NCBI GenBank assembly: GCA_003210075.1
Contig: QCNR01000003.1
Span: forward strand, 8,351 to 72,350
Reading direction: 5' to 3'
Length of the DNA stretch: 64,000 nucleotides
Source of the DNA: Pelagibacteraceae bacterium AG-426-G09
GTDB lineage: Bacteria; Pseudomonadota; Alphaproteobacteria; Pelagibacterales; Pelagibacteraceae
Below, piece by piece: positions 1-64,000 of the stretch. The notes below the pieces were generated by a model. That model was given only the letters and a program-made list of their open reading frames with translations, made no database searches and was not told the DNA's origin. The position numbers and the translations under genes were made by a program. Each line of letters starts with the position of its first letter. Position 1 is the first letter of the stretch.

Positions 1-126
1 AATATTATTTTGGGATATTATTTTTTCAATGATTTCCTTGACCTATGGTCTTTTATAGGTTTGTTTATCATTATTTCCTCCGGCCTCTATGTAATTAGAA
101 GAGAATATATGTATAAAAATAAGTAA
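1..126 (+). CDS. 3' end of a DMT/EamA-family membrane transporter (partial)
   Basis: Frame 1 translates NIILGYYFFNDFLDLWSFIGLFIIISSGLYVIRREYMYKNK*, matching the usual GxxxFxE/D...GxxxIxxSGLY C-terminus of EamA proteins. Confidence 0.7.
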   Translation, partial: NIILGYYFFNDFLDLWSFIGLFIIISSGLYVIRREYMYKNK

Positions 127-590
127 ATATATTTGTACTATATATTAAAAAAATACTTTAAGTTTTATTTATAAACAATTGTAATTATTAGATTTATTTG
201 TTTATTAAAGATTAAATCATTAGAGTATTATTTAAAAAAACAAATAATTTTGAAAAAACTAATAAGTTTTAACTAATTAAGGTTGAATAAGTAAGCAAAA
301 TAGGACTTTTTAGGAAGTTAATGAATTACTTCTAATTACATAATTTAAAAATTTTGGATAAAAATCAATATTTTCAAAAAATAACTGATTTAATCCTATT
401 TTTTTCAATGAAATATTAATGCAAATATCAAAATATTACTTAGCATTGCATATATAGAATATAGTGATTAAACGGCCATAGAAGGGGCTTATTTAGCTAT
501 AATTCAATTATCAGTTCAACCGATGAGAGAAATTGAAAAAATAACCTTATTATTAGTTATATTTAGAAAAACCATTGAAAACAAACAATT

Positions 591-866
591 CTAGAAGGAT
601 TTACCTTCAATTTTAAGTAGTTTTTTTTTTGTTTTAATGCCCCCGGGACCTGAATAACCACCTAAACTTCCATCAGACCTTATTACTCTATGACAAGGTA
701 TTTTTGGGGGATAAGGGTTTTTTCCAACAGCATTTGCAACAGCTCTTACTGCTTTTGGTTTTTTTATTGCTTTTGCAATATCTAAATAAGTACGAATTTG
801 CCCTTTTGGTATTGTTTTAAGGTATTTCCAGACTTTAATTTGAAATTTAGTTCCTTTAAAGGTCAT
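591..866 (-). CDS. ogt: O6-methylguanine-DNA methyltransferase (MGMT, C-terminal domain only)
   Basis: TxFQxKVW, IPxG..TY, AVRAVANA and the active-site PCHRV motif; start moved to ATG 866 because the upstream extension runs into the ncRNA terminator. Confidence 0.9.
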   Translation of the reverse strand: MTFKGTKFQIKVWKYLKTIPKGQIRTYLDIAKAIKKPKAVRAVANAVGKNPYPPKIPCHRVIRSDGSLGGYSGPGGIKTKKKLLKIEGKSF

Positions 867-872
867 AATGGT

Positions 873-918
873 AAAAAAAACCCCTGTTTCCTTGCACTTT
901 TTAAGGTGCAAAGAACAG
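873..918 (-). terminator. Intrinsic terminator closing the ncRNA
   Basis: CUGUU-CUUUGCAC-loop-GUGCAAGG-A-AACAG, then GGG and U8. Confidence 0.7.
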
Positions 919-1061
919 TTGTTTTTGGCACGTCGTTTTATGCGCTACCGCCATGCCTACCACTCTACGATTTTAGCGCTACTCCGTAGAGTTTTCTGCC
1001 CCCTGAGCTTGAACCTCTCGGTTTTTCCTCAATTGGCCAGTTAAGAGTTGCCTCTTAAGTT
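873..1061 (-). ncRNA. Unidentified structured non-coding RNA (~190 nt)
   Basis: GC-richer than its surroundings. Five consecutive stems: UUAAGAG-GCAA-CUCUUAA; a long stem capped by ACC-GAGA-GGU; two stems with 13-nt GUAGCGC loops; a terminator with U8. GNRA loops and G-U pairs work only on the minus strand. Confidence 0.75.
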
Positions 1062-1067
1062 ATAGAA

Positions 1068-1076
1068 ACTATATCA
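1068..1076 (-). promoter_or_regulatory. Extended -10 promoter element for the ncRNA
   Basis: TG-A-TATAGT on the minus strand about 9 nt before the first hairpin; the -35 match is weak. Confidence 0.5.
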
Positions 1077-1362
1077 AAACTTTAAATTAAATGTTATCAC
1101 TTAATTGTTGAATTTATTGAGTTTTTAACATGGTCGAATAGTGGGGATAACTCAAAAATTTGGATTTTAGGTCATAAATATTAGGCCAAAATAGCTTAAT
1201 GAGAATAAAATTGCTAAGATTGACAAAAAATAAGTTTCTATTGTTTTTCCATACTTTTTATTTTGAACATAAGTCAAAATCCAAAATCCAATAGCACTTA
1301 ATATAAATATTACGTTAGGAATTTCTCCATCAATTGTTCCCATATTTTTTTAATTTAAACTA

Positions 1363-1389
1363 TTGACATCTAAAATCACATGATATATT
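1363..1389 (+). promoter_or_regulatory. Putative sigma70 promoter of the recombinase
   Basis: Perfect TTGACA at 1363-1368 and TG-A-TATATT at 1381-1389; the spacer is short (15 nt). Confidence 0.45.
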
Positions 1390-1422
1390 ACTAGTGATAA
1401 TTAATTGTTATCAATAGTAATA
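1386..1422. repeat. lox/dif-like inverted repeat, putative recombination core site
   Basis: TATTACTAGTGATAA-ttaattg-TTATCAATAGTAATA: 15-bp arms matching 14/15, asymmetric 7-bp spacer, ending 2 nt before the recombinase ATG. Confidence 0.7.
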
Positions 1423-1424
1423 AT

Positions 1425-2378
1425 ATGAATGAATTAACAACAGATTTAAAATTGTTGCATGAGGCGACTCTTAATAACCTCAAAAGCTCTAAAGCTGATA
1501 ATACATTGAGAGCTTATAAATCTGACTTTAAGCACTTTGGTGCTTTTTGTGCAAAACACGGTTTAATTTCGTTGCCAACAGAGCCAAAAATAGTTTCTTT
1601 ATACCTAACTCACCTTTCTAAAAAATCTAAAATTAGTACATTAAGGCGTAGATTAGTATCAATAAGCATGGTTCATAAACTTAAGGGGCATTATCTAGAT
1701 ACAAAACATCCTTTTATCGTTGAAAATTTAATGGGAATAAGACGTGTCAAAGGGAGCATTCAGAAAGGAAAAAAACCTTTATTAATCAATCATTTAAAAT
1801 CAATTATTAATGTAATACATGAACAAAAAATTGAAGAAATTAAAAAATTAAGAGACAAATCAATTATCTTAATTGGCTTTGGAGGTGGTTTTAGAAGAAC
1901 AGAGCTGATATCGATAGATTATGAAGACCTAGAATTTGTTCCAGAAGGACTAAAAATCAATATTAGAAAATCAAAAACTGATCAATTTGGTGAAGGAATG
2001 ATTAAAGGTCTACCCTACTTCAATAATGAAATTTACTGTCCTGTAGTAAATCTTAGAAAATGGTTGGAAGTTTCAAAAATTAATACTGGACCTATATTTA
2101 GAAGATTTTCTAAGGGTTTATCATTAACAGATAAAAGATTAACAGACCAATCAGTTGTTTTATTAATGAAAGAATATTTAAACTTAGCAGGTATCGAAAG
2201 TAAGAATTTTGCAGGTCATAGTTTAAGATCAGGATTTGCAACGGTAGCTGCAGCATCAGGTGCTGACGAACGTAGTATTATGGCAATGACAGGTCACAAA
2301 ACAACACAAATGGTAAGAAGATATATAAGAGAAGCTAATATATTTAAAAATAATGCACTTAATAAAGTGAAAATATGA
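1425..2378 (+). CDS. Cre-like tyrosine recombinase
   Basis: N-terminal core-binding domain (NTLRAYKSDF) and full catalytic set: R (GFRRTEL), K (KSKTDQ), HxxR (GHSLRSG), H (MTGHK), Y (VRRYIR). The SKTDQxGxG and SLRSGFAT motifs are typical of the Cre-like subfamily, not XerC/D. Confidence 0.9.
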   Translation: MNELTTDLKLLHEATLNNLKSSKADNTLRAYKSDFKHFGAFCAKHGLISLPTEPKIVSLYLTHLSKKSKISTLRRRLVSISMVHKLKGHYLDTKHPFIVENLMGIRRVKGSIQKGKKPLLINHLKSIINVIHEQKIEEIKKLRDKSIILIGFGGGFRRTELISIDYEDLEFVPEGLKINIRKSKTDQFGEGMIKGLPYFNNEIYCPVVNLRKWLEVSKINTGPIFRRFSKGLSLTDKRLTDQSVVLLMKEYLNLAGIESKNFAGHSLRSGFATVAAASGADERSIMAMTGHKTTQMVRRYIREANIFKNNALNKVKI

Positions 2379-2390
2379 TTCAAAATAGAA

Positions 2391-3227
2391 TTAAATTGTA
2401 AAGATGGATTGGATTTTACATGATAAATGGCCAAGAATATATCCAATAGTTACATTAGGTTCTGACAATGGGCCATCATATTTAGTTTTTGATCTTAAAT
2501 AATATTTTTTAAAAAATTTAGTTGTTATACCCCATTTTTTTAAAAAAGTTTTGTCCCCTCTATTCTGAATAAAGTTTTTTTTTTTTCTAGTTGTTAAAGA
2601 ACCAAAGTGATAAACTTTAAAGTCATTTAAGCCTTTAAAAATTCTTACTCCTTCTCTCCAAAGTTTCATATTAAAATCTGGATCAGACGCTATACCTGGA
2701 TTAAATTCTTCACTAAAACCACCTACTTTATCCCACATTTCTTTTGAAACTAAATGTGGAGCAAAGTGAGTTCCTTGATGATCATAAAAGTTTATATCTC
2801 TATACTTTAATAATAATTCTTTTTCTTTAAAACTTTTAAAATCAGTCCCAAAATCATGAATTATATGCCCAGAATAAGGCTCTATCATTGTCCCAGATAA
2901 ATAAAATTTATCATCATTATATGTATTAACCTCATTTATCAAAACTTTATCCCAATTAGGACAAAAATACATATCATCATGACTATACAATATATATTTT
3001 TTTGAAACTAATTTAGCAGCTTTGTTAATTGAAGAACAAAGACCTATATTATTATTTGAAATTGTATATTTGTAATTTTTAGATTTGATAAAATCTAAAG
3101 TACCATCAGAACCATCATTAATATGTAATATAATTTCGTGATTGTAAGCAGAATTTAGATCCAAACTTTTTAAACAAAGTTTTAAATAATCTAAATTATT
3201 AAATGTAGGTATTACTATAGAAATCAT
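2391..3227 (-). CDS. Glycosyltransferase family 2
   Basis: ISIVIPTFN, NDGSDGT, HDD (DxD-like), VGGFSEEF. Confidence 0.9.
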   Translation of the reverse strand: MISIVIPTFNNLDYLKLCLKSLDLNSAYNHEIILHINDGSDGTLDFIKSKNYKYTISNNNIGLCSSINKAAKLVSKKYILYSHDDMYFCPNWDKVLINEVNTYNDDKFYLSGTMIEPYSGHIIHDFGTDFKSFKEKELLLKYRDINFYDHQGTHFAPHLVSKEMWDKVGGFSEEFNPGIASDPDFNMKLWREGVRIFKGLNDFKVYHFGSLTTRKKKNFIQNRGDKTFLKKWGITTKFFKKYYLRSKTKYDGPLSEPNVTIGYILGHLSCKIQSIFTI

Positions 3228-3228
3228 T

Positions 3229-5358
3229 TTATGGTTTATGCCATAAATATTTATTTTTTTTATTTATATTAAATGTTTTATTGATAATAAAATCAGCTAC
3301 CAAGGTTGAGTTAAAATACCTCATATACTTAGCTTTCCCCTTTTTTCCTATAGACTTACGCAATTTTTCATCTGCAGATATTCTCTCAATTTTTTCCGAC
3401 AAATCGGAAATATTCTTATAAAAAACCATTTCTGATTTATCAAAGAAATCATTATAACCGGTTTTTTCGTTAATTAATGTAACAAGTCCATTTCCAATTA
3501 TTTGAGTAATTCTATCACTACTATAATATTTAATAGGCGTACCTCTACTGAGATTTAACCCCATTTTAGAATTTGAAATATTTTTAAAATACTGATCTGC
3601 CCATATAGGTTGAATATTATTTATTCCGAATATATCAAATTTTATGTTTGTACATTTTTCAATCAGGTTTTTAATAAATTTTTCTCTATCATCGGATGAA
3701 CTATTTTTTAATTTACCTCTATGAACACCATGACTTAGAGCGAAGAAAACGTCATTAGAACAGTCTTTTTTAAAATTATCTAATGTTTCCATTGATTTAT
3801 CGCTGGGATTAGGAATAAAGTAACTTTTATATTTATTCGGAAAAAAATTAATAACATCGGGTGACGTGGTTAAAAAACTAGAGTCTAAAACTTCCGATTT
3901 ATCTAAAATTCTTTTTTTATTCTTATAGTAGTCTGGACCATTTTTATTAAGCGGATCTAAAAACCATTGAGTTATTTTTAAATTTGAATAATCTTTTTTT
4001 AAACTTTGTAATACATCTTGAGATATCATATCGGCATGACCTAAAACAATTACATCTGGTTTAAAATGATAACAAGTTTTTATTAACTTATCGTTTAGAG
4101 TATTCGATCCATATAAATCTCTTATGGACTTACCTCTGCTAACAATATCTCTGTCACTAAACTCCAGAACACTATGTCCTAATCTAATAAATCCATTATT
4201 TAATCTTCTGCCAGTGTTAAAAAAAAGTCTTCCATTATGTCTTTCGTTAAAATTGGTTATATGTAAAATTCGTAAGTTGGATGGTTGTTTATATACTGAT
4301 GGTGAGCTAATTTTTAAAAGATTATTTCTTACTTCATCTATTTGTTTAGATACATATTGATGAGATAAATAAAAGTTTTTATAAGATAAATTTTGATATA
4401 TTTTTCTTTTAGTTGAATTATTTATTAAATGTTTAATTTTACTAAATATTTCATTAACAGTTAGTTTTTTTAAAATAACACCATTTGTTATAGTTTCTGG
4501 AAGTCCACCTTTGTTGCTAATTATTACCGCACATCCATTAGCTGCAGCCTCTAAACTTGTTCTACCAAAAGGCTCTTCCCATCTTGAGCAGACGACTGCT
4601 ATACTCGTTTTTTTATAAAGATTAATAACATCTTTATGTTCTTTAAAACCAAGTTTGTATAATCTTTTATGATTAAATTCTAATTTATCTCTAGGCTCAT
4701 CTCCAACTACATAAGCAGACCAATCTTTGTAATTTTTAAGAATTTTTATTACGGCTTTTCCAAAAAGATCATAACCTTTTGACCTATTTAACTTTCCAAC
4801 AAAAGTAATTATTTTTTTTTTATTATTAAAATTGATTTTATTTTTTGTAGCAGATTGATTAATAACAAGTAACTTTTCACTATTTATTGCCTCTGATTTC
4901 ATTTTTTGAAGAAATCTTTTTTTTGACCAATTACTATTAAAAATTATTCTATAACAATTATTTAATAAATACATTCTTTCACTAATTGTTTTTGATCCTG
5001 ACATTGATAGTGGATCGTTATGAAAATACAAAATATAATTTTTATCGTTTAGTTCATTAACAAGATATTTTAAATAGATTGGCCTATTGTGTAGTTCAAT
5101 AATATTTGACTTTTCTCTTTTTTCTATTTCTATAAACTTATTTACGTAATCTCTATTTTGACTTTGTAGGAATCTTTTTTTGGTTTCAATATTTATATAT
5201 TTATTTTTAAATCTTTTTTTATATGCAGTATAACCAAATACAGTAATGCTTCTTTTAAATTTACTATATTTTACAATATCATTAATGTTTAAAGATACAG
5301 CTCCAGCATATGATGGAGAAAAATTTTCTTTAAATGGTAATAAAATAGAAATTTTCAT
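3229..5358 (-). CDS. Two-module glycosyltransferase (GT4 domain fused to a CgeB-like GT-B domain)
   Basis: N-terminal half has FVGK...KG and EPFGRTSLEA; C-terminal half has SKMGLNLS...YSSDRI, typical of CgeB/Glyco_trans_1_2. Confidence 0.8.
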   Translation of the reverse strand: MKISILLPFKENFSPSYAGAVSLNINDIVKYSKFKRSITVFGYTAYKKRFKNKYINIETKKRFLQSQNRDYVNKFIEIEKREKSNIIELHNRPIYLKYLVNELNDKNYILYFHNDPLSMSGSKTISERMYLLNNCYRIIFNSNWSKKRFLQKMKSEAINSEKLLVINQSATKNKINFNNKKKIITFVGKLNRSKGYDLFGKAVIKILKNYKDWSAYVVGDEPRDKLEFNHKRLYKLGFKEHKDVINLYKKTSIAVVCSRWEEPFGRTSLEAAANGCAVIISNKGGLPETITNGVILKKLTVNEIFSKIKHLINNSTKRKIYQNLSYKNFYLSHQYVSKQIDEVRNNLLKISSPSVYKQPSNLRILHITNFNERHNGRLFFNTGRRLNNGFIRLGHSVLEFSDRDIVSRGKSIRDLYGSNTLNDKLIKTCYHFKPDVIVLGHADMISQDVLQSLKKDYSNLKITQWFLDPLNKNGPDYYKNKKRILDKSEVLDSSFLTTSPDVINFFPNKYKSYFIPNPSDKSMETLDNFKKDCSNDVFFALSHGVHRGKLKNSSSDDREKFIKNLIEKCTNIKFDIFGINNIQPIWADQYFKNISNSKMGLNLSRGTPIKYYSSDRITQIIGNGLVTLINEKTGYNDFFDKSEMVFYKNISDLSEKIERISADEKLRKSIGKKGKAKYMRYFNSTLVADFIINKTFNINKKNKYLWHKP

Positions 5359-5607
5359 TTATTTTTCTTTAATTTGTCTTCTTAATTTGTAATTTTTTTT
5401 AATCTCAAATTCTCTTTTCATAGCAATTGATTTTGAATCGTATTTTTCATAATAAACTAACTTCCATTTTTTTCCTCTTGTAAACTTTGCTCCTCTTCCA
5501 GTATTATGTAAAGAAAGTCTCTTTTTTAAGTTATTTGTGTAGCCTACATATGAGATTTTTTTGTTTTTTTTAAGATTTGAAACAATTAAATAAACAAAAT
5601 ATGTCAT
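5359..5607 (-). CDS. GIY-YIG nuclease family protein (YhbQ/UPF0213-like)
   Basis: YFVYL...YVGYTNNL..RL..HN.G.GAKFTR...AMKRE..IK. Confidence 0.9.
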   Translation of the reverse strand: MTYFVYLIVSNLKKNKKISYVGYTNNLKKRLSLHNTGRGAKFTRGKKWKLVYYEKYDSKSIAMKREFEIKKNYKLRRQIKEK

Positions 5608-5609
5608 TT

Positions 5610-5684
5610 TGGCGGTCCCTAGGGGAATCGAACCCCTCTTTCATGGATGAAAACCATGTGTCCTAACCGATAGACGAAGGGACC
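5610..5684 (-). tRNA. tRNA-Glu(TTC)
   Basis: GGTCCCT/AGGGACC acceptor stem, anticodon arm CATGG-TT-TTC-AT-CCATG, GGTTCGA T-loop, encoded CCA. Confidence 0.97.
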
Positions 5685-5729
5685 AGAAAACGTTCTTCTA
5701 TTGTAAAATAATAATTTAATCAAGATTAA

Positions 5730-7424
5730 TCAGATGATTGCGTCTTTTATAATTAAATTAAAATCACTGTTTTTCTCAATGATTTTATTATTTATTTGGA
5801 CGATAAAATCAATGTCATTTTTAAAATTCATTAAAATATCTCCCAATTTAGTACCCACAACATTAAAAGAAAAACATAAACAAGATCTATTAAAATTATT
5901 TTTAATTACTAATTGTAAGTGAAGATTTTTAATAATCTTTACCTTAACAATCTTATTTTTTTTAATTAAAAAAAATGGATTTTTATTTCCATTGCCAAAG
6001 GGTTCTAGAAATTGCAATTCTTTTTGTGCGAATGATAAAAGAGAGTTATAATTTTGTTCACTTGAAAAAAATTTCATATTTTCTATATTTTTAAATTTAT
6101 TTATATATATAGAATTTAGAAAAGTTTTGAATTCGTTTAGCCTATTTTTTTTAAGAATACATCCTCCAGCCATTGAATGACCCCCGCCCTTTAAAATAAT
6201 TTTTTTATATATTGCTAAATAAAATATATTTCCAATATCAAAACCATTAATTGATCTTGCGGAACATTTAATTAAATTAATAGAGTCTGTTAATATAAAA
6301 CACGGCTTATTATAAAATTCAACAAAGTTTGAGGCAATAATACCCATAAGACCTTCATTGATGTTTTTTTTATATTTAAAAATAATTTCATTTTTATTAT
6401 GATCATTTATATTTTTTAATAAATTAAAAGTTTTGTTTTGAGCAACATTTCTTTTTTCATTAAAATTAATAAGTTTTTTTGATATTTTTTCAATAAGGGT
6501 TTTCTTTTTTTCTATTAGAAGTTTAAATGGTAGGGTTGAATCCCCAACTCTACTAGCTGAGTTTAAAATTGGACCTAAAGAAAAACCAATATCTGATGAT
6601 GAAATTTTTTTTTTGCTAATCAGTAATCTCTTTAAATTAGTAAAATTATTTAAATTAAAATTTTGTAAACCATTTTTAACGATTTTTCTATTGGTTCCTC
6701 TCAATGGCATTTGATCACAAATTGTGGCAATTGCTGAAAAAAATAAATATTTATCTAAATTAATCTTTTTTTTTACTTTCATATCATTAAAAAGATATTT
6801 AATAAAAAAATAAACTAATGAAGTGGCGCAAAAATAGGAATCTTGATCTATAACTAATTTTTTTAAAGGATTGATAATAACTGTATTTTTAAATTTATTT
6901 TTTTTATGTATTTGATGATGATCAATTATTATTGTTTTTAAACCAAAACTTTCTAACAGCATTATTTCATCATATGAATTGGATCCACAATCAACAAAAA
7001 AAACTAAACCATAATTTTTTTTATTTATTAGCTTGTTTAATAGTGAAGTATTAGGTCCATAGCCATCTAAAAAACGGTCTGGTATATAGAAATCACAATC
7101 AATATTAATATTTGAAAAATAATCATACAATAAATATGTAGATGAATAACCATCTACATCATAATCACCAAATATAAGTATTTTCTTTTTCTTTTTTATA
7201 CAATCAATTACAAATGTGCTCGCACGTTTAAAGTCTTAATTTTGATAAATTATGTCCGTTTTGCTAAAATTGAAAATTGAATTTTGAATTTCCTCTTCAT
7301 TATATTTATTATCCAGGAAAATTTTAGATAATAAATATGAAATATTATAATCTTGTTTATTTTTAAGTATTAAACGTTCTGGGACAATATTTTTTTTCCA
7401 ATTTACACCATTAATGGATTTCAT
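5730..7424 (-). pseudogene. recJ: Single-stranded DNA exonuclease RecJ interrupted by one in-frame TAA (7236-7238)
   Basis: ORFs 7236-7424 and 5730-7130 are in the same frame. The intervening codons read DFKRASTFVIDCIKKKRKILIFGDYDVDGYSST (RecJ motif I). DHH and GGGH motifs lie downstream. May be a sequencing error. Confidence 0.85.
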
Positions 7425-8369
7425 TTAAAAAGTATATTTTTTACTTATTTTATTGACTAATTTTTGATTTTTGTGTGTTATTAGTGTTTCTGTATGGAAT
7501 GTATTACCATCTTTTTTTATTCCTGAAATCAGATCTCCAGTTGTAATGCCTGTAGCACAAAATATTGAATCTCCTCTTATAATCTCTTTAACATCATATT
7601 TTTTATTAAAATCTGAAATTCCCATTTCCTTAGCCCGTACTTTATCTTTCTCATTTTCAAAAATAAATCTTCCTTGAAAGTTACAGCTCATCGTGTCTAA
7701 AGCGGATGCAGCTATAACTCCTTCTGGCCCCCCACCAATACCTAGAAAAATATCAACATTGTATTTAATGTCTGAAACTAATAGAGCACCAGCAACATCG
7801 CCGTCTGTTATTAATTTTATTTTGACTCCTAATTTTTTAAGTATTTTAATTATTTTTTCGTGTCTTTTTCTGTTTAATAGACATACTGAAATATCCTCAA
7901 TTTTTTTGTTTTTAAAATCAGATAGATTCTTAATGTTTTTTTCAATTGTAAAGTCTAAATCAATTATGTCTTTAGGTATGTCCCGTCCATAGGCGATTTT
8001 GTTCATATATGTTTCTGGGGCCTTAAATAAATTTCCTTTTTCAGCAATAGCGATAACTGAAATAGCTCCTGGTAAATTTTTTGCTACAAAATTCGTTCCT
8101 TCTACTGGGTCTACAGCTATATCAATTTTTTGTCCTTTTTTATTACCTAATTTTTCACCAATGTATAGCATTGGAGCTTCATCTAACTCTCCTTCACCAA
8201 TTACAACTTCTCCATTAATATTTAATTGATTAAGGTTAGTTCTCATTATATCTGTTGCTGCTTGATCTGCTTTAATCTTATTATTTTTTCCTAAATGAGG
8301 ATAGCAAGAGATCGCTGCCTTAGACGTTATATCAATTAGGTTTTCAATAAGATTTTTATCTAATGACAT
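7425..8369 (-). CDS. glpX: Fructose-1,6-bisphosphatase class II
   Basis: VVIGEGELDEAPMLYIGE, DIAVDPVEGT, GGGPEGV. Confidence 0.95.
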   Translation of the reverse strand: MSLDKNLIENLIDITSKAAISCYPHLGKNNKIKADQAATDIMRTNLNQLNINGEVVIGEGELDEAPMLYIGEKLGNKKGQKIDIAVDPVEGTNFVAKNLPGAISVIAIAEKGNLFKAPETYMNKIAYGRDIPKDIIDLDFTIEKNIKNLSDFKNKKIEDISVCLLNRKRHEKIIKILKKLGVKIKLITDGDVAGALLVSDIKYNVDIFLGIGGGPEGVIAASALDTMSCNFQGRFIFENEKDKVRAKEMGISDFNKKYDVKEIIRGDSIFCATGITTGDLISGIKKDGNTFHTETLITHKNQKLVNKISKKYTF

Positions 8370-8372
8370 TAA

Positions 8373-9370
8373 TTAATCTATAGCATGTTCTTCATTTTCA
8401 TCTACAAATTTAATCTTAGCCTCAAACTCTCTCAATCGCTTATAAACACTGGCTAATTCAATAATCGTAGGCCATGCTTTTAATAAATATTGCATCGATC
8501 CTTCTACTCTACCAAACGCACGAATTATTTGTTGCATTACACCTAAGGTAACTGCTCCAGCAACAATTGCAGGTGCTAGAAATACATAAGCAGATAAAAC
8601 ATTTGCCTGCAAATAAGCAATTCTTCCAATATTAAAATACAAATATCTTATATAACTTAAAAAATGAATACTTCTAACCCCTTCAAATAATTCCTCGAGT
8701 GTTTTTGGTCTTACGGTTTCATCATCTTCAGCAATAACAAGAATTTTTCTATAAGCTGCCTCTTTTTTTGAAGGTCATACTCTACCCCAACTAATTTTAA
8801 TAATAATCCTAGTATAATTAAAAAAAATGTTCCACCAATTGACCAAATTAATGCTCCTACTATTAAACCATAATCCCAATCACCAAAAAAAAAAATAGGA
8901 ATTGAAATACTTAAACCAAAAAGAATTGGCATAAATTCAATTAAAATCATTAATGCTTCAATAAAACTTGTACCTAATGACTCCATTATTCTTGAAAATT
9001 TTATTGTATCTTCTTGAACTCTCTGTGATGCACCTTCAATTTTTCTAGCCCTATCATAAACACTATGGTACCATTCTACCATTGACGTTCTCCATCTAAA
9101 TAAATAGTGAGAAGTAAAGAAACTAATTAATACAGCTAGACCTACATACATTGCCGCAAGAGTTATAAATGATAATAAGCTAGACCAATATTCCTCTATT
9201 GTTATTGCATTAGGAGCAGTTAGTGCTTTTTGGATCATGTCGTAAAACTCTCCAAACCACTCGTTTATTTTAACATCAATTTTTACTTGAACCCAAAGTG
9301 AGGAAAGAATTACAAAAGATCCAATCCAAGACCAAAGATACCATTTTTTTTCCGAAAAAAATTTAAACAT
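8373..9370 (-). pseudogene. SbmA/BacA-like peptide transporter, frameshifted at an A-run (~8763-8769)
   Basis: FRWRT, IEGASQRVQEDT, then YDLQKK followed by EAAYRK in another frame. Adding one A restores a single ORF through to IIELASVYKRLREFE. Likely a homopolymer error. Confidence 0.8.
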
Positions 9371-9652
9371 TTATTTTAAAAAATTATCTGAATATGATTT
9401 TTTTACAATTTTTCTTTCTTTAGGTTCTATTAATTCATACTCAATTTTATTTTTCTTAGCGTAATCAATTGCAAGTTCTTTGGTTGCAAACTCTATTTTA
9501 AGTTCTGAGTAAGTATCGTTAGAACTTTCCCATCCCATCAAAGGATTAATTGTAGGATCATTAGTGATAAATTCTATAATCCATTTATCAAATTTTTTTA
9601 ATCCTGACTGCATAGCAGTTTTAGAAGGTTTATATATTTTAGCTTTTTTCAT
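9371..9652 (-). CDS. ETC complex I subunit (NDUFS4-like)
   Basis: [25 protein letters not shown]; start placed at ATG 9652 because the longer ORF overlaps tRNA-Pro. Confidence 0.9.
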
Positions 9653-9656
9653 AAAC

Positions 9657-9733
<77 letters not shown>

Positions 9734-9828
9734 AAGACTGTACTAATACATTAGAAACACTAAATTTCAAACTATATATATAAGTAAAATAAAAGCTTTT
9801 TTAATAGAATCTGCTATATATTTAATTG

Positions 9829-10296
9829 ATGATAATAACTTGCGTAAAATGCTCAAAAAAATTTAACTTAGATGATAATTTAATTCCCGAAGAAGGAAGA
9901 GAATTACAATGTGGTAGTTGTAACCATAAATGGTTTTTCAGAAAAGAAGTAAAATCGATTAAACTAGAAAATGAGATACCTCAAAATAAATCTAAAGAAA
10001 ATGATATTCTAGATAATTTTATTGATACTGAAGAATCAAACACAAAAGTAGAAAAAAAGATTGAAGTCAGCTCCATAAAAGTAAAAAATGGTCCTAGAAC
10101 AAAAAAAATTAAAACAAATCCAAAAATAGTTAAAAATAGCTTAGTTTTTATTATATCAGTAGTAGCCTTAATTATTTTACTAGATACTTTTAAATTTCAA
10201 TTAAATAGTTATTTCCCTGGATTAGATTCATTGTTGAATAATCTATATGAATCATTAAAAGACCTCTCATTATTTTTTAAAGATCTTATTAACTAA
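9829..10296 (+). CDS. Zinc-ribbon (MJ0042-type) membrane-anchored protein
   Basis: MIITCVKC...GRELQCGSCNHKWF and a C-terminal TM helix. Confidence 0.8.
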   Translation: MIITCVKCSKKFNLDDNLIPEEGRELQCGSCNHKWFFRKEVKSIKLENEIPQNKSKENDILDNFIDTEESNTKVEKKIEVSSIKVKNGPRTKKIKTNPKIVKNSLVFIISVVALIILLDTFKFQLNSYFPGLDSLLNNLYESLKDLSLFFKDLIN

Positions 10297-11469
10297 ATGA
10301 TTAAACATATAACCAATTCTTTTAGATGGTTTTTTAAACTAGAAGCAGCTAGTGGTATTGTACTACTTTTTGCAGCAATTATTGCATTGATAATAAGCAA
10401 TTCAAATTACTCAGGTTTATATTTTGAAACATTAAATAAGTATCTATTCATAGGTATTAATAACTTTGGATTAAAACTAAGTGTATTGCATTGGATAAAT
10501 GATGCATTGATGGCGATATTTTTCTTTTTTGTAACACTAGAAATAAAAAGGGAATTTATTCAAGGGGAATTATCTAACATTAAACAAGCAATGCTTCCAA
10601 TAATTGGTGCTATAGGAGGAATGCTTGTGCCAGCGTTAATTTATGTTGTAGTCAATTTTAATGACCCTGCTACATTAAATGGATGGGCTATACCATCAGC
10701 TACAGATATTGCTTTTTCCCTTGGTGTGCTTTCATTGCTTGGATCAAGAGTACCAATTTCATTAAAAGTTTTTCTAACTGCATTAGCAATTATTGATGAT
10801 TTAGGCGCAATATTGATCATCGCAATATTTTATTCGGGTGACTTAAGCACAAATTATTTATCATTGATGTTACTTTCTTTTTTATTTTTGTTAGTATTAA
10901 ACAAATTTAATGTAAAACGATTTTTACCATATCTAGTAGTTGGCATACTTCTTTGGGACTTTACACATAATTCAGGGATACACGCAACAATTGCCGGTGT
11001 TTTATTAGCAATGACAATACCACATAGAAAAAAAGAAAAAGATTTTTCATTATTAATCAAGGTAGAACATAGCATTAGTCCTTATGTAGCATTTGGTATA
11101 ATGCCTTTATTTGCATTTGCTAACGCAGGAGTTTCTTTGGAAGGGCTATCATTAAGTTCATTGTTAGATAAAGTTCCTTTAGGAATTGTACTAGGATTAT
11201 TTGTTGGTAAACAAATAGGAGTATTTTTATTTTCTTATATTTCAATTAAATTGAAATTTGCTCAATTACCTACCAATTCTAATTGGTATAATTTTTATGG
11301 TGTTGGAGTATTAACTGGAATTGGTTTTACAATGAGTTTGTTTGTTGGAAACTTGGCATTTGTAGAAAATATTCAGTACATGGATGGTGTTAAGATTGGA
11401 GTCCTTACTGGGTCATTATTGTCAACATTATTTGGTTATTTTTTGATATTATTAACACCAAATAAATAA
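10297..11469 (+). CDS. nhaA: Na+/H+ antiporter NhaA
   Basis: HWINDALMAIFF, GWAIPSATDIAF, LAIIDD, GIGFTMSLF. Confidence 0.97.
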   Translation: MIKHITNSFRWFFKLEAASGIVLLFAAIIALIISNSNYSGLYFETLNKYLFIGINNFGLKLSVLHWINDALMAIFFFFVTLEIKREFIQGELSNIKQAMLPIIGAIGGMLVPALIYVVVNFNDPATLNGWAIPSATDIAFSLGVLSLLGSRVPISLKVFLTALAIIDDLGAILIIAIFYSGDLSTNYLSLMLLSFLFLLVLNKFNVKRFLPYLVVGILLWDFTHNSGIHATIAGVLLAMTIPHRKKEKDFSLLIKVEHSISPYVAFGIMPLFAFANAGVSLEGLSLSSLLDKVPLGIVLGLFVGKQIGVFLFSYISIKLKFAQLPTNSNWYNFYGVGVLTGIGFTMSLFVGNLAFVENIQYMDGVKIGVLTGSLLSTLFGYFLILLTPNK

Positions 11470-11474
11470 ACTTA

Positions 11475-12026
11475 ATGAAAGTCAAAATATATTTTTTTAT
11501 TTTTCTACTTATGTTTTTTTTTAAAAACAATTTATCTGCAAATTATGAAAAATTATTTTATGATTTTGACATTAACGATATATCAGGGAACAAATTAAAT
11601 TTAAGTGATTTTAAAAATAAAGTAATTTTATTAGTTAATACAGCTAGCTACTGTGGTTTTACTAAACAATATGATGATCTTCAGTATATTTGGAATAAAT
11701 ATAAAGATAAAAATTTTATTGTTTTGGCCGTGCCATCAAATTCATTTAATCAAGAAAAAAAAACAAATAATGAAGTGAAAGAATTTTGTGAGTTTAATTT
11801 TAATATAACTTTTCCAATAACAGAAATTACTGAAGTAAAAGGTGATTATGCTCATTCAATTTATAAATGGGCGATACAAAATCATGGCTCATCAGCAAAA
11901 CCAAAGTGGAATTTTCATAAAATTTTAATCAATAAAGAAGGAAAAATTGAAAATACATATTCATCATTAACAAGTCCAAAATCAAAAAAAATTACTTCTG
12001 AAATAGAAAAATTAATTAATTATTAA
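11475..12026 (+). CDS. Glutathione peroxidase family protein (Cys type, signal peptide)
   Basis: VNTASYCGFT, PSNSFNQE, PKWNFHKILI. Confidence 0.92.
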   Translation: MKVKIYFFIFLLMFFFKNNLSANYEKLFYDFDINDISGNKLNLSDFKNKVILLVNTASYCGFTKQYDDLQYIWNKYKDKNFIVLAVPSNSFNQEKKTNNEVKEFCEFNFNITFPITEITEVKGDYAHSIYKWAIQNHGSSAKPKWNFHKILINKEGKIENTYSSLTSPKSKKITSEIEKLINY

Positions 12027-12785
12027 TTTCATTCCATCGTATGCAGGAAAAACGTTTTTAGGAAGCTTACTTTTTAGTTTTTCGTAATCTAACGAACTAT
12101 GTAAATTTGTTAAGACAGTATACTTTGGTTTTATAAACTTAATTAGATTTAAAATTTTTTCCAAATTAAAATGTGATGGATGTGACTCTTCTCTTAAACA
12201 ATCTACTACAAAATATTTTAAATTATTAAGATTTGAGTAATTTTTTTTTTTAATGAAACTAACATCACTAGCATAAGCTAGTTTATTGTTTACAGTATAA
12301 CAGACACTGTTAATTGCTCCGTGTTCTACCTCAAAAGAGGTTATTTTTATTTGGTTTTTTAAAAAAAGGTGCTTTTTCTTTAGATTTTTTAATATCATAA
12401 TTGGTGGATAAAAATTACTAGTTTTTTTAAAACAATATTTAAATGAGTTTAACAAAAATTTTGCAGTGCTTTTGTTTGCGTAGACAGGTATTTGTCTTCT
12501 GTTCTTTAAATAAAAGAATCTTAAATCATTGATGCCGTGAGTTTGATCAGCATGTTCATGAGTATAAAATACACAATTCAAAGATTTTATTTTATTTTTT
12601 AAAAATTGCTGTCTTATATCAGGAGAGGAATCAATTAATAAGTTAAAGTTTTTTGCACTCAATATTGCTGAACATCTAGTACGAAAATTTTTTTTATTTT
12701 TAGGATTACATTTACCAAAGTTTCCATCAATTCTCGGCACACCTAAAGAACTACCACTACCTAATATTGTAAAAACAATTCTCAT
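12012..12785 (-). CDS. MBL-fold metallohydrolase (PhnP-like)
   Basis: LGSGSSLGVP, THEHADQTHG; conserved position after tatD. Confidence 0.9.
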   Translation of the reverse strand: MRIVFTILGSGSSLGVPRIDGNFGKCNPKNKKNFRTRCSAILSAKNFNLLIDSSPDIRQQFLKNKIKSLNCVFYTHEHADQTHGINDLRFFYLKNRRQIPVYANKSTAKFLLNSFKYCFKKTSNFYPPIMILKNLKKKHLFLKNQIKITSFEVEHGAINSVCYTVNNKLAYASDVSFIKKKNYSNLNNLKYFVVDCLREESHPSHFNLEKILNLIKFIKPKYTVLTNLHSSLDYEKLKSKLPKNVFPAYDGMKLIIN

Positions 12786-13546
12786 TTTGACGAGAATAAA
12801 TTATTAAAATTAAATGTTGTAATATTATCCATTTCATCAAAAGTACATTCTTTAATCTCAGCCAGCTTCTCTAGTGTATATTTAATATATGATGGTTCAT
12901 TGCTTTTTCCTCGCATAGGAATTGGCGCCAAAAAGGGACTATCTGTTTCAACTATTAATTTTTCTTTTGGAATATTTGCGAAAGTCCTTCTTAAGTCAGA
13001 GGAATTTTTAAAGGTGATAATGCCGCTTGCAGAGAAATAACTATTTAAATCCATCAATTTTTTGGCGAATTCATAAGATCCAGTAAAGCAATGCATTAAT
13101 ATTTTAATATTATAATTTTTAAAATGGTTAAGAATATTGAATGTATCTGACTCTGCATTTCTTGAATGTACTATCAGCGGCAAATCAGTTTCTATACATG
13201 CCTCTATATGATTTTCAAAACTTTTAATTTGATTTTTCCTATCACTGTTATTGTAATAAAAATCTAATCCTGTCTCTCCTATTCCAATTATTTTTTTAGA
13301 AATTTTTGTATTTTCAATTATATCAGTTTTAGATACCAAATATTCATCAGCCTCATGTGGGTGAATACCAAATGTACCATAAATAATTGGATCAATATTT
13401 ATAATTTTTTTAATATTTTCAAAACTTTTTAGATTAGTGCAAATGGTTAGCATTTTTGTTATACCAATTTCTTTTGATCTTAAAATAATCTGGTTTAAAT
13501 TATCATTAAATGAATCATGATCTAAATGACAGTGTGAATCAATCAT
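12782..13546 (-). CDS. TatD family hydrolase
   Basis: IDSHCHL, GIHPH, IGETGLD, HCF, ETDSPFLAP. Confidence 0.95.
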   Translation of the reverse strand: MIDSHCHLDHDSFNDNLNQIILRSKEIGITKMLTICTNLKSFENIKKIINIDPIIYGTFGIHPHEADEYLVSKTDIIENTKISKKIIGIGETGLDFYYNNSDRKNQIKSFENHIEACIETDLPLIVHSRNAESDTFNILNHFKNYNIKILMHCFTGSYEFAKKLMDLNSYFSASGIITFKNSSDLRRTFANIPKEKLIVETDSPFLAPIPMRGKSNEPSYIKYTLEKLAEIKECTFDEMDNITTFNFNNLFSSK

Positions 13547-15077
13547 TGTTGAGAACTTTTCTAAATAATATGTTTATTTTATTTATTTCCATACTTGGTT
13601 TTAAAAACTCATTGTTTCTAATTGAGTTTATAGTTAAATTTGTTTCTTTGACATTAAAAATACTCAATGCTTCTAATGAACTGTTTGGAATAACTGGATA
13701 TAATAAAATGGATATTTTTCTTATTAATTCAAGGGATGTATAAATTATTGTATTTAATCGTTTAATATCATTCTTTTTTTTCCATGGTTCTTGATCATTG
13801 AAATATTTATTTGCTAAAAACATTTGATCAACAATAAAGTTCATATATGAATTAATATTTTGATTATTAATATAATCAATTAAATTTTGATAATTTTTTG
13901 AAAAATTATTTAATATATTTAAATCCTCTTCATTAAATCTATCTGGTTTTGGAATTTTTAATGAAATATTTTTTTCTGTAAATGCAAGTACTCTTTGACA
14001 TAAATTTCCAAAATTATTTGCGAGATCACTGTTGATGCAAGAAATAAGCTTATCTTTTGATATATTTCCATCGTTTCCAAAAGATACTTCTTTTAATAAA
14101 TAATATCTTAGAGGATCTAAACCATATTCATTAATTATTTCTATTGGATCCAAGATATTACCTTTTGATTTTGACATTTTCTCTTCTCCTGAAAGAATCC
14201 AGCCATGACCATAAATTCTTTTTGGTGTAGGTAAATCAGCGGCTAATAAAAATGCAGGCCAGTAAACTGCATGAAATCTCAATATATCTTTACCAATCAT
14301 ATGCAAATCAGCTGGCCAAAAATTTTTGTATAATTTATCATTAATATTTGGATAATTTAAAGCGCTTATATAATTTGTAAGTGCATCCAACCAAACATAA
14401 ATAACATGATCTTTATTTGACGGTACTTGTATTCCCCATGTAAATGATTTTCTACTAACTGATAAGTCTTTTAGTCCAGATTTAACAAAGCTTACAACTT
14501 CATTTTTTCTAGATTTGGGCAAAATAAAATTTTCATTATTTTCATAAAGATCAAGTAATTTATCTTGCCATTTTGACAATTTAAAAAAATAAGACTCTTC
14601 TTCAACCCACTCTACTGGAGATCCAGAAGATTTAGATGTTTTAACACCATTAATTTCCTCAATCTCATCTTCTAAATAAAATGCCTCGTCAGAAACTGAA
14701 TACCAACCCGCATATTTAGAAAGATAAATTTCACCTTTTTTTTCTAAAATATTCCATAAATTTTGAACAGATTTGTGATGTCTATCTTCTGTTGTTCTTA
14801 TGAATTCATTATTAGATAAATTTAAAGTTTTTGATAAATCTTTAAAGGTTTTACTAATTTCATCACAAAATTCTAAAGGTTTTTTATTAACTTTTTCAGC
14901 AGCTCTTTGTATTTTTTGCCCATGTTCATCAGTACCAGTCAGAAAGAAAACATTAAAACCTTCTATTTTTTTAAATCTAGCAAAAAAATCAGCAACAATA
15001 CTTGAATAAGCATGGCCCATATGTGGTCTAGCTGATGGGTAATAGATGGGTGTTGTTATAAAAAAATTTTTACTCAT
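13539..15077 (-). CDS. metG: Methionine--tRNA ligase
   Basis: ITTPIYY, HMGH, GTDEHGQK, KMSKS. Confidence 0.97.
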   Translation of the reverse strand: MSKNFFITTPIYYPSARPHMGHAYSSIVADFFARFKKIEGFNVFFLTGTDEHGQKIQRAAEKVNKKPLEFCDEISKTFKDLSKTLNLSNNEFIRTTEDRHHKSVQNLWNILEKKGEIYLSKYAGWYSVSDEAFYLEDEIEEINGVKTSKSSGSPVEWVEEESYFFKLSKWQDKLLDLYENNENFILPKSRKNEVVSFVKSGLKDLSVSRKSFTWGIQVPSNKDHVIYVWLDALTNYISALNYPNINDKLYKNFWPADLHMIGKDILRFHAVYWPAFLLAADLPTPKRIYGHGWILSGEEKMSKSKGNILDPIEIINEYGLDPLRYYLLKEVSFGNDGNISKDKLISCINSDLANNFGNLCQRVLAFTEKNISLKIPKPDRFNEEDLNILNNFSKNYQNLIDYINNQNINSYMNFIVDQMFLANKYFNDQEPWKKKNDIKRLNTIIYTSLELIRKISILLYPVIPNSSLEALSIFNVKETNLTINSIRNNEFLKPSMEINKINILFRKVLNND

Positions 15078-15089
15078 AATAATATTGAA

Positions 15090-16016
15090 TTAAATATTAA
15101 GATATTTATTCTCAAATTTGACAAAAAAACTGTCTAAATCTAAATTAAAATTATTAATTAAATTATTTTCTTCTACAATTTTTAAAAAATTATCATAATA
15201 TTTATAATCTTTAGTTTTTGAATACATCTTAGTAAAAAAAATTTCAATATATGTTTGGAAATCATTTATGATAAAATCATTTTTTTTGTAGAATTTGTTA
15301 TCAATTATATTTTGTATCATTAATTTAACATTTAAAGAATTTAATTCCAAATTATTATCTTGTGAAAAGATTATGTGTTTTATTAAAAAACCTGGTGCTA
15401 TAAAAGTAGATTTAAAATCTTCATTTAATTCACTATATAAATCTTGGTTAAAATAACTATTTATAATATTTTTATTATAGGAATAATTAAAATTTAATTT
15501 GTAAATTAAACATCTCGATTTAATTGTATCAAGTAAATTTTTATTTGAGTTATAGGATAATATAAAGCAGTTTTTTTCATCAGAATCTTCTAAACTTTTA
15601 AGCAATGCATTTGAAGAACTTGGATTCAAATTTTCTGCACCATCTATAAGAATAATTTTTCTATTATTATCCAAGGAAGATTTATTAAGAAAACTAATCA
15701 TTTTTCTTATTTGTTCAACATCTATATTTTTTTTATCTTTACTTTTTGAAATAAAATAGAAATTTGGATGTGTAAGATTATTTATAAGATTATATGCAAC
15801 GCTTTTGGAATTAATCTGATTATTTTTAATATCATACTTTGTACTTTCATTTTTTGATAACAAATAATTTATCATATGTAATGAAAAAGTAGTTTTTCCA
15901 GTATCTTCTTTTCCCGCTAACAATATTTTTGAGGGTAGCTTATTTTTTTGGTCTAAATCAACTAATTGAAGGAATATTTCATTATATGAAAATAATTTTA
16001 AATTATATTTAAGCAT
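15090..16016 (-). CDS. holB: DNA polymerase III delta' subunit
   Basis: Walker A-like GKEDTGKT, HPNF, SNALLKSLE, TIKSRC; lies between tmk and metG. Confidence 0.85.
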   Translation of the reverse strand: MLKYNLKLFSYNEIFLQLVDLDQKNKLPSKILLAGKEDTGKTTFSLHMINYLLSKNESTKYDIKNNQINSKSVAYNLINNLTHPNFYFISKSKDKKNIDVEQIRKMISFLNKSSLDNNRKIILIDGAENLNPSSSNALLKSLEDSDEKNCFILSYNSNKNLLDTIKSRCLIYKLNFNYSYNKNIINSYFNQDLYSELNEDFKSTFIAPGFLIKHIIFSQDNNLELNSLNVKLMIQNIIDNKFYKKNDFIINDFQTYIEIFFTKMYSKTKDYKYYDNFLKIVEENNLINNFNLDLDSFFVKFENKYLNI

Positions 16017-16018
16017 AG

Positions 16019-16633
16019 TTATATAATTTTAAGAATATTACTTAAAACTTTATTTTTGATCTCTTTAAGGTCTTTATTCGAATCAATAAAAACATAGTTT
16101 GATTTATTTTTAGATATCTTAACATAACCTGATTGAACTTTTTTATAAAATTTAATTTTAAATTTATCGTATCTATTCTTGTTTTTTCTCAATTTAAGTC
16201 TTTTGATAAGATTTTTCATACTTATAATATTAATAAAAATTAAATCAGGTTTAATATTTTTTAATAAAAGTTTATTTATAAAGTTGATTAAGTATTTATT
16301 TTGACCCATTCCATAATGTTGATAAGCTATTGTAGAGTCTGTGAAACGATCCATTAGAATAATTTTTTTTTTATAATTTTTTTTAATAACATTTTCAACA
16401 ATTTCGCTTCTTGCAGCTAAATAAAGCATAAGATCAGTGAATGAATTGAATTTATTTTTTTTGTTTAAAATAATTTTTCTAATAGTTTCTGAGTTTTTAT
16501 TTCCTCCAGGCTCTCTTATTTTAATAAAGGTTTTATTTTTTTTCTTTAAATAATTTGAAACATAATTAATAAGTGTAGTTTTTCCTGAACCTTCTATTCC
16601 CTCGAATACAATCAAAGGTTTTTGTTTAGACAT
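16019..16633 (-). CDS. tmk: dTMP kinase
   Basis: FEGIEGSGKTT, REPGG, DRFTDSTIAYQ. Confidence 0.96.
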   Translation of the reverse strand: MSKQKPLIVFEGIEGSGKTTLINYVSNYLKKKNKTFIKIREPGGNKNSETIRKIILNKKNKFNSFTDLMLYLAARSEIVENVIKKNYKKKIILMDRFTDSTIAYQHYGMGQNKYLINFINKLLLKNIKPDLIFINIISMKNLIKRLKLRKNKNRYDKFKIKFYKKVQSGYVKISKNKSNYVFIDSNKDLKEIKNKVLSNILKII

Positions 16634-17774
16634 CGCCCCAAATTAAAAAATTAATAGATCTAATAAGTTTGGTAAATTTGTTGACTTCATCAATATTTTC
16701 TGAGGCAAGTAGGTCAAATGTCTCTATTAAATCATCTTTATAAAAAATTTTAACTTCTCCAACCTTTTGATCTTTTTCTATTGGTGCTTTTATTGGTGCA
16801 TCGTAGTTAAGAATTACTTTTAAATTTCTAAGTCTTGCTTTTTTAATTGTTTTATAAACATTTTGTGTTAGATGAGTTTTAACTGTATTTTTTTTTCCTA
16901 ACCAAACTTCTAAATCATGAAATGATTCTTGGTTATTATAAATTTCAACTGTATCAAAATTTGTTAGACCGTAAGTTAAAAGTCTTGCAGATTGTTTAGA
17001 TCTTGAAGTTTTTGAATTAAAACCACTACCTACAGCTATTAATCTTCTTCCTTTTCTTACGACGGAAGAAGCTAAGGAATATTTTTCTACAGCTAAGTAT
17101 CCAGTTTTTATACCGTCTGCACCAATATTCTTATATAGAAGAGGATTTCTATTGCCTTGTTTTATTGGATCCCCTCCTGTTCTATCCCATGTAAATTCTT
17201 TCTCAGCAAAATATTTATAAAATTCAGGAAAATTTCTAATTAAATAATCAGACATAATTAATATATCTCTAGCTGTAGAATAATTGTCAGGATCGTTAAT
17301 TCCTGAGGCATTTGAAAAATTTGTATTATACATACCTATCTCTTGAGCTTTAGAAGTCATCATAACTGCAAATTCCTCTTCTGAACCCGCTATACCTTCG
17401 GCCAATGTTACACAAGCGTCGTTTCCTGAGGCTACAATGATACCTCTTAATAAATTTTCAACAGTAACTTCGTCACCAACCATGATAAACATAGAAGAAT
17501 ATCCAGCATTAGCAAGTCTCCATGCATTTTCAGAAACTAAAAATTTTTCATCTAAACTAAGTTGTCCTTTTTTTATCAAATCAAAAGCAATTATAGATGT
17601 CATTATTTTAGTCATAGAAGCTGGATATATTGACATATCAGCATCTTTTTCATAAAGGATTTCACCGGATAAATAATCTTGCAGAATAGCTGTTTTGGCT
17701 TCAACATTAAACTCAGTAGCTTTTGAATTAGTAAAAAATATTAATATAAAAAGAAATATAAATAATTGTTTCAT
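16626..17774 (-). CDS. D-alanyl-D-alanine carboxypeptidase (PBP5/6 family)
   Basis: SxxK (ASMTK), SxN (SGN) and KTG motifs; signal peptide. Confidence 0.95.
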   Translation of the reverse strand: MKQLFIFLFILIFFTNSKATEFNVEAKTAILQDYLSGEILYEKDADMSIYPASMTKIMTSIIAFDLIKKGQLSLDEKFLVSENAWRLANAGYSSMFIMVGDEVTVENLLRGIIVASGNDACVTLAEGIAGSEEEFAVMMTSKAQEIGMYNTNFSNASGINDPDNYSTARDILIMSDYLIRNFPEFYKYFAEKEFTWDRTGGDPIKQGNRNPLLYKNIGADGIKTGYLAVEKYSLASSVVRKGRRLIAVGSGFNSKTSRSKQSARLLTYGLTNFDTVEIYNNQESFHDLEVWLGKKNTVKTHLTQNVYKTIKKARLRNLKVILNYDAPIKAPIEKDQKVGEVKIFYKDDLIETFDLLASENIDEVNKFTKLIRSINFLIWGDV

Positions 17775-18532
17775 TGTTTAATTAATTCCAAATTTTCGAA
17801 GTAAAGACTTTCTATTTGATCAAAATCTTTTCTAAGTTTTTCAATAGATTTATATGGACCGATTGATAGTCTAAAATTATTTTTTGCAGTTTTAACAATA
17901 TTAATTTTTTTAATATTAGTTTCTGACATTATACGTTCTTTTACCAAATTTGCCGAATCTTCATAATAAAAATTTGCAATTTTAATTATATAATTAAATT
18001 TTTTTGTTAATTTTGTGTCTTTTTGTTTAATTTCATCAGATTTAGAAATATTTACTATATTAACACCTTCAACAGGTGCTTTATTAGCAACATTTTTTTC
18101 TTCTTCAAAAGTTTTAGCTTTACCAGCATAAAAAACTGAATTTTGATCTACTGACTCAATAGATATAAATGGTTCTTTTAAATCTAATTCAATTTCACTA
18201 GCAATTCTAGCTGTAATTACAGAATTATAAAAATTTGGATACTTAGAGTTACTTTTTACAGTAGCTATAACTGATTTGTTATTAAGCAGGTTTGTTATTT
18301 TAACCGTCGTATTTTTTTTTAAATTTCTTTGAAAAACAAATAAATCTCTATCTTGTAATTTTTTATTAACTAATTTATTTTTATATAAATCATCTGAGTA
18401 AACTAACGTAAAACCATTATTAGAATATTTTTGAAAGATTGTTGGCTCCAAAACAGATTTTTTGCTTAAATTTTGATTGGCACAAGAAGTTAAAAAAATA
18501 AAAAAAATTATCAAAAAAAAATTACATTTCAT
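17771..18532 (-). CDS. RlpA-like lipoprotein with C-terminal SPOR domain
   Basis: Lipobox LTSC, VKITNLLN.KSVI (DPBB-like), C-terminal FRLSIGP (SPOR); position between mltB and dac. Confidence 0.7.
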   Translation of the reverse strand: MKCNFFLIIFFIFLTSCANQNLSKKSVLEPTIFQKYSNNGFTLVYSDDLYKNKLVNKKLQDRDLFVFQRNLKKNTTVKITNLLNNKSVIATVKSNSKYPNFYNSVITARIASEIELDLKEPFISIESVDQNSVFYAGKAKTFEEEKNVANKAPVEGVNIVNISKSDEIKQKDTKLTKKFNYIIKIANFYYEDSANLVKERIMSETNIKKINIVKTAKNNFRLSIGPYKSIEKLRKDFDQIESLYFENLELIKQ

Positions 18533-19520
18533 CAACAAACTTATCCTTCAATGTACAGACAGCTAAACCAAAACGAAGAGATCTATTCCATTTTAATATT
18601 ATTTCATAGTTATCATAAATAACATAGGCAGGAGAAAATAAATTTGAGTTTTCAACAATCTCCTTATCTGGGGTTATTATACCTACTATTTCATTACCAT
18701 TACCTAGTTCATTAGTATAATTTTTTATATATTTTTTAAAAAATGATAATTTTTTTTTATTCTTTATTTTTTTTGCTGAAAAATTCAGATATTTAGTTGG
18801 TATATTTTCATTTAAAATAATTTCTTCAAAACATTTTCCTTTAAAATTCCAGCCCATTTTATTCAAGTAATTAGCAGCTGAAGCAAATGAATCTTCTGTG
18901 GATTTTAAATCAATTAAATTGTCATTATTATAATCAATAGCATTATTCAAAATAGTTGAAGGCATAAACTGAAAATTACCAAATGCACCAGCCCAAGAAC
19001 CATAAAGTTCATTTGCTTTAATTTTTTTTTCATCAATAAGCTTTAAAGCAATAATTAATTCTTTTGTAAAAAATTCACTTCTTCTTTGATCAAAACTAAG
19101 TGTTGCTAGAGAAGAAAGTATATCCATTTTACCAAGATATCTGCCAAAATTAGTTTCTATTCCCATTAATGACAGCAAGAGTTCTTTTTCAACTTCAAAT
19201 TTTTTTTCAACTTCGTTAATAAATTTTATATTTTTATTAAAAGTTTTTAATCCAATATTTACTTTTTTGTAATTTGCTCTTTTTCCAATATAAGTAGATG
19301 TGTCTTCATAAAATTCAGGCTGATATCTATCATATTCTATTACTTTAGGTAAGAATTTTAGATCATTAATAACTAATGACAAAGTTTTTTGACTTACGCC
19401 TTGCAAGAATGCATATTTAGCAAAACTTGCTTTCCATTCATCAAAAGTTTCACTATATGATGTTTTTGGAAATAATAAGATATAAAGTATAAAAAATAAT
19501 ATAAATTTAATTTTTTTCAT
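18522..19520 (-). CDS. Lytic murein transglycosylase (MltB family)
   Basis: GIETNFG, GSWAGAFGNFQFMPS, ASAANYL...GW. Confidence 0.92.
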   Translation of the reverse strand: MKKIKFILFFILYILLFPKTSYSETFDEWKASFAKYAFLQGVSQKTLSLVINDLKFLPKVIEYDRYQPEFYEDTSTYIGKRANYKKVNIGLKTFNKNIKFINEVEKKFEVEKELLLSLMGIETNFGRYLGKMDILSSLATLSFDQRRSEFFTKELIIALKLIDEKKIKANELYGSWAGAFGNFQFMPSTILNNAIDYNNDNLIDLKSTEDSFASAANYLNKMGWNFKGKCFEEIILNENIPTKYLNFSAKKIKNKKKLSFFKKYIKNYTNELGNGNEIVGIITPDKEIVENSNLFSPAYVIYDNYEIILKWNRSLRFGLAVCTLKDKFVDEM

Positions 19521-20379
19521 ACAAATCAATTATATATATTATTACAGCAACCCAAATTAAAATGAAACCAATAAGCCTGTATGTATCAAATGGCTCATTG
19601 TATAAAAATAATCCTAAAATAAATTGAAAAGTAGGTGTAATAAAAAATAACATTCCAGATGGCCCAAGCCCTGCTAAGTTAACACCTTTAACAAAGAAAA
19701 ATAATGGAATCACAGTCATAGGACCAGCTATAGTTAATAAAAGTGATAATTCTATTGATTTCATTCCAAAATCCAAATTTCCAGTTTCATATACAAGATA
19801 AAAACCTATTAAAGCAAAAGGTAAAATTACAAGGGACTCAATTAAAAGACCTAAATCAACATCAACATTAATTTTTTTTCTGAATACATTGTAAAGTGCC
19901 CAGGAAAATCCTACAGTTAAACCAATCCATGGAATATTATTATAAAAATAAAATAAATATATAATAGAAAAAATAGTTAATACTATTGAAAACACCCTTC
20001 TTTTATTTAATAATTCATTAAAAAATACATAACCAAAAAAAACACTTAAAATAGGCATAATAAAGTAACCAAAACTGGCATCAACAATTTGATTTGTCGA
20101 AACTGCATATATCCAAACCGACCAATTAATAAAAATTAAGATTCCAGTTATAGATAGATAAAGTAAATTTTTTTTTATTTTTATTAATGTCTTTATTTGA
20201 CTCCATTTAGAAAAATAATAAGTTGTAAGTATTAGCATTACAGCAGTCCAAATTACTCTATGCAATACTAATTCAATACTTCCAACAAATGACATAGATC
20301 TGAAATATATTACGCCAATTACACCCCACCAAAACGATCCAATAATTATGTAAAGAATACCTTTGTTAAATGAAGACAT
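19507..20379 (-). CDS. rarD: EamA family transporter RarD
   Basis: HRVIW, NWSVWIYAV, ASFGYFIMP; ten TM helices. Confidence 0.88.
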   Translation of the reverse strand: MSSFNKGILYIIIGSFWWGVIGVIYFRSMSFVGSIELVLHRVIWTAVMLILTTYYFSKWSQIKTLIKIKKNLLYLSITGILIFINWSVWIYAVSTNQIVDASFGYFIMPILSVFFGYVFFNELLNKRRVFSIVLTIFSIIYLFYFYNNIPWIGLTVGFSWALYNVFRKKINVDVDLGLLIESLVILPFALIGFYLVYETGNLDFGMKSIELSLLLTIAGPMTVIPLFFFVKGVNLAGLGPSGMLFFITPTFQFILGLFLYNEPFDTYRLIGFILIWVAVIIYIIDLYEKN

Positions 20380-20457
20380 AAATTTAAATAGGAATGTTTA
20401 TATAGATAGATTTTCTTCTTGCATATTCATTTTTTAACAATAAAAGATTATCAAAAA

Positions 20458-20547
20458 GGAGAGATGGCTGAGTGGTTGAAAGCACCGGTCTTGAAAACCG
20501 GCAAAGGGGCAACTCTTTCCTGGGTTCGAATCCCAGTCTCTCCGCCA
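20458..20547 (+). tRNA. tRNA-Ser(TGA)
   Basis: GGAGAGA acceptor, CCGGT-CT-TGA-AA-ACCGG, long variable arm, CCA. Confidence 0.97.
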
Positions 20548-20808
20548 TTAATGTGGACTAAAATTATAAAAATCTTTATAAATTTTACTTAAATTTTCGT
20601 CTTTAACATTTCTGAAATTTTTATTTAATTTAATCAAATCTTCATCACTTAGATTAACAAATTTTTCCAACTCTAAAAGCTCTTCATTGGTTAAATTATT
20701 AATAATACTCTTAACAAATGAAGATATAAGAACGTCCATTTCTTTAGTCCCTCTGTAAGAGGCTCTATATATAATTCTTTTTTTAATATCATCTTTATTT
20801 ATTTTCAT
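20548..20808 (-). CDS. sdhE: Succinate dehydrogenase assembly factor 2 (FAD assembly factor)
   Basis: YRASYRGTKEMD (RGxxE motif); divergent from recG as in other alphaproteobacteria. Confidence 0.88.
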   Translation of the reverse strand: MKINKDDIKKRIIYRASYRGTKEMDVLISSFVKSIINNLTNEELLELEKFVNLSDEDLIKLNKNFRNVKDENLSKIYKDFYNFSPH

Positions 20809-20829
20809 AATTCTATATTTATTTTATTT

Positions 20830-22869
20830 ATGAATAATTATGAATATCTTTTATCAGATATTTCTATTTTAAAAGGTGTTGGAAAATCTTTAGTTACTAA
20901 ATTTAAACGCAAAAATATAAATACAATCTTTGATTTAATTTTAAGTATACCGTCAAAATATATAGATAGATCAAATGAAACAAAAATTAAGGAACTACAT
21001 ATAGGAAAAATCCAAACGGTAACAATAATGGTTGAAAAATATAATTTTCCTAGAATACGAAATCTACCTAATAAGGTTATATGCTCAGATAATACAGGAA
21101 AATTAGATTGTGTATTTTTTAACTCATACGAAGGATATATTAAAAAAATTCTTCCACTAAATAAAATTGTTACAATAAGTGGTAAGGTAGGTTTTTTTAA
21201 AGGAAGATATCAAATAACTAATCCTACACATATAAGTACTGATAAAAATAAAATAAAAAAAATTCATTCTAATTATAGTCTTACAGAGGGAATATCAGAC
21301 AATATTTTTAATAAGATTATAAATGAAGCTTTAATTAATTTACCAAAATTAGATGAATGGTTGAGCGCTAATATTTTAAACAACTTTGACAATGTTAGCT
21401 GGAATGAAGCAATTATTAACCTACATAATCTAAAGAATAAAGATAATAAGAAAAAATATATTAATAGACTTATTTTTGATGAAATATTATCTACTCTACT
21501 AATAAATTCTAATATAAAAAAGAATTTTAAAAGAAAAATTAAATCTCCTAAAAAATTAAATTTAGATTTGATAAAATATGCTGAAGAAAAGATTGGTTTT
21601 AAATTAACAGAGGATCAAAAAATAGCAATTAAAGAGATTAATAACGACATTTCATCTAATAAACGAATGTTTAGACTTTTGCAGGGGGATGTTGGTAGTG
21701 GAAAGACAATAGTATCTCTGATCATAGCCCAAAATGTTATTTATAATAATTATCAAATAGCTTTTATGTCTCCAACGGAAATTTTATCCAAACAACATTT
21801 TAATTTATACAAAAAAATTTTTGGAGATAGTTTTAAATCAAATTTATTAACTGGAAAAACAGATAATAAAGAAAGAAAAAATATTTTAAAAAAATTGGAG
21901 AAAAAGGAAATTGACATTATTTTTGGAACACATGCGTTGTTTCAAAAAAAAATAAAATTTAAAAATTTAGGACTTATTGTAGTTGATGAACAACATAAGT
22001 TTGGTGTTAATCAAAGAAAAAAATTATCAGAAAAAGGTGATTCAAATTGCGATGTATTAGTAATGTCTGCTACTCCTATACCAAGAACAATGATGATGAC
22101 GCTTTATGGTGACATGGATATAACTTTAATCAAATCAAAACCAACAAATAGAAAAGAAATTAAAACTTATACCAAGGATGTTAATAAAATTAATGATGTA
22201 ATTAATTATATTAAAAAAGAAATTTCAAATGAGAATCAAGTTTTTTGGGTTTGCCCATTGATTGAAGCATCTAAAAAAATTGACCATCAATCATCAATAG
22301 AAAGATATAAATATTTAACTAGTATTTTTAAAAATAAAGTTGGATTAATTCATGGATCTATAAAAAAAGATGACAAAGAAAAAATTTTAAATAATTTTTT
22401 ACATAATAAAATTAATATTCTTGTTTCGACAACTGTTATAGAAGTTGGTATCGATTTTCCAAATGCAACATGTATAGTAATTGAGGATTCCAATAAATTT
22501 GGTTTGTCTCAACTACATCAATTAAGAGGAAGAGTTGGAAGAGGCTTTAAACAATCTACATGTATTCTTTTATTTAAATCGTCATTGAGTGAAAATGCAA
22601 GAAAAAGACTTAAAATTTTAAAGTCATCAAATGATGGTTTTCATATAGCTGAAGAAGATCTAAAACTTAGAGGTTATGGTGATCTTTTGGGTTTCCAACA
22701 AAGTGGTCAAAAAACTTTTAGGTTAGCAGATCCTATTTTAAATGAGGACCTTTTTATATTAGCTGAAAAAGAACTAAAAAAAATTGAAAAAGATAATAAA
22801 CAACTTTCTAAATATAATACATTATTAAAGATTTATGATCGTGCAGATATAATTAATGAATTGATTTAA
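20830..22869 (+). CDS. recG: ATP-dependent DNA helicase RecG
   Basis: RLLQGDVGSGKT, DEQH, MSATPIPRT, QLHQLRGRVGRG. Confidence 0.97.
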   Translation: MNNYEYLLSDISILKGVGKSLVTKFKRKNINTIFDLILSIPSKYIDRSNETKIKELHIGKIQTVTIMVEKYNFPRIRNLPNKVICSDNTGKLDCVFFNSYEGYIKKILPLNKIVTISGKVGFFKGRYQITNPTHISTDKNKIKKIHSNYSLTEGISDNIFNKIINEALINLPKLDEWLSANILNNFDNVSWNEAIINLHNLKNKDNKKKYINRLIFDEILSTLLINSNIKKNFKRKIKSPKKLNLDLIKYAEEKIGFKLTEDQKIAIKEINNDISSNKRMFRLLQGDVGSGKTIVSLIIAQNVIYNNYQIAFMSPTEILSKQHFNLYKKIFGDSFKSNLLTGKTDNKERKNILKKLEKKEIDIIFGTHALFQKKIKFKNLGLIVVDEQHKFGVNQRKKLSEKGDSNCDVLVMSATPIPRTMMMTLYGDMDITLIKSKPTNRKEIKTYTKDVNKINDVINYIKKEISNENQVFWVCPLIEASKKIDHQSSIERYKYLTSIFKNKVGLIHGSIKKDDKEKILNNFLHNKINILVSTTVIEVGIDFPNATCIVIEDSNKFGLSQLHQLRGRVGRGFKQSTCILLFKSSLSENARKRLKILKSSNDGFHIAEEDLKLRGYGDLLGFQQSGQKTFRLADPILNEDLFILAEKELKKIEKDNKQLSKYNTLLKIYDRADIINELI

Positions 22870-23495
22870 TTTTTATTTTTATTTTCACTTGTACCAGCAG
22901 AAACTATAAACCTTGAAGCCTCTTCAAAGGACATGTCTAAATATTTAATTTCGTTTTTAGGAAACATTAAAAGAAATCCGCTTGTGGGATTTGGTGTTGT
23001 TGGAACAAAAACATTAACTAATTCTGAATTAGTTTTTTTTGATATTTCTCCTTCATTATCTTTGGTGGCAAAACCTACTGCCCAAGTTCCTTTTCTAGGA
23101 TATTCTACAAGTACTACGCTTTTTTTTTGTGTTCTACCTTGTGGTGCGAATGTTTCAGTTAATTGTCCTATTGCAGAATATATTGTTCTTAAAATCGGTA
23201 TACGTTTAAGTAGATCATTAAATATTTGTAATATTTTTTTTCCTATAAATGATAAAGATAAACCACCAACAATTGTAATAAATATTATAGTAACAATAAT
23301 TTCAAGTCCTGGAATTTTAAATGGTAAATAATAATTTGGATTTAAATCTTTTGGTAGTAATTTAGAAGATATATCTATTATAAATTTCGTTAAATACAAT
23401 GTTAAACCAATCGGTATCAAAACAACGATACCCGTAATAAAATAATTTCTCAGTCTGGCAATAAACGATATTCTTTTTCTCTTAAAAGTAGACAT
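22866..23495 (-). CDS. DUF502 family membrane protein
   Basis: LRNYFITG, VLVEYPRKG, VFVPTTPNPTSGFL. Confidence 0.9.
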   Translation of the reverse strand: MSTFKRKRISFIARLRNYFITGIVVLIPIGLTLYLTKFIIDISSKLLPKDLNPNYYLPFKIPGLEIIVTIIFITIVGGLSLSFIGKKILQIFNDLLKRIPILRTIYSAIGQLTETFAPQGRTQKKSVVLVEYPRKGTWAVGFATKDNEGEISKKTNSELVNVFVPTTPNPTSGFLLMFPKNEIKYLDMSFEEASRFIVSAGTSENKNKN

Positions 23496-23613
23496 TTTAA
23501 TTATAACTTGAATATATAACAAAAAAAATTGCTATAATAAATAATGCAATTAAAATTTTATTATTAAGGTTCATGGTTGAATTTATATTTATCTATATTA
23601 AAAATATCAATTA

Positions 23614-24432
23614 ATGAATAGAAGAAAATTTATAAACTTAATTGGCTGTGGTTGCTTGTCTTTTGGCCTGCATTCTTGCACCTCAGCACCTATTACTGAA
23701 AGAAAACAGTTAAAATTGATTCCTGAAGCAAAATTGAACGCACAAGCTGCGGCTATATATGAAAAAGTCAAAGAAAAAGAAAAAATGAGCGATGATATTA
23801 AAACATTAAATCAAATAAAAGAAATTGGAAAAAAAATAGAGACTTCTGTAAATACATATTTTAATCGTGAAAATTTAATTAATCCTACTTCAAATTTTCA
23901 ATGGGAGTATATTTTAATTGAAAGTAAAAAAAAAAATGCATGGTGTATGCCGGGTGGTAAAATTGCTGTATACACAGGTATTCTAGATATTACTAAAAAT
24001 ACTCATGGTCTTGCAGCTGTAATGGGTCATGAAATAGCACATGCTGTTGCTAAACATTCTGTTGAAAGAGCTAGTCGTGGGGTACTGGTTCAAACAGGTA
24101 CAAGTTTAATTGATATATTTAGCGGAGGTGCATTAAGTCAAATAAATAAATCTACTGGCATGGATACTGTAGGATTAATTTCTTCAATAGGCATAATGAA
24201 TCCTTTTAACAGAAAACAAGAAAGTGAGGCAGACTATCTTGGGATGATTTTTTCATCATTGTCAGGTTATGATATTAGAGAAACAGAGAAAATTTGGGAA
24301 AGAATGAGTAAAGCCAACAAAGGAAAAGAACCACCTCAATTTATGAGTACACATCCCTCTTCAGTAAATAGAATTAAAAATATTCAAGGATGGCTCAACG
24401 AAATTATTATAAAGTATCCACCAATTATCTAA
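23614..24432 (+). CDS. M48 family zinc metallopeptidase, predicted Tat-exported lipoprotein
   Basis: MNRRKFI twin-arginine motif, LHSC lipobox, NAWCMPGGK, HEIAH, ESEAD, STHP. Confidence 0.92.
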   Translation: MNRRKFINLIGCGCLSFGLHSCTSAPITERKQLKLIPEAKLNAQAAAIYEKVKEKEKMSDDIKTLNQIKEIGKKIETSVNTYFNRENLINPTSNFQWEYILIESKKKNAWCMPGGKIAVYTGILDITKNTHGLAAVMGHEIAHAVAKHSVERASRGVLVQTGTSLIDIFSGGALSQINKSTGMDTVGLISSIGIMNPFNRKQESEADYLGMIFSSLSGYDIRETEKIWERMSKANKGKEPPQFMSTHPSSVNRIKNIQGWLNEIIIKYPPII

Positions 24433-24437
24433 ATTAG

Positions 24438-24513
<76 letters not shown>

Positions 24514-24560
24514 AACGCGAGTTCTTATAATGAATTTTTTTATTTAATCAACGCGAAAAA

Positions 24561-25673
24561 TTATAAAATCTGGATATATTTATTATAGAAATCTTGAAAA
24601 GTGCCATTTTTTATATGTTTTCTTATTTCTGACATTAGTTCTTGATAAAAGTTTATGTTATTTAGCGTTAACAACATTGATCCAAGCATTTCATTTGTAT
24701 TAAAGAGATGATTCAAATAATTTTTAGAATATTTGTTTAAATCAAATTTAGTAACATTTTCATCTAATGGTGAATTATCATTTTTAAACTCAGAGTTTCT
24801 AATATTTATTTTACCCTTCCAGGTAAAAGCCAAACCTGTTCTACCTGATCTAGTAGGTAAAACACAATCAAACATATCAACACCTCTATTTACAGCACCT
24901 AATATATCTGATGGAGTTCCTACACCCATTAAATATCTAGGTTTTGTTTCTGGCATTAATTTTTTTAAACCATCAAGAACTTTAAACATTTCAATTTGCT
25001 TTTCACCAACAGCCAAACCTCCAATTGCGTAACCATCAAAACCAATTTCTTTTAAGGAATTTAGTGATTTTTCTCTTAAATCATCAAACAAACCACCTTG
25101 TACAATACCAAAAAGTGCCTTATGTGGATTTAAACCAAATTGTTTCTTTGATCTATCTGCCCAATACATAGAAAGATCCATGGATTTCTTTATTAAATCA
25201 TAGTTATTTGTTTTTTTTGGACACTCATCCATAACCATTACAATATCGGAATTTAGACCTAATTGTATTTTAATACTTTCCTCAGGACTCAAAATAAATT
25301 TTTTACCATCTATATGGGAATTAAAAATTGCACCAACTTCTCTGTCAATCTTATTTAATTTCGAAAGTGACATTACTTGAAAACCTCCAGAGTCTGTTAA
25401 AATTGGTAAGTGACAATTCATAAATTTATGAAGACCGCCTAGAGATTTGATACGATCAACGCCAGGTCTAATCATCAAATGATAAGTATTTGATAAAATT
25501 ATTTGAGCTCCAGTATTAACAATATCATTTATAAATGTACCTTTAATTGTAGCCTGAGTGCCTACAGGCATAAAGACTGGAGTGTCTATATTACCTCTTT
25601 GAGTTTGTATTTGACCTAGTCTAGCAAAACCATTTTTTTTAATGACATTAAAAGAAAATTTTTTTAATGACAT
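24561..25673 (-). CDS. tgt: Queuine tRNA-ribosyltransferase
   Basis: TPVFMPVGT, NTYHL, TDSGGFQV, YLMGVG, DMFDCVLPTR. Confidence 0.97.
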   Translation of the reverse strand: MSLKKFSFNVIKKNGFARLGQIQTQRGNIDTPVFMPVGTQATIKGTFINDIVNTGAQIILSNTYHLMIRPGVDRIKSLGGLHKFMNCHLPILTDSGGFQVMSLSKLNKIDREVGAIFNSHIDGKKFILSPEESIKIQLGLNSDIVMVMDECPKKTNNYDLIKKSMDLSMYWADRSKKQFGLNPHKALFGIVQGGLFDDLREKSLNSLKEIGFDGYAIGGLAVGEKQIEMFKVLDGLKKLMPETKPRYLMGVGTPSDILGAVNRGVDMFDCVLPTRSGRTGLAFTWKGKINIRNSEFKNDNSPLDENVTKFDLNKYSKNYLNHLFNTNEMLGSMLLTLNNINFYQELMSEIRKHIKNGTFQDFYNKYIQIL

Positions 25674-25684
25674 TAACTAATTGA

Positions 25685-26242
25685 TTATTCAGATCTAAAA
25701 CTTATAATTTTATCTGGATTTGAAACAGATCCATTAGGACCATCACCTCTAGTAATTTTATCGACATTTTCCATTCCTTCAATAACCTTACCAAACACTG
25801 TATATTGTCTATCTAGATGAGGCGCTGGTTCAAAACAAATAAAAAATTGACTATTTGCACTATTTGGATCTGAAGATCTAGCCATAGACAATGTGCCTCT
25901 TTCATGAGGAATGCTATTAAACTCAGCTTTTAAATCTGGTAAATCAGATCCTCCCATTCCAGCTCTTTGCAAATTAAAATTATTATCAGATGAATTTCCA
26001 AATTGAACATCTCCAGTTTGAGCCATAAATCCATCGATTACTCTATGAAAAACTACGTTGTCATACTTTCCTGAATTAGCTAATTCCTTAATTCTAGCAA
26101 CATGATTTGGTGCTTCATTTGGAAAGAGTTCTATTTTAACATCACCATTTTTTAATTTTAAAATCATTATATTCTCCTTTGCATTAATATTTGTAAAATT
26201 TAATAAAATAAAAAAAAATAAAAATCTAACAAAATATTTCAT
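25685..26242 (-). CDS. Cyclophilin-type peptidyl-prolyl isomerase (exported)
   Basis: FHRVIDGFMAQTGD, SMARS, SANSQFFI, YTVFG. Confidence 0.95.
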   Translation of the reverse strand: MKYFVRFLFFFILLNFTNINAKENIMILKLKNGDVKIELFPNEAPNHVARIKELANSGKYDNVVFHRVIDGFMAQTGDVQFGNSSDNNFNLQRAGMGGSDLPDLKAEFNSIPHERGTLSMARSSDPNSANSQFFICFEPAPHLDRQYTVFGKVIEGMENVDKITRGDGPNGSVSNPDKIISFRSE

Positions 26243-26730
26243 ACTTTTTTTTTTATTTCTTTAATAACACTTTTAGTGATAAATTTTTTAAGATTACCAT
26301 TAAAAATTGCTATTTCTTTGACTAATCTTGAAGATATCACTTGATTATCCACATCTGACATCAAGAATATAGTCTCAATTTTCTCATTCAACTTCCTATT
26401 CATTCCTGCTAATTGAAATTCATATTCAAAATCTGAAACAGCGCGTAAACCTCTTAATATAATATTAGACTTAAACTTTTTACAAAGTGTAGTTGTTAAT
26501 GAGGAGAATTTAATTATTTGAATTTTTTTTGGGGATATTTTCATATCTTTATGTAATGAGTTTTTAATTAAATTAATACGCTCATCCGTAGAGAATAAAT
26601 GATTTTTATCTCCACCCTCAGAAACGGCTATAATTAATTTATCAAATAGATTGATACCTTTTTTTATTACATCTATATGTCCAAAAGTTATTGGATCAAA
26701 TGTCCCAGGATAAATTGCAATATTTTTCAT
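26239..26730 (-). CDS. coaD: Pantetheine-phosphate adenylyltransferase
   Basis: YPGTFDPITFGH, RGLRAVSDFEYE. Confidence 0.96.
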   Translation of the reverse strand: MKNIAIYPGTFDPITFGHIDVIKKGINLFDKLIIAVSEGGDKNHLFSTDERINLIKNSLHKDMKISPKKIQIIKFSSLTTTLCKKFKSNIILRGLRAVSDFEYEFQLAGMNRKLNEKIETIFLMSDVDNQVISSRLVKEIAIFNGNLKKFITKSVIKEIKKKV

Positions 26731-26734
26731 TTAT

Positions 26735-29314
26735 TTAAATAAAGTTATCATCTATCTTGATGGCTGACACTACTTTTTCGTTGTTTGAAAGTTTTATTAT
26801 TCTTACACCTTGTGTATTTCTTCCTGCAATTCTTATTTCTTTAACACTGGTCCTTATGACTTTGCCTTTATCTGTAGATATTAATACTTCATCCTCTGCT
26901 GAAACTGGAAAAGAAGAAGTAACGTTTCCATTTCTTTGAGAGGTTACAATATTAATTATTCCCTTTCCACCTCTATTGGTAACTCTATAATCGTGATGGG
27001 GAGATCTTTTTCCAAATCCATTTTCTGTGACTGATAAAATGAATTTATCGGCAGTTTTTTTGTCTCCATTACTTGATTTATTTGAGTGTTTTATATGGTC
27101 AATTATTGATAAAGATACAATTTTATCGCCTTCAGATAAATTTATTCCTCTTATGCCTTTCGAGGATCTTCCTTTAAATACTCTAAGTTTACTAGACTCA
27201 AATCTTATTGATTTACCAGATTTAGTGCTTAAAATAATGTCTTGATCATTTCTACAGATTTGAACTCCAGCAATTTTATCTTCATGATCAAGCTTCATTG
27301 CAATTTTTCCTGCAGCATTTATTGAACTAAAATCTTCAAGATTATTTTTTCTAATTTTGCCATTACTAGTAGCAAAAATTAGATGGTATTCTTTTTTTTC
27401 AGATATATCCTCGGGAAAAGGCATAATGGAACTTATTGTTTGATGATTTTTCCATTGTAACAAATTAGATACAGATTTACCTTTAGAAACAGATGTTCCA
27501 ACAGGTATTTTCCAGGCTTTTAATCTATAAACCAATCCTTCAGAGGAAAAAAATAATACCTGGGTGTGAGTATTAACAGAAAGAGTTTGAACAACAGAAT
27601 CATCTTCTCTAGTTTTAATGCCTGCTTTTCCTTTTCCGCCTCTTTTTTGTTGTTTTACATTGCTTAATGTACCTCTTTTAATATATCCTTGTCTTGTTAC
27701 AGTAATTATAACAGCTTCTTTTTGAATTGTTTCTTCTATGTCATAATTTAATACAGCGTCTGTAATTGTTGTTTTTCTATCTGTTGCATATTTTTCTTTA
27801 ATTTCTTTTAACTCTGAACTCATAACTTTAAATAATTCTTTTTTTGAGCTCAATATTTTTTTATACTGAACTATTGAATCTATTAACTTTTTTAATTCAA
27901 CTTCTATTTCATTAATTCCCAACGCAGTTAATTTTTGTAATCTTAATTCTAAAATTGCAATAACTTGCTCAGCTGTAAATTTATAATTATTTTTAGATTT
28001 CTTTCCTTCAACTAAAGTTATTAATTTTTTTGATTTATTTATAGACCAAGAAGTTGTTGCTAATTTATCTTTTGCATCATCTGGTGTTTTTGAATTACGA
28101 ATAATTTTTATAACTTTATCTAAATTATCTATTGTGACTGAAAGTCCAATTAATATATGCGCTCTATCTTCAGCTTTCTTTAAATCATATTTTGTTGCTT
28201 TTATAATTACTTCTTCTCTAAAATTTATAAAACATTGTAAAAATTTAATTAATCCACATGGCTCTGGTTTTTTATCAACTATGGCTAAAGAATTAAAACC
28301 AAAAGAACTTTCAACTGATGTGAACTTATAAAGTTGTCGTTTGATTGTCTCAGGTTCAACACCTTTTTTTAAATCTATTACAACTCTAATATCTTTAATA
28401 CCTTTAGACTCATCTCTTATATCACTTATGCCTTCAATTTTTTTATCTCTAACTAATTCAGCAATTTTTTCATTTAAAACTGATTTATTTACTTGATATG
28501 GAATTGATGTAATAATTAATCTTTCTTTTCCACCTTTTAATTGCTCTGTAGAAATTTCACCTCTTATTTTAAAAGAACCTCTTCCAGTTTTATATCCTTG
28601 TTTAATAATATCCTTACCAATTATTATTCCACCTGTTGGAAAATCTGGTCCTGGAATTATATCCATTAATTTTGATAATTTAATATCTTTATTTTCAATT
28701 AAAGCTAAAGTTCCATTTATTACTTCTCCTAGATTATGTGGTGGTATACTAGTTGCCATTCCTACAGCAATACCACCAGCGCCATTTACAAGTAAGTTTG
28801 GATATTGAGATGGGAGTACTTCTGGTTCCTTTTCAGTTTCATCGTAATTGCTTTTAAAGTTTACTGTATCTTTATTTATTTCATTTACCAAATGTTGTGA
28901 AATTTTTGAAAGCCTGCTCTCTGTATATCTCATTGCTGCAGGCGGATCACCATCGACAGATCCAAAATTACCTTGACCTTCAACTAATGGAACGCTCATA
29001 GAAAAATCTTGTACCATTCTAACTAAGGCATCATAAACAGCTTGATCTCCATGTGGATGGTATTTACCTATTACGTCACCAACAATTCTTGCAGATTTCC
29101 TAAATTGTTTTGACCAATCAAAACCACCTTTGTGCATAGCATAAATAATTCTTCTATGAACTGGTTTAAGACCATCTCTTATATCTGGCAATGCTCTGCT
29201 AATTATTACGCTCATTGCATAAGATAAGTATGAAGATTTCATTTCTTCATATATTGGTCTAGGTATTGGTTTTTCGTTAAACTTGTTAACTTCTGGTGAT
29301 TGATCTTTTTTCAT
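26735..29314 (-). CDS. gyrA: DNA gyrase subunit A
   Basis: [21 protein letters not shown], GyrA box QKRGGKG. Confidence 0.97.
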
Positions 29315-29769
29315 TAAAAAGGAATTTCGTCGTCTAAATCGCTATTGTTTTGCTGATTTGTTTGATCAAAATCGTTACTTTTATTCGAAGGTGAATTTCC
29401 AATATTATTTGAATTAGATCCACCCAACATAGTTAATGTAGAGTTATATCCTTGCAAGACTATTTCGGTTGAATACTTATCTTGACCTGTTTGTTCATCT
29501 TTCCATTTGCGCGTTGTTAACTGTCCTTCAATATAAATTTGAGCACCTTTTTTTAAATACTGTTGAACAACATTCACAAGGCCCTCATTAAATACAACTA
29601 TACGGTGCCATTCAGTTTTTTCTTTTTTCTCTCCTGAATTTTTATCTTTCCAAGATTGACTAGTTGCAAGACTAAGCCTAGCGACACTTTTTCCATTAAC
29701 CATTTGTTTGACCTCTGGATCTGCACCCAGTCTACCGATTAATTGTACTTTATTTAAACTTCCTGCCAT
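29314..29769 (-). CDS. ssb: Single-stranded DNA-binding protein
   Basis: [16 protein letters not shown]-terminal DDEIPF. Confidence 0.98.
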
Positions 29770-29849
29770 AAATTTAGTATTTTTGAGATGTTTTAATATA
29801 ACACATTTTACCTTGAATATTAATTTTATTAATCTAAAGCAACTAAATA

Positions 29850-32726
29850 ATGCTTAAAAAGATCCTCATAAAAGGTGCAAAAGAGCACAATTTAAAGAAT
29901 ATATCTTTAGAGATTCCTAAGGATAAATTTGTTGTAATAACAGGTCTTTCAGGGTCAGGAAAATCATCTTTAGCATTCGATACCGTATATGCAGAAGGTC
30001 AAAGAAGGTATGTGGAAAGTTTATCTGCTTACGCAAGACAGTTTTTAGACAAAATGAAAAAACCAAATGTTGATTTTATTGAAGGTTTAAGTCCTGCTAT
30101 ATCAATTGAGCAAAAAAATACGTCAAAAAATCCAAGATCAACAGTAGCCACAGTAACTGAAATTTACGATTATATGAGAGTTCTTTATGCTAGAGCTGGC
30201 ATTCCATTTTCTCCTTTCACAGGAAAACCAATAGAATCACAAACTATAAGTCAAATAGTTGATAGGATTAAACAGCTTCCAAAAAGATCAACGATTTATT
30301 TATTCTCACCAGTAGTTAGAGGAAGAAAAGGTGAATATAAAAAAGAAATTTTATCTTTTAAAAAAAGGGGTTTTAGAAAGATACAAATTGATAACAAAAT
30401 ATACGATATTGATAAAGCTCCAGAGCTAAATAAAAAACTTAAACATGATATTTCTATTCTAATAGATAGAATTGTAATAAACTCTTCACTTGGAAATAGA
30501 CTTGCAGAGTCTGTTGAAACAGCAATAAATTTATCTAATGGATTACTATTTATTGAATATGAAGATGAAACACTTCCAAAGCAATATAGAAAAACTGAAA
30601 AAATTATTTTCTCAACAAAATTTGCTTGTCCAGAAAGTGGTTTTACAATTGAAGAAATTGAACCTAGATTATTTTCTTTTAACAGTCCATATGGTGCCTG
30701 CGAAGATTGTGAAGGAATTGGAATAAAATTAAATGTAGACCCTAAATTAGTAATTTCAGACGAGAAAAAATCAATTTCTGAGGGAGCAATAATACCATGG
30801 GCAAAATCTACATCTTTATATTATGCTCAAACATTAGCATCTTTAGCAAAACATTACAAATTTTCATTAGATGATAAATGGAAAAATCTACCAAAAAAAA
30901 TAAAAGATATTATTTTGTATGGTTCTGACGATGAGGAAATAAAGTTTTCATATGATGATGGATATGAAAAATACTCCCATAAAAAAACATTTGAAGGAGT
31001 AATTAATAATCTAGAAAGACGATATTTAGAAACAGATAGTGACTGGATGAGAGAAGAAATATCACAATATCAATCTGATACAAAATGCGAAAAGTGCAAC
31101 GGTTATAGATTAAAAGATGAAGCTCTTTGTGTTAAAATAGAAAATTTAAACATTAGTCAAGTTACTGAAAAATCTATAATAGAAGCGAAAGAATGGTTCT
31201 CATCATTAGAAAATAAACTAGACCCAACAAGGTTAAAAATTGCACAACATATACTTAAAGAAATTAATGAAAGACTTGATTTTCTTCTTAATGTTGGCCT
31301 AGACTACTTAACATTATCAAGAGAGTCGGGAACATTGTCAGGTGGAGAGTCACAAAGAATAAGATTGGCATCCCAAATTGGATCAGGTCTTACAGGTGTA
31401 TTATATGTATTAGATGAGCCTTCAATTGGATTACATCAAAAAGATAATATCAAATTAATCGATGCTTTAAAAAGATTAAGAGATCTTGGAAATACAGTTA
31501 TTGTGGTCGAGCATGATACTGAAACAATGGAAAATGCTGATCATATTATAGATCTTGGACCAGAAGCAGGTCATAAAGGTGGAGAAGTTATTGCGGAAGG
31601 AACATGTGACGATATTAAAAAAAATAATAGTAGTATTACAGGAAGATACCTTTCAAATAAAAGTTTTATATCAGTTCCTAAAAATAGAAGATTGGCCAAA
31701 AATGGTAAATATCTTGAAATTCTAAATGCATCTGGAAATAATTTAAAAAATGTTAATTTAAAAATTCCATTAGGAGCATTTACTTGTGTTACAGGTGTTT
31801 CAGGTAGTGGAAAATCCACCTTAATTTTACAAACATTATTCAACGCACTAAATCTTTATTTAAATAATAATAAAAGTAGAAAAATACCTCTGCCTTTTAA
31901 AGGTATTAAAGGTATTGAATTAATTGATAAAATAATTGATATAGATCAATCACCAATAGGCAGAACACCAAGATCTAATCCAGCGACATATACAGGTGCT
32001 TTTGGACCAATTAGAGATTGGTTTACAAATTTGCCAGAGTCTAAAAGTAGAGGATATAAGCCTGGTAGATTTTCTTTTAATGTTAGAGGTGGTCGATGTG
32101 AAGCGTGCGAGGGTGATGGTGTTATAACATATGAAATGCACTTTTTGCCTGATGTATATATTACTTGTGATGAATGCAAGGGAAGTAGATATAATCGTGA
32201 AACTCTTGAAATTAAATTTAAAGGAAAAAACATTTCTGACGTATTAAATATGACAGTTGATGAGGGATGCGATTTTTTTGAAAATATAAATACTATTAGA
32301 GGAAAACTTCTTACACTTAAGAAAGTTGGTTTAGGTTATATTAAAATAGGTCAACAAGCTACAACATTATCAGGTGGAGAAGCTCAACGTATTAAACTTG
32401 CAAAAGAGTTGTCAAGGAGATCAACTGGTAGAACTGTATATATTTTAGATGAACCAACTACAGGTCTACATCAACATGATATAAAAAAATTATTAGAAAT
32501 ACTTCATACTTTTGTTGCAACAGGAAATACAGTAATAGTAATTGAGCATAATTTAGATGTAATTAAAACAGCGGATCACATAATTGATATAGGTCCAGAT
32601 GGCGGTATCAAAGGTGGTGAAATTATCGCAGAAGGCAAACCTGAAGATATAATCAAAGTTAATAAGAGTTATACTGGCAAATATTTAGCTCCTTTATTAA
32701 TTTCAAAATATAAAAAAATTGCTTAA
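29850..32726 (+). CDS. uvrA: Excinuclease ABC subunit A
   Basis: Two ABC ATPase domains ([21 protein letters not shown] twice) and zinc fingers. Confidence 0.98.
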
Positions 32727-32753
32727 TATCAAAATTAGATGTATAAATTTTAA

Positions 32754-33356
32754 ATGAGCGGGATTTTACAATCATTATCAAAAACTATTCATTTTTCATT
32801 AGCATTAACTATTATACTATTTTTAGGACTTTATTTTTTAAATGGAGGTTTTGATATAGATTTGCTTTTTTGGAGCTGGTTATTTAGATATATACATGTA
32901 GTTGTTGGAATTATGTGGATTGGTTTATTGTGGTATTTTAATTTTGTTCAAATTCCAAATATGGCCAAGATACCAGATGAGCAAAAACCTGCTATAGGAA
33001 AAGTCATTGCTCCTGCTGCCTTATTTTGGTTTAGGTGGGCAGCCCTATTTACTATTTTAACAGGTTTAATTTTAGCTTATATAAATGGTTATGTTCACGA
33101 TGCAATGACGCTTGGAATTAATTCTGGCGGTGGCAAAAGTACTGCTATTGGTATTGGAATGTGGCTAGGATTAATAATGGCATTTAATGTATGGTTTGTA
33201 ATTTGGCCAAATCAAAAAAGAGCACTGGGTATAGTTGAAACTGATCCAGATACTAAAGCAAAATCAGCAAAAACAGCAATGTTGTTTTCCAGAACTAATA
33301 CATTGCTATCATTGCCAATGCTACTTTCTATGGTTGCTGCTCAAAACTTATACTAA
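32754..33356 (+). CDS. Urate oxidase N-terminal (PuuD-like) membrane protein
   Basis: RYIHVVVGIMWIGLLWYFNFVQ, FRWAA, MAFNVWFVIWPNQK, SRTN. Confidence 0.7.
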   Translation: MSGILQSLSKTIHFSLALTIILFLGLYFLNGGFDIDLLFWSWLFRYIHVVVGIMWIGLLWYFNFVQIPNMAKIPDEQKPAIGKVIAPAALFWFRWAALFTILTGLILAYINGYVHDAMTLGINSGGGKSTAIGIGMWLGLIMAFNVWFVIWPNQKRALGIVETDPDTKAKSAKTAMLFSRTNTLLSLPMLLSMVAAQNLY

Positions 33357-34252
33357 TTTTTATCTTCCTCTTTTTTTACTACAGTATAGTGATCAACATT
33401 CAATTTTACCAAAACTGGATTTGCTATGTATATAGAAGAATAAGTTCCTATAATAACTCCCAATATCATAGCAAAAGAAAAACCTCTTAATATTTCTCCT
33501 CCAAGAAAAAAAATTGAAAATAAAGCCAATAAAGTAGTTACAGATGTTAAAATAGTTCTAGATAAAGTTTCATTAATTGATTGATTAGTTAAATCAAAAA
33601 TATTTAGATCACTATATTTTTTAAGATTATCACGAACTCTATCGAAAATAACAACAGTATCATTCATTGAATATCCTACTATTGTTAATACTGCAGCAAC
33701 AATTGATAAATTAATTTCGAGTGATAAAAAAGAAAATATACCCAAGGTAATAATTACATCATGAAATAATGCAAAGATTGCTCCTAAACTAAATTGCCAT
33801 TCAAATCTAATCCAAATATAAAATAACATTGCTGCTAATGAAAGAGATATTGCAATAATACCAGATTTAAGTAATTCTGAGCTTACTTTTGGACCAACAT
33901 TTTCAACACGTCTAAAATTTATATTAGGAAAAGATTTGGAAACTTCATTTTTAAGATTATTTATAAACTCTGGATTATCTAAATTTGTTTTTTGAAACTT
34001 AACAATATAATCTTTGTTATTTCCAAAATTTTTAACTGTTAGATTTGGTAGATTTGATTTACTAAAAACATCTCTAACCTTAGATACTGAATGATCTGAA
34101 TTATTTAATCTAATTTCAATAAGTGTTCCACCCTTAAAATCTACACCATAATTTAATCCCTTAAAAAATAAAAAAGATAAAGATATAATTATTAATATAA
34201 TAGAAAGTGAACCAAAATATCTATAATATTTATTAAACTGAATAGTTTTCAT
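33353..34252 (-). CDS. secF: Protein translocase subunit SecF
   Basis: GVDFKGG, VGPKVS, GYSMNDTVVIFDRVR. Confidence 0.96.
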   Translation of the reverse strand: MKTIQFNKYYRYFGSLSIILIIISLSFLFFKGLNYGVDFKGGTLIEIRLNNSDHSVSKVRDVFSKSNLPNLTVKNFGNNKDYIVKFQKTNLDNPEFINNLKNEVSKSFPNINFRRVENVGPKVSSELLKSGIIAISLSLAAMLFYIWIRFEWQFSLGAIFALFHDVIITLGIFSFLSLEINLSIVAAVLTIVGYSMNDTVVIFDRVRDNLKKYSDLNIFDLTNQSINETLSRTILTSVTTLLALFSIFFLGGEILRGFSFAMILGVIIGTYSSIYIANPVLVKLNVDHYTVVKKEEDKN

Positions 34253-34253
34253 T

Positions 34254-35807
34254 TTAAATTAATTTCCCTTTGTCTTTATTTGATTTCACGTAAATTGAAC
34301 TTAGTAACCTTGCTATAAAATAGACAGAAAATAAAGTTGTCAATATTCCAACTCCTAAAGTAACTGAAAAACCTTTTACAGGTCCTGATCCCATCAAAAA
34401 CAATATAATTGCAGCAATTAAAGTGGTTATATTTGCATCTATAATAGCGGTTCTTGATTTTACATAACCACTATCGAAAGCTATAATTTGATTATTCTCT
34501 TTTTTAATTTCTTCTTTTATTCTCTCAAAAATTAAAACATTTGCATCAACAGCCATACCTACAGTTAATATTATTCCTGCAATGCCTGGTAAAGTTAATG
34601 TTGCGCCAAAAAGCGTTAAAACTCCAATTAGTAAAAATAAATTTGTTATTAATGCTAAGTTAGCAATCAATCCAAAAATTCTATATTTATAAATCATAAA
34701 CAATACAACCAAGCTAAATCCAATTATAAGAGAAATTATACCCGCTTTTATAGAGTCTTTACCCAGATCTGGGCCTACGGTTCTCTCTTCTATAATGTTC
34801 AGTGGGGCCGGAAGTGCACCAGATCTTAATAATAAAGCCAAGTCAGTAGCACTCTGGAAAGTAAAATTGCCACTTATTTGACCTGATCCTCCAACTATAG
34901 GCTCTCTAATAGAGGGAGCACTTATAATTTTTCCATCAAGAACTATTGCCAATTGTTTACCAACATTTTCTGTAGTTGCTTTTCCAAATTTTTTAGCACC
35001 TACTCTATCCAATGTAAATGAAACTATCGTTTCATTATTTTGCGTATCCATTCTTGGCTTTGCGTCTACTAGATTGTCTCCGTTTAAGATAATTCTTTTG
35101 CTTACTATAGCTTCATCAATACCATTATCAAATTTTAATACTTCAGTACCAAAACTATCATTTTCAGTTAGTGACACGAATTGAAATGTTAAATTTGCAG
35201 TTTTGCCGAGTAGAGATTTAATCCTTGCGGGGTCATCTAAGCCTGGAAGTTCTACTAAAATACGATCGTTACCTCTTTTGAGTATATTTGGTTCATTTGT
35301 TCCAGTTTCGTCGACTCTTCGTCTTACTATTTCAACAGCTTGATCCAAAGAGGATGAATTAAGTATAACAATTCCATAATCAGATAAATAAAAATTAAAA
35401 AAATTTTCATTGTTTTCAAGAATATACTGGTGTGTTTTAAATTTCTCAAAATATGGATTTAATTCTCCATCTTTATCCAAAAGATTTGATTGAACCTGAT
35501 CTACATACATTAAATCGCTTTCGAAGAAAATTTTATTATTTTCGATGGAAAAATTTTTTACTTTAATAGAGTTATCGTTAAAAAATTTTTTTAAATCAAT
35601 TAGTTTATTCTGTAGAGTTTGTGAAATTATTGGTTGATTATCTATTTCAAGCAATAAATAAGATCCCCCTTGTAAATCTAATCCAAGGTTAATTTTGTTT
35701 TTAACTAGTTTATCATCAAATGAAAATAAGTTAGAAAAAGTTAGGTATGATAAAAAAATAGTAACTAAAAAAATAGTTATAATTTTAATTTTTGAAAAAT
35801 ATAACAC
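34254..35807 (-). CDS. secD: Protein translocase subunit SecD (GTG start)
   Basis: LGLDLQGG, LRSGALPAP, GMAVDANVLIFERI. Confidence 0.96.
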   Translation of the reverse strand: MLYFSKIKIITIFLVTIFLSYLTFSNLFSFDDKLVKNKINLGLDLQGGSYLLLEIDNQPIISQTLQNKLIDLKKFFNDNSIKVKNFSIENNKIFFESDLMYVDQVQSNLLDKDGELNPYFEKFKTHQYILENNENFFNFYLSDYGIVILNSSSLDQAVEIVRRRVDETGTNEPNILKRGNDRILVELPGLDDPARIKSLLGKTANLTFQFVSLTENDSFGTEVLKFDNGIDEAIVSKRIILNGDNLVDAKPRMDTQNNETIVSFTLDRVGAKKFGKATTENVGKQLAIVLDGKIISAPSIREPIVGGSGQISGNFTFQSATDLALLLRSGALPAPLNIIEERTVGPDLGKDSIKAGIISLIIGFSLVVLFMIYKYRIFGLIANLALITNLFLLIGVLTLFGATLTLPGIAGIILTVGMAVDANVLIFERIKEEIKKENNQIIAFDSGYVKSRTAIIDANITTLIAAIILFLMGSGPVKGFSVTLGVGILTTLFSVYFIARLLSSIYVKSNKDKGKLI

Positions 35808-35818
35808 TTAAAAGCAAA

Positions 35819-36103
35819 TTATTTTTTTATTTCTTGGCTATTAACTAGAGCTTGTATTCCTGTTGCTTTAACAATTTCAACTTTAACATTATCAGAAATT
35901 ATTACTTCAGCTTTCTCTGCATCAATAATTCTTTCAACTGTACCAACAATACCGCCTGAAGTTATAACTTTGTCACCTCTTTTAAGATTGTCAACCATCA
36001 ACTTGTGATCCTTAACCTTTTTTTGCTGGGGTCTAATTAAGAAAAAATAAAAAATTACAAATATTAATATTAACGGTATAAATTGTGCTATTCCTGAATC
36101 CAT
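35819..36103 (-). CDS. yajC: Preprotein translocase subunit YajC
   Basis: FYFFLIRPQQK, GDKVITSGG. Confidence 0.96.
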   Translation of the reverse strand: MDSGIAQFIPLILIFVIFYFFLIRPQQKKVKDHKLMVDNLKRGDKVITSGGIVGTVERIIDAEKAEVIISDNVKVEIVKATGIQALVNSQEIKK

Positions 36104-36149
36104 AAATCTCCTAATTACTAAAATTCTTTATACCAAATACTTAAATTTC

Positions 36150-37415
36150 TCAACTCTTAATTGGTAAAATTTTATCCATATTATTCATATATGGTCTTAA
36201 AGCTTCTGGAATAGTTATGCTACCGTCTTTATTTTGATAATTTTCCATTACAGCAATTAATGTTCTTCCTACAGCAAGTCCACTGCCATTTAACGTGCCC
36301 GTAAAAACATTTTCATTATTTGTATTCTTGTACCTTGAATTCATTCGTCTTGCTTGAAATGATCCACATGATGAGCAGCTAGAGATCTCTCGATATTTTT
36401 TTTCTGATGGTAGCCAAACTTCAATATCATATGTTTTTTCCGCACTAAAACCCATATCTCCTGTACATAAAATAATTTTTCTATAAGGTAGTTTAAGCCT
36501 ATCTAATATTTTTGTAGCTGATTTAGTCATTCTTTCAAGCTCCCCTAAACATTGATCATTTTCTACAATACTAACTAATTCAACTTTATAAAATTGATGT
36601 TGACGTATCATGCCCTTGGTGTCTTTACCATAACTACCCGCTTCTTTTCTGAAACATGGTGTTGAAGCAACAAACCTTAATGGTAAATCACTTAATTTTA
36701 CTATCTGATTTTTAACTATATTGGTCAAAATTACTTCAGCTGTAGGGATAAGAAATTTTCTACCATCATTTTTATCTAGCTTAATTTCAAATTGATCATT
36801 TTCAAATTTTGGTAATTGCCCAGTTCCAAACATTGTAGTTTCTGATGCCAGCAGCGGTGGGGATATCTCATTGTATCCATTCTCTAATGTGTGTACATCT
36901 AGCATAAAATTAGATAAAGCTCTTTCCATCAATGCTAGTTTATCTTTAACAAAAACAAATCTTGATCCAGTTGTTTTAGTAGCTAAATCAAAATCTAACA
37001 TGTCTAGTTTTTCACCTAACTCATAATGAGACTTTTCTTTAAAATTTTTTGACTCTATATCGCCTATGGTTTCTATAACTTTGTTATCCTTTTCATCAGA
37101 TCCTACAGGAACATCTTCAGTAGGAATGTTAGGTACTGACGAAAGAATGCTATCTAATTCTTTTTTAACTTTTAACTGATACTCCGTTAATTCTTTTATT
37201 TTTAAAGATATTTCCTTAGATTTTTGAAACATAGCTTCGTCTTTAGATTTTGAAATATCTTTTTTTTGTTTTTCTAGAGTTTCTTTTTCTTGAATTAATT
37301 TTCTATTTTTTTTATCTATATTAAGTATATCATCAATCTTAGTCGTATTGTTTCTGTTTGATATTTTTTTTTTAAAAACATCGTAATTTTCTCTTATATA
37401 CTTTATATCATGCAT
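36150..37415 (-). CDS. serS: Serine--tRNA ligase
   Basis: LIPTAEV, FRKEAGSYG, EISSCS, TLNGSGLAVGR. Confidence 0.97.
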   Translation of the reverse strand: MHDIKYIRENYDVFKKKISNRNNTTKIDDILNIDKKNRKLIQEKETLEKQKKDISKSKDEAMFQKSKEISLKIKELTEYQLKVKKELDSILSSVPNIPTEDVPVGSDEKDNKVIETIGDIESKNFKEKSHYELGEKLDMLDFDLATKTTGSRFVFVKDKLALMERALSNFMLDVHTLENGYNEISPPLLASETTMFGTGQLPKFENDQFEIKLDKNDGRKFLIPTAEVILTNIVKNQIVKLSDLPLRFVASTPCFRKEAGSYGKDTKGMIRQHQFYKVELVSIVENDQCLGELERMTKSATKILDRLKLPYRKIILCTGDMGFSAEKTYDIEVWLPSEKKYREISSCSSCGSFQARRMNSRYKNTNNENVFTGTLNGSGLAVGRTLIAVMENYQNKDGSITIPEALRPYMNNMDKILPIKS

Positions 37416-38184
37416 TTTCTTGTTTTTTTTCTCTCTTTAAATTTTTTGTCTCAATTATACTTACAGACAATATAGATAATTCATATAATAATAATAGTGG
37501 TATTCCTAAACCAAATTGTGTAATTGGATCTGGTGGTGTAAGAATAGCGGCAATAGTAAAAATAATTACAATTACATATTTTCTCCTCTCCTTAAGAAAT
37601 TTAGCATCAACGATTCCAATTCTAGCAAGCAAACTTAATATTATGGGTAATTGAAAACTCAATCCAAATGCAAAAATCAATTTCATTACCAACGACAAGT
37701 ACTCATTTACTTTTGCCTCCAGTTGAATAGGCAAATTAGTATTTAAACCTACACTTTCAAAAGTTAGAAAAAATTTAATTGCTAGTGGCATAATAAGATA
37801 ATAAACCAATATTCCGCCTAATAAAAAAAGTATTGGCGTCAAAACTAAATAAGGCATGATTGCTTTTTTTTCATGTTTATAGAGACCGGGTGCAATAAAT
37901 TTCCAGACTTGAATAAGTATAAATGGACTAGTTGCAAAAAAAGCAGCAAAAAAAGAAACTTTTATGTAAGTCATAAAGGTTTCTTGTAATGCCGTAAAAA
38001 TCAATCTTCTTTCAATATCATCATTCTTAACTGCGGAAGCATAAGGTTCGACTAAAAAACCATAAATATGATCAGAAAAATAATACGAAATTCCAAATAA
38101 GATAAACAAAAAAATTAATGAATGAATAAGTCTTTGCCTTAATTCAGTTAAATGACTTACAAAATTTGTTTCTTTATCAGACAT
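37408..38184 (-). CDS. tatC: Twin-arginine translocase TatC
   Basis: HLTELRQRL, FIAPGLY, FGLSFQLP, TPPD. Confidence 0.96.
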   Translation of the reverse strand: MSDKETNFVSHLTELRQRLIHSLIFLFILFGISYYFSDHIYGFLVEPYASAVKNDDIERRLIFTALQETFMTYIKVSFFAAFFATSPFILIQVWKFIAPGLYKHEKKAIMPYLVLTPILFLLGGILVYYLIMPLAIKFFLTFESVGLNTNLPIQLEAKVNEYLSLVMKLIFAFGLSFQLPIILSLLARIGIVDAKFLKERRKYVIVIIFTIAAILTPPDPITQFGLGIPLLLLYELSILSVSIIETKNLKREKKQENA

Positions 38185-38419
38185 CTTTTTTTTTACTTAT
38201 CTCATCATTATCATTTGATTTATTTTTGTTTTCATCATAAATTTTTTCAGCTTCATCACCAATAGATGAAACTTCATTTTGAATATTTGAAACGTATCTT
38301 TTGACTGAGCCAATCCATGAGCCCATTTTTTTTAACATAATTGGAAAATCTTTTGGGCCTACAACTATTATTGCTATTGAAACTATGATTAAAATTTCTA
38401 ACCAGCCAATCTGTGGCAT
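38177..38419 (-). CDS. tatB: Twin-arginine translocase TatB
   Basis: IGWLEIL...VVGPKDFP; between tatA and tatC. Confidence 0.92.
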   Translation of the reverse strand: MPQIGWLEILIIVSIAIIVVGPKDFPIMLKKMGSWIGSVKRYVSNIQNEVSSIGDEAEKIYDENKNKSNDNDEISKKKDV

Positions 38420-38424
38420 TGGAA

Positions 38425-38625
38425 TTAATTATTATCTTTTGAGTCTTTATTTTCTTCGGAGACATCCTTTGGCTGATTTTCTTCAATAGCATCAGATGAC
38501 ATACCCTTTTTAAAACTTTTTATACCTTTGGCCACATCACCCATTAGACTAGAAATTTTTCCTCTCCCGAATAGAAGAACAACTAAAATAACAACAACAG
38601 CAATTTGCCAAACACTTAAACCCAT
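38425..38625 (-). CDS. tatA: Twin-arginine translocase TatA
   Basis: [27 protein letters not shown]. Confidence 0.95.
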
Positions 38626-38647
38626 TCGTTATTTATATACATAATAT

Positions 38648-39364
38648 TTATTTTTTTAAAGGATCTTTTTCAGAATTTTCATCATCGGATAAAGTGTCAT
38701 TCAACATTTCATCTATATTAGAGTAAATATCATCATTATTTTCATTTTGTTTTTCTTTATAAAATTTTCCGGTTCCAAATATTGATTTTTCAACTGATGT
38801 GGCATCTATTAAACCAGCGGCGCCAAGTTCATCAACTGTTGGTAAGTCTGATAGCTTTTGAAGGTTAAAATGACTTAAAAAATCATCAGTAGTGACATAT
38901 TGTATAGGTTTTCCTGGCACATCTTTTCGTCCACCTGGCTTAACCCAATTCAATTCCATTAAAATTTCTAAAGTATTTGTTCCAAAAGCAACACCTCTGA
39001 TATCTTCTATCTCTGCTCTGGTAACTGGTTGATGATAAACAATTATAGATAATGTTTCTATAGCAGCTTTTGAAAGTTTTTTTTCTATAGTTTTTTGTTT
39101 TGATAAAAGACTAGACAATTTATCTGAGGTTCTAAAGGACCACTTATTGGATATACAAATTAGATTGATGCCTCTATTTGAATAAAAACTTTGCAATTTT
39201 TCTAATGCTTTATGAACATTAATTTTTTTTGTTAATTTATTTTCTATTGTTTCAACATCTAAAGGAACATGTGAAGCAAAAAGAATCGCTTCTATCTCTT
39301 TTTCTTGGTCAGAAACTTTATTTTCAGGGAACCTAACAACATTATTTTTTTTTAATTTACTCAT
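38648..39364 (-). CDS. scpB: SMC-Scp complex subunit ScpB
   Basis: IEAILFAS, LSKAAIETL..I.YHQPVTRAEIEDIRG, PGKP..Y.TT..FL; start set to ATG 39364. Confidence 0.94.
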   Translation of the reverse strand: MSKLKKNNVVRFPENKVSDQEKEIEAILFASHVPLDVETIENKLTKKINVHKALEKLQSFYSNRGINLICISNKWSFRTSDKLSSLLSKQKTIEKKLSKAAIETLSIIVYHQPVTRAEIEDIRGVAFGTNTLEILMELNWVKPGGRKDVPGKPIQYVTTDDFLSHFNLQKLSDLPTVDELGAAGLIDATSVEKSIFGTGKFYKEKQNENNDDIYSNIDEMLNDTLSDDENSEKDPLKK

Positions 39365-40097
39365 TATTACGAATATATATTTCACCAAATATTTTTTCTT
39401 GTTTTAATTTTACATTACCTTCTTTAGCGAGCTCTAATGATCCAGCAAAAATTCCTGCATTTCCAGTTCTTTTCATATTTTTGTTTTTTTTAAATATTGA
39501 AGGAATTAAATCAGCTAAATTTTTCCATTGTGATAATTCATTTTTAAGTTCTTTAATTCTTTTAATACCTTCTTCCATTGTAAAAACAGGTAATTTAGGA
39601 ATATTTATCTTTTGAAAATCTTTTGTTGATATTATAGTTGAATAAGTTTTTAAAATATCAAACAATTTTAAAGAATACTGCGAAATGCTATTTATTTGAA
39701 CTCTAGTATTCATGCCTCTCATAAATATATCTCTTCCTAATCTTTTCCTTTTTAACATTTGGTCAGAAAGAAGTCTTATTAATTCTAATTTTTTTAATTG
39801 TAGTTTAAGCTTTTCTGCAATTTCAAATGCTTTGAATTCGTCTTCTTCATCTAAAGGCAAAAGCAATTTGGATTTTAAGTATGTTAACCAAGTAGCCATA
39901 AGCAGATACTCTGAAGCAATTTCTAAATTAAGATTTTCATTTTTCGATATGTAATCATTAAATTGATCAGCTAACTTTGTAACTGATATATTTTCAAGAT
40001 TAACTTTTTGCGATTTAGCTAAATCTAAAAGTAAATCTAATGATCCAGAAAAATTATTTAGATCTAGTTGAAATTCATGAGAATCAAAATTTGACAT
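39357..40097 (-). CDS. scpA: Segregation/condensation protein ScpA
   Basis: FSGSLDLLL, ASEYLLMATWL.YLKSKLLLP, LELAKEG. Confidence 0.94.
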   Translation of the reverse strand: MSNFDSHEFQLDLNNFSGSLDLLLDLAKSQKVNLENISVTKLADQFNDYISKNENLNLEIASEYLLMATWLTYLKSKLLLPLDEEDEFKAFEIAEKLKLQLKKLELIRLLSDQMLKRKRLGRDIFMRGMNTRVQINSISQYSLKLFDILKTYSTIISTKDFQKINIPKLPVFTMEEGIKRIKELKNELSQWKNLADLIPSIFKKNKNMKRTGNAGIFAGSLELAKEGNVKLKQEKIFGEIYIRNNE

Positions 40098-40105
40098 AAT
40101 TAAAT

Positions 40106-41059
40106 CTAACTTAAAAGTTTATAAAATTCAGATGTTTTTTTTATTATGAACGAATTAACTTTTGGCGCAATACCAGCTAAAATATTCATTTCACTCATAT
40201 TAGCGTTACAATGCAATACTAAGTTGCATCCTGCATCATAGGCTCTTATTACATTTTCATTAAATTTATATTTGAGAGCTTTCATAGATATATCGTCAGA
40301 AATAATTAAATTTTTAAAACCAATTTTTTTTCTAATGTATGAAATACCCTTTTTTGAATGGGTAATACAATTTTTTTCATCTATTGCTTTAAAAATTATA
40401 TGTGCCGTCATTGCAAACATTGATTTTTTGTTTTTAAACATTAAAAAATCATTTTTTTCTAAATAATTTAATTTATTACCTAAAATTGGAAGTTTTAAAT
40501 GTGTATCAGTTTTTGATAAACCATGTCCAGGAATATGTTTAATAACCGTTCCTATACAATTTTTATGAAAAGAATTAATAGTAATCTCTCCAAGTTTATC
40601 AACAATTTTTTTATTATAAGAAAATGCTCTATCACCAATGATATTACTTGAAAACTTTCTTCTAATATCCAATAATGGGACTGTGTTAATGTTTGCACCA
40701 ATTAGGTTTAAAACGTACGAAATTTGATCAACATAAACTTTATAATGTAAATTAAACTTCTTAGGGTTTTTTTGGTATAAATTACCAAAATACATACCTG
40801 AAAAAATTGAATTATCTAAAATTTTTTTTATTCTACTAACTCTACCTCCTTCTTCATCAATTAAAATTGGATAATGTGAATCTTGAACTATATTTTTAAT
40901 GGAAGTTGTAAGTCTTTTAATTTGACTTATATTTTTTATATTTCTTTGAAATAGAATTATGCCCCATGGTTTATTTTTTTTAATAAAAAAAATCTCATTT
41001 TTAGACAATGAAGTTCCTTTAATACCACAAATAAACGATTTTCTTAATTTAATTTTCAT
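40106..41059 (-). CDS. nagZ: Beta-N-acetylhexosaminidase (GH3)
   Basis: GIILFQRN, IDEEGGRV, KHIPGHG...DTH, MTAH, SDDISM. Confidence 0.9.
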   Translation of the reverse strand: MKIKLRKSFICGIKGTSLSKNEIFFIKKNKPWGIILFQRNIKNISQIKRLTTSIKNIVQDSHYPILIDEEGGRVSRIKKILDNSIFSGMYFGNLYQKNPKKFNLHYKVYVDQISYVLNLIGANINTVPLLDIRRKFSSNIIGDRAFSYNKKIVDKLGEITINSFHKNCIGTVIKHIPGHGLSKTDTHLKLPILGNKLNYLEKNDFLMFKNKKSMFAMTAHIIFKAIDEKNCITHSKKGISYIRKKIGFKNLIISDDISMKALKYKFNENVIRAYDAGCNLVLHCNANMSEMNILAGIAPKVNSFIIKKTSEFYKLLS

Positions 41060-41312
41060 TTTTTAATAATTCCCAAAATGAATATTTTTTTTCGTTTGAA
41101 ATATCTTCTTTGCTTAAATATTCTACAATTTTTTCTGTATCATTAGATAAAAGTGGAAGAGTTGCCTCAAATTTGCCAATAATTTTTTCCACAGAATTTT
41201 TATTTCTAAATGTTTTTTTTATATTAATATCTGAAAAATAAAAATTAATTGTAAATAAAAAGAATAAAGAAATAATTAAAAAAAAAATAAAATATTTAAC
41301 TTCTTTTAACAT
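41049..41312 (-). CDS. Small single-pass membrane protein (candidate minimal FtsN)
   Basis: 87 aa, N-terminal TM helix, overlaps argS and nagZ; function is inference only. Confidence 0.7.
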   Translation of the reverse strand: MLKEVKYFIFFLIISLFFLFTINFYFSDINIKKTFRNKNSVEKIIGKFEATLPLLSNDTEKIVEYLSKEDISNEKKYSFWELLKNEN

Positions 41313-43045
41313 TACATTTTTTCTGGTGTTGATACACCAATAATATTCATACCTGATACTATAACGTTTGAAATAGCTTTAAGAAAAATTAATTTATCAG
41401 GTGTGATTTTTTTTTGGTTGTTAATAAATCTTTTTTCAGGATTTTCTATACCCAAATTCCAATAAGAATGAAATAAAGAAGATAATTCATATAAATAAGT
41501 AGGAATTCTGTGAGGTTCTAGTTTACTACTCGACATATCTACACACTTGGGCCATTCTGATAATTTTTTTAATATTTCAATTTCATCATTTGAATACTGG
41601 AAGTCAAAATTATTAATACTAATTTCATTCTTTATGTTTAAATTTAAGTTTCTAAAAACAGAGCTTATTCTTGCATAACAATATTGAACATAATAGAGCG
41701 GGTTATCTTTTGATTTTTCAACTACATTGTCAAAATCGAAATCTAATTCAACATCACTACTTCTATTCAACATAATAAATCTTGTCGCATCTTTTCCAAC
41801 TTCACTAATTAAATCATCTAAAGTGATATAATCTCCTTTTCTCTTAGACATCTTAAAAGGTTTTTTATTTTTAATAAGTTTAACTAATTGACTCACTTTA
41901 CAAATTAACTTTCCATTTGTTTTTGACAATGCATCAACTGACGATGAAATCCTTTTAATATAACCGGCATGATCAGCGCCCAATATATTTATTAAACAAT
42001 CAAATTTTCTATTTAATTTGTTGTTATGATAAGCTACGTCGCTAGCAAAATAAGTCCAAGATCCATCTGACTTTTGTAAGGCTCTATCTTTATCATCTCC
42101 AAAAATTGTAGATTTAAAAAGTAATTGCTCTCTCTCAATCCAATTATCATTATTTTCACCCGCTGGCGCTTTAATTTTTCCCTTATAAACAAAATCATTT
42201 TTTTCTAGATAATTAACAACTTTCTCTACCTCTTTATTAGCTACAAGTTTTTTTTCACTGATAAAATTATCATGTTCAATTCCAATATTACTAAGATTTT
42301 TTTTTATTAATTTTAATGATTCATTGATAGATAGAGTTGTTAATTCATTAGAAATATTATGAAAATCACTAAAGTCATTTATATTATTTGAATTAATTAT
42401 ATTTTTAGCAAAATTAATTAAATAATCACCTGGATAAAGATCATCATTATTATCTGGAAAAGATTCATTGTATAAAATCTCTCTTATTCTAAAATAAACT
42501 GATTTAGTAAAATTAATTATTTGGTTACCATAATCATTAATATAGTATTCTTTTGTTACCTTGTGTTTATTAAAAATTAATATATTAGAAATTACATCTC
42601 CAATTATAGCTCCTCTACAGTGACCAACATGCAATGGGCCTGTTGGATTTGCTGATACAAATTCGACTAAAAAATTTTTCTTTTTTTCATTTAAATTAAT
42701 GCCAAAAGTTTTTGAATTTTTTATTATTTCTTCAATAAACTTGGTCCAAAAAATAGGTTTAAATTTAATATTTATAAACCCTGGTTTTACTATAGAAATA
42801 TCTTTTATTAGTGGATCGTTTTTTTTTAAATGATCAGATAGTATTACTGCTAAATCAACAGGTGATTTATTATTAATTTTAGATAAAACCATTGCAACAT
42901 TTGTTGATATATCACTTTTAAATTTAGATGGTGGTATCTCCGCTGTTATTCCATTTACTTTGTCAGGTAGAATTAATTCTCCACTTTTTGACATCTCTTT
43001 AAGTAATATTTTTATTTTATTTAAATAAATTTCAAAAATGTTCAT
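41312..43045 (-). CDS. argS: Arginine--tRNA ligase
   Basis: VEFVSANPTGPLHVGH, GADH, KMSKRKG, YVQYCYARI. Confidence 0.97.
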   Translation of the reverse strand: MNIFEIYLNKIKILLKEMSKSGELILPDKVNGITAEIPPSKFKSDISTNVAMVLSKINNKSPVDLAVILSDHLKKNDPLIKDISIVKPGFINIKFKPIFWTKFIEEIIKNSKTFGINLNEKKKNFLVEFVSANPTGPLHVGHCRGAIIGDVISNILIFNKHKVTKEYYINDYGNQIINFTKSVYFRIREILYNESFPDNNDDLYPGDYLINFAKNIINSNNINDFSDFHNISNELTTLSINESLKLIKKNLSNIGIEHDNFISEKKLVANKEVEKVVNYLEKNDFVYKGKIKAPAGENNDNWIEREQLLFKSTIFGDDKDRALQKSDGSWTYFASDVAYHNNKLNRKFDCLINILGADHAGYIKRISSSVDALSKTNGKLICKVSQLVKLIKNKKPFKMSKRKGDYITLDDLISEVGKDATRFIMLNRSSDVELDFDFDNVVEKSKDNPLYYVQYCYARISSVFRNLNLNIKNEISINNFDFQYSNDEIEILKKLSEWPKCVDMSSSKLEPHRIPTYLYELSSLFHSYWNLGIENPEKRFINNQKKITPDKLIFLKAISNVIVSGMNIIGVSTPEKM

Positions 43046-44160
43046 TTAATTTTATTATAAAGGTTTATTGCATATCTATCTGTCATTCCTGATATAAAAT
43101 CTGAAATAGATCTATAAGTGTCTTTTTTTAAGTATTCTGATGATATAAATTTTTTTGGATTTTTTTTTATTTTATCAAATAATTTTTCAATTATAAGTTT
43201 TCCTTCATTATTCTTTTTTAAAACACCTTTATTATTATACATTTTTGTTTTTAAAAAAAATCTTATTTCATTTTCAGATTTTTTAACTTGATCAGAAAAA
43301 TTAACTATTGAAATATTTGTCTTAGCAATGTCTTTAAATGATTTGATTTTATAAAAATCTATATTTTTAATCGTATTATTAATTAGGTCTTTAATCATTA
43401 TATCTATAGAATCTCTAATAATTTGATATGTTGCAATTTTATAATTTTGTTTATTGATTTTATTCTTATATTTTTTGTAAATATTTCTAAAGAAATTAAT
43501 TTCTATTAACTCATCTAATTTAAATAAATTTGCATTTATACCATCTTGGATATCATGGTTATTATAAGCTATATCATCAGATATAGTGGAAATCTGCGCT
43601 TCTAATGATGGATAGGTATTAAAATCAATAAAATTTTTAAAATTCTTAATACCGATTAAATTATCTACAAGTGATAAGTTTTTTACTGGACCATTATGTT
43701 TTATGAGTCCTTCTAATGTTTCTACGGAAAGGTTTAATCCATTAAACTTTAGATATTTGTTTTCCAAAAACATAACTATTCTTAATGTTTGCAAGTTATG
43801 ATCAAAACCACCGTACTTATCCATTTTTTCATTTAAAGATTCTTCTCCAGCATGACCAAACGGGGTGTGGCCAAGATCATGCGCTAGACTTAAAGTTTCA
43901 GACAAATCCTCATTTAATTTTAGATACCTGGATATAGAACGAGCAATTTGAGCAACTTCCATGGAATGTGTTATTCTTGTTCTATAGTGATCGCCTTCGG
44001 TATTTACAAAAACTTGCGTTTTATGTTTTAATCTTCTGAATGAGGCACTGTGAACTATCCGATCTCTGTCTCGTTGAAAAGGTGTTCTATATTTAGACAG
44101 AGATTCTCTTACAATTCTGCCTTTGCTTTTAAATAAACCAATCTTTGAGTAATTTTTCAT
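43042..44160 (-). CDS. dgt: Deoxyguanosinetriphosphate triphosphohydrolase (HD domain)
   Basis: FQRDRDRI.HS..FRRL.HKTQV, HDLGHTPFGHAGE, ISGMTDRYA. Confidence 0.94.
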   Translation of the reverse strand: MKNYSKIGLFKSKGRIVRESLSKYRTPFQRDRDRIVHSASFRRLKHKTQVFVNTEGDHYRTRITHSMEVAQIARSISRYLKLNEDLSETLSLAHDLGHTPFGHAGEESLNEKMDKYGGFDHNLQTLRIVMFLENKYLKFNGLNLSVETLEGLIKHNGPVKNLSLVDNLIGIKNFKNFIDFNTYPSLEAQISTISDDIAYNNHDIQDGINANLFKLDELIEINFFRNIYKKYKNKINKQNYKIATYQIIRDSIDIMIKDLINNTIKNIDFYKIKSFKDIAKTNISIVNFSDQVKKSENEIRFFLKTKMYNNKGVLKKNNEGKLIIEKLFDKIKKNPKKFISSEYLKKDTYRSISDFISGMTDRYAINLYNKIK

Positions 44161-44210
44161 ACTTTAAAATAAAATATTAAGTATTATATTAGTAATAGCA
44201 GTGATCAATA

Positions 44211-44528
44211 ATGATAAAAGAAATTAAATTTACTGATAAAGCACTAAAACAGATAAATACTCTATTGTCTAAAAAAGATAAAGGGGCTTTTTTTAGAATC
44301 GCTATCAAGGGTGGTGGTTGTTCAGGTTTCCAATATGAGTTTACCTTTGATAAATCAAAATCAGATGATGATTTAACTTATGAAAATATATTAATTGATA
44401 AAACTTCCGCAGATCTTTTGAAAGGATCAGAAGTTGATTATGTAAATGAATTAATTGGTTCACAATTTAAAATAACCAATCCTCAGTCTAAGTCATCATG
44501 TGGATGTGGTGTTTCTTTCTCTCTATAA
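44211..44528 (+). CDS. A-type Fe-S carrier (ErpA/IscA family)
   Basis: GGGCSGFQY and SCGCG.SF. Confidence 0.95.
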   Translation: MIKEIKFTDKALKQINTLLSKKDKGAFFRIAIKGGGCSGFQYEFTFDKSKSDDDLTYENILIDKTSADLLKGSEVDYVNELIGSQFKITNPQSKSSCGCGVSFSL

Positions 44529-45304
44529 TGCTAATTGCATCATGGAATGTAAATTCTGTGCGTGCACGTATAATTAATATAAAAAGTTATCTTTTAAAAT
44601 ATAAACCTGACACTCTAATGATGCAGGAAATTAAAACCGAGGAAGTAAATTTTCCATATGATGAATTTTCATCTCTTGGATACGAATGTCACGTTTTTGG
44701 ACAAAAAAGTTATAATGGTGTAGCTATTATTTCTAAAATAAAATTATACAATACAAAAATTGATTTAATTAAAGATAAATTTAATCAATCTCGAATTATT
44801 TCAGCAGATGTTAAATTTAAAAATAAAAATATACAACTTATCAATATATATACACCTAATGGCAATCCAGTGGACACTGAAAAATATGAGTATAAAAAAA
44901 AATGGCTTGATGATTTAATTAGACAGTTAAAATTTTCATTAAAAAAAAATCCATATATAATTCTTGGTGGAGATTTTAATATTATTCCTTCATCTGAAGA
45001 TGTTTATAATGCAAAAAGTTTTGAAGATGATGCATTATTTAGACTTGAGATTAGAAAAAAATTACGTGAAATGATTAATCTTGGGTTTAATGATGTATAT
45101 AGACATTTTAATAAAACAAATGTGGGCTATACATTTTGGGATTATATGAGAGGTGCTTGGCAAAAAAATAATGGTATGAGAATTGACCATTTTTTAGTTT
45201 CAAATTCATTAATCGATAAAATTGAATCAGTTAATATAAATAAAGATCCGAGGGGTCGAGAAAAACCTTCTGATCATACACCAATTGAAATTAAATTAGC
45301 TTAA
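44528..45304 (+). CDS. xth: Exodeoxyribonuclease III
   Basis: SWNVNS, QEIK, YNGVAI, GDFN, RIDH, SDH; start at ATG 44528 (TAATG overlap). Confidence 0.96.
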   Translation: MLIASWNVNSVRARIINIKSYLLKYKPDTLMMQEIKTEEVNFPYDEFSSLGYECHVFGQKSYNGVAIISKIKLYNTKIDLIKDKFNQSRIISADVKFKNKNIQLINIYTPNGNPVDTEKYEYKKKWLDDLIRQLKFSLKKNPYIILGGDFNIIPSSEDVYNAKSFEDDALFRLEIRKKLREMINLGFNDVYRHFNKTNVGYTFWDYMRGAWQKNNGMRIDHFLVSNSLIDKIESVNINKDPRGREKPSDHTPIEIKLA

Positions 45305-46294
45305 TAATTTTATTTTATTAACCAATTCTTCATTAATATTTCTTGGACCTTTGTCCAGTCTATTTTTATGTCTTCTTTCACCTGGCAACCTTACATCTCC
45401 CATAGATTTCATTTTTTTAAAAAATTCATCTGCATGTTTATCCCAATTACCACCTGAAGTTTTTTCTGGTGAAATTGCTAAAATAAATTCGCCTCCACTA
45501 GGAGGGCCTCCATCATTATTATCTTTAGTTGCAGTTTCATAACTAAAATTATCTCCGACTAAAGCTCCAGCCATCAATTCAACCATCATTGCTATTGCTG
45601 AACCTTTGTAGCCACCAAATGGTAATAACACGCCTCCATCAGCAATTTCTCCAGGGTCAGTAGTTTCTTTTCCTTCTCTTGTTAACCCTGTTCCAATAGG
45701 AACTTTGTGACCTTCTCTTTTTGCAACTTGAACTTCGCCCATAGCCATAGATGCAGTCGCCATATCATACACTACTGGTGTTTTGCCAGGTCTTGGCCAA
45801 GCAAATGAAATTGGGTTAGTTCCGAATAATGGTTTAATTGCACCTGCCGGTGCTACAGCTGGTTTGTAAGATGTGCAAGCAAAAGCTACCAAGCCCTCTT
45901 CAGCTAGTTTTTCTGTTTCGGGCCACATAGCAGCCATATGATGAGAATTAGTAATTGCTAAGACCGCTACACCATTTTCTTTTGAGGCCTTAACGAGTTC
46001 AGGCAAACCTTTTTTAAGAACCACAGGTGCTAAACAATTATTTCCTAAAACTTTAATAATTGATGGAGAAATTTTTTTTACTTCTGGTCTGCCTTTACCG
46101 TTAATTTTTCCACTTTTTAATCCGCTCACGTAGGCCGGAAGTCTAAATAGGCCATGAGATAATGATCCGTCTCTCTCTGCGTTTCTTATCAGCTCTGCTA
46201 ATATAGAAGCTGTTTCATCATCACAACCATTTGATAATAATGTTTTTTTTGCTAAATTATAAATTTCTTTTAAAGAAAGAGTTACGGTTTTCAT
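45296..46294 (-). CDS. Ldh_2 family oxidoreductase (malate/L-lactate/sulfolactate/imine reductase type 2)
   Basis: SHGLFR, GTNP, DMATA, PFGGYKG, RLPG; substrate cannot be assigned. Confidence 0.88.
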   Translation of the reverse strand: MKTVTLSLKEIYNLAKKTLLSNGCDDETASILAELIRNAERDGSLSHGLFRLPAYVSGLKSGKINGKGRPEVKKISPSIIKVLGNNCLAPVVLKKGLPELVKASKENGVAVLAITNSHHMAAMWPETEKLAEEGLVAFACTSYKPAVAPAGAIKPLFGTNPISFAWPRPGKTPVVYDMATASMAMGEVQVAKREGHKVPIGTGLTREGKETTDPGEIADGGVLLPFGGYKGSAIAMMVELMAGALVGDNFSYETATKDNNDGGPPSGGEFILAISPEKTSGGNWDKHADEFFKKMKSMGDVRLPGERRHKNRLDKGPRNINEELVNKIKLLS

Positions 46295-46298
46295 AAAA

Positions 46299-47504
46299 TT
46301 ATTTTACTCTACCATAAACATCTTGGAACCGAATTATGTCTGTTTCTTTTAGAATTGGTCCAGTTTGTACTTCAATAATTTTAACTGGTTTTTTAAAATA
46401 ATTTTGAATTCTATGTATAGCACCTCTGGGTACGAATATAGACTCATATGGTTTTCTGTAAAATTTTTTTTTGTTGATGGTTATCATTGGTTTTCCTTGT
46501 GTTATCATCCAATGCTCAGATCTAAAATTATGTTTTTGAAGACTTATAGAAGATTTTGAATTTACAGTTAATTCTTTAACAAGAAAATTTTTGCCTTCAA
46601 ATAAATTAACATATTTACCCCACGGTCTGTAAAAAACATTTCTTTTTTTAAAATATTTATTCATGTTTTTTTTATAGATTTTTGAAATTTCGCTCCAACT
46701 ACCTAAATCTGACCATGGCATATCAAGTTTAATGGCATTTATTTTTTTTATTTTCTCCAAAATTGCATAATCAAAAGATTTCTCTATCGATTTAGAAAAT
46801 TCACTTTTATTTAAATAATAGGTATTATTTTTATATTTAGATTTTTTTACAGCCATGTTGCAGCTTTTAAAAGTTTTGGGTTGATACTTTTTAAAGTTAT
46901 TGATAATTGAATCTTTTCTTAAAAAAAACATTCCTGAGTTCCAATACCCTTTTTGTTTAATAATTTTTTTTGCTAATATTTTTTTAGGTTTTTCAATAAA
47001 TTTAGTAACTTTATTTATATTGTTTTTTATTTTTCTTGTTAAAAAATACCCATATTCACTTGATGGTTTTCTTGGTTTAATACCAAAAACAAAAACATTT
47101 TCGTCATCTAAATTAGATTTATTTTTATTAATAGCTTTATTTAAGATGTTTGGTCTTTCAATCAAATGATCAGCTGCTAAATACATTAAGGGTTGTTTTA
47201 AGGGTATTTCTTCTACTAATGCTGATGACAAAATAGCAGGTGCAGTGTTTTTTTTCTCAGGCTCTAAAACAATTTTATATTTTTTAATATTATTATTTTT
47301 TAAATATTTTCTAATTTCTTTCAAATATTTTTGGTTAGTACTAATTATTGGGTAATCAAAAATTGGATTTTTTATTCTATCGAGCGTTTTACTTATAAGT
47401 GACCAACCGCCAAAATCTATAAATTGTTTTGCTTGATAATTTTTTTGGTCCGGCCATAGTCTTGTTCCTGCCCCGCCGCAAAGGATAATAGGTCTAATTT
47501 TCAT
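46299..47504 (-). CDS. Mannose-1-phosphate guanylyltransferase / mannose-6-phosphate isomerase
   Basis: ILCGGAGTRLWP, EP..KNTAPA, FIEKP, WSDLGSW, C-terminal cupin RPWG...SLQKH..RSEHW. Confidence 0.92.
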   Translation of the reverse strand: MKIRPIILCGGAGTRLWPDQKNYQAKQFIDFGGWSLISKTLDRIKNPIFDYPIISTNQKYLKEIRKYLKNNNIKKYKIVLEPEKKNTAPAILSSALVEEIPLKQPLMYLAADHLIERPNILNKAINKNKSNLDDENVFVFGIKPRKPSSEYGYFLTRKIKNNINKVTKFIEKPKKILAKKIIKQKGYWNSGMFFLRKDSIINNFKKYQPKTFKSCNMAVKKSKYKNNTYYLNKSEFSKSIEKSFDYAILEKIKKINAIKLDMPWSDLGSWSEISKIYKKNMNKYFKKRNVFYRPWGKYVNLFEGKNFLVKELTVNSKSSISLQKHNFRSEHWMITQGKPMITINKKKFYRKPYESIFVPRGAIHRIQNYFKKPVKIIEVQTGPILKETDIIRFQDVYGRVK

Positions 47505-49222
47505 CAAATATCTGCGTATACTTTAACTTCATTTTTTCCACCTGGATGTGTGGGAGCTCCAAGATAAGCTGGGCCAACTGTCTGTGCGTATTTCCAAAGT
47601 GTCCCGTTTCCAAAATTTATTTTTTTAGGTTTCCATTTTTTCTTTCTTGCCGCTAGTTGCTGTTTTGATAGACGAACATTTATTGTGCCTTTTTTAGCAT
47701 CAATATCAATAATATCTCCATTACGTAAAAGAGCTATTGGTCCACCAACAGATGCCTCGGGGCCAACATGTCCAATGCAAAAACCTCTTGTAGCTCCTGA
47801 AAATCGACCATCAGTTATCAATGCTACTTTTTCACCTTTTCCTTGACCATAAATAGCTCCGGTAGTTTGCAGCATTTCTCTCATACCTGGCCCCCCTCTT
47901 GGACCTTCGTATCTTATAATAATAATATCTCCATCCTTATATTTTTTATTTTTTACAGCTTTATATGCTGACTCTTCATTGTCAAAACATCTTGCTCTAC
48001 CGGTAAATTGTAACTTTTTAAGACCTGCAATTTTTACTATTCCGCCATCGGGTGCTAAATTACCTTTTAATCCAACAACACCACCGTCTGGTGATAGTGG
48101 ATTATTATATTTTCGCATAACTTTTTGTTTCAGGTTAAATTTAACTTTTTTTAAGTTTTCTTTCATAGTTTTACCTGTAACGGTAATACAATCACCATGT
48201 ATATAGCCACCTTCATATAGAGTTTTTAAAAGCATTGGAACACCACCAGCTTTCCACATGTCTTTAGCAACATATTTTCCACCTGGTTTTAGATCTGCTA
48301 AATAAGGTGTTCTTTTAAATATTTTTGCAACGTCCATAAGATCAAATTTAATTCCTATTTCATTTGCTATAGCTGGTAAATGTAATGCAGCATTTGTGGA
48401 GCCACCTGTTGCAGCAACAATCGTAGCAGCATTTTCAAGTGCTTTTTTTGTAACAATATCTCTAGGTCTAATATTTTTTGATAACAAATGCATAACTGCT
48501 TTTCCACTATCTAAAGCATATTTATCTCTTTTAGTATATGGCGCTGGTGTGCCAGCCGAGTAAGGAAGTGCTAGTCCTATAGCTTCTGATACACATGCCA
48601 TTGTGTTTGCAGTAAATTGTCCGCCACATGCACCTGCACTTGGACAAGCTTTTAATTCTAATTTTCTTAAGGCATGAGCAGTCATTTTGCCAGATGAATA
48701 TTTGCCAACACCTTCGAAAACATCAACAACAGTAACATCTTTACCATTAAATCTTCCTGGTAATATAGATCCACCATAAATAAAAACGCTAGGAACATTT
48801 AATCTAACCATCGCCATCATTAATCCAGGTAAAGATTTATCACATCCAGCCAAGCCAACTAATGCATCATAACAATGACCTCTAACTGTTAATTCAGTAG
48901 AGTCTGCAATTATGTCTCTTGAAATTAATGAGGATTTCATTCCTTCATGACCCATTGCAATACCGTCTGTTACTGTAATAGTGCAAAATTCTCTAGGTGT
49001 GCCTCCTCTTTGATAAACACCTTTTTTTACTGATTGTGCTTGTCTCATTAAAGCTATGTTGCATGGCGCAGCCTCATTCCATGTAGAAACAACTCCTACG
49101 AATGGTTTAGCAACATCTTTTTCTGTAAGCTTCATGGCATAATAAAAAGATCTCTGTGGTGCTTTATCTGGGCCTAATGTTGTATGCCTACTTGGTAATT
49201 TTTTTTTATTAAATTTTTTCAT
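47504..49222 (-). CDS. ilvD: Dihydroxy-acid dehydratase
   Basis: [29 protein letters not shown]. Confidence 0.96.
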
Positions 49223-51849
49223 TATAAATTTTCTAATGTTAGTTGTATTTTTTTAACATCTTTTTCTAAATTATTAAAGTTAGTTTTTTCTTGATCAATA
49301 AGCGTTGCCGGTGCCTTTTCCACAAAGTTATTATTATGCAGTCTTTGATTTATTTTATCTATTTCTTTATTTAATTTATCTAATTTTTTTTTAAGATTAT
49401 CTTTCACTCGACTCAAATCAACATTCTCTTCAAAATAGATTTTAAATAATTCACCATTCAAAATTAGAGAAGCAGATGATTTATTAAGATCTATAGAGGA
49501 TATGTTTTTTATTCTTCCTAGTTTCATTAAAATTGTTTTATTTTGATCAAAAAATTTTTTTAGTTCATTATTCGTCTTCTCTAATGAGATTTCAATCATT
49601 GATCCTGGCGGTACTCCTAGCTCATTTTTAAATGATCTTATCGATGTAATAAAATCGATAATTTTGTTAACATCTATATGTGATTTATCAGTTTTTCCTT
49701 TATCTTCAGACCAGTTTGCAAACATCAAATAATTTTTGCTATTTTTATCTAGCTTATTCTTCAACCACACCTCTTCAGTGATAAATGGGATAAATGGATG
49801 TAATAAAATCAATATTTCTCTAAATACATAAGCTGAAACATCTCTAGTTTCAACCTTAGATGATTGATTATCAGAATAATAAATAGTTTTAGAAAGTTCT
49901 AGATACCAATCACAAAAAGAATGCCAAACAAATTGATATAAATTTTTTGCAGCTTCATCAAATCTATAATCATTAATGTTTTTTTTAATTTTTTCTTTAA
50001 CAAGTAAAAATTCAGTAAATATCCATTTATTTATATTTTCATTGATATCTTTTGGTTTTTTTACATCAGTAAAATCACAACTATTTTGAATGAGGAAATT
50101 ATTAGCATTCCATATTTTGTTTAAAAAATTCCTGTATCCTTTAACACGATCCTCTGAAAGCTTGACATCTCGACCTGGAGATGCCATTGAAAGTAAAGTA
50201 AATCTTAAAGCATCTGCACTATACTTTTCTATTAATTCAAGTGGATCAATAACGTTACCTTTAGATTTTGACATTTTTTGACCTTTCTCATCTCTAACTA
50301 AAGCGTGTACATAAATATCTTTAAAAGGTTCTTTTTCCAAAAATTCCATTCCGAGCATAATCATTCTAGCAACCCAGAAAAAAATTATATCAAAACCTGT
50401 GACTAAAACTGATGTTGGATAAAAATTATCTAAGTATTCGTTTTTTTTAGGCCAACCTAATGTAGCAAATGGCCATAAACCAGATGAAAACCATGTATCT
50501 AAAACATCTTCATCTCTTTTTAATTCAACGTTCTTTTTGTAAAACTCTTTTGCTTTTAATTTTGCAGTAATTTCATCTACTTCTACAAAAATATTTCCAT
50601 CTGGACCATACCATGCCGGTATTTGATGACCCCACCATAATTGTCTTGATACACACCATGGTTCAATATTATCCATCCATTGGAAATAAGTTTTGCTCCA
50701 GTTTTGTGGAAAAAAATTTGTCTTTTTTGATTTAACAATTTCTTTGGCCTTTATGGATAATTTTTTTGCATCTGCAAACCACTGTTCAGTTAAATATGGT
50801 TCAATGATTGAGTTGGATCTATCTCCATATGGAACTTTATTTTTTATATTCTCCTCTTTAACAAAATTATCTTTTTCTGAGAGCAATTTAACTATTTTTT
50901 TTCTTGCTTCAAATCTATCTAATCCATAAAATTGCTTAGGTGCATTTTCATTAATTTTACCATCTTCAGTAAAAATATTTAAAATTTTTAAATTGTTTCT
51001 TTGTCCAACTTCGTAATCATTAAAGTCGTGTGCTGGAGTGATTTTAACTGCACCAGTACCTTGTTCTGGATCAGCATATTCATCTTCAATTATTTTTATT
51101 TTTCTTTCTACAATGGGTATTATAACGTTTTTACCAACTAGTTTTTTATATCTTTCATCAGATGGGTTAACTGCTATCGCTGTGTCACCTAACATAGTTT
51201 CAGGTCTTGTAGTTGCAATTGTTATAAATTCTTTAGTGTTTTCAATTTGATATTTAATGTAATAAAGTTTTGAATTTACTTCTCTTTGATCAACCTCTAA
51301 ATCTGAAATAGCTGTCTTTAAAACTGTATCCCAATTAACGAGTTTTTTGGATCTATAAATCAAACCTTTATTATAAAGGTCAACAAAAACTTTTCTTACT
51401 GAATCAGAAAGATTCTCATCCATTGTAAATGCATTTCTTGACCAGTCACACGAACATCCCAATTTTTTCAATTGATTAATAATTATATCACCATATTGAT
51501 TTTTCCATTCCCACACTTTTTCTATAAATTTTTCTCTACCAATATCTTCTTTTTTGATGCCTTCATTTTCTAATTTTCTCTCAACAAGAGCTTGTGTTGC
51601 TATACCAGCATGATCTGTACCTGGCTGCCACAAAGTTTCATAGTTATTCATACGATGAAATCTAATAAGTAGATCCTGAATTGAATTATTTAAAGCATGA
51701 CCCATATGTAAACTACCAGTAACATTTGGTGGAGGGATAACTATAGAAAATTTTTGGATATTTTTTTTAGGTTTGAATAAATTATTTTTTTCCCAATAAG
51801 AATAAATCTTATTTTCTACTTCTGTATGAATATATTTGTCAGAACTCAT
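49222..51849 (-). CDS. valS: Valine--tRNA ligase
   Basis: [31 protein letters not shown]-terminal coiled coil. Confidence 0.97.
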
Positions 51850-51964
51850 TAATTAATGTTTTATAAATTAATCAAATTTAATAAACAATATCGAATTTCA
51901 ATATTAAAATTATAGACTAATTTACAAAATCAACTATATAAGGTCTTCTATAAGCCCTACAAAT

Positions 51965-52038
51965 GGCAACGTGGCGGAATGGTTACGCAGAGGATTGCAA
52001 ATCCTTTTACCCCGGTTCGATTCCGGGCGTTGCCTCCA
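51965..52038 (+). tRNA. tRNA-Cys(GCA)
   Basis: GGCAACG acceptor, GAGGA-TT-GCA-AA-TCCTT, U discriminator plus CCA. Confidence 0.97.
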
Positions 52039-52178
52039 AGAAATTTAAATAAATAATGCCATCAAACTTAATCAAAGTCGTAAAGTTAAAATTGATGATT
52101 TATATTAACTAACATTTTTTTCTTATTTTGATTTACAGTTTAACTAAGATGTTATAATTATTTCTTGTTTTATAACAT

Positions 52179-52254
52179 TCCTCGGTAGCTCAGTTGGTAG
52201 AGCAGTTGACTGTTAATCAATTGGTCGCAGGTTCGAGTCCTGCCCGAGGAGCCA
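52179..52254 (+). tRNA. tRNA-Asn(GTT)
   Basis: TCCTCGG/CCGAGGA acceptor, GTTGA-CT-GTT-AA-TCAAT, CCA. Confidence 0.97.
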
Positions 52255-52259
52255 AAAAA

Positions 52260-52628
52260 TTATCCAACTTTAGAAATTTGTGAATTTAAGTTTAAGTTTT
52301 TAGAAAACTTAATCTTTTGATCTTCAGTAAGTTCAGTATAAAGTTTAACTAAAAAATTATAATTCACATTCATGTGTCCTTCTTTTGATTTTTCCAAATT
52401 TATTAAATATTCTGAAAAATCTTCAAAAAAATAATTGATAGGCACTTTTAAATAATTTGATAATTGGAGTAGTCTTAATGAGCTTACACCATTAGTGCCC
52501 TTTTCATACTTTTGAATTTGTTGAAATGTTACATTTATAGCTTTTGCAACTTTTGTTTGTGTTAATCCTAACGCCAGTCTTCTTAATTTTAATTTATTTC
52601 CCAAATGTTTGTTAAAATTTTCTTCCAT
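52260..52628 (-). CDS. XRE-family HTH transcriptional regulator
   Basis: GLTQ..VA..INVTFQQIQKYEKGTN. Confidence 0.92.
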   Translation of the reverse strand: MEENFNKHLGNKLKLRRLALGLTQTKVAKAINVTFQQIQKYEKGTNGVSSLRLLQLSNYLKVPINYFFEDFSEYLINLEKSKEGHMNVNYNFLVKLYTELTEDQKIKFSKNLNLNSQISKVG

Positions 52629-52786
52629 CTATTGACCCCTCAATTAATTTCCGCAGCATGAGTTAAGATGATTTAGTGGTTTATTGCAAGATATAAAATT
52701 ATTTTTTTTTAGAGGTTTTTTTGATATTTTGGAAACCTGTCAAGCTTAATTTTATGCATTTTTCACATACCTGTAGTTTAGAACTT

Positions 52787-53521
52787 TTATAATATTTGGC
52801 TTAAAAATAATTTAGTTCTATCGTTTTTAGGATTTGCAAAAAACTCTTTAGTTTCTGCTCTCTCAACGATCATTCCTTCATCCATAAATATTACTTCGTC
52901 TGCAACTTCCTTAGCAAACCCCATTTCATGTGTAACAACAATCATTGTCATTCCAGCTTTAGCTAAATTAACCATTGCATCTAGTACTTCTTTAATCATT
53001 TCTGGATCTAATGCAGATGTAGGTTCATCAAAAAGCATTATTTTTGGTTCCATACAAAGTGCTCTGGCTATTGCGCATCTTTGCTGCTGTCCTCCTGATA
53101 ATTGACCTGGATATTTTAATGCTTGGTCAGCAATTTGAACTTTTTCAAGATGTTGCATAGCCAATTCTTCTGCATCTTTTTTTGGCATTTGTTTCACCCA
53201 AATAGGGGCTAACGTACAGTTATCAAGTATTGATAAATGAGGAAATAAATTAAATTGTTGAAAAACCATTCCAACCTCTGCTCTTATTTGTTCAATATTT
53301 TTTGTATTTTCGCTCAATTCGTTGCCATCAACAACTATTTGTCCCTCTTGATGTTCCTCAAGTCTATTTATACATCTTATTAAAGTTGACTTTCCTGATC
53401 CTGAGGGTCCACAAACTACAATTTTCTTATTTTTCTTTACTTCTAAATTTATATTTTTTAAAACTTGAAAATCTCCAAACCATTTATTTACATCTTTAAT
53501 TTGAATTATTGGATCAGACAT
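52787..53521 (-). CDS. aapP: General L-amino acid ABC transporter ATP-binding protein
   Basis: [28 protein letters not shown]. Confidence 0.9.
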
Positions 53522-53526
53522 TCTTC

Positions 53527-54960
53527 TTATCTTTCTGTTTTATATTTAATTTCTAAATTATAGCTATATTTACTCATTGCATAACAAATTATCCAGAAAA
53601 TAATTGCTGCAAAGACATAGCCCTCCATTGCAAATCCTAACCATTCTGGGTTAGTTTTAGCTAAATTCAGCATTCCAACTATTTCAAGTAATCCAACAAC
53701 AAAAATTAATGGAGTATCTTTCACTAGTGCTAGAAAAGTATTAGCAATGCCTGGGATAACAAGTTTGAGAGCTTGTGGTAAAATAACAAAAATATGCATC
53801 TTCCAATAACCCATACCTAAGGATTTTGCAGCATCATACTGGCCTCTAGGTAGAGCCTGCAGTCCTCCTCTTATAACCTCTGCAACATAAGCGGCTTCGA
53901 ATAGAGAAATTGCAATTATGCATCTAACAAGTTTATCTACATATACATCTTGAGGAAGAAACATTGGAAACATAACTGATGACATAAATAAAACTGTTAT
54001 TAATGGAACTCCTCGCCAAAATTCGATAAATCCAATACAAATATATCTTATTAGTGGAAAATCTGATCTTCTTCCTAAAGCTAAAGCCATCCCTATTGGA
54101 AAGCAGAATATCAGACAGAAAAACGAAATTATAAAAGTTAAAGATAGGCCGCCCCATGCACCAGTTTCTACCCACACAAGGCCTTCAATCATCCCTAATT
54201 CAATATATTCTTCAAAGAAAAATATATACTTGAGAAGAATATAAAATGTTATTGGTATAATTAAAAAATAGTACAATTTAAATTTATTAGGAATGAAAAA
54301 TCCTATAATTATTGAAATTGCTGCAGCGATAATTCCATATGAAAAATCAAAGAAAATTCTTCCACCTGAGATAAAAAAATAAATAAATAAAAAAGATATA
54401 AAAGGATAAATAACAACATAATATAATGTTAAGTACTTCTTATATTTTTCAGTAGCGAAGAAACCTACAAGACCTAATGCCGTTAATGAAATAAATGATA
54501 GGTTAATTCTCCATTGTTCTGCATTGGGATACATTCCATAAACAAATCTTCTCAGCCATATTTTAATATAAGTCCAGCAAGCACCAGTTCCTGTACACGC
54601 ATCTTTTGTATCACCCGCTATATTAGCATCTATTATGAACCAGCTTAAAAAAGGAGGTAAAGATTTAATTATTACAAAAATAATTAGTAAAGTTAGAACT
54701 GCATTAAAGTTATTAGTATTTATATTTTTATTTACAATATCTAGATTCTTAATACCTGAATGCTCAACTCTAATAAAATAAAAACCTACAAAACCAATAA
54801 TTAAGGGTAAAACAAAGCTTAAAAAACCAGGTAAGAAAGCAGTAATATTTATTGAAAAAAATGAATTTAAAAAAACATCTAAAATAGATATAAGAATTAA
54901 GAAAACTCCTGTGTACAGGTAATTATTGAAATTATCTTTAGTAATATTTAAAATTTTCAT
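53527..54960 (-). CDS. aapM: General L-amino acid ABC transporter permease
   Basis: [27 protein letters not shown]. Confidence 0.9.
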
Positions 54961-54962
54961 TT

Positions 54963-56114
54963 TTATTTCTCTTTAATAGCTATTTTTTTATTATACCAAT
55001 TCATTAATACTGAAATTGATACACTCAATGATAAATAAGTTAGCATTGTTATTGAAACAATTTCTATCGCTCTGCCTGTTTGCATTAAAGCTGTTCCTGC
55101 AAATACAAGTACTAAATCAGGATATGCTATTGCAGCTGCTAAAGATGAATTCTTTGTTAAATTTAAATATTGGTTAGTAGTTGGTGGAATAATTATTCTT
55201 AATGCTTGGGGCATAATTACAAGTTTTAAAACTTGATTAGGTGTTAATCCTATTGAAGCTGCTGCTTCTTTTTGACCTTTGCTTACACCTTGAATACCTG
55301 CCCTAACACATTCAGCAATAAATGTTGCTGTATACAATGCTAAAGCTAAAGTTAATGCAATTAATTCGGGGGGCAAACCTAAGCCTCCATTAAATCTAAA
55401 AGAAGTTTTCGCCAACTGAACTAATTCAGGAATTTCAAAATTTAATGTTACACCACCAATTAAAAAGCTTATTAAAGGTAAACCTACTATTAATCCTAGC
55501 GAAATATATAAAACTGGAATATGTTTACCCTCATTTTCTCTTAGTCTTTTCGAATATGATCTTATTACAATTATTGATATTATTGCAGCAAGTAATGAGT
55601 ATAAAAAAATGTCTAAATTATTCCAAACAAATGCTGGAATAAATAATCCTTTTATCGTTAAGAATATTACACCAAATATTGGTTCAGCATCTTCCGGTAG
55701 TGGAAGAGCTCTTAATGCAGCAAAATACCAAAAAAATATTTGTAAAAGTAATGGAATGTTTCTAAAAAATTCAACGTAATACGCAGCCGACCGATTGATT
55801 AATAAATTAGTTGATAGTCTTGCAATACCAACAACTACTCCTATTATTGTAGCAAAAATTATACCTATAACAGAAACTAAAATAGTATTAAGCAAGCCAA
55901 CTAAGTAAGCTCTAAAATATGAATGTGATCCATCATATTCTATTAAAGAAAACTGAACATCAAAAGAGGATTCTTGAGATAAAAAACCATAACCAAATGA
56001 AATACCTCTATTCTCCATATTTAGTTGAGCATTATAACTAAAGAAACCAAACACCAATGCTACAAAAGTTAGTGTTAGTAACTGAGGAATAATTTTTTTG
56101 AATTTGGCGTTCAC
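54963..56114 (-). CDS. aapQ: General L-amino acid ABC transporter permease (GTG start)
   Basis: GLLNT, FRNIPLLLQ, AECVRAGIQ, QYLNLTKNSSLA. Confidence 0.9.
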   Translation of the reverse strand: MNAKFKKIIPQLLTLTFVALVFGFFSYNAQLNMENRGISFGYGFLSQESSFDVQFSLIEYDGSHSYFRAYLVGLLNTILVSVIGIIFATIIGVVVGIARLSTNLLINRSAAYYVEFFRNIPLLLQIFFWYFAALRALPLPEDAEPIFGVIFLTIKGLFIPAFVWNNLDIFLYSLLAAIISIIVIRSYSKRLRENEGKHIPVLYISLGLIVGLPLISFLIGGVTLNFEIPELVQLAKTSFRFNGGLGLPPELIALTLALALYTATFIAECVRAGIQGVSKGQKEAAASIGLTPNQVLKLVIMPQALRIIIPPTTNQYLNLTKNSSLAAAIAYPDLVLVFAGTALMQTGRAIEIVSITMLTYLSLSVSISVLMNWYNKKIAIKEK

Positions 56115-56134
56115 AAAGGCTTTATAAATCTTTT

Positions 56135-56168
56135 AAAAAAAAAGGGCTAGAAGAATCTAGCCCTTTTT
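56135..56168 (-). terminator. Intrinsic terminator/stabilising hairpin after aapJ
   Basis: AGGGCTAGA-TTCT-TCTAGCCCT followed by a T-run on the minus strand. Confidence 0.85.
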
Positions 56169-56187
56169 AATCTATTTTTTTAAGCAA

Positions 56188-57225
56188 TTATCTTGCTGGA
56201 GGAGTATATAATAATCCACCGTTAGTCCAAATTTCATTTGGACCTCTGTCTGGCAAAATACCCGTGTCAGCAATATTTCTCTTATAGCTTTCACCGTAGT
56301 TACCAACTTGTTTGATAATTCTTAAACTCCAATCATTGTCTAGACCTAAAGCTGCGCCCATTTCACCTTCAGCACCAACTATTCTCTTAACAGCTGGGTT
56401 GTCTGAAGTTTTCAATGAATCTGCATTTCCAGAATTAATTCCGTACTCTTCAGCTTCAATCATAGTATTTAAAGACCATCTTACGATATCTTCCCATACT
56501 GCATCACCTTGTCTTACAACTGGTCCTAAAGGCTCTTTAGAAATAGTTTCAGGCAATACTATATGATCATCAGGATTAGACATTTTAGTTCTTTGAGCTG
56601 CTAAACCAGATTTGTCAGTTGTGTAAGTATCACATCTTCCAGCATCATATGCGGCTACGACCTCGTCAGCTTTTTCGAAAGCAACTGGCTCATAAGAAAT
56701 ACCTTTTGAATTAAAGAAGTCTCTCATATTTAGCTCAGTAGTAGTTCCAATGTTAGTACATGCTGAAATACCATCTTTGAAATCATTCACAGATGTCATT
56801 CCTGAATTTTTTCTAACCATGAAACCTTGACCATCGTAAAAGTTTACACCAACGAAAGTTAATCCAATGTCAGCGTCTCTTGATAAAGTCCAAGTCGTGT
56901 TTCTTGATAAAACATCGATTTCACCTGATGTTAGTGCAGTAAATCTTTCTTTAGCACTTAGGGGTGTAAACTTAACTTTATTTGCATCACCAAGTACTGC
57001 AGCAGCTACTGCTCTACAAACGTCAACGTCAACACCAGTCCAATTTCCAGATGCATCAGCATTTGAAAATCCAGGAAGACCTTGAGAAACACCACACTTA
57101 ACAAAACCTTGTTTGATCGTGTTTTTTAGAGTTTTCGATTTCTTTGCAGCAAATGATTCTGTAGCAAATCCAAAAAGAACAGCTACAACGGCTAACAAAG
57201 AAGTTATTTGTTTGATTTTAAACAT
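56188..57225 (-). CDS. aapJ: General L-amino acid ABC transporter substrate-binding protein
   Basis: CGVSQGLPGF, DVDVCRAVAAA, LSRNTTWT, ISKEPLGP, VGNYGE; Shine-Dalgarno GAGGAG. Confidence 0.93.
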   Translation of the reverse strand: MFKIKQITSLLAVVAVLFGFATESFAAKKSKTLKNTIKQGFVKCGVSQGLPGFSNADASGNWTGVDVDVCRAVAAAVLGDANKVKFTPLSAKERFTALTSGEIDVLSRNTTWTLSRDADIGLTFVGVNFYDGQGFMVRKNSGMTSVNDFKDGISACTNIGTTTELNMRDFFNSKGISYEPVAFEKADEVVAAYDAGRCDTYTTDKSGLAAQRTKMSNPDDHIVLPETISKEPLGPVVRQGDAVWEDIVRWSLNTMIEAEEYGINSGNADSLKTSDNPAVKRIVGAEGEMGAALGLDNDWSLRIIKQVGNYGESYKRNIADTGILPDRGPNEIWTNGGLLYTPPAR

Positions 57226-57245
57226 TATCTCCTCTTAATTTATAT

Positions 57246-57284
57246 TTATTTGTTAACAAATAATTCAAAATTAATTTTGAATTA
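57246..57284. repeat. Two overlapping perfect palindromes in the aapJ leader
   Basis: TTATTTGTTAACAAATAA (57246-57263) and TAATTCAAAATTAATTTTGAATTA (57261-57284). Confidence 0.6.
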
Positions 57285-57359
57285 ATTAAATTAAAACAGA
57301 AACTTAAATACTGATCAATATAAAATTAAGCAAGTAAAATAAGAAAAAGTATGACTTTA

Positions 57360-57436
57360 TGGCGCGCCCTGAAGGATTCGAACCTCCGACCCACGGTTTA
57401 GAAAACCGTTGCTCTATCCAGCTGAGCTAAGGGCGC
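57360..57436 (-). tRNA. tRNA-Arg(TCT)
   Basis: GCGCCCT acceptor, ACGGT-TT-TCT-AA-ACCGT, CCA. Confidence 0.97.
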
Positions 57437-57459
57437 AAGTTTTAGGATTATTACATCAT

Positions 57460-58863
57460 TTAATTTTTAAATACAAATTTTTTAATTAATATTAAAATAG
57501 CTATGAATTCAATTCGTCCAATTATCATAAAAGAAACTAAAGTAAATTTTACAAGGATTGATAATTCAGCAAAATTTAAATTATCTAATCCATACAAGCT
57601 TGAGTTGACAGTATTCATTAAGGTTAGGATGCTCAATTTGAAGGCTTCATCAAATTTAAAATTAAATAAAGTTAATAAACATATAAGTAATGTCAAAGAT
57701 AAAATAAATATTATAACTGTAAAAAAATATTTATTTACATCATTTAAATCTATTTTCACTTTTGAAAATAAGACCTTATTTAGAAGTATATGTTTTGGTT
57801 TTGAATGAGATAATAGTTCATTAAACGAAAATTTAGTTAAAAGAAAAATCTTCATAAACCGTAAACCCGAACTTGTTGAAACTAATGACCCTCCTATTAT
57901 AACTAAAATAAGAAATACAAAGTTACTATTATTATTAATATCTAAAGAAAAACCAATATTTGAAATACTGCTTGCTAGCGAAAATAAAGTAAGAGCAAAA
58001 TTATTATTTTGGTTAAGAAAGATAAAGAAAGCAAAAATTAAAAATATAAAATAAAAAAACAAATAGTAATCTTCAGTGAAAACAGATAGCTCTTTTTTTT
58101 TTAAAAACAAAATATTGTATGGAAGAAATATTCCAAAAAAAGATATAAGCATAGATATTGAAAAAATATAAATTTGAAAATTAGTTTGAATAATTTCACC
58201 AATATTATTTACAATTAAGAATCCTCCCGAAGAAATAACTGTCAAAGCTAAATTAAAAGCATCAAAAGACCTAAGACTTATCATTTTATAAATTAAAAAT
58301 AATAAAAGAGTTATAAATGTGTAAATTAAAAGTATTTTTATAGCTTGCTTAATAATTTCGTTTACATCTAATGAGATAAAATTTGTAAGAATTTTTTTAT
58401 AATTTTCATCATAAATATCAATTAAAAATAAGATGGATATTAGAAAATATAAACCTCCAAACCATTGAGATGTAGATCTCCATAATAATAGGCTTTGATC
58501 TAAATGTTTTACATTTTCAAAAACTGTAAATCCAGTTGATGTAAAACCAGAAATTGCTTCAAAATAACTATCAATAAAGGGTAAATATTTTAATCCAAAA
58601 AAATATGGTATAGATAATATTAAAGGTAAAACAATATATCCTAGTGCTACAGATATAATTTTTTCATAAAGAGTTATTTTTTTTAAATCATTTTTTTTTA
58701 TAAAATATAGTAAACTCAATAATAAGGAAATTATTAATGTATAAGTATAAATTTCAATATTATTAAAAATTTCAAAATAATACGAATAAATAATATTAAA
58801 AAAAGATAGCAAAGACAGAATAAAACAAAATAATCCTATATAGATAAAACTAATTTTAAACAT
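57460..58863 (-). CDS. trkH: TrkH family potassium uptake membrane protein
   Basis: FEAISGFTSTG, LLWRS..QWFGG, IGGS..STSSGLR, MIIGRIE; follows trkA. Confidence 0.88.
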   Translation of the reverse strand: MFKISFIYIGLFCFILSLLSFFNIIYSYYFEIFNNIEIYTYTLIISLLLSLLYFIKKNDLKKITLYEKIISVALGYIVLPLILSIPYFFGLKYLPFIDSYFEAISGFTSTGFTVFENVKHLDQSLLLWRSTSQWFGGLYFLISILFLIDIYDENYKKILTNFISLDVNEIIKQAIKILLIYTFITLLLFLIYKMISLRSFDAFNLALTVISSGGFLIVNNIGEIIQTNFQIYIFSISMLISFFGIFLPYNILFLKKKELSVFTEDYYLFFYFIFLIFAFFIFLNQNNNFALTLFSLASSISNIGFSLDINNNSNFVFLILVIIGGSLVSTSSGLRFMKIFLLTKFSFNELLSHSKPKHILLNKVLFSKVKIDLNDVNKYFFTVIIFILSLTLLICLLTLFNFKFDEAFKLSILTLMNTVNSSLYGLDNLNFAELSILVKFTLVSFMIIGRIEFIAILILIKKFVFKN

Positions 58864-58869
58864 TAAAAA

Positions 58870-60243
58870 TTATACCGCGCTAATTCTAAATATATTTTCA
58901 ACTAGAGGAATTTGATCTTTTTTTGCAATAAAAACTATTATATCATTTTTCTTAAATATATAATTTGATCTAGGTATAATTACTTCTTTTTCCCTTAGAA
59001 CAGCGCCTATCTTTATTTCATCAGGCAAATCTGCATTCTTAAGTTCTTTATTTACCAGATCTGATGTTTCAATAATTTCTGCTTCTATAACTTCATATTC
59101 TCCATTTAAAATTGAATAAGCAGACTCAATAGTGCCTTTATGAACATGTTTTAAAATACTTGAAACAGTATTCATTCTTGGATCAATCAAATCATCTATT
59201 TTTAAAGAAGATTGTAAAAGACTGTAATTCGGTTTTGTTGTTAAAACCATTGTTCTTTTATTTTGAGAAAATTTTTCAACTAAAACACCAACCATCAAAT
59301 TATCCTCATCATCATTTGTTAATGCAATTACTGTTTCAGTTTCATCTAGGTTTGCTTCTTTTAGAACTTCTTCATCTAAACCATCTCCATTAATTACAAT
59401 TGTATTACTTAACTCGCTAGCAAGATATTCTGCTCTCTCTTTATTTTTTTCAATTATTTTTAACCTTGTATCATTTGGTGATGACTCAATGTATTTTGCT
59501 AAATTATAACCAATATTACCCCCTCCAATTAAAAGTATTTTTTTTGAAATTGGATCATTGTGACCAAAAGCTTCTAGTGTCTCTTTAATTTGAGATGCAT
59601 TAATTGCTACATAAGCTTTATCGTTCTTTTTCATTACATCATTTTTCTTTAAAAAAATAAATTTTTCATCTCTAACAACACCTAAGATATTAGCGTTTAA
59701 TTTAGGAAATTTATTAGTCAATTCGTTTAATTTTATATTATTGATTGGACATCTCTCATCAACAAGAACTTCTAACAATCTGATATTGTTATTTGCAAAC
59801 GGGACGTTATCAGTTGCACCTGGTGACTCTAGCTTTCTATGTATCGATTTTGCTATTTCAATTTCGGGTGAAATTACAAAGTCTATTGGCAAGTTTTCTT
59901 TATTAAAAAGTTGTGAAAATTTTGGATCTAAGTACTCTTGCGCTCTTATTCTAGCAATTTTTTTTGGAATTTTAAATAATGAGTATGCTATTTGGCAAAT
60001 TAACATGTTTATCTCATCATTTCTTGTAACAGCTATTATCATATTTGCCTCTGCTATATTTGCTTTTTCCAGTATTGCAGGGGAAGTTGCTTTTCCTACT
60101 ATTGCTTTTACATCCAATGTATCGTTAATTTTTTGGATATCATCGCTGGATTGATCTATAACAGTAATAGAATGATTTTGTTCACTAAGCAATTTTGCAA
60201 TAGTAAAACCGACTCTACCAGCGCCACAAATTATTACATTCAT
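58870..60243 (-). CDS. trkA: Trk system potassium transporter TrkA
   Basis: Two RCK domains (GAGRVG, GGGNIG). Confidence 0.95.
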   Translation of the reverse strand: MNVIICGAGRVGFTIAKLLSEQNHSITVIDQSSDDIQKINDTLDVKAIVGKATSPAILEKANIAEANMIIAVTRNDEINMLICQIAYSLFKIPKKIARIRAQEYLDPKFSQLFNKENLPIDFVISPEIEIAKSIHRKLESPGATDNVPFANNNIRLLEVLVDERCPINNIKLNELTNKFPKLNANILGVVRDEKFIFLKKNDVMKKNDKAYVAINASQIKETLEAFGHNDPISKKILLIGGGNIGYNLAKYIESSPNDTRLKIIEKNKERAEYLASELSNTIVINGDGLDEEVLKEANLDETETVIALTNDDEDNLMVGVLVEKFSQNKRTMVLTTKPNYSLLQSSLKIDDLIDPRMNTVSSILKHVHKGTIESAYSILNGEYEVIEAEIIETSDLVNKELKNADLPDEIKIGAVLREKEVIIPRSNYIFKKNDIIVFIAKKDQIPLVENIFRISAV

Positions 60244-61602
60244 TTAGTTAAATTCTTTAATTCCAAGAAGTTTTAATTTTCTATGCAGTGCGGACCTCTC
60301 CATTCCAACAAATTTGGCTGTTTTTGAGATGTTACCGTTATATTTTTTAAGTTGTGATGATAAATATTCTCTTTCAAAATTTTCTCTTGCTTCCCTTAAA
60401 GATAATGAAAGATTATCAGAAATATTAAATTCATGAGAATCTGATTTAGTTAATGATTCTTTAATAATATCATTTATCTTATCCTGGTTTTGTCCTGGAG
60501 ATAAGATGATTATTCTTTCAACTAAATTTCTTAATTCTCTAACATTACCAGGCCAATCGTAACTTAATAAATAATTAAAATCTTTTATTTGAATTTTTCT
60601 TATATTATAAATTTCTGATAATTTCTCCATAAAATACCCAACAAGTATTGGAATATCATCTATTCTTTTGTTTAATGGTTCAAGTTTAATATTAAAAACA
60701 TTAAGTCTGTGAAAAAGATCTTCTCTAAAGTTTCCTATTTGTATTTCGTTAGATAAATCTTTATTAGTTGAACATATAATTCTAACGTTAACATTAATGT
60801 CATGTTTTCCATTAATTCTTCTAAATTTTTGATCTATTAGGACCCTCAAAATTTTTGACTGAGTTTCCAAAGGTATTTCTGTAACTTCATCAATCAACAA
60901 AATTCCACCTGAAGCTTTTTCTAATGCGCCGTAAATAATTGAACCATCGGCAAATTCTTCACCAAACAATTCCTTTTCATATTTTTCTGAATTTAGAAGT
61001 GCTCCATTTATTATTATAAATGGTTTATTTTTTCTATTAGATATTAAATGAATTTTCCTAGCGACAAGCTCTTTTCCACTACCTATTGGTCCCGTGATGA
61101 AAATTCTACTATCTGAAGATGCCAAATGTTTAATTTGATCTCTAATATTTATAATGTTTTTACTTTCACCAACTATATCAAATGAATTAAATAACTTTTC
61201 ATTGAGTGATTTATTTTCTTTTTTAAGATTATAATGTTCTACAGCACGATTAATAAAATTCGTTAATCTATTTTTGTCAAATGGTTTTTGAATAAACTCA
61301 AATGCTCCTAATCTTAAGGAGTCAACAGCCATTTCAATATTTGCATGTCCTGAAATTATTATTACTGGTATATCTTTATTTTTTTTTTTGATATGATCGA
61401 GCAATTTTAAACCTTCGTTATTTTCAGTATTGCTTAATTTAACATCTAGCACAGCGACATCAGGTATCTTTTTATCAATTTCAGCTAAAGCCTGTTTATA
61501 ATTTGCTGCTAATCTTGTTCTATAACCAATATCAGATATTAATTCATTTAAGATATTTCTAATATCTGGATTGTCGTCTACAATTAATATTTCATTTGCC
61601 AT
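60244..61602 (-). CDS. ntrX: NtrX response regulator (REC-AAA+-HTH)
   Basis: ILIVDD, GHANIEMAV, GPIGSGKE, WPGNVRELRN, MERSALHRKLK. Confidence 0.92.
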   Translation of the reverse strand: MANEILIVDDNPDIRNILNELISDIGYRTRLAANYKQALAEIDKKIPDVAVLDVKLSNTENNEGLKLLDHIKKKNKDIPVIIISGHANIEMAVDSLRLGAFEFIQKPFDKNRLTNFINRAVEHYNLKKENKSLNEKLFNSFDIVGESKNIINIRDQIKHLASSDSRIFITGPIGSGKELVARKIHLISNRKNKPFIIINGALLNSEKYEKELFGEEFADGSIIYGALEKASGGILLIDEVTEIPLETQSKILRVLIDQKFRRINGKHDINVNVRIICSTNKDLSNEIQIGNFREDLFHRLNVFNIKLEPLNKRIDDIPILVGYFMEKLSEIYNIRKIQIKDFNYLLSYDWPGNVRELRNLVERIIILSPGQNQDKINDIIKESLTKSDSHEFNISDNLSLSLREARENFEREYLSSQLKKYNGNISKTAKFVGMERSALHRKLKLLGIKEFN

Positions 61603-61604
61603 AA

Positions 61605-63368
61605 TTATTTAAAAAATTTTATCTCCACTTTTGCTCCTTCAATTAAATTAGTAAATGTAATTACACCATTGTGATCATTTATTATTTTACTCACAATTGA
61701 TAATCCTAAACCTGTCCCATCTGCTTTTGTTGTAAAATATGGTTTTGTTAATTCACTAGTATTTATATTTTTAAAACCTAAACCTGTATCTATAATTGTT
61801 AATGATATATAATCAATCTGATCTTTGATTTCTATATCTATATTTTTAATAAAATCAGGGTTTTTTTGACGTTTTTCTTTTAAACTTTCTATAGAGTTTT
61901 TAATTAAGTTAAAACAGACCCTGCTGATTTGTTCAAAATCAAATTTAAAATTTAGTGGTTTTTCAGAATTAAAATTAAAATTAATTGTCTTATCCAACTT
62001 TTTTAATAATTCGATGTTTAATAATATAACGTCTTTAAGGTTATTATTTTTGTATACCGGTTTAGGCATACGTGCAAAATCGGAAAATTCGTTAACTAAA
62101 TTTTCAATTTGGTTTATTTGATTGTTAATTGTTTTTAAATTTACTTCAAATTTATCTTTATTTTCTTCTTTTATATCTGTTAGATATTTTGATCTTAGAT
62201 TGTCAATTGTAAGTTGGATCGGAGTTAAAGGATTTTTAATTTCATGCGCTAATTTTCTTGCTATTGTCTCCCAAGCTTCTAACCTTTCTGAATTAAGTAA
62301 TTTTTGTTGTTGATCCTTAAGTTTAACAATCATTGAATTAAAATTTGAAATTAATTTTTCCATTTCTATATCAGTTTTTATATCTGGAACTTTTGTATTT
62401 AAATCTCCTTTTCCTATTTGCTCAGAAGCAGTTATCAAATTGTTTATAGAAACAAAAAAACGTGAAGAAAATCTAATAGCAATGGTGATAGATAAAAACA
62501 ATAATAACGTAACTAAAATTACATATATCAATGCAAAGGAAATTTTAATACCAGTGCTTTGATCTTCGACTGTATAATAAAAATTAACAGCTTCTTCAGA
62601 TTCTTGCAAATACTTTGAAATATCCTTGTCTAGATACCTGATAACATATAAATATAAATCATCATACAAAGGTAGTTTTATAATTGCTCCAGAATAGTTT
62701 TCAAAAGCATTTATTATTTTTAAAGGTCTATCATCATTAAGAACCATATTAACAGCTCTGTCATCAATTGGTATATATTCGGTTCCTTCAGCAGTCATTA
62801 TTAATTCTTTTTTGCTATTAATTAAATGTAATTGATCAAGATTTCTTAAAACCCTTTGATTGTTTAAATAACTTTGAAATAAAGATTTGTTTTCAGATAA
62901 TTTGATATTTTTGTTTAAATCAAATGCAACCAAAACAATATCTGACTCAATTTTATTTCTCTTTTCATTAACATAATCCTTAGCTAGTTCATAAGAATTG
63001 TTTACAGCTGTGGTAATTTTTTGATCAAGATATTTATCAAGAGCAAATGAAAATATAAAAAGTGAAAAAACTGAAATTAAAATTGATGGTATAAGTGTAA
63101 ATAAAGAAAAAAAAAGAATATATTTTCTATTCGCAATCGATCCTTTAACGTTAATATTTGCTTTTATAGAGCTTGAGATTTCTTTGAAAATTAATACAAA
63201 AAATAATAATAAAAAAATAATATTAGTATAGAGAAGAAAATTTAAATTCTTTTGACTTAAATTAATGAAACTTTTATCTAAAAAAGTGAAAAAAGTTATG
63301 AAACCCAACAATAATGTTGTAATAAATATAATTAATATGAATATATTTCTTTTTATGAAATCTAACAT
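61605..63368 (-). CDS. ntrY: NtrY-like sensor histidine kinase
   Basis: TM helices, periplasmic domain, HAMP, AHEIKNPLTPIQL, EFSDFARMP, GTGLGL. Confidence 0.9.
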   Translation of the reverse strand: MLDFIKRNIFILIIFITTLLLGFITFFTFLDKSFINLSQKNLNFLLYTNIIFLLLFFVLIFKEISSSIKANINVKGSIANRKYILFFSLFTLIPSILISVFSLFIFSFALDKYLDQKITTAVNNSYELAKDYVNEKRNKIESDIVLVAFDLNKNIKLSENKSLFQSYLNNQRVLRNLDQLHLINSKKELIMTAEGTEYIPIDDRAVNMVLNDDRPLKIINAFENYSGAIIKLPLYDDLYLYVIRYLDKDISKYLQESEEAVNFYYTVEDQSTGIKISFALIYVILVTLLLFLSITIAIRFSSRFFVSINNLITASEQIGKGDLNTKVPDIKTDIEMEKLISNFNSMIVKLKDQQQKLLNSERLEAWETIARKLAHEIKNPLTPIQLTIDNLRSKYLTDIKEENKDKFEVNLKTINNQINQIENLVNEFSDFARMPKPVYKNNNLKDVILLNIELLKKLDKTINFNFNSEKPLNFKFDFEQISRVCFNLIKNSIESLKEKRQKNPDFIKNIDIEIKDQIDYISLTIIDTGLGFKNINTSELTKPYFTTKADGTGLGLSIVSKIINDHNGVITFTNLIEGAKVEIKFFK

Positions 63369-63405
63369 AATTTTAAAATATAGTAATTTTACCTAAAATA
63401 AACAT

Positions 63406-64000
63406 ATGAATAATTATTTTGTATTACTGGCAGCTGGAAAAGGCCAAAGATTTAGCCAAAATAAACCAAAGCAGTATTTTGATTATAAAGATAAAAAATT
63501 AATTCAACATTCAGTCGACAAAGCACTAGCTTCAAAACTATTCAAAAAAATTATAATTGTTCAATCTAAAAAATATAAAAATATCTTTAAAAATTATAAT
63601 AAGCAAAAAATTGTAATAATAGAGGGTGGAAAAGAAAGAAATGACTCATCTTTAAATGCATTAAAAAAAATAAAAAAATATAAACCTAATAATGTATTTA
63701 TTCATGATGCTGCTAGACCAAATTTTTCAAATAAATTATTAACAAAACTATTAAAACAACTTAAAATTCATAAAGCTGTTGTCCCATTCGTAAATTCACA
63801 AGACTCTGTTAAATTAAGAAAAAATAACAAATATTTCAATTTAGATAGAGATAAAATTCTTTTTACGCAAACACCTCAGGCCTTTAGATTTAAAGATTTA
63901 TATAATTTAGCAATTAAACAAAAAAAAAGGATAACTGATGAAGCCTCACTTTTTGTAAGCAATAATCTAAAAGTTAAATTTATTTTAGGTGAAAATAGAA
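63406..64000 (+). CDS. ispD: 2-C-methyl-D-erythritol 4-phosphate cytidylyltransferase (IspD or IspDF, partial)
   Basis: Translates MNNYFVLLAAGKGQRF...KPKQY...GGKERNDS...FIHDAARP...QTPQAF...TDEAS; open at the window end. Confidence 0.92.
   Translation, partial: MNNYFVLLAAGKGQRFSQNKPKQYFDYKDKKLIQHSVDKALASKLFKKIIIVQSKKYKNIFKNYNKQKIVIIEGGKERNDSSLNALKKIKKYKPNNVFIHDAARPNFSNKLLTKLLKQLKIHKAVVPFVNSQDSVKLRKNNKYFNLDRDKILFTQTPQAFRFKDLYNLAIKQKKRITDEASLFVSNNLKVKFILGENR

What the first reader, a model, noticed from the sequence alone, without database searches (positions are those of the whole stretch)
873..1076. Unannotated ~190-nt structured RNA divergent from the recombinase
Seen on the minus strand: extended -10 (TGATATAGT), then UUAAGAG-GCAA-CUCUUAA; CUGGCC-AA-UUGAG-GAAAA-ACC-GAGA-GGU-UCAAG-CUCAG-GG-GGCAG; two loop-repeat hairpins; a terminator with U8. 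Two GNRA tetraloops and G-U pairs in several stems fix the strand. It is a GC-richer island in a genome with almost no spacer DNA. I do not recognise it as tRNA, tmRNA, RNase P, SRP or a common riboswitch. Inference: a stand-alone ncRNA, possibly partnered with the neighbouring recombinase, or an attenuator for ogt, whose ATG lies 6 nt after the U-tract.
Basis: partly seen in the sequence, partly recalled or inferred. Interest (0 to 1): 0.75.

Follow-up and report, generated by a model that had tools for sequence, protein, structure and literature searches.

The report
Known SAR11 small RNA, IMES-2
This is a complete copy of IMES-2, an already catalogued folded RNA of marine SAR11-type bacteria; it is a self-contained gene, not a switch for the repair gene behind it nor a partner of the recombinase beside it, and it likely works as a compact protein-binding RNA, which nobody has tested.

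Summary
The structure is real but not new. Window 925-1065 (-) matches Rfam IMES-2 (RF02035) over the whole model at 159.2 bits, cut-off 54.7. In 92 distinct homologs 31 of 44 pairs change on both sides. The two loop-repeat hairpins kiss each other: the two central pairs never break in 92 of 92 and rank 3rd and 6th of 9,346 column pairs; the discoverers' own alignment probably already holds this helix (inferred). 49 homolog loci from outside this genus's usual site hold neither ogt nor the recombinase, and 27 intact recombinase-ogt intervals lack the RNA. The RNA travels as one unit with a DnaA-box-like pair, a second upstream motif, an extended -10 and a terminator. Marine metatranscriptome contigs pile up on it. 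Function is inferred only: a trans-acting protein-binding RNA is my best guess (about 0.4). This scan found IMES-2 several times before on other DNA.

The parts
925..1065 (-). IMES-2 RNA core (Rfam RF02035, model 1-141)
   Evidence: 159.2 bits, E 4.7e-43, cut-off 54.7; single copy in G000
873..1061 (-). Predicted full transcript, about 189 nt, core plus terminator
   Evidence: Start inferred from the -10 and from RNA contigs that stop at 1058-1061 in runs X3, X5, X11, X12 (a weak hint, contigs cannot fix ends)
1041..1058 (-). P1 hairpin, GNRA loop
   Evidence: 100% of cells paired; loop GNRA in 92 of 92
996..1040 (-). P2 long hairpin with internal loops
   Evidence: 9 of 11 and 3 of 4 pairs with two-sided changes
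962..992 (-). P3 hairpin; its loop carries one kissing strand (about 979-974)
   Evidence: 8 of 8 stem pairs with two-sided changes; kissing pairs
927..957 (-). P4 hairpin; its loop carries the other kissing strand (about 947-942)
   Evidence: 99.3% of cells paired; kissing pairs
873..918 (-). Intrinsic-terminator-like hairpin and U8
   Evidence: -20.0 kcal/mol; hairpin plus U tract in 72 of 91 homologs by a crude test
1068..1076 (-). Extended -10 promoter element (predicted)
   Evidence: similar motif at the same spacing in homologs
1095..1112 (-). Conserved upstream motif near -42 (binder unknown)
   Evidence: 87 of 91 homologs, 0 of 27 RNA-free intervals; best-scoring site in G000
1133..1150 (-). 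Tandem DnaA-box-like 9-mers (predicted; consensus recalled)
   Evidence: within one mismatch in 69 of 91 homologs, 30 of 3000 random genome windows, 0 of 27 RNA-free intervals
591..866 (-). Neighbour: short ogt-like alkyltransferase (PF01035, TIGR00589), not part of the RNA unit
1167..1343 (-). Neighbour: 58-aa hydrophobic ORF, no Pfam family; variable between relatives
1425..2378 (+). Neighbour: tyrosine recombinase (PF00589), not linked to the RNA

Best explanation
This is a full-length IMES-2 gene, a self-contained small RNA of SAR11-type bacteria whose third and fourth hairpin loops pair with each other, and it likely acts in trans as a compact, abundant protein-binding (decoy or scaffold) RNA. 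Shown: family membership, four covarying hairpins, the loop-loop helix, independence from both neighbours, gain or loss of the whole unit, presence in marine RNA libraries. Inferred: transcription from the extended -10 at about 1061 to the terminator at 873; control by DnaA-box-like sites and a second factor near -42; docking of P1's invariant GNRA loop. Guessed from anatomy: the partner is a protein that reads shape, because the only long conserved loops are tied up in the kissing helix and change their letters in concert, leaving no fixed seed for antisense pairing. The protein is not identified. Confidence is about 0.99 for the identity, 0.9 for stand-alone, and about 0.4 for this function.
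For: Rfam hit. Covariation: 95.1% of cells paired against 81.6% shuffled and 33-39% for slid controls; 31 of 44 pairs change on both sides. Kissing helix: columns 104-142 are CG 83, UA 8, AU 1, unpaired 0; columns 105-141 GC 76, AU 16, unpaired 0; ranks 3 and 6 of 9,346 by corrected mutual information. At least five gene contexts: ogt site, mnmA with a convergent gene, SNase/SRAP, SelO/RmuC, and G104's site. Upstream motifs go with the RNA and are missing where it is missing. No stop-free sense frame in any of 92 homologs. Contigs concentrate on 920-1060 in 7 of 8 metatranscriptome runs laid, with little on ogt or the recombinase.
Against: No partner protein was found or searched for; no conserved neighbour points to one. 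The RNA is dispensable: 76 of 150 same-genus genomes have it, 39 of 90 among those at least 90% complete, and presence needs 12 changes on a recombinase tree. Two of five whole-helix measures for the kissing helix are not above shuffles (129/500 and 333/500), four of its six pairs barely vary, effective sequence number is about 28, and G104's copy lacks the partner loop. RNA evidence is contigs at 85% likeness, many from relatives, and cannot give strand, ends or level.
Confidence: 0.42

Rival explanations
1. RNA-only assembly: the L3-L4 kiss forms between molecules, chaining copies into rings or cages, as short natural RNAs such as manA do.
For: Heterologous loop complementarity is what is conserved: in 17 of 92 neither loop core is self-complementary yet the two pair. 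Covarying 'tertiary' pairs proved intermolecular in ROOL and GOLLD (PMC12286853, passages); manA uses L5-L7' and L8-L9' kisses (bioRxiv 10.64898/2026.07.01.735769, passages).
Against: P3 and P4 are of similar length and joined by 3-5 nt, which suits a kiss within one molecule; covariation cannot tell the two apart.
Confidence: 0.15
2. Accessory or near-neutral passenger, or a defence-related cassette, that is gained and lost as a unit and matters only in some conditions.
For: Clean presence/absence of the whole unit; 12 label changes on the tree, at least 6 forced by well-supported branches; several chromosomal sites.
Against: Strong purifying selection on structure across 10 of 15 genera; single copy; no true copy in viral contigs (0 for one pattern, 0 of 87 chance loci at E<0.01 for another) or GenBank phages; no adjacent toxin or mobility gene.
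Confidence: 0.15
3. Trans-acting antisense sRNA that pairs with mRNAs.
For: Own promoter and terminator, the usual layout of such RNAs.
Against: The long loops pair with each other and change sequence in concert; no other match in the genome better than E 1.4.
Confidence: 0.1
4. Ribozyme or ligand-binding RNA acting on its own.
For: Compact tertiary fold with invariant junction residues (19 invariant columns).
Against: No other Rfam family above cut-off; no conserved gene downstream to regulate.
Confidence: 0.1
5. Attenuator or leader for ogt.
For: ogt starts right behind the terminator in 20 of 21 same-genus loci that hold ogt; a purine-rich, ribosome-site-like run lies in the terminator's 3' arm; a few RNA contigs run from terminator into ogt.
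Against: No ogt in 49 loci at other sites, next ORF convergent in 46 of 49; ogt stands without the RNA in 27 intervals; no antiterminator within 21 kcal/mol. Read-through into ogt would be a by-product.
Confidence: 0.04
6. Guide or cofactor RNA of the neighbouring tyrosine recombinase.
For: Neighbours in this genus: the recombinase was within reach in most same-genus loci.
Against: 470 kb and 182 kb apart in G316 and G368; recombinase present in 19 of 22 RNA-negative same-genus genomes searched; it has its own palindromic DNA site in 103 of 103 loci.
Confidence: 0.02

Closest known systems
IMES-2 RNA motif (Rfam RF02035; description by Weinberg et al. 2009 is recalled, paper not held)
   Same: Whole-model match at three times the cut-off; same four hairpins.
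   Different: Rfam's 39-pair structure has no loop-loop helix and stops before the terminator. Rivas 2020 Table S1 (PMC7657543, supplement 8 part 1) lists 39 pairs/15 covarying for Rfam and 44/17 for the discoverers' ZWD alignment; five more pairs with two more covarying fits the kissing helix found here, so it is probably not new (inferred, alignment not seen).
SAR11_0636 element (Meyer et al. 2009, PMC2704228, sections 5 part 1 and 10 read)
   Same: A proposed separately transcribed SAR11 RNA near a glycosyltransferase gene, at 622 kb in HTCC1062, with variable neighbours.
   Different: Described as a three-stem junction, not four hairpins; not compared by alignment. No Rfam match at E<=0.1 in 6 RNA-free loci.
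Kissing-loop RNA assemblies: manA, ROOL, GOLLD, OLE
   Same: Abundant structured bacterial RNAs with covarying loop-loop pairs and GNRA loops (passages).
   Different: No family match; oligomer state of IMES-2 untested; none of the three papers searched names IMES-2 (hits were 'regimes', 'times').
Protein-decoy sRNAs (CsrB/RsmZ, 6S RNA; recalled)
   Same: Stand-alone, abundant, act through shape rather than an antisense seed.
   Different: No repeated GGA loops, no 6S-like bubble hairpin; 6S model finds nothing in G000 or five relatives with or without IMES-2.

Membership tests
IMES-2 (RF02035) | Covariance-model score above the gathering cut-off | tested here: met
   159.2 against 54.7 bits
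IMES-2 (RF02035) | Whole model covered | tested here: met
   positions 1-141 of 141, not cut off
IMES-2 (RF02035) | Four-hairpin structure with covariation | tested here: met
   31 of 44 pairs change on both sides in 92 sequences
IMES-2 (RF02035) | Abundant in marine RNA (recalled) | tested here: inconclusive
   contigs pile on the core in 7 of 8 runs, but contigs give no level or strand
Riboswitch / transcription attenuator | Conserved same-strand gene downstream | tested here: not met
   convergent ORF in 46 of 49 loci at other sites
Riboswitch / transcription attenuator | Competing antiterminator fold | tested here: not met
   21.4 kcal/mol penalty; terminator sequence differs wholly between genera
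Riboswitch / transcription attenuator | Ligand-dependent structural change | not testable with these tools
   needs probing
6S RNA (RF00013) | Model match | tested here: not met
tRNA / tmRNA | ARAGORN or Rfam call | tested here: not met
Type III antitoxin RNA | Tandem repeats and terminator directly before a toxin gene | tested here: not met
   two unlike hairpins; downstream gene is ogt-like or convergent
Recombinase guide RNA (IS110 bridge RNA type; recalled) | Strict linkage to an IS110-type recombinase | tested here: not met
   neighbour is a tyrosine recombinase and is unlinked in other genera
Protein-decoy sRNA | Specific protein partner | not testable with these tools
   needs pull-down

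The most novel reading that the evidence does not exclude
IMES-2 is a replication-cycle-linked RNA of the ocean's most abundant bacteria: DnaA sets its transcription through the tandem boxes, and the L3-L4 kiss links copies head to tail into a protein-free ring or cage.
Probability: 0.1. Interest if true: 0.7.

Novelty: already known. Interest (0 to 1): 0.2.

Why it matters
As a discovery it matters little: the family is catalogued and this scan has met it repeatedly. What is useful is a handle on an open question, the function of the family, for which my searches found no paper (most subscription papers are not held). About half of the species in this genus are natural knock-outs with a clean deletion, single-contig genomes exist with it (G473, G316, G380, G104) and without it (G013, G064, G069), and the loop-loop helix and two upstream motifs give precise mutations to test.

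Tried and rejected
Viral copies: none (the 87 loci gave only short hits at E>=0.024). 6S replacement: no 6S in any of 6 genomes, with or without IMES-2, so uninformative. Another RNA filling the slot in RNA-free loci: no Rfam match at E<=0.1 in 6 loci, no IMES-like profile hit in the 27 recombinase loci. Palindromic homodimer of one loop: rejected as the conserved feature because 17 of 92 keep L3-L4 pairing with non-palindromic cores. tRNA-Pro D-arm mimicry: the same 8-mer stands twice in tRNA-Pro, but homologs change those letters in concert. A regulon sharing the -42 motif: the next best G000 site scores 16.3 against 24.5 bits and the runners-up look coding. An alignment-free loop parse mis-read 4 rows and missed 1; its p = 0.015 is not used. 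The genome contigs pattern scan gave one locus only. The metagenome scan, protein searches and folds were not used. No raw-read run was offered, so RNA ends and strand stay open. The original IMES paper is not held and the ZWD alignments archive could not be read.

Full report
Observation. G+C is 45% against 28.8% for the genome. A 58-aa ORF lies between the RNA and the recombinase. The promoter scan lists the extended -10 but finds no more sites than chance, and the terminator scan missed this hairpin; it folds at -20.0 kcal/mol.

Identity. Rfam gives IMES-2 (RF02035) at 925-1065 (-), 159.2 bits against a cut-off of 54.7, model 1-141; the only other families above cut-off in the window are seven tRNAs. 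It is single-copy in G000.

Distribution. Found in 21 of 36 same-genus relatives and 0 of 24 from a sister family; 76 of 150 same-genus genomes, 39 of 90 among those at least 90% complete; 79 of 151 family genomes, 10 of 15 genera; 1 of 150 genomes drawn across the class, and that one is in the same family. No true copy in viral contigs or GenBank phages.

Structure. From 137 locus rows I kept 92 with distinct cores (45 duplicates dropped) and aligned them by sequence alone. For 44 pairs, 95.1% of cells pair, against 81.6% in shuffles and 33-39% in slid controls; 31 pairs change on both sides. The two loop-repeat hairpins pair through their loops. The two central pairs are never broken in 92 sequences, with 9 and 16 two-sided changes, and rank 3rd and 6th of 9,346 column pairs by corrected mutual information. 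Against: the other four pairs barely vary, two of five measures are not above shuffles, one end pair is broken in 13 rows and the other in 8, the effective number of sequences is about 28, and G104's divergent copy lacks the partner loop. In 17 of 92 neither loop core is self-complementary yet they pair, so the constraint is loop 3 to loop 4. P1's loop is GNRA in 92 of 92, P2's in 80 of 92, so P1 is the likely docking loop. Rfam's model has 39 pairs and no such helix; Rivas 2020 Table S1 lists 44 pairs with two more covarying for the discoverers' ZWD alignment, so the helix was probably drawn already.

A self-contained unit. Upstream of the -10 sit a motif near -42 (87 of 91 homologs) and a DnaA-box-like pair (one box within one mismatch in 69 of 91; 30 of 3,000 random windows); neither occurs in 27 recombinase-ogt intervals that lack the RNA, where the pattern for the -42 motif was slightly stricter. 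In those intervals the upstream small gene abuts ogt. A hairpin with a U tract follows in 72 of 91 by a crude test; the other 19 all have a hairpin of at least 17.6 kcal/mol, some with weak U tracts. On a tree of 67 recombinases, presence at this site needs 12 changes, at least 6 forced by well-supported branches, shuffled mean 22.5: clustered, but gained or lost repeatedly.

Not an ogt attenuator, not a recombinase partner. In this genus ogt follows the terminator in 20 of 21 loci that hold it; in G027 a small gene intervenes, and in G104 neither neighbour lies within 13 kb. In 49 loci from other genera or of unknown genus (1.0-5.2 kb each) neither gene is present and the next ORF is convergent in 46; the neighbours are mnmA, SNase/SRAP or SelO/RmuC. 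RNA and recombinase are 470 kb apart in G316 and 182 kb in G368. Forbidding the terminator costs 21.4 kcal/mol. A few contigs bridge terminator and ogt, which may be read-through or DNA.

Expression. Of 23 runs listed I laid 8. Contigs concentrate on 920-1060 in 7; X11 has one contig, 824-1061. Listed pieces stop at 1058-1061 in four runs, although X3 has low-depth cover further upstream. These are contigs at 85% likeness, many from relatives; they show neither strand, ends nor level.

Mechanism. Shown: a known, covarying, self-contained RNA gene with a loop-loop helix. Inferred: a transcript of about 189 nt, likely under DnaA and a second factor. Guessed: it binds a protein through its shape, as a decoy or scaffold (0.42), since its long loops are occupied and vary in concert. 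Rivals: RNA-only oligomer (0.15), accessory passenger or defence cassette (0.15), antisense sRNA (0.10), ribozyme or ligand binder (0.10), ogt attenuator (0.04), recombinase guide (0.02).

Literature. Searches for IMES-2 and its accession found no paper on its function (listings only). Read: Meyer 2009 (abstract, section 10, part 1 of section 5), Carnoy and Roten 2009 (passages), Kono 2011 (supplement search, no hit), two metatranscriptome/sRNA papers (passages, no IMES), three RNA-assembly papers (passages), Rivas 2020 (passages and supplement 8 part 1). The 2009 discovery paper is recalled only. Supplements I could not see (ZWD alignments, bioRxiv files) may bear on the novelty of the kissing helix and upstream motifs.

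Verdict. Real, already known, function open. Interest 0.2.

Noticed in passing
window 1386-1422 and 1425-2378 (+): A 37-bp palindrome with a 7-bp spacer sits just before the recombinase start, present in 103 of 103 recombinase loci (some genomes fetched twice) and changing its arms with the divergent recombinase type. It is the only tyrosine recombinase found in G000, and in complete G013 GC skew and gene orientation flip at this locus. Likely a single-recombinase chromosome-dimer-resolution module, although Carnoy and Roten 2009 state that P. ubique has no dif/Xer system. The scan noted this before (e1-5258089, e1-5451683).
   Followed up: partly
window 1167-1343 (-); same slot in L003, L013, L014, L023, L024, L027: The slot between recombinase and ogt holds a changing set of small genes (two kinds of 50-60-aa hydrophobic ORFs, a 157-aa membrane protein, a 145-aa acetyltransferase-like ORF), shuffled like cassettes with or without IMES-2.
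   Followed up: partly
window 2391-5358 (-) and the same side in L023-L042: Glycosyltransferase genes begin right behind the recombinase and differ from genome to genome, a variable surface-sugar region at the predicted terminus.
   Followed up: no
L072:6577-6704 (-), G104: A divergent 128-nt IMES-2 (69.7 bits) at a different site, lacking the loop-4 kissing strand and the upstream motifs while keeping a palindromic loop 3; L113 has an extended P2 and a similar terminator.
   Followed up: partly
window 591-866 (-): The ogt-like protein is only the C-terminal domain (91 aa) in this family; relatives in family f2 have open frames of about 155 aa.
   Followed up: no
G000 and G013, G316, G473, G372, G037: No 6S RNA match in any of six genomes of this order.
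   Followed up: no
window 9657-9733 (-): tRNA-Pro carries twice the 8-mer found in IMES-2's loop 4, where it forms the D stem; probably coincidence.
   Followed up: partly
window 1-590: About 590 AT-rich bases (14-28% G+C) downstream of ogt with no ORF of 50 aa; a similar gap of about 500 nt lies between ogt and the next transporter gene in relatives.
   Followed up: no
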